Virus genome (UHGV): UHGV-1804947
DNA from: a virus
Strand: one strand, 5' to 3'
Length of the DNA stretch: 15,931 bases
Shown: one piece after another, positions 1 through 15,931 of the stretch
How the letters are laid out: every line of letters begins with the position of its first letter
Numbering within the stretch: position 1 is the first letter of the stretch
Notes under the pieces: generated by a model
Told to the model about the DNA's origin: nothing
Seen by the model: only the letters and a program-made list of their open reading frames with translations
The model's database searches: none
Made by a program: the position numbers and the translations under genes

Positions 1-120
1 CGCGCTGCTGATGTTGAACCAGTCGATCGTAAAGGTGACTTTGAAATCACTTAGCTCAATTCCCTGACCGTTCCCGTCCACAAGCTGCAGCTCGAAATGT
101 CTCATCCAGTTCTGTGACAT
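1..120 (-). CDS. Putative tail/baseplate protein, 5' partial (first 40 codons; gene continues past the window start)
   Basis: ATG at 120..118 on the minus strand, 2 nt after the TAA stop of the upstream gene (125..123). The frame stays open to the window edge (MSQNWMRHFELQLVDGNGQGIELSDFKVTFTIDWFNISSA...). It sits in the operon downstream of tape measure. Confidence 0.5.
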   Translation of the reverse strand, partial: MSQNWMRHFELQLVDGNGQGIELSDFKVTFTIDWFNISSA

Positions 121-122
121 GC

Positions 123-425
123 TTACTCCGTTGATACCAGTAAATGACTGCGGCCACCCAGATCAGTTTTCGAGGGATAATCCTGTGTGTTGTCATCGCA
201 GACCACCACCAGCTTAAAACCAAGCCCCATACAGGCGTACTGCGCCAGCAGATCAGCGCCAGTGACGAGAGGAATACCGGAGATTACCGGCTCCCCTCTG
301 TCGTTCTGCAGGTCCATAATCCAGTAAGGATCGCGCCATATGATGCTAATCTGCCAAGTGACACCACCCAGGACGATGCTGAACTGCTGGTTTTCCGCTG
401 TCAGCGGAATTTCCTGAATAGTCAT
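123..425 (-). CDS. Hypothetical phage tail protein (100 aa)
   Basis: ORF in the six-frame track. Its ATG at 425..423 shares one nucleotide with the stop of the upstream gene (TAATG), suggesting translational coupling within the tail operon. No family recognised. Confidence 0.5.
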   Translation of the reverse strand: MTIQEIPLTAENQQFSIVLGGVTWQISIIWRDPYWIMDLQNDRGEPVISGIPLVTGADLLAQYACMGLGFKLVVVCDDNTQDYPSKTDLGGRSHLLVSTE

Positions 426-1012
426 TAGCCGCCTCCCAGTAATGACGCCACGTTACCAGTGATGCTTTTCAGCAGTGAAGTATCTGGAGGCTTTGTGGTT
501 TTGTTGCCGCTGTTCTGTAGCGCCGACGTGCTGGCCCCTTCCTTCATGTTGGTTTTATCCGCGACGGTGATCTGCTGTGTCCGGGAGATAAGGACCTCCC
601 TCAGGGTGAGGACGGCGGACAGGACGTTTTCGGTTGTCTTGTCCGTCGTCACTTCCAGCGCCCGGATCAACATGTTGCTGTACAGTCGTTTACCGGTTAC
701 CACATCGAAGGGGATACGGCTTTCCTGCAGATCCAGTAGCTCCTGATACGTCTGCTGAGGACTCAGGCCGAGCAGGCTGGTAGCCGTCAGATTACTGGCA
801 AAATCCAGCAATGCGCCGCCACCGGCGAAACCAACCTCCATCACCACTTCTGACGGTTTTTTATAGGCATGATCAGCGACAGCGGCCCCGACCTCTACCG
901 GATGCTCTGTTATTTCAAGCATATCTGTATGCTTCTCTGAAATAACAACACTGGGAACAATCATTCCTATTTTTCTGCTCTGCTGATGAAAAAGTGTAGA
1001 GAGAATATCCAC
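425..1012 (-). CDS. Putative tail/baseplate protein (195 aa)
   Basis: ORF directly downstream of the tape measure gene. Its ATG at 1012..1010 overlaps the tape measure stop by 1 nt. The position is typical of post-TMP tail or baseplate assembly proteins. Family not identified. Confidence 0.5.
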   Translation of the reverse strand: MDILSTLFHQQSRKIGMIVPSVVISEKHTDMLEITEHPVEVGAAVADHAYKKPSEVVMEVGFAGGGALLDFASNLTATSLLGLSPQQTYQELLDLQESRIPFDVVTGKRLYSNMLIRALEVTTDKTTENVLSAVLTLREVLISRTQQITVADKTNMKEGASTSALQNSGNKTTKPPDTSLLKSITGNVASLLGGG

Positions 1013-3000
1013 TAACTCACCCTCACCTGATTACTTCGCATGACCTGAGCATTTGCAGACTGTTGCCGACGTGCAACCTCATTACCGACAGCGTGCGGAT
1101 CTCCGCCACCGTAAATGTGGTAAGTATTTTGCTGGTTAACCTCTGTCATTTTGCCACTAATTCCCGCCACGGCAGCCTTATTAATCAGCTCTCGAGAATA
1201 GATATTTCTTCCATTTTCATGCTGGATAATGCTGCTCATCAATGCTGACATGGTTTGCGGATCGCTCATATTCAGGGCAGCCCGGGGATCCACTCCCAGT
1301 CGTTGCGATACAGCCCTGATATACGCAGTTGTGTTGTTATTATCAGACGCAGGTGCCCAGGTAGAGATAATTTTCTCCACACTGTTTATTCCCCGTCCGG
1401 CGTACAGCATTAACTGACGAGCAAGAGCCCGTAATCCATCAAAAGCAGTTTCAAATCTGGCAAATCGCCCGCCCGGGCGTTCAAGAGAAGCCCCTGCCTG
1501 ACCAGCAAAATTAAGGTTTCCCGGATTGTTATTCCGTTCTCCTCGTTTCGTAGCCTGTGCATATTGTTCCGGCTCATCATCACTAAACCAGCCGCGTACC
1601 GTCCGGCCCACACTGCGGGGATCGAATCCCCAGTGCTCTTTAATCCAGTCGGCAGTACTGTTAGCGCTGTCTGTAACCATCGGCATCGCTGACGGATTTT
1701 CGCTGCCCTGATTAAGTATCTGTTTGCCGATGCTGACGGCATCAGCCCAGCGGCCATCTTTGATAGCGTTGAGCAGGTCGGCGATCATGTTCAGCATTTT
1801 GCTGAATTCGCCCATCTGGTCGATGAAGTTGCTGAAATCCCACTTCAGGGACCATGATTTGGGGTCAATATTGAGCAGTTTCGCCAGCGCTTTCGCCAGT
1901 TCATTAACAGACCCTTTCAGGTCACGAACCATCTTCAGCGCGGCATCGACCTCCGGCTTCCACTTGCCCCAGTCAATCAGGCTGTCGCCGCCTTCCTTCC
2001 AGGTCTGATAGTCCTCCCACAGAAGGGCAATCCCCGCCGCCAGCGCGGTAATGAGGCCAATCGGCGACATCCAGAACGTACTGTTCAGAATGCGCAGCGC
2101 AATCGTCAGCGCGCCAAACAGCGAGATGAGCTCCCGCGTTTGCTTATCCAGCGATTGCCACCAGGTGATGAGGCCTGATGTTCCTTCAATCAGTCTGAAG
2201 AACAGCCGCCCGATAATATCCCCGAGCGCCAGAATGCCTTTTATGGCTTTCGTCAGGGTCTGCTCGATACGCGGGAAGTTGTCCAGGATATGGCGGCGCA
2301 GAGTGTCCAGCGAACCCGCAAGCCCACCCGCAAGATTAGAGCCGATTTTGTCACGGGCCATGCCTGCCATCGCGCCAAACTCACGCAGGGAGGTCATAAA
2401 TTTGTTGGAGCTTCTGGCCGCCTCGTCAGCATTGAAGCCGATAGCTTTCGCCATTGCGCTGTACTGCCCGGAGAAACCACCCACACCCCGGCGCATAGCC
2501 ATCAGGGTATTTTCGTCAATGCCCAGCATCTGCGCATACTGGTTAGCCCGGTAATACGGCATGCTGCTGAGCTTCTGGCCGACGCCCGTAAAGATAGCGG
2601 CCATGTCGCGCATGTTACCGCTGGCGTCACGGGTCTGTACCCCCAGACGATTCAGAAATCCCTCCGCCCCGGGGTTATTACGGATAAAACGGGCAAGGCT
2701 CTCCAGTGACCCGCGCGCAGCGTCCACGCTGCCGCCAACCTGCGAAACCGCATAGCCAATAGACTGAATTCCCTGGACTGTCGCGCCGGTGCGCTGTGAC
2801 GCCCAGTAAAGATTATCCAGGCCGGAGGCGATCTTAGCCGTGAAGGCCACCACGGACAGCGCAGCTCCTTCAACGGCCAGTCCCATTTTGATGACATTTG
2901 CAGTTGTACCGGCGAGGACAGAACCGAACTTTTTCGCTCCTGCATCATCCACACTGAAGCCAAGCGAGACGAGGAAATCTTTAATAGTTTCAGCGTTCAT
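1012..3000 (-). CDS. Tail tape measure protein (662 aa from ATG 3000)
   Basis: Largest ORF in the tail module, immediately after the chaperone frameshift region. It has a long Ala/Gly-rich helical N-terminal part, a hydrophobic segment (SPIGLITALAAGIALLW) and a distinct C-terminal domain. The preferred start is ATG 3000..2998 (MNAETIKDF...), preceded by AGAGAGG 5 nt upstream. The track start at 3021 has no RBS. Confidence 0.8.
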   Translation of the reverse strand: MNAETIKDFLVSLGFSVDDAGAKKFGSVLAGTTANVIKMGLAVEGAALSVVAFTAKIASGLDNLYWASQRTGATVQGIQSIGYAVSQVGGSVDAARGSLESLARFIRNNPGAEGFLNRLGVQTRDASGNMRDMAAIFTGVGQKLSSMPYYRANQYAQMLGIDENTLMAMRRGVGGFSGQYSAMAKAIGFNADEAARSSNKFMTSLREFGAMAGMARDKIGSNLAGGLAGSLDTLRRHILDNFPRIEQTLTKAIKGILALGDIIGRLFFRLIEGTSGLITWWQSLDKQTRELISLFGALTIALRILNSTFWMSPIGLITALAAGIALLWEDYQTWKEGGDSLIDWGKWKPEVDAALKMVRDLKGSVNELAKALAKLLNIDPKSWSLKWDFSNFIDQMGEFSKMLNMIADLLNAIKDGRWADAVSIGKQILNQGSENPSAMPMVTDSANSTADWIKEHWGFDPRSVGRTVRGWFSDDEPEQYAQATKRGERNNNPGNLNFAGQAGASLERPGGRFARFETAFDGLRALARQLMLYAGRGINSVEKIISTWAPASDNNNTTAYIRAVSQRLGVDPRAALNMSDPQTMSALMSSIIQHENGRNIYSRELINKAAVAGISGKMTEVNQQNTYHIYGGGDPHAVGNEVARRQQSANAQVMRSNQVRVS

Positions 3001-3630
3001 TATCCTCTCTCCATTTCTCAATGCGCCGCTGGTTATCCGCTTTTACCGCCAGATGGTCATTCAAGAGAGCAATGTCATACAAATCGACAGAGCCATCTTT
3101 AAGTGCTGTATAGGGAATTAACCCGGCGTCAACCGGATTGAGAAGGTAGGACAGCCCGTCCGGCAGGCTGTTAAACGTCAGCCCTGTTGCAGGCTCTGCG
3201 TCGTGCTGGTAAGGGGTGTAGGCAAAAAATTTCCCAGCGAATCGGCGACCACCCGCGCCACCAGATGAAGCATGACCAGCAAGTCAATATCATCAAACAT
3301 CAGTTCGCCCTGGGTAAATACCGGAACCCATCCGTCCATATGACGCCGCGACACCACCGCAAGACAGGGATGAATAATCGCATCGGTGTCATCTTCGGTC
3401 AGGGAAGACAGTTCCTCAGCGATACGCGGGAGCATGGTTTCAAACACCGGTTTTAACTGCTCGAATTTCACGGTGTCGATTTTGCCATCAGCAGGCAAAC
3501 GGGAGCGAATGCTCCCGAAATCTGACATCATTCCTGCCAGCACCGGCAGAAGTTTGCGGGTCACTTTCAGCTGATCAAAAACGCTGAGTTTTGCCGCGCG
3601 ATATTTCACGCCTTTGATTTCGAATTCCAT
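2990..3630 (-). CDS. Tail assembly chaperone, -1 frameshift-extended product (lambda GT-like, about 213 aa)
   Basis: The -1 frame is open for 77 codons from the slippery site at 3229..3223 to a TGA at 2992..2990 that overlaps the tape measure start. It exactly fills the otherwise non-coding 156-nt gap. Hand translation of the extension: AYTPYQHDAEPATGLTFNSLPDGLSYLLNPVDAGLIPYTALKDGSVDLYDIALLNDHLAVKADNQRRIEKWREDNER. Confidence 0.55.
3178..3630 (-). CDS. Tail assembly chaperone, zero-frame product (lambda G-like, 150 aa)
   Basis: Small acidic ORF between the tail tube and tape measure genes. RBS GGGAG lies 8 nt upstream of ATG 3630. A slippery heptamer sits 12 codons before its stop (next features). 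Confidence 0.7.
   Translation of the reverse strand: MEFEIKGVKYRAAKLSVFDQLKVTRKLLPVLAGMMSDFGSIRSRLPADGKIDTVKFEQLKPVFETMLPRIAEELSSLTEDDTDAIIHPCLAVVSRRHMDGWVPVFTQGELMFDDIDLLVMLHLVARVVADSLGNFLPTPLTSTTQSLQQG
3223..3229 (-). promoter_or_regulatory. Programmed -1 ribosomal frameshift slippery heptamer T_TTT_TTG
   Basis: Minus-strand sequence GGA AAT TTT TTG CCT in the chaperone zero frame gives an X_XXY_YYZ heptamer. It is in the canonical position for the conserved tail-chaperone frameshift. Confidence 0.5.
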
Positions 3631-3633
3631 GTA

Positions 3634-4074
3634 TTAAAACTCCCCGAGAACCTGGTCAATCTTGCCGCAGTCAAACACCCACGGCATCGTATTACCGGTT
3701 TTAGCGTTGGCATTATCCGGTTGTTTCTGGAACGCAACACTACGTGCCGTGATGATGTCGCCGCTGACCTTGTTTCGGATCACAATAACGTTATTCCCCC
3801 ATGTGGCAGAAGACTGGCTCTGTGCGTTATACGCCAGCGACAATTTTTTATTTGTCGGTGATGTCTTCAGAAGGTTAACGGTAATCGTCCCGCTTTTATC
3901 TGCATGGAGACTGTGCATCACTTCGCCATCAGAACCGATGGTCATGGTGTTTTTAGGACCGCCCATCGCAACCACAATCCCCTCTTCAGAACTTGCAGAA
4001 CCGTACCCGAGGTCAATCGAACCGGTCGGCCCGGTCAGCGTCGCAGTGACATCCATAAAAGAATAGGTAGACAT
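3634..4074 (-). CDS. Tail tube protein (146 aa)
   Basis: ORF between the sheath-sized gene and the chaperone. Strong RBS (AAGGGGAAG) upstream of ATG 4074. Size and position are typical of a contractile-tail tube protein. Confidence 0.65.
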   Translation of the reverse strand: MSTYSFMDVTATLTGPTGSIDLGYGSASSEEGIVVAMGGPKNTMTIGSDGEVMHSLHADKSGTITVNLLKTSPTNKKLSLAYNAQSQSSATWGNNVIVIRNKVSGDIITARSVAFQKQPDNANAKTGNTMPWVFDCGKIDQVLGEF

Positions 4075-4084
4075 TCACTTCCCC

Positions 4085-5230
4085 TTAGCGAACAACGTTA
4101 ATCTGTACGTCAGCGTAATGAACCGCGCCTGCAAGTTTTATTGCAGCCTGAATCACCGGAGCCTTACGGGCTTCACGTTCTGATTGTGCCTGTTCATCCA
4201 GCGGCTGGGCGTATACGTAATAACCTTTGGGCAGTGTGTCACCTGATGACAACTGACCAAGGTCGCCCCCGTTCCATACGCCCGGAGCAATCAGTCCATT
4301 CTGAACGGCCTGATCCAGTGATTTTTCAACATTTGATAACAGTCGGGTAATACCGGCTTCAGTCTGGGGAACTTTCGTGGTGCTGGTATAAAGCAGGTTA
4401 TAGAGGTTGGTCTGCACATAATTCTGTAACCAGTCCAGGCCGTGGCGTTCATCAAAGAAATCGCCGTTAGCCATCACTCCCTGCTGGAGGATAGCTGTAT
4501 CATTCTGGTAGTACACGAACACATTGCAGTTTTTTGCATCAAGTGCCGATGCCTGGCTGACTGTCAGTGTTTCATACCCGACACCCGGCTCCTGCTTAAA
4601 CTTGAGCGTAATCGCGGTATTACTGCCATTGAAATTAACCGTGAATGCCCGGCCAAATGCAGATAACGCAGCGTATTTATTACCCGATGAATATTGAATA
4701 AAACTGCGTGAATATCCGGCGATTTTCAGTTTTGATGCCAAATCATCGCTGGATGCAGTCTGCAGGCATTTCTCATCGCTTGTCGTAATCGCCAGAATAC
4801 GGCTTACAGAAGAGGATTCGATCGCCGCAGCCACTTTCAGCCAGTCTGCATCCGGAATATCTTCATCGTCTGCAATCCCCAGCCCATACCATGAAGTATA
4901 ATCGAGCATGGCATTCACAGCCTGCTCCAGCGTCTCAGGCGTGGCCTGTTCGCTGTCTCCCTTCGTTTTCACCCAACGACCAACAAAAACCTCCTGAGGT
5001 TTCGGTGATTGAGAGAAAAACACCTGCGCAGCCTTATATTCTGGTGATTCCACGCCAAAATCTTTTCCAATATCTTCCGCGGCAGAATAACGGCGAATGC
5101 GCTCACTTACCGGAATGATTGTGGACGGGCCGAGAATGAGTAATGCACCAAAATTTCGCCCTGATGCTGCACGCGGCGACATGATCACATCAACATTAAC
5201 AACGTTTGATACAGGCAAGCCCTGTGCCAT
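4085..5230 (-). CDS. Tail sheath protein (381 aa)
   Basis: ORF immediately upstream of the tube gene. RBS GGAG lies 8 nt before ATG 5230. The sheath-tube-chaperone-TMP order is diagnostic of a contractile tail module. Family assignment is from memory and unverified. Confidence 0.6.
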
Positions 5231-5233
5231 AGC

Positions 5234-5797
5234 TTAATCTCCGAAAAAGATGACTGGTGCTTCCACCAGCGATTTAATACCGTACTCGCGCACAATCTTC
5301 CGGCGCAGACGCACCGTCATATCGTAGCGGCGGATCCATTGCTGATTAATAAGTTCAGGGAAGGGAGTCAGACCTGTGTAATCGCCAAGAGACAGCCCCA
5401 GCGCATTCAGTGCTGCGTTGTTCTGCGGTACAGATATACCGTCACGAAACCGGGACGCATACACCATCCCCGCCGGACCATAAAACGAAGCCATACACTC
5501 AATCGTTTCATGCCGCCAGAGCTGAGAGCCATCATCGGTCTGTCTGGTGAATGCCGGACTGTCATCACCTGACCATCCGATAACCCCAAACGCACACCAG
5601 TTCGTTTCAGCCGGTAGCAGTGGCGGTTGCTCTTTCTGCCAGCGCGGACGAACCATCCCGGCAGACAGACCGGAAACGTTACGCATCCACTGGCTTAACA
5701 GCCTGTCGAGCGCTTCGTCATAATCCGGATCGCCACTGGTTGGTATTAACCATCCGCGCTCTGTACTGGTGTTATTGCTCAACCGGAGTTCCCCCAT
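5234..5797 (-). CDS. Hypothetical virion protein (tail completion or neck candidate, 187 aa)
   Basis: ORF between the connector genes and the sheath. I prefer ATG 5797..5795 over the TTG at 5800 used by the track. The start overlaps the upstream gene by about 26 nt and has no clear SD, so the start is uncertain. Confidence 0.5.
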   Translation of the reverse strand: MGELRLSNNTSTERGWLIPTSGDPDYDEALDRLLSQWMRNVSGLSAGMVRPRWQKEQPPLLPAETNWCAFGVIGWSGDDSPAFTRQTDDGSQLWRHETIECMASFYGPAGMVYASRFRDGISVPQNNAALNALGLSLGDYTGLTPFPELINQQWIRRYDMTVRLRRKIVREYGIKSLVEAPVIFFGD

Positions 5798-6161
5798 CAA
5801 ACGGCATCAACTCACAATGCGCCTGAACGAATCCGGCCCCATAAGCTGTATACGGGTCGACGAAGGTCACACGATAATCACGGCCCTGATACGTCACGAT
5901 ATCGGCATCACGCCCAGTCTGTCCCTGCGTCAGTCGCTCAGTCGTCACAATCAGAATTGCACCGCTGATTACCTGCCCTGCCTGCATACGGCGGTTTTCC
6001 AGAGAGCGATCAACAGTTACGACTCCGGCAAACTGCTTTTTTACTTCACTGTCGCTACCGATCCCGTCCTCATCCACCGTTTGCACACGCCGTGTTACCC
6101 ACAAATTGAAGTCGCAAAAATCGGGGTCAAAAAGCACATCTGTTACATCAAGAGTCGGCAT
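5772..6161 (-). CDS. Hypothetical head-tail joining protein (129 aa)
   Basis: ORF with RBS GAGGA 6 nt upstream of ATG 6161. It overlaps the upstream gene by 14 nt. Position between capsid and tail modules. Confidence 0.5.
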   Translation of the reverse strand: MPTLDVTDVLFDPDFCDFNLWVTRRVQTVDEDGIGSDSEVKKQFAGVVTVDRSLENRRMQAGQVISGAILIVTTERLTQGQTGRDADIVTYQGRDYRVTFVDPYTAYGAGFVQAHCELMPFDGGTPVEQ

Positions 6162-6702
6162 CTTTATTCCTCACAACATGGGTAATGGCTCTGCGATATT
6201 GCCCGGTGTCGATTAGCGGTTTCACCAGATCGGTTCCGGGGGACTCGCCAGCAGCGCGTCGGGCAAGCTCCGCTTTCGCCCCTTTACGCCCTCGACGCGC
6301 GCGGGCTTCAACGGTGCTATCAGCAAGCGGTGTAAAGCCGGTAATAGTCATGTAACGCCTGACGCCATTAGCGGCCAGCGTTCCGGCACGGTTGAGCGCT
6401 CTTTCCGCACCCGCCGCATTACCATCAAGCGCAGCCTGCGCCGCTGCTTTGAGCTGCGGCACTGTCTGTTCTTCTACCGATTTAACGCCGGGGACCAGGT
6501 GAGGTCGTGGCGGGATGTTTTGCGCCGGTGAGCCGTATTCGTTGAGGTAACCGATCCCGGCATTACCAAACGGAACATCCTCACGCTCGCTGTCTGCTTC
6601 CGGGATACCCACCAGCACTTCTTTTTTATTGATGGATTTGAGCGCATCCAGAATGGCCTGAGCGTTATCCACCCTCGTTGTTACACCGCTTTTGAAACTC
6701 AT
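6148..6702 (-). CDS. Hypothetical head-tail connector/completion protein (184 aa)
   Basis: ORF with an ATGA start/stop overlap with the upstream gene (6702..6699). Ala/Arg-rich C-terminal half. Position in the head-tail joining block. Confidence 0.5.
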
Positions 6703-7106
6703 AGCTGGCGACCACCTGCACCGAACATCGTGATCAACTGATAAAATTCAGCGCCATATCGGGTGTTATTCCAGAAACCTGCATCAGGATTCAGCGTCGC
6801 GCTGGTGTCATAACTGACGCTTACCTTGTCAACAGACTTTGAGGATTGAACACCATTGGTTGAACCGCCCGGGCCGCCAACCAGCATTGCCCGACTATCT
6901 GCCGCCCATAGCGTCATGTAGTGAGCCACGAACAACTCGGCAAAGTACGGAAACAACTTTTTTCCGGTGACGTTTTCGCTCAGCAGTTCATCGGCCAGAT
7001 TCAGACGAAACTGGATTTGCGCTTCGGGATATTTGGCAGGGTCAGCAAACTGCGGGAAGTCGCGGCGAAAATCACTTACCGCTGGCAGACTTTGATTCTT
7101 TGGCAT
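6699..7106 (-). CDS. Hypothetical head-tail connector protein (135 aa)
   Basis: ORF with RBS GAGGT upstream of ATG 7106. Overlaps the preceding gene by 35 nt. Confidence 0.5.
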
Positions 7107-7293
7107 TTTTTACCTCGTTACGCGCGTCTGTGGCTTTGCCAACGGATACTTCCGCGTGCGCACGAGTGAACCAGTGCGTGGCAACTTCTTCCTCCACAGC
7201 ATGACGGCCTTTAACAAACTCGCTCCGTGAACCGTCGGGAAGCGTGAGCACAAACGGGGTATGTACGTGTATTACTGCATTATTTTTTGCCAT
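7072..7293 (-). CDS. Small hypothetical virion protein (73 aa)
   Basis: ORF immediately downstream of the major capsid gene. RBS AAGGA lies 7 nt upstream of ATG 7293. Confidence 0.5.
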
Positions 7294-7308
7294 CGGGTCA
7301 TCCTTAAT

Positions 7309-7326
7309 GGCCCCCGCCAGGGGGCC
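7309..7326 (-). promoter_or_regulatory. GC-rich stem-loop just downstream of the major capsid gene (7-bp stem GGCCCCC/GGGGGCC, 4-nt loop)
   Basis: Perfect inverted repeat read directly from the sequence, in the 42-nt gap between the capsid stop (7336) and the next start (7293). No U-tract follows on the transcribed strand, so it is not a canonical intrinsic terminator. Confidence 0.4.
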
Positions 7327-7335
7327 ATGTGGCTG

Positions 7336-8277
7336 TTAAATGCCATCAACGTACGAAATGGTTTCTTTGTACACTGGCTCAACCGCACCCAGCTTGCCGT
7401 AGTAAGTGACGATCTGATACAGACTGCGATACTGCACCGGCACGCTCTGAAGCGGAACCAGCGGGTAGCGGACGTATTTTTTATCGTTGGTATACGCAAC
7501 CATGCGATCCTTTTTCCCCACACCACGGCCTTTCAGCCATTTAACCGCGCGGATATTCAGCGGAACACCGTTCTGGTGATAGCTGATGGTGTTGGTCTGA
7601 AGGTACGTCAACAGGGACTGGTTACCCGCAGATGAAACGATGATGCTGGACAACAGAGCAAACTGCTCAGGTGGGATCAGCAAATCACTCGGAACCACAG
7701 AGTAACCGGAAGCGGCCCACGCATCAGACAGCACCTGGTTAATGCTTGCGCGGATTTCGTCCGGTGTTGAGGTTGCCCACGTTTTGGCAGCGTTGTTGAC
7801 AGGCACGCCGTCCAGGGTAACAAGGCCTTTCAGGTTTAATGCTGAATCGCCAACATATACCTGTTCATCGTTATCCATCTGCCATTTCAGTTGCATCCCG
7901 TCATACTTCTGCGTATCGATCGGGCGTCCGACCTGCTGAGCAGCCTGCAATTCTATGACCGTCCAGCCAAGTTCCATCCCCCACAGGTTCAGCGGGTTAC
8001 CGGATTTGCCGATATCCACGTTCACGCCAGCAATAGCGGTTGAGTCTTTGCCTACCCAGTTTTTGCCATTCGGATTTGCGCCAGTACCCGCAGCGGCGAA
8101 GCTGGTATTCGTCCAGCTGGAAATGTCATCTGCGATGGAGACATCTTCACGCAGTTGGATATCGCGGGTCCAGGTGTACCCCACCAGTGGCAGGTTCAGC
8201 GTCTGGTCGAGTCGTTCCAGCTCCCCGATGAGAAAGGCACCAGAGCTGTCAACGGTTGCCTGATCAAAAGTAATCAT
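7336..8277 (-). CDS. Major capsid protein (313 aa)
   Basis: ORF in the canonical position after the scaffold and accessory head genes. RBS AAGGA lies 8 nt upstream of ATG 8277. It is followed by a stabilising hairpin. Size fits a major capsid protein. Confidence 0.7.
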   Translation of the reverse strand: MITFDQATVDSSGAFLIGELERLDQTLNLPLVGYTWTRDIQLREDVSIADDISSWTNTSFAAAGTGANPNGKNWVGKDSTAIAGVNVDIGKSGNPLNLWGMELGWTVIELQAAQQVGRPIDTQKYDGMQLKWQMDNDEQVYVGDSALNLKGLVTLDGVPVNNAAKTWATSTPDEIRASINQVLSDAWAASGYSVVPSDLLIPPEQFALLSSIIVSSAGNQSLLTYLQTNTISYHQNGVPLNIRAVKWLKGRGVGKKDRMVAYTNDKKYVRYPLVPLQSVPVQYRSLYQIVTYYGKLGAVEPVYKETISYVDGI

Positions 8278-8288
8278 TCGTCTGTTCC

Positions 8289-8771
8289 TTAAATCTTCCA
8301 GGAAATTTCTGCATTGCCGTTAGCATCACCGGCACCTGTGAATTCAGCGTTGGTCAGCACCACGTTTTTGCCACTGACTGACGTGGCCATGAATCCACCC
8401 AGCGGCACTTTGATGGATTCATCAGTGGAGACGACAACGTATACCGGGTCGCCTTTTTTGATGGTGCTGGCATCAAAATCAGAACCGAGATTAACGGTCA
8501 CGTAGCCACGCTTCATTGCGTCGCCCGGGAAGTTCTTGCCACTCCCCACCTGGCGAACCATGTCCGGCTGCGAAGTGGTCGGATAAGGGCGCACATAGAT
8601 CCCCTTCACCTTGTCTGCGGTATCACCATCTGCCAGCGGCACGAAAAAACCGTCATCATCGTATTTACCAGCCAGCCCATAGGCAGCGAAGGCGTTATCG
8701 GATTTAAGGACCACCGGTTCGACGGTTAAGTCCTGCGGGCGAGAGACAGCCCCGGCAATGCCAACAGGCAT
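8289..8771 (-). CDS. Phage head structural protein (decoration or accessory capsid candidate, 160 aa)
   Basis: ORF between the scaffold-like gene and the major capsid gene. No clear SD at ATG 8771, so the start is uncertain. Confidence 0.5.
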   Translation of the reverse strand: MPVGIAGAVSRPQDLTVEPVVLKSDNAFAAYGLAGKYDDDGFFVPLADGDTADKVKGIYVRPYPTTSQPDMVRQVGSGKNFPGDAMKRGYVTVNLGSDFDASTIKKGDPVYVVVSTDESIKVPLGGFMATSVSGKNVVLTNAEFTGAGDANGNAEISWKI

Positions 8772-8797
8772 CCGGTACAGAATACATTATTCATTTT

Positions 8798-10018
8798 TTA
8801 CCCTTTACGGTTTGCCCAGAATTCAGCGTTTTGTTTGTTCAGGGAAGCGATACTGGTCATGCCCATGTTTGGGCGCTGTGCATCGCCGGTGGTGGCGCGG
8901 GTGTTTCGCCCTTTGGCAATTTCAGACACGGCATTAAACGCCATGTCGACCGATTGTTTCGGCAATTTGCGGATATCCGCATCACCGACGATCTGGCGAA
9001 CCAGCGTTTTATCTGCGGAAGCCAGAACCTCGCGTTTGAACGCGGTCGGTTTCATCTTACGGCTCAGATCGATACCCGGAACGATAACTTCGGCACGCCA
9101 GGCTGAGTCACCAGTAATCGTGGTTTCCTCTTCATCGTCCTCGCCGTCACCGGTCGGATTATCGTCAGGCTTATTGTCGTTATCGCCCGTCGCATTTCCT
9201 TCCAGCTTAGCCAGCAGGGCTTTCAGTAATGTTTTGAGGTCATCATCACTGTCGCCGGTTGGACCTCCACCCATCTCTGGTGCTTTGTCCGGTAGTGGTT
9301 GCTGCGGGGACAGATTGATGTTGAGATTAACGCCCTGCGGCAAATCCCCCTCATCTCCTGTAACCGATGCGGGAGCCGACTCCACCAGTTCGTTCATGGT
9401 GTCGGCATCTCCTGTCTTGATGGCTGCACGCATGCGGTTCCACCAGTTTTTCTTTTGATTTGCCATTGTGTCTCTGTCTCCAATTGCACAACGATTTCCG
9501 GCTCTGCCTTTGGGGACAAGAGCCACATGGTTTCCGGTAATATCGACCTGCTCGGCTTTACCTGGCTCGGTCTGCTCGTACTCCGCGTCATAGCCGCACG
9601 ACACTTCACGCAGGCCATCTTCGATAAGCTGAATGGCGTTTTCGTCTTTGACGATAAGGTCAGCCAGCATCAAATCAGACTGCTCACCCGTCCCGCGCCG
9701 GACATTCTGGAGGTGCCCGACAGCAAGCTCTTTCCAGTTCTCGGGATTTACCAGCCGCACATTCCCGTTTTCATCTTCAGGATGCAGGATCGTGATGCTC
9801 ATCCCTTCGAATGAGGCGAGCGTGGCCGGATGGAATACCTGCTCAGGAGAACGCGTTACGACTATCTCACCGAGCTTGTCGGGTTTGAGGTTTGGCAGAT
9901 CGGCAGCGCCGTAGAGCTGCTTACCCGTTCGACCTATCGGCACGTCTTTGCACAGCAGCGAGCCGTCAGCCAGCTGATAGCGGGTTTCCCCCAGCCTGGT
10001 ATTGAAAAAATATTTCAT
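8798..10018 (-). CDS. Putative head scaffolding/maturation protein (406 aa)
   Basis: ORF after the F-like gene. It contains a long acidic, Pro/Gly-rich low-complexity linker (GDSDDD...DDNPTGDGEDDEEETT) typical of scaffold or prohead-protease proteins. RBS AGGT upstream of ATG 10018. Confidence 0.55.
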   Translation of the reverse strand: MKYFFNTRLGETRYQLADGSLLCKDVPIGRTGKQLYGAADLPNLKPDKLGEIVVTRSPEQVFHPATLASFEGMSITILHPEDENGNVRLVNPENWKELAVGHLQNVRRGTGEQSDLMLADLIVKDENAIQLIEDGLREVSCGYDAEYEQTEPGKAEQVDITGNHVALVPKGRAGNRCAIGDRDTMANQKKNWWNRMRAAIKTGDADTMNELVESAPASVTGDEGDLPQGVNLNINLSPQQPLPDKAPEMGGGPTGDSDDDLKTLLKALLAKLEGNATGDNDNKPDDNPTGDGEDDEEETTITGDSAWRAEVIVPGIDLSRKMKPTAFKREVLASADKTLVRQIVGDADIRKLPKQSVDMAFNAVSEIAKGRNTRATTGDAQRPNMGMTSIASLNKQNAEFWANRKG

Positions 10019-10032
10019 GGTTTACCTGCGAT

Positions 10033-10806
10033 TCAGGCGAGATAAGAATGAGGGTTGGGAAAAACGATTTCTTTATAACAGCGACAATTCGGGAGCTCGC
10101 CAGCGTGACCGGTCATGCCATCAAGCGTTGGAGGTTTGCCCCATTCGACAAACTTACCTTCCATCTCCCGATGAGAATGCCGGACGTCGCCATCTTCGGC
10201 TGTACGCCAGATATAACCATTCGAGCCGATTGACAGCGCACGCGCCTGATCCAGCGCGCCGGTTGCACGTCCAAGCTCGGTACGGGCGATAAGGTTCGCT
10301 CGTGAGCGTGACACGTCACCGGACGCTGCTATCTCTTTCGCGAATGGTTCAGCGCGGCCACCAGACACAACGGCCTCGATGGCCTTGTTCTGAATGTCAT
10401 ACACCCGATCGGCGGCCTCAAGAGGCAGTGACTTGATGTACTTAATTTGCTCGGCGACGATGGATTTCATCACCTGGCCTACCGGGGCGCGGTCGACCAT
10501 GTTGCGCAGCTCTGAACTGATGTTCCGGCTGTGTTGACGCCACTGCTTTTCATTCTGGCGCGCTATGTCTGCGGTGAAGTTCTCAGCTACCTTCGTCGCC
10601 CAGGGGGTGATGATTTCACTGTAGCGTTCCAGCGCCTCAATAATTTCCGTGATACTGTCATTTGAACCATCGTAGCGACCATTTACGATGTCCCCGACCG
10701 CCCGCGCTATCTGCCGTAGGCTCGTTCGATATCGGATCTCCGCCTGGCGACTCTGGCGGTTTGTCGCCAAGTTCGCCGATGCCTGGCGGCGCTTCGTCTT
10801 CGGCAT
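10033..10806 (-). CDS. Head morphogenesis protein (Mu F-like / SPP1 gp7-like minor head protein, 257 aa)
   Basis: ORF immediately after the portal gene. Strong RBS GAGGA 8 nt upstream of ATG 10806. The start lies 149 nt inside the 3' end of the portal ORF in another frame. Family call is by position and composition, from memory. Confidence 0.65.
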   Translation of the reverse strand: MPKTKRRQASANLATNRQSRQAEIRYRTSLRQIARAVGDIVNGRYDGSNDSITEIIEALERYSEIITPWATKVAENFTADIARQNEKQWRQHSRNISSELRNMVDRAPVGQVMKSIVAEQIKYIKSLPLEAADRVYDIQNKAIEAVVSGGRAEPFAKEIAASGDVSRSRANLIARTELGRATGALDQARALSIGSNGYIWRTAEDGDVRHSHREMEGKFVEWGKPPTLDGMTGHAGELPNCRCYKEIVFPNPHSYLA

Positions 10807-12124
10807 TCTCTATGTCCTCGTCGGTAATGGATGCCCCGATGCCGGTTACGTCAGAATTTTCGCGCAAATCGGTCATAGCGGCTTTCAGTGTCATCAGACC
10901 ATCACCCAGCGCCGTACTGATTGCGTTGGTGGTGTTTACGGCCACCGTTGAGCGGTCAACGTCAGACATTTGCCATAGGGGGTTAAACTCAAACGTGAAA
11001 TCGTCCGGCAGCGGCTTACCGAGTTCCGAGCGGTGCATAATGTCCAGTATCCGGCGTATCGGCAGCCGTAAGCGGCGCTCCTGCAATGAGCTCACCCGGT
11101 CGTAATAGTTGGCGAGGTCTGCGTCACCAGTAGAGAAGCCTTTCGGGGATTGACCGAACAGTCGCACCAGCGGGATACCAACGGCACCGCTGATCTGCTC
11201 AGCGAACTGCGAAAGAATGTCATCCAGACCACTGAAGCTGTACTGATGGGTTTCAAACTTATCCCGCGAGTCCATGAGCGTCATGCCTTCATTGCTCTGG
11301 AACTGTCGAATCAGGTCGATATTCTTCAGCAACGCTTCATACGCAGGACCACCAAGTGCGATAAGCTCGCGTAGCTTCTCCACGCTGTAGGTGCGCAGAT
11401 GCGCCTTGTAGACCAGCTGCGCCGCGCCGACAGTAGCGCTGTCGAACGCGGTAAGACGATCCCAGATACGCTCTACAACCGACATTCCCCATTCGTTCTC
11501 GGTCATCTTCTGCTGGAATGGCAGCGTGACGCCATCAAAGCGAATCAGACGACTGTGATGAATGCGCCAGGCAGGAATTCCCGTTGCTGTGGTCACCACA
11601 TCGTAAAACTCAGGTTTACCCAGGTCCGGCCCCATATCTTTAATGCGGCGGGTCAGCACTGGGTTAATCATCCAGCGGTCGAGCGGGAGAATGCCCTTAA
11701 ACTTGCCTTCTCCAATGGTTTCGAGCCGCAGCGGGGTCATTGGTGCCTGCCCCTCAATCATGATGAAACCCACCGCGCCGCCATAGAGGCGCGACCATTT
11801 CAGCACGTCATTCAGCGCATCCCAGATTTGCAACTCATCCAGTTGTGATTCGAGAATGCCGCGATCTTTTGCATCAATTTCCGAAGTGATGCGAATGCCT
11901 TTGCGGGTCATATCATCTGGGATAGCATCGACCGCTTCGCCGATGATCCAGGACGAACGATAGGACCATTCCACCAGCATGCGGTTACGACTGGTGAAAT
12001 TAGCCCGGTAGGTGGATGCTGAGTGCTGGTTAGGTGTCTGCATCCCTACGCGGGCAATAAAATTCTCATAACCATCAGCTGTGGCCTGCGCAGTTCGCCG
12101 CAGGGCTTGTTTGTTTCGTGCCAT
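10658..12124 (-). CDS. Portal protein (488 aa)
   Basis: ORF directly downstream of the large terminase, with start and stop overlapping (TGATG at 12126..12122). Size is typical of a portal protein. Acidic C-terminal tail. Confidence 0.75.
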   Translation of the reverse strand: MARNKQALRRTAQATADGYENFIARVGMQTPNQHSASTYRANFTSRNRMLVEWSYRSSWIIGEAVDAIPDDMTRKGIRITSEIDAKDRGILESQLDELQIWDALNDVLKWSRLYGGAVGFIMIEGQAPMTPLRLETIGEGKFKGILPLDRWMINPVLTRRIKDMGPDLGKPEFYDVVTTATGIPAWRIHHSRLIRFDGVTLPFQQKMTENEWGMSVVERIWDRLTAFDSATVGAAQLVYKAHLRTYSVEKLRELIALGGPAYEALLKNIDLIRQFQSNEGMTLMDSRDKFETHQYSFSGLDDILSQFAEQISGAVGIPLVRLFGQSPKGFSTGDADLANYYDRVSSLQERRLRLPIRRILDIMHRSELGKPLPDDFTFEFNPLWQMSDVDRSTVAVNTTNAISTALGDGLMTLKAAMTDLRENSDVTGIGASITDEDIENAEDEAPPGIGELGDKPPESPGGDPISNEPTADSAGGRGHRKWSLRWFK

Positions 12125-13746
12125 CAGGCCTGTCTCCCTAGCAGCTCCCAGATGTTCAGGGCTGAATTCATTGGGGCATAGTTGATCATCACCGAGTCGG
12201 CAAGGTTTGGCGATCGGGTTCCATCAGGCTGTTTATCAATAACGATTTTTCCCACACCATTAATGGAATAGGTCGGCTGCGAAAGCTCGATGATGAGTTT
12301 ATCTTTGAGTGCCATGCTACTGCTGATTGAGATGATTTCGTCCGGGTTGTAAGCCATACCTTCAACCACGGCGCGCCAGGTATTCTGAAAAAGTTTACGT
12401 AACCGCCACCAGCTCTGGGCTTTGGCGTTAGCGAAGAAGTCCTTGTTCAGACGTGCGGCTTGCCCGTTGTCCCCGCGAACAGCTTCATCATCTGGATCAA
12501 ATACCGCGCCACTACCGCGAAACGGTGTAGCGAGTATTGACGGTCGACGCGCAGCGTTACGCTGTTCGTTGATAGCGCGTGCATCGCCGCGAACGCCAGC
12601 GCCCAGCCCGTCCTCATCAAAGCGAAACTCTTCGAGGTTGTCCTGTTCGCAAAAACCGAAGACCTTCTCGACGGACTGATAAATGTCGCTGCCCACACCG
12701 GACCATTCCCGCACATTTTCCAGGAGGAAGCCATGACGGGTGGAAAATGCATTTTTGTCCCTGCCTTCGTCGGCGACATCCATCGCGCCAAGTCGTTTGC
12801 CTGTTGGCTGGATACCCAGTTTGATATGTGCATCAACGGCAGCCTGTACCCATTCGGATGGAATCAGGACGCCTTCCGCTGATGCGCTGTAGTTCAGATC
12901 AAGTTCCTGTGCCACCACCACCGGATTATCGATTTTCTCGCATTCCCTGCGATACCACTCTTCATCCTTGCGAGGATCATCCCGCCAGTGGAATGTGAAT
13001 ACCGGTATCTTCCCGCCATGACGCTTCTGAGCGAACGGGTTCGCCATGCCGTTAACTGAACTCAGGTCAATACGGCAACGCGTCGTTTGTGACAACGCCG
13101 CATCAATCAGCAGAGGACGCTGAAGGAATGCAGCCTCATCAACCAGATAAAGCGTGGTACGGTCACCACGACCAATATTATCGCCAGCCTCGCCTTTGAT
13201 AACGGCACCAGTTTCAGGAAACTCAACACGCATATATGGCGCGTGCTTCTTCTCGCTCCACGAACCGCGAAACTCTACAGGTAGTGTTTCCACGAACTTG
13301 CGCGCCTTCCAGAACAATGCTTTCGGGTCACCGGTGCTGTCGACGTATTCCTCTTTACGGGAGCCGAAACCGATAACCATTTCTTTGTTGAAGAGACAAA
13401 GCGAGCAGGCCAGTCCGATCGCGGTCCAACTGAGCCCCATTTCACGGGATTTTTCGGTAATACCATTCTCCCTATTGCCCCAGCGTTCCATAATCCAGTG
13501 GATCCACTCCTCCTGCTTAGGGAAGAGTAAAAACGGAATGGTCACCGGCAGGCCATAATCAATATTACGCGGGTCCGTTGTCATGCCCCAGTCGATGATG
13601 AACTGAGCCGGGTTGGTTCGGTAAAACTGTTTTAGTGCTGGCAATATTTCAGGGTTCTGGCGAATGCGCTGTAAGCGTTCCATCCGCCATTCAAAAACCA
13701 TCTGGTAATCAGGATGTTTAAAATCGAAGGGGAATGGTAACGGCAT
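12124..13746 (-). CDS. Terminase large subunit (540 aa)
   Basis: ORF starting 2 nt after the small terminase stop. It has a deviant Walker-A-like ATPase motif ([11 protein letters not shown], of the KSRxxGxS type seen in large terminases) and an Asp-rich C-terminal nuclease-like half. Confidence 0.85.
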
Positions 13747-13748
13747 AC

Positions 13749-14300
13749 TTAGCCCATCATTTTTCTATACGCCTCTGCAACCTGCTCCGGCGTTAAGTTG
13801 GTAATTTCTGTTCTGACTGGTCCTCCGTCAGCACCAGTCACTTCATTTTTGACATTGTCTTTAAACGCCTGAACAGAAACATGACGCCCGAGCAATTCAA
13901 GGTTTTTAACCTTATCAGGCCATTTGATTTTCTTCAGAAGTGCGGCGCTATCTGCGGATGCCATCTCCACGACATCCATTCCTGATAGCGTTGTGCGCCA
14001 TACCTTAGGCCAGTCTTTAATGGGCTTTAGCTCACCGTTTTGCAGGAGAATGTCGAGCACATCCATCTGGTCGATTTCAATAAGGCGATTAAGTACATAT
14101 TCTGCATTAATACCAATAAGATCATTGCGTTGCGCTTTCAGTTCGGCGATTCTTAACTTGATGTCAGGTTTTGACAGGTTTTCGGATGCGGTACGGTTAG
14201 CTGTCTTTGCGCTGTACCCCGCCCGAATAGCCGCTTGCGTGGCGTTTAAATCGATGAGGTACTCGCGACAGAACATTTCTTGCTTGTCAGTGAGTGCCAT
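13749..14300 (-). CDS. Terminase small subunit (183 aa)
   Basis: N-terminus [34 protein letters not shown] is the characteristic helix-turn-helix signature of this small-terminase family, recognised from memory. It lies immediately upstream of the large terminase. Confidence 0.85.
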
Positions 14301-14324
14301 AGTTTTCTCTAGAGGGTTTCTTTA

Positions 14325-14561
14325 ATGAACTCAAAGCAAATTTTTTACCGAAATACAGGTCATGATAATGAAACTTATATATTCCTGGACAAATTGGACA
14401 ATGGCTCCTACCAAGTCAGGGTTGGTCATTCGTCGCCTGTGAGCCATTTTGAATGGGAGGGTGATGAAACCATTCAGACAGTGGAAGAGTTTCTAGGTTC
14501 TAACCCATCATATACTGAACGTGTTCATCAACTAATTTCTGAGTTTGAAGCAGAATCGTAA
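14325..14561 (+). CDS. Hypothetical acidic protein (78 aa), candidate moron encoded antisense to the late operon
   Basis: The only long open frame in a visibly AT-rich segment. RBS GAGGG lies 8 nt upstream of the ATG. The opposite strand is full of stops. The protein has about 14 Asp/Glu against 5 Lys/Arg and no signal peptide or TM segment. No homolog recognised. Confidence 0.45.
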   Translation: MNSKQIFYRNTGHDNETYIFLDKLDNGSYQVRVGHSSPVSHFEWEGDETIQTVEEFLGSNPSYTERVHQLISEFEAES

Positions 14562-14927
14562 TCACCACCCAAGCGACTCAACTGATATCTAGTTCATCAT
14601 TACTAGGACTAAAAGTAGATTCCTGACATTGAGAATCTCTTTATCCGCTTGTGGGGATATCAGTTAAGTTATCCCGTGTAGGGTATAAGCCATTGTCGAG
14701 ACCACTCATTGAATGGTCTCTGCAATAACCGATGTCTTTCCATCAGTCCGCCACCACAAAGAATCTTTTTTGCCATAAGGCAGGAGGTTCATCTTTCAGT
14801 GGCTGCCAGTGTTATTTCCCCACTTACTGGCTTGGGTTGTTTCGCTGTATTGCCGTAACTGGTTTCCCAGAATAAATTCCGGTTTCATTATCAAGCCCAC
14901 CAGTAGATAGGCTTTGTAATGACATCT

Positions 14928-15452
14928 TCAATTAATCAGCAGTTCAGGCTGTGTCACCTGCAAGATGTATTCATGCTCGACAGCCAGGACACGCTTCTCT
15001 TTCTTCCGTTCGTTCATTAACCGACTGCCGATCGTACCTTTCAGCTTTGAGCGTGTTTCTTTGATGGCGTAGCGATGCTGCATTTCTTCGCCAATTGCCA
15101 TGCGGCGGCTCAGTTGCTCTGCCATCCAGTTGAATGCTGCGATATAGCTCTCCTTGATTGCCGCAGCAGCTTTCCCGGTGAACCCCATCACAACCATGAT
15201 CCAGCCATCTTTCGTCAGGCTGTACATCGGGCGAACCTTGCCCTGCTCATCGATATAATCAGCCGACGCAAAATTGCGTTGGCTAAACTCACGCGAGCAA
15301 TCAGCCTTAACCTGCTCGATTTTCCTGAGAACATCACCGTGTCGCTTGCCGAAGTACTTGGCAATTTTTCTGGATGTGGTAACGACCTCTCCGTTTTTGG
15401 CTTGCACCATTTCTCGGAAGTCGAAGGCTGGAATAACTGAATGATTATTCAT
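14928..15452 (-). CDS. rha: Phage regulatory protein Rha (174 aa from ATG 15452)
   Basis: The sequence MNNHSVIPAFDFREMVQAKNGEVVTTSRKIAKYFGKRHGDVLRKIEQ...RPMYSLTKDGWIMVVMGFTGKAAAAIKESYIAAFNWME matches the Rha-family pattern as I remember it. The start is placed at ATG 15452 (AAGGT SD upstream) rather than the track GTG at 15488, which has no SD. Its position between lysis and terminase genes parallels P22 orf201. Confidence 0.8.
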   Translation of the reverse strand: MNNHSVIPAFDFREMVQAKNGEVVTTSRKIAKYFGKRHGDVLRKIEQVKADCSREFSQRNFASADYIDEQGKVRPMYSLTKDGWIMVVMGFTGKAAAAIKESYIAAFNWMAEQLSRRMAIGEEMQHRYAIKETRSKLKGTIGSRLMNERKKEKRVLAVEHEYILQVTQPELLIN

Positions 15453-15600
15453 AGCGTCTTTACCTTTTAGAAAGTGAGCCTGTCTCACAGAAAAGCCGCC
15501 CCGAGATGGTCGCCACCATATACGACAGTTCTCAGGCTCAACTTTCTGAAAGGCTCGGGTGATGTAATATGCGCGTGAGATGCGCTGTGAAATTCAGATG

Positions 15601-15627
15601 TAAAAAAAGCCCCGCATCGCGAGGCTC
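15601..15627 (-). terminator. Intrinsic (rho-independent) terminator downstream of Rz
   Basis: Minus strand reads GCCUCGC-GAU-GCGGGGC followed by UUUUUUU: a 7-bp GC-rich stem with one G-U pair, a 3-nt loop and a 7-U tract, about 35 nt after the Rz stop. Confidence 0.55.
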
Positions 15628-15659
15628 ATTAAATGGACTTTGTGATTTGCAAAAAAAAA

Positions 15660-15931
15660 TTATTTCAGGCATTGCGTCCTGATGTACTCCTGCAGGTAGT
15701 TAACCTGCGCAGTTATCCTGTCGATTCCACTTCGGAGACGGTAATAATTGAGTTCAGCATCTGCTGTAAGTCTTGGGCTTTCTCCATCGCCCATGCTGCT
15801 GGCTCCGGTCGTTGACTTTGCACAGGTGGCGGCGACTTGCAGGCGCTTACGCCCAGCAGAAACATCAGCACGGAGGCTTTCGATAGTCGCGTTAGCATCA
15901 GCAAGCTCCTTTGTGTATCTGGCGTCGAGTT
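15660..15931 (-). CDS. Rz: Rz i-spanin, 5' partial (C-terminal about 90 codons in the window)
   Basis: The frame is open from the window edge to TAA at 15662..15660. Translation (...YTKELADANATIESLRADVSAGRKRLQVAATCAKSTTGASSMGDGESPRLTADAELNYYRLRSGIDRITAQVNYLQEYIRTQCLK) resembles the lambda Rz C-terminus as I recall it. The Rz1 gene is embedded in the +1 frame. Confidence 0.85.
   Translation of the reverse strand, partial: LDARYTKELADANATIESLRADVSAGRKRLQVAATCAKSTTGASSMGDGESPRLTADAELNYYRLRSGIDRITAQVNYLQEYIRTQCLK
15713..15898 (-). CDS. Rz1: Rz1 o-spanin (outer-membrane lipoprotein, 61 aa) embedded within Rz
   Basis: ATG 15898..15896 is preceded by AGGAG with a 7-nt spacer. It has a signal peptide with lipobox (LLGVSAC) and a Pro-rich mature region (KSPPPVQSQRPEPAAW). 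It lies wholly inside Rz in a different frame, the hallmark embedded-spanin arrangement. Confidence 0.8.
   Translation of the reverse strand: MLTRLSKASVLMFLLGVSACKSPPPVQSQRPEPAAWAMEKAQDLQQMLNSIITVSEVESTG

Follow-up and report, generated by a model that had tools for sequence, protein, structure and literature searches.

In the tail operon of the virus genome UHGV-1804947, 177 nt (3001..3177) appear to lie unused between the gene for the tail assembly chaperone and the gene for the tape measure protein, and the question is how this stretch is read. A preliminary description of the window (the whole analyzed stretch of 15,931 nt) had singled it out as the only sizeable non-coding gap in the operon; it is the biggest apparent inter-ORF gap among the 18 minus-strand ORFs that were taken as genes (123..14300, 4708 codons), and the runner-up measures 42 nt. 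The sequence evidence points, with high probability, to programmed -1 ribosomal frameshifting in the manner of lambda G/GT. The tail assembly chaperone gene concerned belongs to an E. coli prophage with a contractile tail, which is related to Salmonella phage SEN34 and the vB_EcoM-606R2 group. The features of the locus are as follows.

4085..5230, minus strand: tail sheath gene, 381 aa (phrog_205 'tail sheath', E=5.5e-135; Pfam DUF3383 (E217_gp31_N), E=5e-101)
3634..4074, minus strand: tail tube gene, directly upstream of G, 146 aa (Pfam KPP10_Orf10, E=6.8e-60)
3178..3630, minus strand: tail assembly chaperone gene, short product 'G', a 150-aa zero-frame ORF with its stop TGA at 3180..3178
2990..3223, minus strand: -1-frame extension 'T', 77 codons and TGA 2992..2990, with translation proposed only after a shift
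1012..3000, minus strand: tape measure protein gene, 662 aa, ATG 3000..2998 (phrog_2276 'tail length tape measure protein', E=1.9e-282)

The gene order is sheath, tube, G, T frame and tape measure, with the chaperone pair between the tube and tape measure genes. The module is contractile since it contains a tail sheath gene, which agrees with the earlier placement of a G/GT-type frameshift in a contractile-tail module. The G protein matches Pfam Phage_TAC_15 (PF21822; E=9.8e-31, 107.4 bits against a gathering threshold of 22, residues 6-136) as well as phrog_1688 'tail assembly chaperone' (E=2e-61), and is named 'phage tail assembly chaperone' by PGAP in a record that is 100% identical. PGAP also puts the tape measure start at ATG 3000..2998, and the tape measure gene carries a lytic transglycosylase region. 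The accession of the tail tube match, PF11681, appears as Phage_Tube_PhiTE in the collection's precomputed hits.

An open -1 frame without a start of its own

In all, 97 codons of the -1 frame (3283..2993) are free of stops before TGA 2992..2990; the frame overlaps the last 34 codons of G and continues for 77 codons past the slip site, as originally described. Joining 3630..3226 (or ..3223) to 3226 (or 3223)..2990 gives a predicted GT fusion of 213 aa, which together with the 150-aa G reproduces by translation the two products first proposed. The end of the frame was placed less exactly in that account, where the TGA overlapped the tape measure start codon. The TGA lies 6 nt past the ATG, and the end of the T frame and the start of the tape measure gene share 11 nt (ATGAACGCTGA), an overlap that is kept in relatives.

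The T frame is protein-coding and under purifying selection. Its translation matches Pfam DUF6889 (PF21829; E=1.2e-20, 73.4 bits against a gathering threshold of 23.9) and phrog_4364 (E=1.9e-23), with the core of the match at:

2999..3115, minus strand: conserved core of the T domain, DUF6889 match, fusion residues 173-211

The conserved block begins upstream of this core, at LPDG (about 3166), and L156, P157, P166, L184, N191 and N200 are invariant in an alignment of 15 conceptual fusions. Past the G stop, nucleotide diversity at the three -1-frame codon positions is 0.175/0.148/0.372, and codons with a single difference split synonymous to nonsynonymous as 1260:340 when read in the -1 frame, compared with 237:1504 and 263:1587 for the other two. 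Within the overlap, the second position of G's own frame varies most, which indicates that the -1 frame is constrained from the slip site onward. The first ATG, GTG or TTG of the T frame in the window is found 28 codons inside the conserved block and lacks an SD. A start codon ahead of the block is absent in 11 of 18 representatives, and the positions of T starts vary among representatives.

Current annotation treats the two parts as separate genes. PGAP/RefSeq splits the locus into the chaperone and a 54-aa CDS (3154..2990) with a CTG start, and all 15 of the listed E. coli records are split, 14 of them with the name DUF6889 and one with 'NTP pyrophosphohydrolase'. Taken at face value, DUF6889 would be an independent small gene that needs no frameshift, with ribosomes initiating at a non-canonical start of its own or reinitiating once past the G stop; several phage records likewise annotate a separate CDS, the lengths here and there being 42-69 aa, and the protein collection holds 33 stand-alone DUF6889-type clusters. 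We consider this quite improbable. The annotated CTG falls within the conserved LPDGLSYLL block, the annotated N-termini are ragged (43-78 aa), and the canonical starts described above come too far inside the block and are not conserved. The -1 frame is already the constrained one in the 16 codons ahead of the G stop, the F-F/Y-x-R residues that directly follow the slip are conserved, and a constant 21-22 codons separate the slip site from LPxG. Finally, some distant relatives possess a continuous, non-slippery G-T ORF (TTC TTC at the junction), and these natural in-frame fusions join the domains at exactly the same point.

On the frameshift reading, Pfam DUF6889/phrog_4364 (formerly mislabelled 'NTP pyrophosphohydrolase') would be the frameshift-encoded T domain of the tail assembly chaperone. 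The practical value is that DUF6889 would be explained and the RefSeq annotation could be corrected. The phage trick itself is well known and the textbook picture is unchanged; standard genome annotation misses it here.

The slippery run and its conservation

The preliminary description had read AAT TTT TTG in the zero frame and assigned the shift to a single heptamer, T_TTT_TTG. The codons are found at 3231..3223 and the heptamer is in the correct X_XXY_YYZ phase, but it is one of three that overlap in a longer run.

3223..3235, minus strand: slippery run G_GGA_AAT_TTT_TTG, 13 nt, three overlapping in-phase X_XXY_YYZ heptamers
3235..3229, minus strand: first heptamer, G_GGA_AAT
3226..3232, minus strand: A_AAT_TTT, with the family-invariant Phe135 as its A-site codon (TTT at 3228..3226; the base before it is T 3229)
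3223..3229, minus strand: T_TTT_TTG, the heptamer first described, a T6G run like that of the phage P2 E/E+E' shift

TTG is codon 136 of G and the stop is codon 151, which leaves 14 sense codons after the TTG where the distance had been counted as 12 codons. Across the 18 ORFs there are 19 in-phase heptamers, three of which belong to this run. After the remaining 16 the -1 frame stays open for just 0-20 codons, and -1 runs of at least 77 codons follow just 2.1% of the 4708 codon positions, which leaves the slip run as the only in-phase heptamer site with a long -1 run.

The slippery bases are under selection. Across 19 representative Enterobacterales loci, some with as little as 57-60% identity to the predicted fusion, a stretch of 14 nt, TGGGAAATTTTTTG, does not vary at all, and the 13-mer occurs in 102 of 117 fetched loci. 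Synonymous-site variability of G reaches its minimum in the slip run, where it falls to 0.08 of the average for the gene. Some of the nucleotide invariance of the 13-mer could, however, reflect dual coding (LGNFL in frame 0, KFF in frame -1) and not selection for slipperiness. In three near-identical loci CTA replaces CTG, from which it follows that G_GGA_AAT is dispensable.

The two-frame layout extends well beyond these loci. When the fusion was searched by tblastn in 50,697 phage records, 40 matched, each in two pieces, and the second piece is in the -1 frame in every fetched phage record. Distant homologs with the -1 ORF were found in Bordetella, Providencia, Ralstonia, Burkholderia, Acinetobacter and Edwardsiella phages, in Phage WC36-2 and in an alphaproteobacterial prophage locus. 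Their slip sites differ (GGGAAAT + ACT TTC in Bordetella; T4 in CCCTTTT, GATTTTA and TCTTTTA), whereas an in-phase U_UUY stays in place at that one invariant Phe codon, despite a strong GC codon bias. This codon is TTT (TTC once), preceded by T, in 17 of 17 lineages. The T-preceded TTT is held even in Burkholderia phages of 62-66% GC, in which TTT:TTC usage is 2:21, 2:12 and 2:13 and third-position T is 4-7%. Edwardsiella ZHS and Burkholderia E192a have the tetramer only, without a full heptamer, which counts against a frameshift.

What the 17 lineages all have in common is U_UUY at the invariant Phe codon; its homologous counterpart in this locus is therefore the heptamer A_AAT_TTT (3232..3226). 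On this comparison it is most likely the main shift site, one codon upstream of T_TTT_TTG, and the latter may offer an adjacent second chance to shift. The predicted junction peptides are …SLGNFFAYTPYQ… or …SLGNFLAYTPYQ…, and since the family-wide shift site is the Phe codon, a junction of N-F-F-A is more likely than N-F-L-A. Cognate re-pairing in the A-site makes the best shifters, and R_RR.U_UU.Y is a noted shifty class (PMC4066793). U_UUU_UUG is absent from the 18 motifs selected in that study as efficient without stimulators, another point against the frameshift reading.

The T6 homopolymer also permits a different explanation, in which RNA polymerase adds one U in the run and G and T come to share one frame in the mRNA, with no slipping by ribosomes. 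One contig with T7 in place of T6 encodes exactly the predicted 213-aa protein, and an extra U would therefore yield the right product; this contig comes from just one Logan assembly, for which a homopolymer error or a mutation is the simplest explanation. Efficient polymerase slippage needs runs of about 8-9 or more, and T6 falls below this. The distant homologs described above keep the two-frame layout with no long homopolymer, and without exception they retain the codon phase that allows tRNAs to re-pair, a requirement that polymerase slippage would not impose. There is little chance, in our estimation, that transcriptional slippage accounts for the locus. Weakest of all is decay or mis-sequencing of a single gene, by which a one-base deletion split a continuous chaperone and left only a truncated 150-aa product: continuous G-T genes do exist in distant relatives and some prophage copies are visibly damaged (L037 by an indel in T, L011 by an early break in G), yet the region is found in 315 of 5426 complete E. 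coli genomes and the two-frame layout in these, in 102 of 117 fetched loci and in 40 of 40 phage records, including the phages vB_EcoM-606R2, SEN34, Mulock and IFTN9, deposited as isolates or induced prophages, and the strong purifying selection on the -1 ORF would be unexpected for a dead remnant, all of which makes decay extremely improbable.

Candidate stimulatory elements and a possible mechanism

Upstream of the slip run lies a Shine-Dalgarno-like element that is a candidate stimulator of the proposed ribosomal shift.

3247..3254, minus strand: SD-like GGGUGGUC, core GGTGG 3253..3249

It sits 11, 14 and 17 nt ahead of the first base of the three heptamers. Measured from GGTGG to the second base, the distance is 14 and 17 nt for the first two and 20 nt for the third; GGNGG at 6-17 nt upstream is an experimentally stimulatory class (PMC4066793). 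In 15 of 18 representatives, the anti-SD complementarity of the element (-12.7 kcal/mol, 8 bp) is the strongest in the whole G-T region. Only three of 14169 operon 10-mers reach a duplex of -12.7 kcal/mol, GGGUGGUC being among them, and another of the three is the true RBS of the gene at 6148..6702. There is a trough of synonymous-site variability at G codons 119-124. Among the distant homologs, only 5 of 8 have an SD-like motif, where the chance expectation is 14%.

A downstream hairpin or pseudoknot, for which the preliminary description had advised a search, did not appear. Folding gave MFE z-scores of 0.01 (100 nt) and -1.0 (58 nt), the consensus fold of 13 sequences reached -0.44 kcal/mol with 2 invariant pairs and no covariation, and an Rfam search returned no match. 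As no downstream stimulatory structure was found, the efficiency of the shift may be low.

Taken as a ribosomal frameshift, the locus would work as follows. Most ribosomes would translate 3630..3178 and release the 150-aa chaperone G, and a minority would slip back one base on G_GGA_AAU_UUU_UUG (3235..3223). In the most likely event, the A-site tRNA-Phe would re-pair from UUU 3228..3226 to UUU 3229..3227 on A_AAU_UUU, and the adjacent U_UUU_UUG would present a second opportunity to slip. Shifted ribosomes would then read 77 further -1 codons to TGA 2992..2990 and produce the 213-aa GT. By analogy to lambda (PMC5009743), the shared G part may coat the tape measure protein, and the T part (DUF6889) may recruit the tube protein, after which the tube and then the sheath would polymerize to the measured length. 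The frequency of slipping would set the G:GT ratio. A relative in which G and G-T are encoded by two separate genes gives an indirect hint that both products may be required.

Relation to known frameshift systems

The lambda G/GT mechanism was described by Levin et al. 1993 and Xu, Hendrix & Duda 2004, 2013, 2014, as summarized in a review (PMC5009743). As in lambda, the tape measure gene directly follows the pair, slipping into the -1 frame close to the 3' end of G is predicted to give a minor G-T fusion with a common N-terminus, T has no start of its own, and families that lack sequence similarity to one another keep the layout in the same position. The first member of the slip run is a lambda-type G_GGA_AAN heptamer. 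Unlike in lambda, the tail module, with its sheath and tube genes, is of the contractile type, the proteins belong to Phage_TAC_15 and DUF6889, the run contains three overlapping heptamers, and the family-conserved shift element is U_UUY at a Phe codon rather than G_GGA_AAG.

Phage P2 provides a closer match in tail type. PMC3931495, citing Christie et al. 2002, describes the P2 E/E+E' shift, in the FETUD tail operon of a contractile-tail E. coli phage, as a -1 shift on a T6G run. There, E' is without an RBS and runs into the beginning of the tape measure gene T, just as the T frame of this locus runs into its tape measure gene. Phage_TAC_15 and DUF6889 were the sole Pfam families matched at E<=0.1, which places the proteins outside the P2 gpE family in this search and leaves the T6G slip motif and the gene position as the only features in common. 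In contrast to P2, the T6G is preceded here by GGGAAA, which adds two heptamers, and across the family the comparison favors the Phe codon just before it as the shared site. With an in-phase heptamer and, upstream of it, a candidate SD-like element of the GGNGG class whose spacing may be stimulatory, the locus may resemble dnaX and IS911-type signals (PMC4066793). However, unlike the dnaX/IS3/IS911 type, no downstream hairpin or pseudoknot starts 4-10 nt past the motif, and the A-site codon is UUU or UUG, not AAG.

Two relatives already carry the fusion in GenBank. Klebsiella phage Mulock (MN098327) has a 'tape measure chaperone frameshift product' of 205 aa (QFG06717.1), and Burkholderia phage Magia (NC_070954) an annotated frameshift product of 250 aa (YP_010668111.1), each equal to the conceptual fusion. 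Both have homologs of both parts in the same gene order, with 57.8% and 36% identity to the predicted fusion (tblastn); Mulock has the identical GGGAAATTTTTTG run, whereas Magia uses C_CCT_TTT and not the 13-nt run. These frameshift products are database annotations by analogy, and neither the Mulock genome paper nor the SEN34 paper mentions a frameshift. The initial proposal of a frameshift in the chaperone is thus borne out, at the level of sequence comparison, by its position, the -1 ORF without a start, the conserved in-phase slip site and this annotated precedent, and G/GT frameshifting would be documented in a further contractile-tail lineage, the SEN34/Mulock-like temperate myophages.

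For the family as a whole, we tentatively propose that the Phage_TAC_15 + DUF6889 signal may be a lone universal U_UUY tetramer at one invariant Phe codon, kept against strong GC codon bias and without downstream RNA structure. To this the enterobacterial branch would have added the 13-nt triple-heptamer run and an SD-like element of RBS strength, and some lineages would have dropped recoding altogether. The family is a clean E. coli system for the frameshifting yield of a bare slippery run with an upstream SD-like element, and also offers a stimulator-free tetramer or heptamer at an invariant Phe codon together with natural fused and split variants. If the proposal is true, the fused and split lineages form a natural series on why frameshifting normally sets the G:GT ratio. 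Beside the in-frame fusions described above, one contig carries separate G and G-T genes in tandem.

Two-frame layout of the chaperone region

The window is an E. coli prophage and carries a full structural module in which the genes for small terminase, portal, Mu-F-like protein, capsid, neck terminator, sheath, tube, chaperone, tape measure and baseplate proteins follow in this order. Because the module has both sheath and tube genes, the tail is contractile.

Genes of the structural module near the chaperone
4085..5230, minus strand, tail sheath gene
3634..4074, minus strand, tail tube gene
1012..3000, minus strand, tape measure gene, lytic transglycosylase region included

Translation of the window places the chaperone ORF (G) at 3630..3178 on the minus strand, with 150 amino acids and AAT TTT TTG as codons 134-136; the product belongs to Pfam Phage_TAC_15 (E=1e-30) and also matches phrog_1688, which bears the name 'tail assembly chaperone'. 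In the −1 frame, 97 codons starting at 3283 are free of stops until a TGA at 2992..2990 (minus strand), and 34 of them overlap the chaperone ORF. The preliminary description had proposed a −1 shift at the heptamer T_TTT_TTG (3229..3223, minus strand), which is indeed present in the correct X_XXY_YYZ phase, and a shift at the T run would add 77 further −1 codons to give a 213-aa fusion (GT). The heptamer does not stand alone, since the T run is part of a longer G_GGA_AAT_TTT_TTG at 3235..3223 that holds three overlapping in-phase heptamers. Two details of that description need correction: 14 rather than 12 sense codons follow the TTG, and the TGA lies 6 nt beyond the tape measure ATG (3000..2998) instead of overlapping it, so that the two ORFs overlap by 11 nt. 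The 11 nt shared by the end of T and the start of the tape measure gene, which follow a GGAGAGAGG Shine-Dalgarno sequence, are conserved in relatives. In some close relatives (L046, L055) a sense codon stands in place of the T-frame TGA, which extends the frame by 3 codons deeper into the tape measure gene (…REDNERRDY*).

Read as non-coding, 3001..3177 (177 nt) is the biggest apparent gap among the 18 minus-strand ORFs taken as genes; the runner-up is 42 nt. We rejected it as a regulatory intergenic region, since no promoter-like or terminator-like site was found in 2900..3700. The same 18 ORFs (4708 codons) contain 19 in-phase heptamers, three of them here, and the other 16 lead into −1 runs of 0-20 codons; a −1 run of at least 77 codons occurs at only 2.1% of codon positions. 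The decisive argument against chance is the −1 translation itself, which can be recognised as a protein family, matching Pfam DUF6889 (E=1.2e-20) and phrog_4364 (E=1.9e-23).

The most efficient −1 motif in E. coli, A_AAA_AAG, is found in phase at 6042 and 6963 (minus strand), inside the genes 5772..6161 and 6699..7106. Only 8 and 20 open −1 codons follow, so shifting there would yield truncated products. Elsewhere in the module, the portal ORF (10658..12124) and the Mu-F-like ORF (10033..10806, minus strand) overlap by 149 nt (10658..10806) when each is read from its first start codon; translation of the Mu-F-like gene probably begins further inside its ORF.

Coding selection and conservation of the −1 frame

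Beyond the stop of G, the three codon positions of the −1 frame have nucleotide diversities of 0.175, 0.148 and 0.372. Codons with a single difference divide 1260:340 into synonymous and nonsynonymous in this frame; the two other frames give 237:1504 and 263:1587. Within the 16-codon overlap, variability peaks at the third position of −1-frame codons, the second position in the frame of G itself; from the slip site on, constraint therefore acts on the −1 frame, while the tail of G is nearly free to vary. The T part is also the best-conserved region in an alignment of 15 conceptual fusions, with L156, P157, P166, L184, N191 and N200 invariant.

DUF6889 does appear in databases as a protein of its own. 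Besides the chaperone, RefSeq/PGAP annotates a separate 54-aa 'DUF6889 family protein' at 3154..2990 (minus strand; NZ_CP063515.1 968130..968294), starting at a CTG within the conserved LPDGLSYLL block, and older records name the same fragment 'NTP pyrophosphohydrolase', as many such 'proteins' formerly were. These entries form only 33 clusters, compared with 684 matches when the full fusion is the query, nearly all of the latter restricted to the G part. Lengths of the DUF6889 entries range from 43 to 78 aa, and their N-termini are ragged (for example MPDG, MSYLL and MTLNS), with Met where a Leu codon stands. In the window, the first ATG, GTG or TTG of the −1 ORF comes 28 codons within the conserved block and lacks a Shine-Dalgarno sequence; T likewise has no start codon before the block in 11/18 representatives, and start positions vary in the others. 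On these grounds we rejected an independent start and consider separate initiation of DUF6889 very unlikely. Reading T as the end of a fusion explains DUF6889 and phrog_4364 and corrects the RefSeq mis-annotation.

The slip run itself is strongly conserved. The exact 13-mer is present in 102 of the 117 fetched loci, and 19/19 non-redundant representatives share an unchanged 14-nt run, TGGGAAATTTTTTG, between variable synonymous sites, although some match the predicted fusion protein at only 57-60% identity. A sliding analysis of synonymous sites has its minimum for the whole gene at the slip site, where the value is 0.08 of average. In a scan of viral contigs, every copy returned was 98-99% identical in the amino acids of the G domain; diverse relatives came instead from a tblastn search of 50,697 phage records with the conceptual fusion as query. 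All 40 records found (40/40) matched as two pieces, the second in the −1 frame in every record fetched. Our distant set (n=10) comprised nine phage records (Bordetella, Providencia, Ralstonia, three Burkholderia, Acinetobacter, Edwardsiella and the unassigned Phage WC36-2) and one alphaproteobacterial prophage locus (L017). All ten keep the −1 ORF encoding LPDGEDWLLRPV…DGTLDLADIALMNDALDV.ADN, and at the homologous 'NLGxF' site eight of them carry a heptamer in phase.

Transcriptional slippage on the T6 of the run could also join the two frames. Distant homologs, however, keep phase-correct motifs without long homopolymers, which disfavours this explanation and makes it, in our estimate, highly improbable. 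A pseudogene or sequencing error is scarcely conceivable, being excluded by the conservation and purifying selection.

The queried 801 nt at 2900..3700 are 100% identical to E. coli strain EH01-18-04-A, and the region is found in 315 of 5426 complete E. coli genomes; relatives include vB_EcoM-606R2 (98%), Yersinia phage YP3, Salmonella phage SEN34 and Klebsiella phage Mulock. Two copies look damaged: in L037 (IMGVR_UViG_643348546_000003) an indel truncates the T frame after 34 codons, and in L011 (Apirhabdus apintestini CP138906.1) the chaperone ORF is broken after 47 codons. The record OM284015.1, 'Elizabethkingia phage EKP1', has a region 71% nucleotide-identical to the E. coli prophage, with the exact 13-nt run and enterobacterial-type neighbour genes, and its Bacteroidota host assignment looks doubtful.

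The probable slip site and its surroundings

Across the family, 17/17 lineages examined have a T directly before the Phe codon aligned with F135 of G. This Phe codon is TTT except in the Bordetella phage, which has TTC, and the codon before it is AAT, CCT, TCT, GAT, GGT, AGT or ACT. In the Burkholderia phages (62-66% GC), TTT:TTC counts are 2:21, 2:12 and 2:13 and third-position T is at 4-7%; in Burkholderia phage Magia, CCT is 1 of 19 Pro codons. The rarity of both features in these genomes indicates that 'NNT TTT' at the slip site is selected. In E. coli the best shifters are motifs with cognate re-pairing in the A site, and few tetramers are active, U_UU.C and U_UU.U among them; heptamers of the form R_RR.U_UU.Y shift notably well, heterogeneous codons like UUG do more poorly, and U_UU.U_UU.G falls outside the efficient set (Sharma et al., PMC4066793). 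Together with U_UUY at F135 in 17 lineages, these rules point to A_AAT_TTT (3232..3226) as the family-homologous site, with the junction N-F-F-A. T_TTT_TTG would be an adjacent second chance giving N-F-L-A; it has the same T6G form that PMC3931495, citing Christie et al. 2002, describes for phage P2 E/E+E'. The first heptamer, G_GGA_AAT, is dispensable and was rejected as essential, since three near-identical loci read CTA GGA AAT TTT TTG. The predicted junction is …VVADSLGNFFAYTPYQHDAE… after a shift at A_AAU_UUU (or G_GGA_AAU) and …GNFLAYTPYQ… after one at U_UUU_UUG, and the two products differ at residue 136 only.

A downstream hairpin or pseudoknot, for which the preliminary description suggested a search, was rejected. 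Single-sequence folds gave minimum free energy z-scores of 0.01 (100 nt) and −1.0 (58 nt), the RNAalifold consensus of 13 diverse sequences reached −0.44 kcal/mol with no covariation, and an Rfam scan returned only a chance miRNA match (E=0.67). Upstream, GGGUGGUC (3254..3247, minus strand) would form an 8-bp duplex with the 16S 3' end at −12.7 kcal/mol and is the strongest anti-SD match of the entire G-T region in 15/18 representatives. Only 3 of 14169 operon 10-mers reach this value, another being the true ribosome binding site of gene 6148..6702 (CAGGTGGTCG at 6718). Two GGTGG motifs, at 3262..3258 and 3253..3249 (minus strand), the second within the 8-bp match, lie in a stretch of reduced synonymous variation, with a trough at 0.35 of average over codons 119-124. 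Motifs of the GGNGG class 6-17 nt upstream stimulate −1 shifting (PMC4066793); the distances from the GGTGG core to the second base of the three heptamers are 14, 17 and 20 nt. An SD-like motif is in range in only 5/8 distant homologs, compared with a base rate of 14%. These sequence features do no more than suggest a candidate upstream stimulator.

An 18-nt stretch past the slip site, TTTTATTCAAGGGCTGCT, is identical in L104, L105 and L107 (in L105, about 1009..1030). These are an Acinetobacter phage, a Burkholderia phage (66% GC) and Phage WC36-2, each ~31-34% identical to the E. coli fusion protein. Either dual coding (FIQGLLT / FYSRAAY) or an RNA element that has escaped recognition could account for the shared stretch.

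We infer that most ribosomes would stop at 3180..3178 and release G, while a minority would slip −1 within the 13-nt run and make GT, the slip frequency setting the G:GT ratio. By analogy with the lambda G/GT mechanism (PMC5009743), G and the G part of GT may coat the tape measure protein, and T may recruit the tube protein. The two-frame layout, its conservation, coding selection on the −1 frame and selection for the slippery bases all agree with the earlier proposal of a G/GT-type frameshift in a contractile-tail module, and on this comparative evidence we assign the site to the conserved G/GT frameshift, in another contractile-tail lineage. Xu et al. reportedly described this frameshift as conserved among tailed phages in 2004.

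For two homologous phages, GenBank already lists by analogy a 'tape measure chaperone frameshift product', of 205 aa in Mulock and 250 aa in Magia, the lengths of the conceptual fusions. The frameshift is unmentioned in the Mulock and SEN34 papers, and no mention of DUF6889 was found in the literature searched. NCBIfam gave no match, and a profile of the 15 fusions found nothing meaningful among PDB sequences (best E=0.12, a designed cage).

Natural fused and split versions

A search of 1.84 billion representative proteins returned several of 191-210 aa that match G and T in one stretch, and their genes were located by exact-protein look-up. P0276 is a continuous ORF on three contigs, with a non-slippery junction (CAA CCG TTC TTC TCC) and no in-phase heptamer in the gene; P0174 is also continuous, with the junction TAC TTC TCG and baseplate genes following it. 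A viral-contig scan gave only two-frame relatives for P0276 (L117/L118) and no match for P0174. These distant relatives (28-40% identity), which do without recoding, lie on short metagenomic assemblies of 2-12 kb. The continuous non-slippery G-T ORFs, with TTC TTC and TAC TTC junctions, are at L119 (1501..2133) and L120 (1038..1664) in rearranged tail or baseplate contexts, and the 2.1-kb contig L121 has a 170-aa TAC_15 gene (108..620) followed by a separate 202-aa G-T gene (630..1238). In these relatives the two domains meet exactly where the frameshift is predicted to join them, with …LQPFFSR… in place of …LGNFFAY…. That frameshifted, fused and split versions exist side by side is a modestly interesting lead, as is the family-wide U_UUY-at-Phe rule.

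A near-identical prophage copy, L020 (Logan SRR23924998 contig), has T7 for T6 at 1896..1909, which puts the fusion in one frame and encodes exactly the predicted 213-aa protein. The 90% cluster of this protein has 16 member sequences, of which one contig with the exact protein was read; the T7 is probably a homopolymer (assembly) error or a mutation. Finally, P0161 (201 aa) has the 60 C-terminal residues of the T domain (97% identity) behind an N-terminus that we take to resemble precorrin-2 dehydrogenase or siroheme synthase, and is probably a chimeric assembly or gene call.

Follow-up and report, generated by a model that had tools for sequence, protein, structure and literature searches.

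The morons of lambdoid phages, among them lambda bor and HK97 gene 15, are extra genes found in only some members of a group of related phages, and they are marked by a deviant base composition, by an orientation antisense to the late operon or independent of it, and by a −10 box and hairpin terminator of their own (PMC3594210). An antisense position among lytic genes is an accepted hallmark of accessory loci that are expressed in lysogens (PMC7067206; PMC3594210), and the criteria by which we judge a gene to be a moron were taken from these two papers. A different body of work bears on the product of the gene described here. In the PC4-like fold, the type II half-domain is a ββββα(α) chain that dimerises with a second copy of itself by swapping helices and that binds single-stranded nucleic acid (PMC7549692). 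The window that we analysed (15,931 nt of a viral genome, UHGV-1804947) carries an open reading frame for a 78-aa protein (ORF78; 14325-14561, plus strand; RefSeq 'hypothetical protein' WP_097365374) that resembles the morons in its setting and, according to structure prediction, the PC4-like half-domains in its fold. Our overall reading, to which we assign a probability of roughly one half, is that ORF78 is moron cargo produced in lysogens or early during infection, and that its product is a PC4/PUR-like dimer that binds nucleic acid or a protein handling it and plays a role in conflict.

A chromosomal lambdoid prophage of Escherichia coli EH01-18-04-A is 100% identical to the window over the 801 bp tested (14200-15000), and its RefSeq annotation served as our gene map. 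The late operon lies on the minus strand in the order holin, lysozyme, lysis protein, Rha, terS, TerL, DUF1073 portal and head genes. The interval that holds ORF78 is bounded on the left by terS, the small terminase gene (13749-14300, minus strand; Terminase_2, Pfam E 7e-40), and on the right by rha (14928-15452, minus strand; Phage_pRha, Pfam E 2.6e-28); the coordinates and strands given for all three genes in a first-pass annotation made from the sequence alone proved correct. The start of rha is ambiguous, with the longest reading frame beginning at a GTG at 15488 (186 aa) and the RefSeq start being the ATG at 15452 (174 aa). In E. coli B C2566 (L036 1-25), the gene after TerL is named as a partial 'anti-CBASS protein Acb1 family protein', whereas sister prophages have the DUF1073 portal gene at this place, and the Acb1 name is possibly an artefact of naming.

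Computation bears out the impression, earlier formed by eye, that the DNA between rha and terS is AT-rich. The GC content of 14301-14927 is 41.5% vs 52.4% for the whole window, and just 0.2% of segments of the same size reach a value this low. The same interval had been taken for a single 627-bp island, and here the boundaries had to be redrawn: it is composite, with cassette-specific DNA that stops near 14639 and a remainder made up of conserved lambdoid late-region sequence. The GC minimum of the entire window coincides with 14301-14639 (38.9%), and the GC3 of ORF78 is 0.34 vs 0.48 for terS, 0.57 for terL and 0.59 for rha. When the region was compared by megablast with 5,426 complete E. coli genomes, it resolved into two overlapping mosaic pieces, one extending from 14200 to ~14863 together with terS and the other running from ~14640-14654 onward together with rha, the latter being present in more than 2,000 of the genomes. 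Judged from these comparisons, the true inserted cassette is the AT-rich stretch of ~340 bp at 14301-14639. It begins with a 24-bp cassette-specific spacer (14301-14324) that differs with each cargo type and holds two ribosome-binding sites back to back, GAGA on the minus strand for terS and, on the plus strand, AGAGGG at 14311-14316 with the ORF78 ATG 8 nt further on, the latter being the site that had already been described as reasonable for the gene. Downstream of ORF78 on the plus strand lies a cassette-specific 3′ region (14562-14639), whose boundary was drawn by comparison with other genomes and phages. It can form a long-range stem (~14565-14575 with 14645-14655) enclosing two small hairpins, with an RNA folding energy of −24.6 kcal/mol and a z score of −2.2.

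On its left side, the cassette begins precisely at the terS start codon. Among the loci compared at this boundary (L003, L014, L015, L036, L037, L039 and L040), prophages with different cargo are nearly identical inside terS, and their homology breaks at its CAT (14298-14300), directly past which divergence is complete. This terS (5′ 400 nt) is present in 251 of the 5,426 complete E. coli genomes and ORF78 in 12. Comparison of related prophages confirmed the suggestion that the slot would vary while its flanks are conserved, since at least five other unrelated cargoes, all on the plus strand, adjoin the same terS: a 90-aa membrane protein (phrog_14357), a 143-aa protein, a 182-aa protein in E. 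coli B and EPEC E2348/69 (2221-2769 in both L036 and L037), a 72-aa protein that we call family X (L039 2224-2442), and a pair consisting of YodC/DUF2158 and DUF6953. The slot beside this terS was also seen with a deletion scar of the 182-aa gene, and once with nothing annotated. All of the cargoes are antisense, have a GC content of 36-44% and start 19-27 bp from terS, and none has an assigned function. The YodC/DUF2158 and DUF6953 pair, phrog_14357 and the other cargoes thus share with ORF78 its insertion point, antisense orientation, small size and AT-richness, but they are unrelated to it in sequence (hhalign probabilities of 0.1-2%); hhalign gave no significant alignment of the ORF78 family profile with the 90-aa cargo, with DUF6953 or with family X. 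By this evidence the slot is exchangeable and is filled by unrelated antisense genes in sister prophages. The notion of a moron put forward in the first-pass annotation therefore holds in its main parts, a real gene of deviant composition that occupies a variable slot and runs antisense to the late operon, and with the boundaries redrawn it is essentially correct.

Stubs of terS 5′ coding sequence (14-25 codons) lie beside ORF78 homologues or between cargo genes in three loci (L031 4946-4987, L010 ~972-1046 and L053 ~4900-4965), a pattern that points to recombination through the conserved stretch of terS as the way in which cargo is acquired. Two further observations concern the 182-aa cargo. 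One sister locus (L038, scar at 2202-2230) retains just the first two codons of its gene, and the protein bears YRG...TTD...ENE motifs that by eye resemble the R-S-E signature of ADP-ribosyltransferases; searches of this protein against Pfam, NCBIfam, PADLOC and the PDB gave no match. Taken by itself, ORF78 is one more hypothetical prophage accessory gene. The terS start codon, on the other hand, is a clean and recurrent slot for at least six unrelated, uncharacterised sets of AT-rich antisense cargo, in strains that include E. coli B and EPEC E2348/69, and as such it offers a compact hunting ground for functions expressed in the lysogen.

The ORF78 product has the properties first ascribed to it: it is acidic (pI 4.59, net charge −9), contains no cysteine and, on direct reading, lacks a hydrophobic N-terminus, consistent with a protein that is not secreted and is probably cytoplasmic. 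It also stands outside described families, as had been proposed, with no match among the Pfam, PHROG, NCBIfam and PADLOC models. Relatives of equal length were found down to 36% identity. When six DNA copies were compared by codon, dS was saturated and dN was 0.10-0.39 for pairs with 60-79% amino acid identity, and dN/dS was 0.045-0.085 for the pairs where it could be computed. This pattern of substitution shows that ORF78 encodes a protein and is subject to strong purifying selection, and we regard its status as a real accessory gene as highly probable. IS3-family elements sit inside ORF78 in several E. coli genomes (L007 5667-6835; L008; L009; L017 1234-2447), the disrupted copies being the truncated predictions of 50-66 aa (P0010, P0011 and P0013), and these insertions imply that the gene is dispensable to the lysogens concerned. 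Its absence from ~95% of prophages with the same terS likewise marks ORF78 as a dispensable gene.

The size of the family depends on the search. A word-indexed search returned 13 clusters and an exhaustive search eight true representatives at 50% identity, three further matches of the latter (P0020, P0022 and P0023) being long repeat proteins that were discarded as artefacts; a profile search then gave a total of 47 clusters at 90% identity. Apart from predictions that are truncated, disrupted by an IS element or extended at the N-terminus, members are 76-83 aa long. None of them has a name or a Pfam domain. The source records name as hosts Escherichia, Citrobacter, Enterobacter, Pantoea, Lonsdalea, Serratia, Providencia, Morganella and one Vibrio. 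A tblastn search with ORF78 found no match in 50,697 GenBank phages, and the family is present in 14 IMG/VR contigs. In metagenomic phages the homologue again adjoins a Terminase_2 terS, whatever the type of TerL. Other prophages also carry it antisense to the late operon, in the region that runs from the lysis genes to the packaging genes: Serratia marcescens has it between terS and terL, in Providencia it separates rha from DUF2560 and precedes a GP3_package terS, and in Morganella its neighbours are the lysis genes on one side and a lambda-type GpA terminase on the other. The variety of terminases beside these homologues indicates that the family is tied to a place in the genome rather than to one terminase. 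Two copies lie outside prophages, one in an island of Serratia aquatilis beside a weakly HEPN-like membrane protein and the other in a superintegron cassette of Vibrio diabolicus. From its distribution in sequence collections, the ORF78 family is a small, unplaced one that occurs mainly in lambdoid prophages of Enterobacterales.

Signals for expression are clearer in relatives than in the window. A consensus scan of 13900-15700 found no full sigma-70 promoter for the window copy. Direct reading points to a weak candidate for an extended −10 element, TGcCATAGT (14295-14303, plus strand), that overlaps the terS start codon, and spacers of the ORF78 type have CATAGT, CATAAT or CATAAC (4-5 of 6 positions matching a −10 box). 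A common promoter inside terS that would serve all cargo was considered and rejected, the candidate −10 being good only in ORF78-type spacers (2-5 of 6 across cargo types). In contexts other than terS, a perfect TATAAT is read 35-50 nt 5′ of the start codon in four loci (L047, L049, L051 and L018); the consensus scan was positive for L047 (TTTCCA-16-TATAAT with TG, 10/12) and L018 and negative at the threshold of the tool for L049 and L051. Relatives also have a hairpin directly past the stop codon, accompanied in L018, L049 and L053 by a T run, both again from direct reading. The 3′ region of the window copy is structured and lacks a canonical T-tract terminator. Candidate −10 boxes and hairpin terminators, of the kind known from the lambdoid morons, occur in members of the family; the window copy has no clear promoter or terminator. 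We consider autonomous transcription to be well supported by these motifs for the family and plausible for the window copy, and on balance we lean towards autonomous expression of ORF78.

An AlphaFold2 model of ORF78, based on an alignment of 16 sequences, has a pLDDT of 87 and a pTM of 0.70 and consists of four antiparallel strands (residues 2-11, 15-23, 29-40 and 43-52) followed by two helices (53-59 and 61-77). The six best Foldseek matches in the PDB are all Borrelia Pur-alpha structures (E 3.5e-3 to 1.7e-2, TM 0.52-0.60), the next being ssRNA-phage coat proteins, WHY2 and human PURA, and this set of matches corresponds to the membership list of the PC4-like fold (PMC7549692). In the model, a single chain of the ~70-85-residue class has the ββββα topology and superposes on solved PC4/PUR-like members. 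None of the 16 ORF78 family members examined matches the Pfam models for PurA, DUF3276, PC4, Whirly or DUF2128 at E <= 10, and a profile search against PDB sequences returned nothing below E ~1. With scores that are modest, ORF78 looks like a PC4/PUR fold in the model, and we do not file it as a member of any of these families. Borrelia burgdorferi Pur-alpha (Bpur; PDB 3n8b and 3nm7), YdbC/DUF2128 and the PC4-like protein of phage T5 are, like ORF78, single ββββα(α) units of 75-85 residues, and the T5 homologue also has the extra helix of ORF78. In contrast to Bpur and the other type II half-domains, to which it has no detectable sequence similarity, ORF78 is strongly acidic rather than basic. 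Judged by strand register, one face of the modelled sheet would present four invariant polar residues (E16, D22, R32 and S36) as well as K4, Y8, Y18 and F20, and the opposite face would be covered by the helices and a hydrophobic set (I19, L21, Y29, V31 and W44). Net charge across the family ranges from −3 to −9, the exception being P0015, an N-terminally extended prediction, at +1. The value of −9 is unusual for a nucleic-acid binder. What we have, in other words, is a family that cannot be placed, yet one with a confidently predicted fold of a nucleic-acid-binding class and an acidic character that is unusual for it.

In our reading, ORF78 is the cargo of an AT-rich moron cassette of ~340 bp that is inserted exactly at the start codon of terS and points against the late operon, and the sigma-70 polymerase of the host would transcribe it autonomously, as the TATAAT boxes and hairpin terminators of its relatives suggest. 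Given such transcription, the protein would probably appear in the lysogen or at an early stage of infection, and the opposing late transcription may then switch it off, as for lambda bor. The general position of bor past the lysis genes and its antisense orientation are like those of ORF78. There is no relation in sequence or fold, however, between the cytoplasmic, acidic ORF78 and either Bor, which is a lipoprotein, or HK97 gp15. The product would be a cytoplasmic ββββαα half-domain of the PC4/PUR-like type, most likely a homodimer, that may bind either single-stranded nucleic acid or a protein involved in nucleic-acid handling, and its likely arena would be conflict between phages or between phage and host defence rather than virion production. 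We offer the specific binding mechanism, that of a lysogen-expressed homodimer acting on single-stranded nucleic acid or its handling proteins in conflict with other phages or with host defence, as the mechanism that we favour most, though a tentative and rather doubtful one.

Other explanations of ORF78 fare less well. That it is a chance reading frame in a non-coding spacer, the null hypothesis, might be argued from the missing strong promoter of the window copy and from the rarity of the gene, but this is refuted by the pattern of substitution (dN/dS of ~0.05 with synonymous sites saturated) and sits badly with a reading frame and length retained in 47 clusters from nine genera and with the confident structure prediction; we regard its probability as negligible. 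An accessory role in packaging, as partner or regulator of this TerS, would account for the distance of 24-27 bp from terS in E. coli and in several metagenomic phages with differing TerL. However, ~95% of prophages with the same terS have unrelated cargo in place of ORF78, which lies on the strand opposite the late operon, and in other genera the homologues adjoin terminases of other types (GP3_package, lambda-type GpA) or separate terS from terL, with the copies in the Serratia chromosomal island and the Vibrio integron having no terminase nearby at all. We rejected a partner role specific to terS on this distribution, which largely refutes the packaging idea and leaves it highly improbable. 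It is hardly more credible that ORF78 is an immune-signal sponge similar to Lockin: a Foldseek match to Lockin-3'cADPR (9p8l; probability 0.8, TM ~0.5 over 48-50 residues) and the fact that Lockin proteins are small, beta-rich phage proteins are set against an E value of 1.3, which is not significant, against the hexameric architecture and positively charged pockets of this Thoeris sponge, where ORF78 is strongly acidic, and against an orientation and location unlike those of an early anti-defence gene.

The remaining alternatives revolve around family X. In the Vibrio superintegron cassette (L046 4762-5234), the ORF78 homologue overlaps, through ATGA, an upstream gene for an 80-aa protein. 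With an identity of 46% (E 3e-18), that protein is homologous to the 72-aa cargo which another E. coli prophage carries in the terS slot described here, and divergent members of family X (72-80 aa) lie inside type I restriction-modification loci in the order hsdS-DUF2188-X-hsdM (L054-L056). The two families occur together once among 57 loci, so we treat the link as a lead towards an interplay with restriction or defence and not as evidence of one. The earlier idea that ORF78 is a DNA mimic or an anti-defence protein remains speculation, and the predicted fold points instead to the nucleic-acid binders of the PC4/PUR type. A version adapted to that fold is that the PC4-like scaffold serves as a negatively charged mimic, an acidic decoy that titrates a DNA- or RNA-binding defence protein for an anti-restriction or other anti-defence purpose, perhaps together with family X or in the manner of it. 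A pI of 4.6 with a net charge of −9, the homology between the 80-aa Vibrio protein and the 72-aa terS-slot cargo, the co-encoding of the former with an ORF78 homologue and the occurrence of divergent family X in type I loci are all consistent with such a decoy. The association is nevertheless two steps removed and rests on that one co-occurrence among the 57 loci, PADLOC yields zero matches, the fold searches show no resemblance to known mimics, and antisense placement in the late region fits expression in the lysogen better than an early anti-defence role, so that we think a decoy unlikely. Distinctly unlikely, too, is the broader conjecture that ORF78 and family X belong together, as two parts or as alternative versions, in an as yet undescribed class of very small modulators that are mobile and are carried in phage terS slots, integrons and type I restriction-modification loci, with ORF78 as an acidic PC4/PUR-like decoy in restriction alleviation or superinfection exclusion. 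ORF78 might also be an orphan antitoxin-like protein, or one half of a two-gene module, with the other half (family X or some other gene) located elsewhere in the cell. The overlapping bicistronic arrangement in the Vibrio integron is like that of toxin-antitoxin cassettes and the protein is small and acidic, but the ORF78 family is solitary in 36 of 37 loci, the partner being found only in the Vibrio cassette; moreover, that partner carries almost no net charge (−1) and has no match among toxin families, and ORF78 does not have a DNA-binding antitoxin fold, all of which makes a two-gene module improbable. A 301-aa neighbour in L018 showed no similarity to the Bro-N protein of L054.

The part of the interval outside the cassette is of interest in its own right, for it holds a strikingly conserved and structured element of the lambdoid late operon that is apparently unannotated. 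It was delimited by alignment and phage matches to 14640-14921 (minus strand; core ~14690-14855), and it occurs at 80-99% identity in 207 GenBank phage records, including HK97, mEp235, P22, ST64T, epsilon34, ES18 and Kapi1, as well as in ~2,400 E. coli genomes. About 165 nt of the element are invariant in an alignment of nine copies (HK97, P22, ST64T and Kapi1 included), and the genes that flank these copies differ. The fold z score is −4.84 for the minus strand, which is that of the late mRNA, and −2.93 for the plus strand; an Rfam scan of 14100-15700 gave no match. Reading frames on both strands of the element are broken by 1-nt deletions in SW-70 and a 2-nt insertion in P22, from which we infer that the element is probably non-coding. 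A 35-aa frame on the minus strand (14669-14776), inside which the SW-70 deletions fall, and a 19-aa frame on the plus strand (14798-14857) were accordingly rejected as genes. The former is a 35-codon stub at the left end of the element that resembles the N-terminal extension annotated for ST64T orf118 (DUF2560; 91% identity over 35 aa by tblastn), is truncated on the side of the cassette and has CCTCC in place of a Shine-Dalgarno sequence before its ATG. A further structure of the late operon lies in the gap between the lysis gene and rha, where a strong hairpin of the intrinsic-terminator type (15607-15627, minus strand; GAGCCTCGCGATGCGGGGCTT followed by TTTTTT) raises the possibility that rha needs Q-mediated read-through or a promoter of its own.
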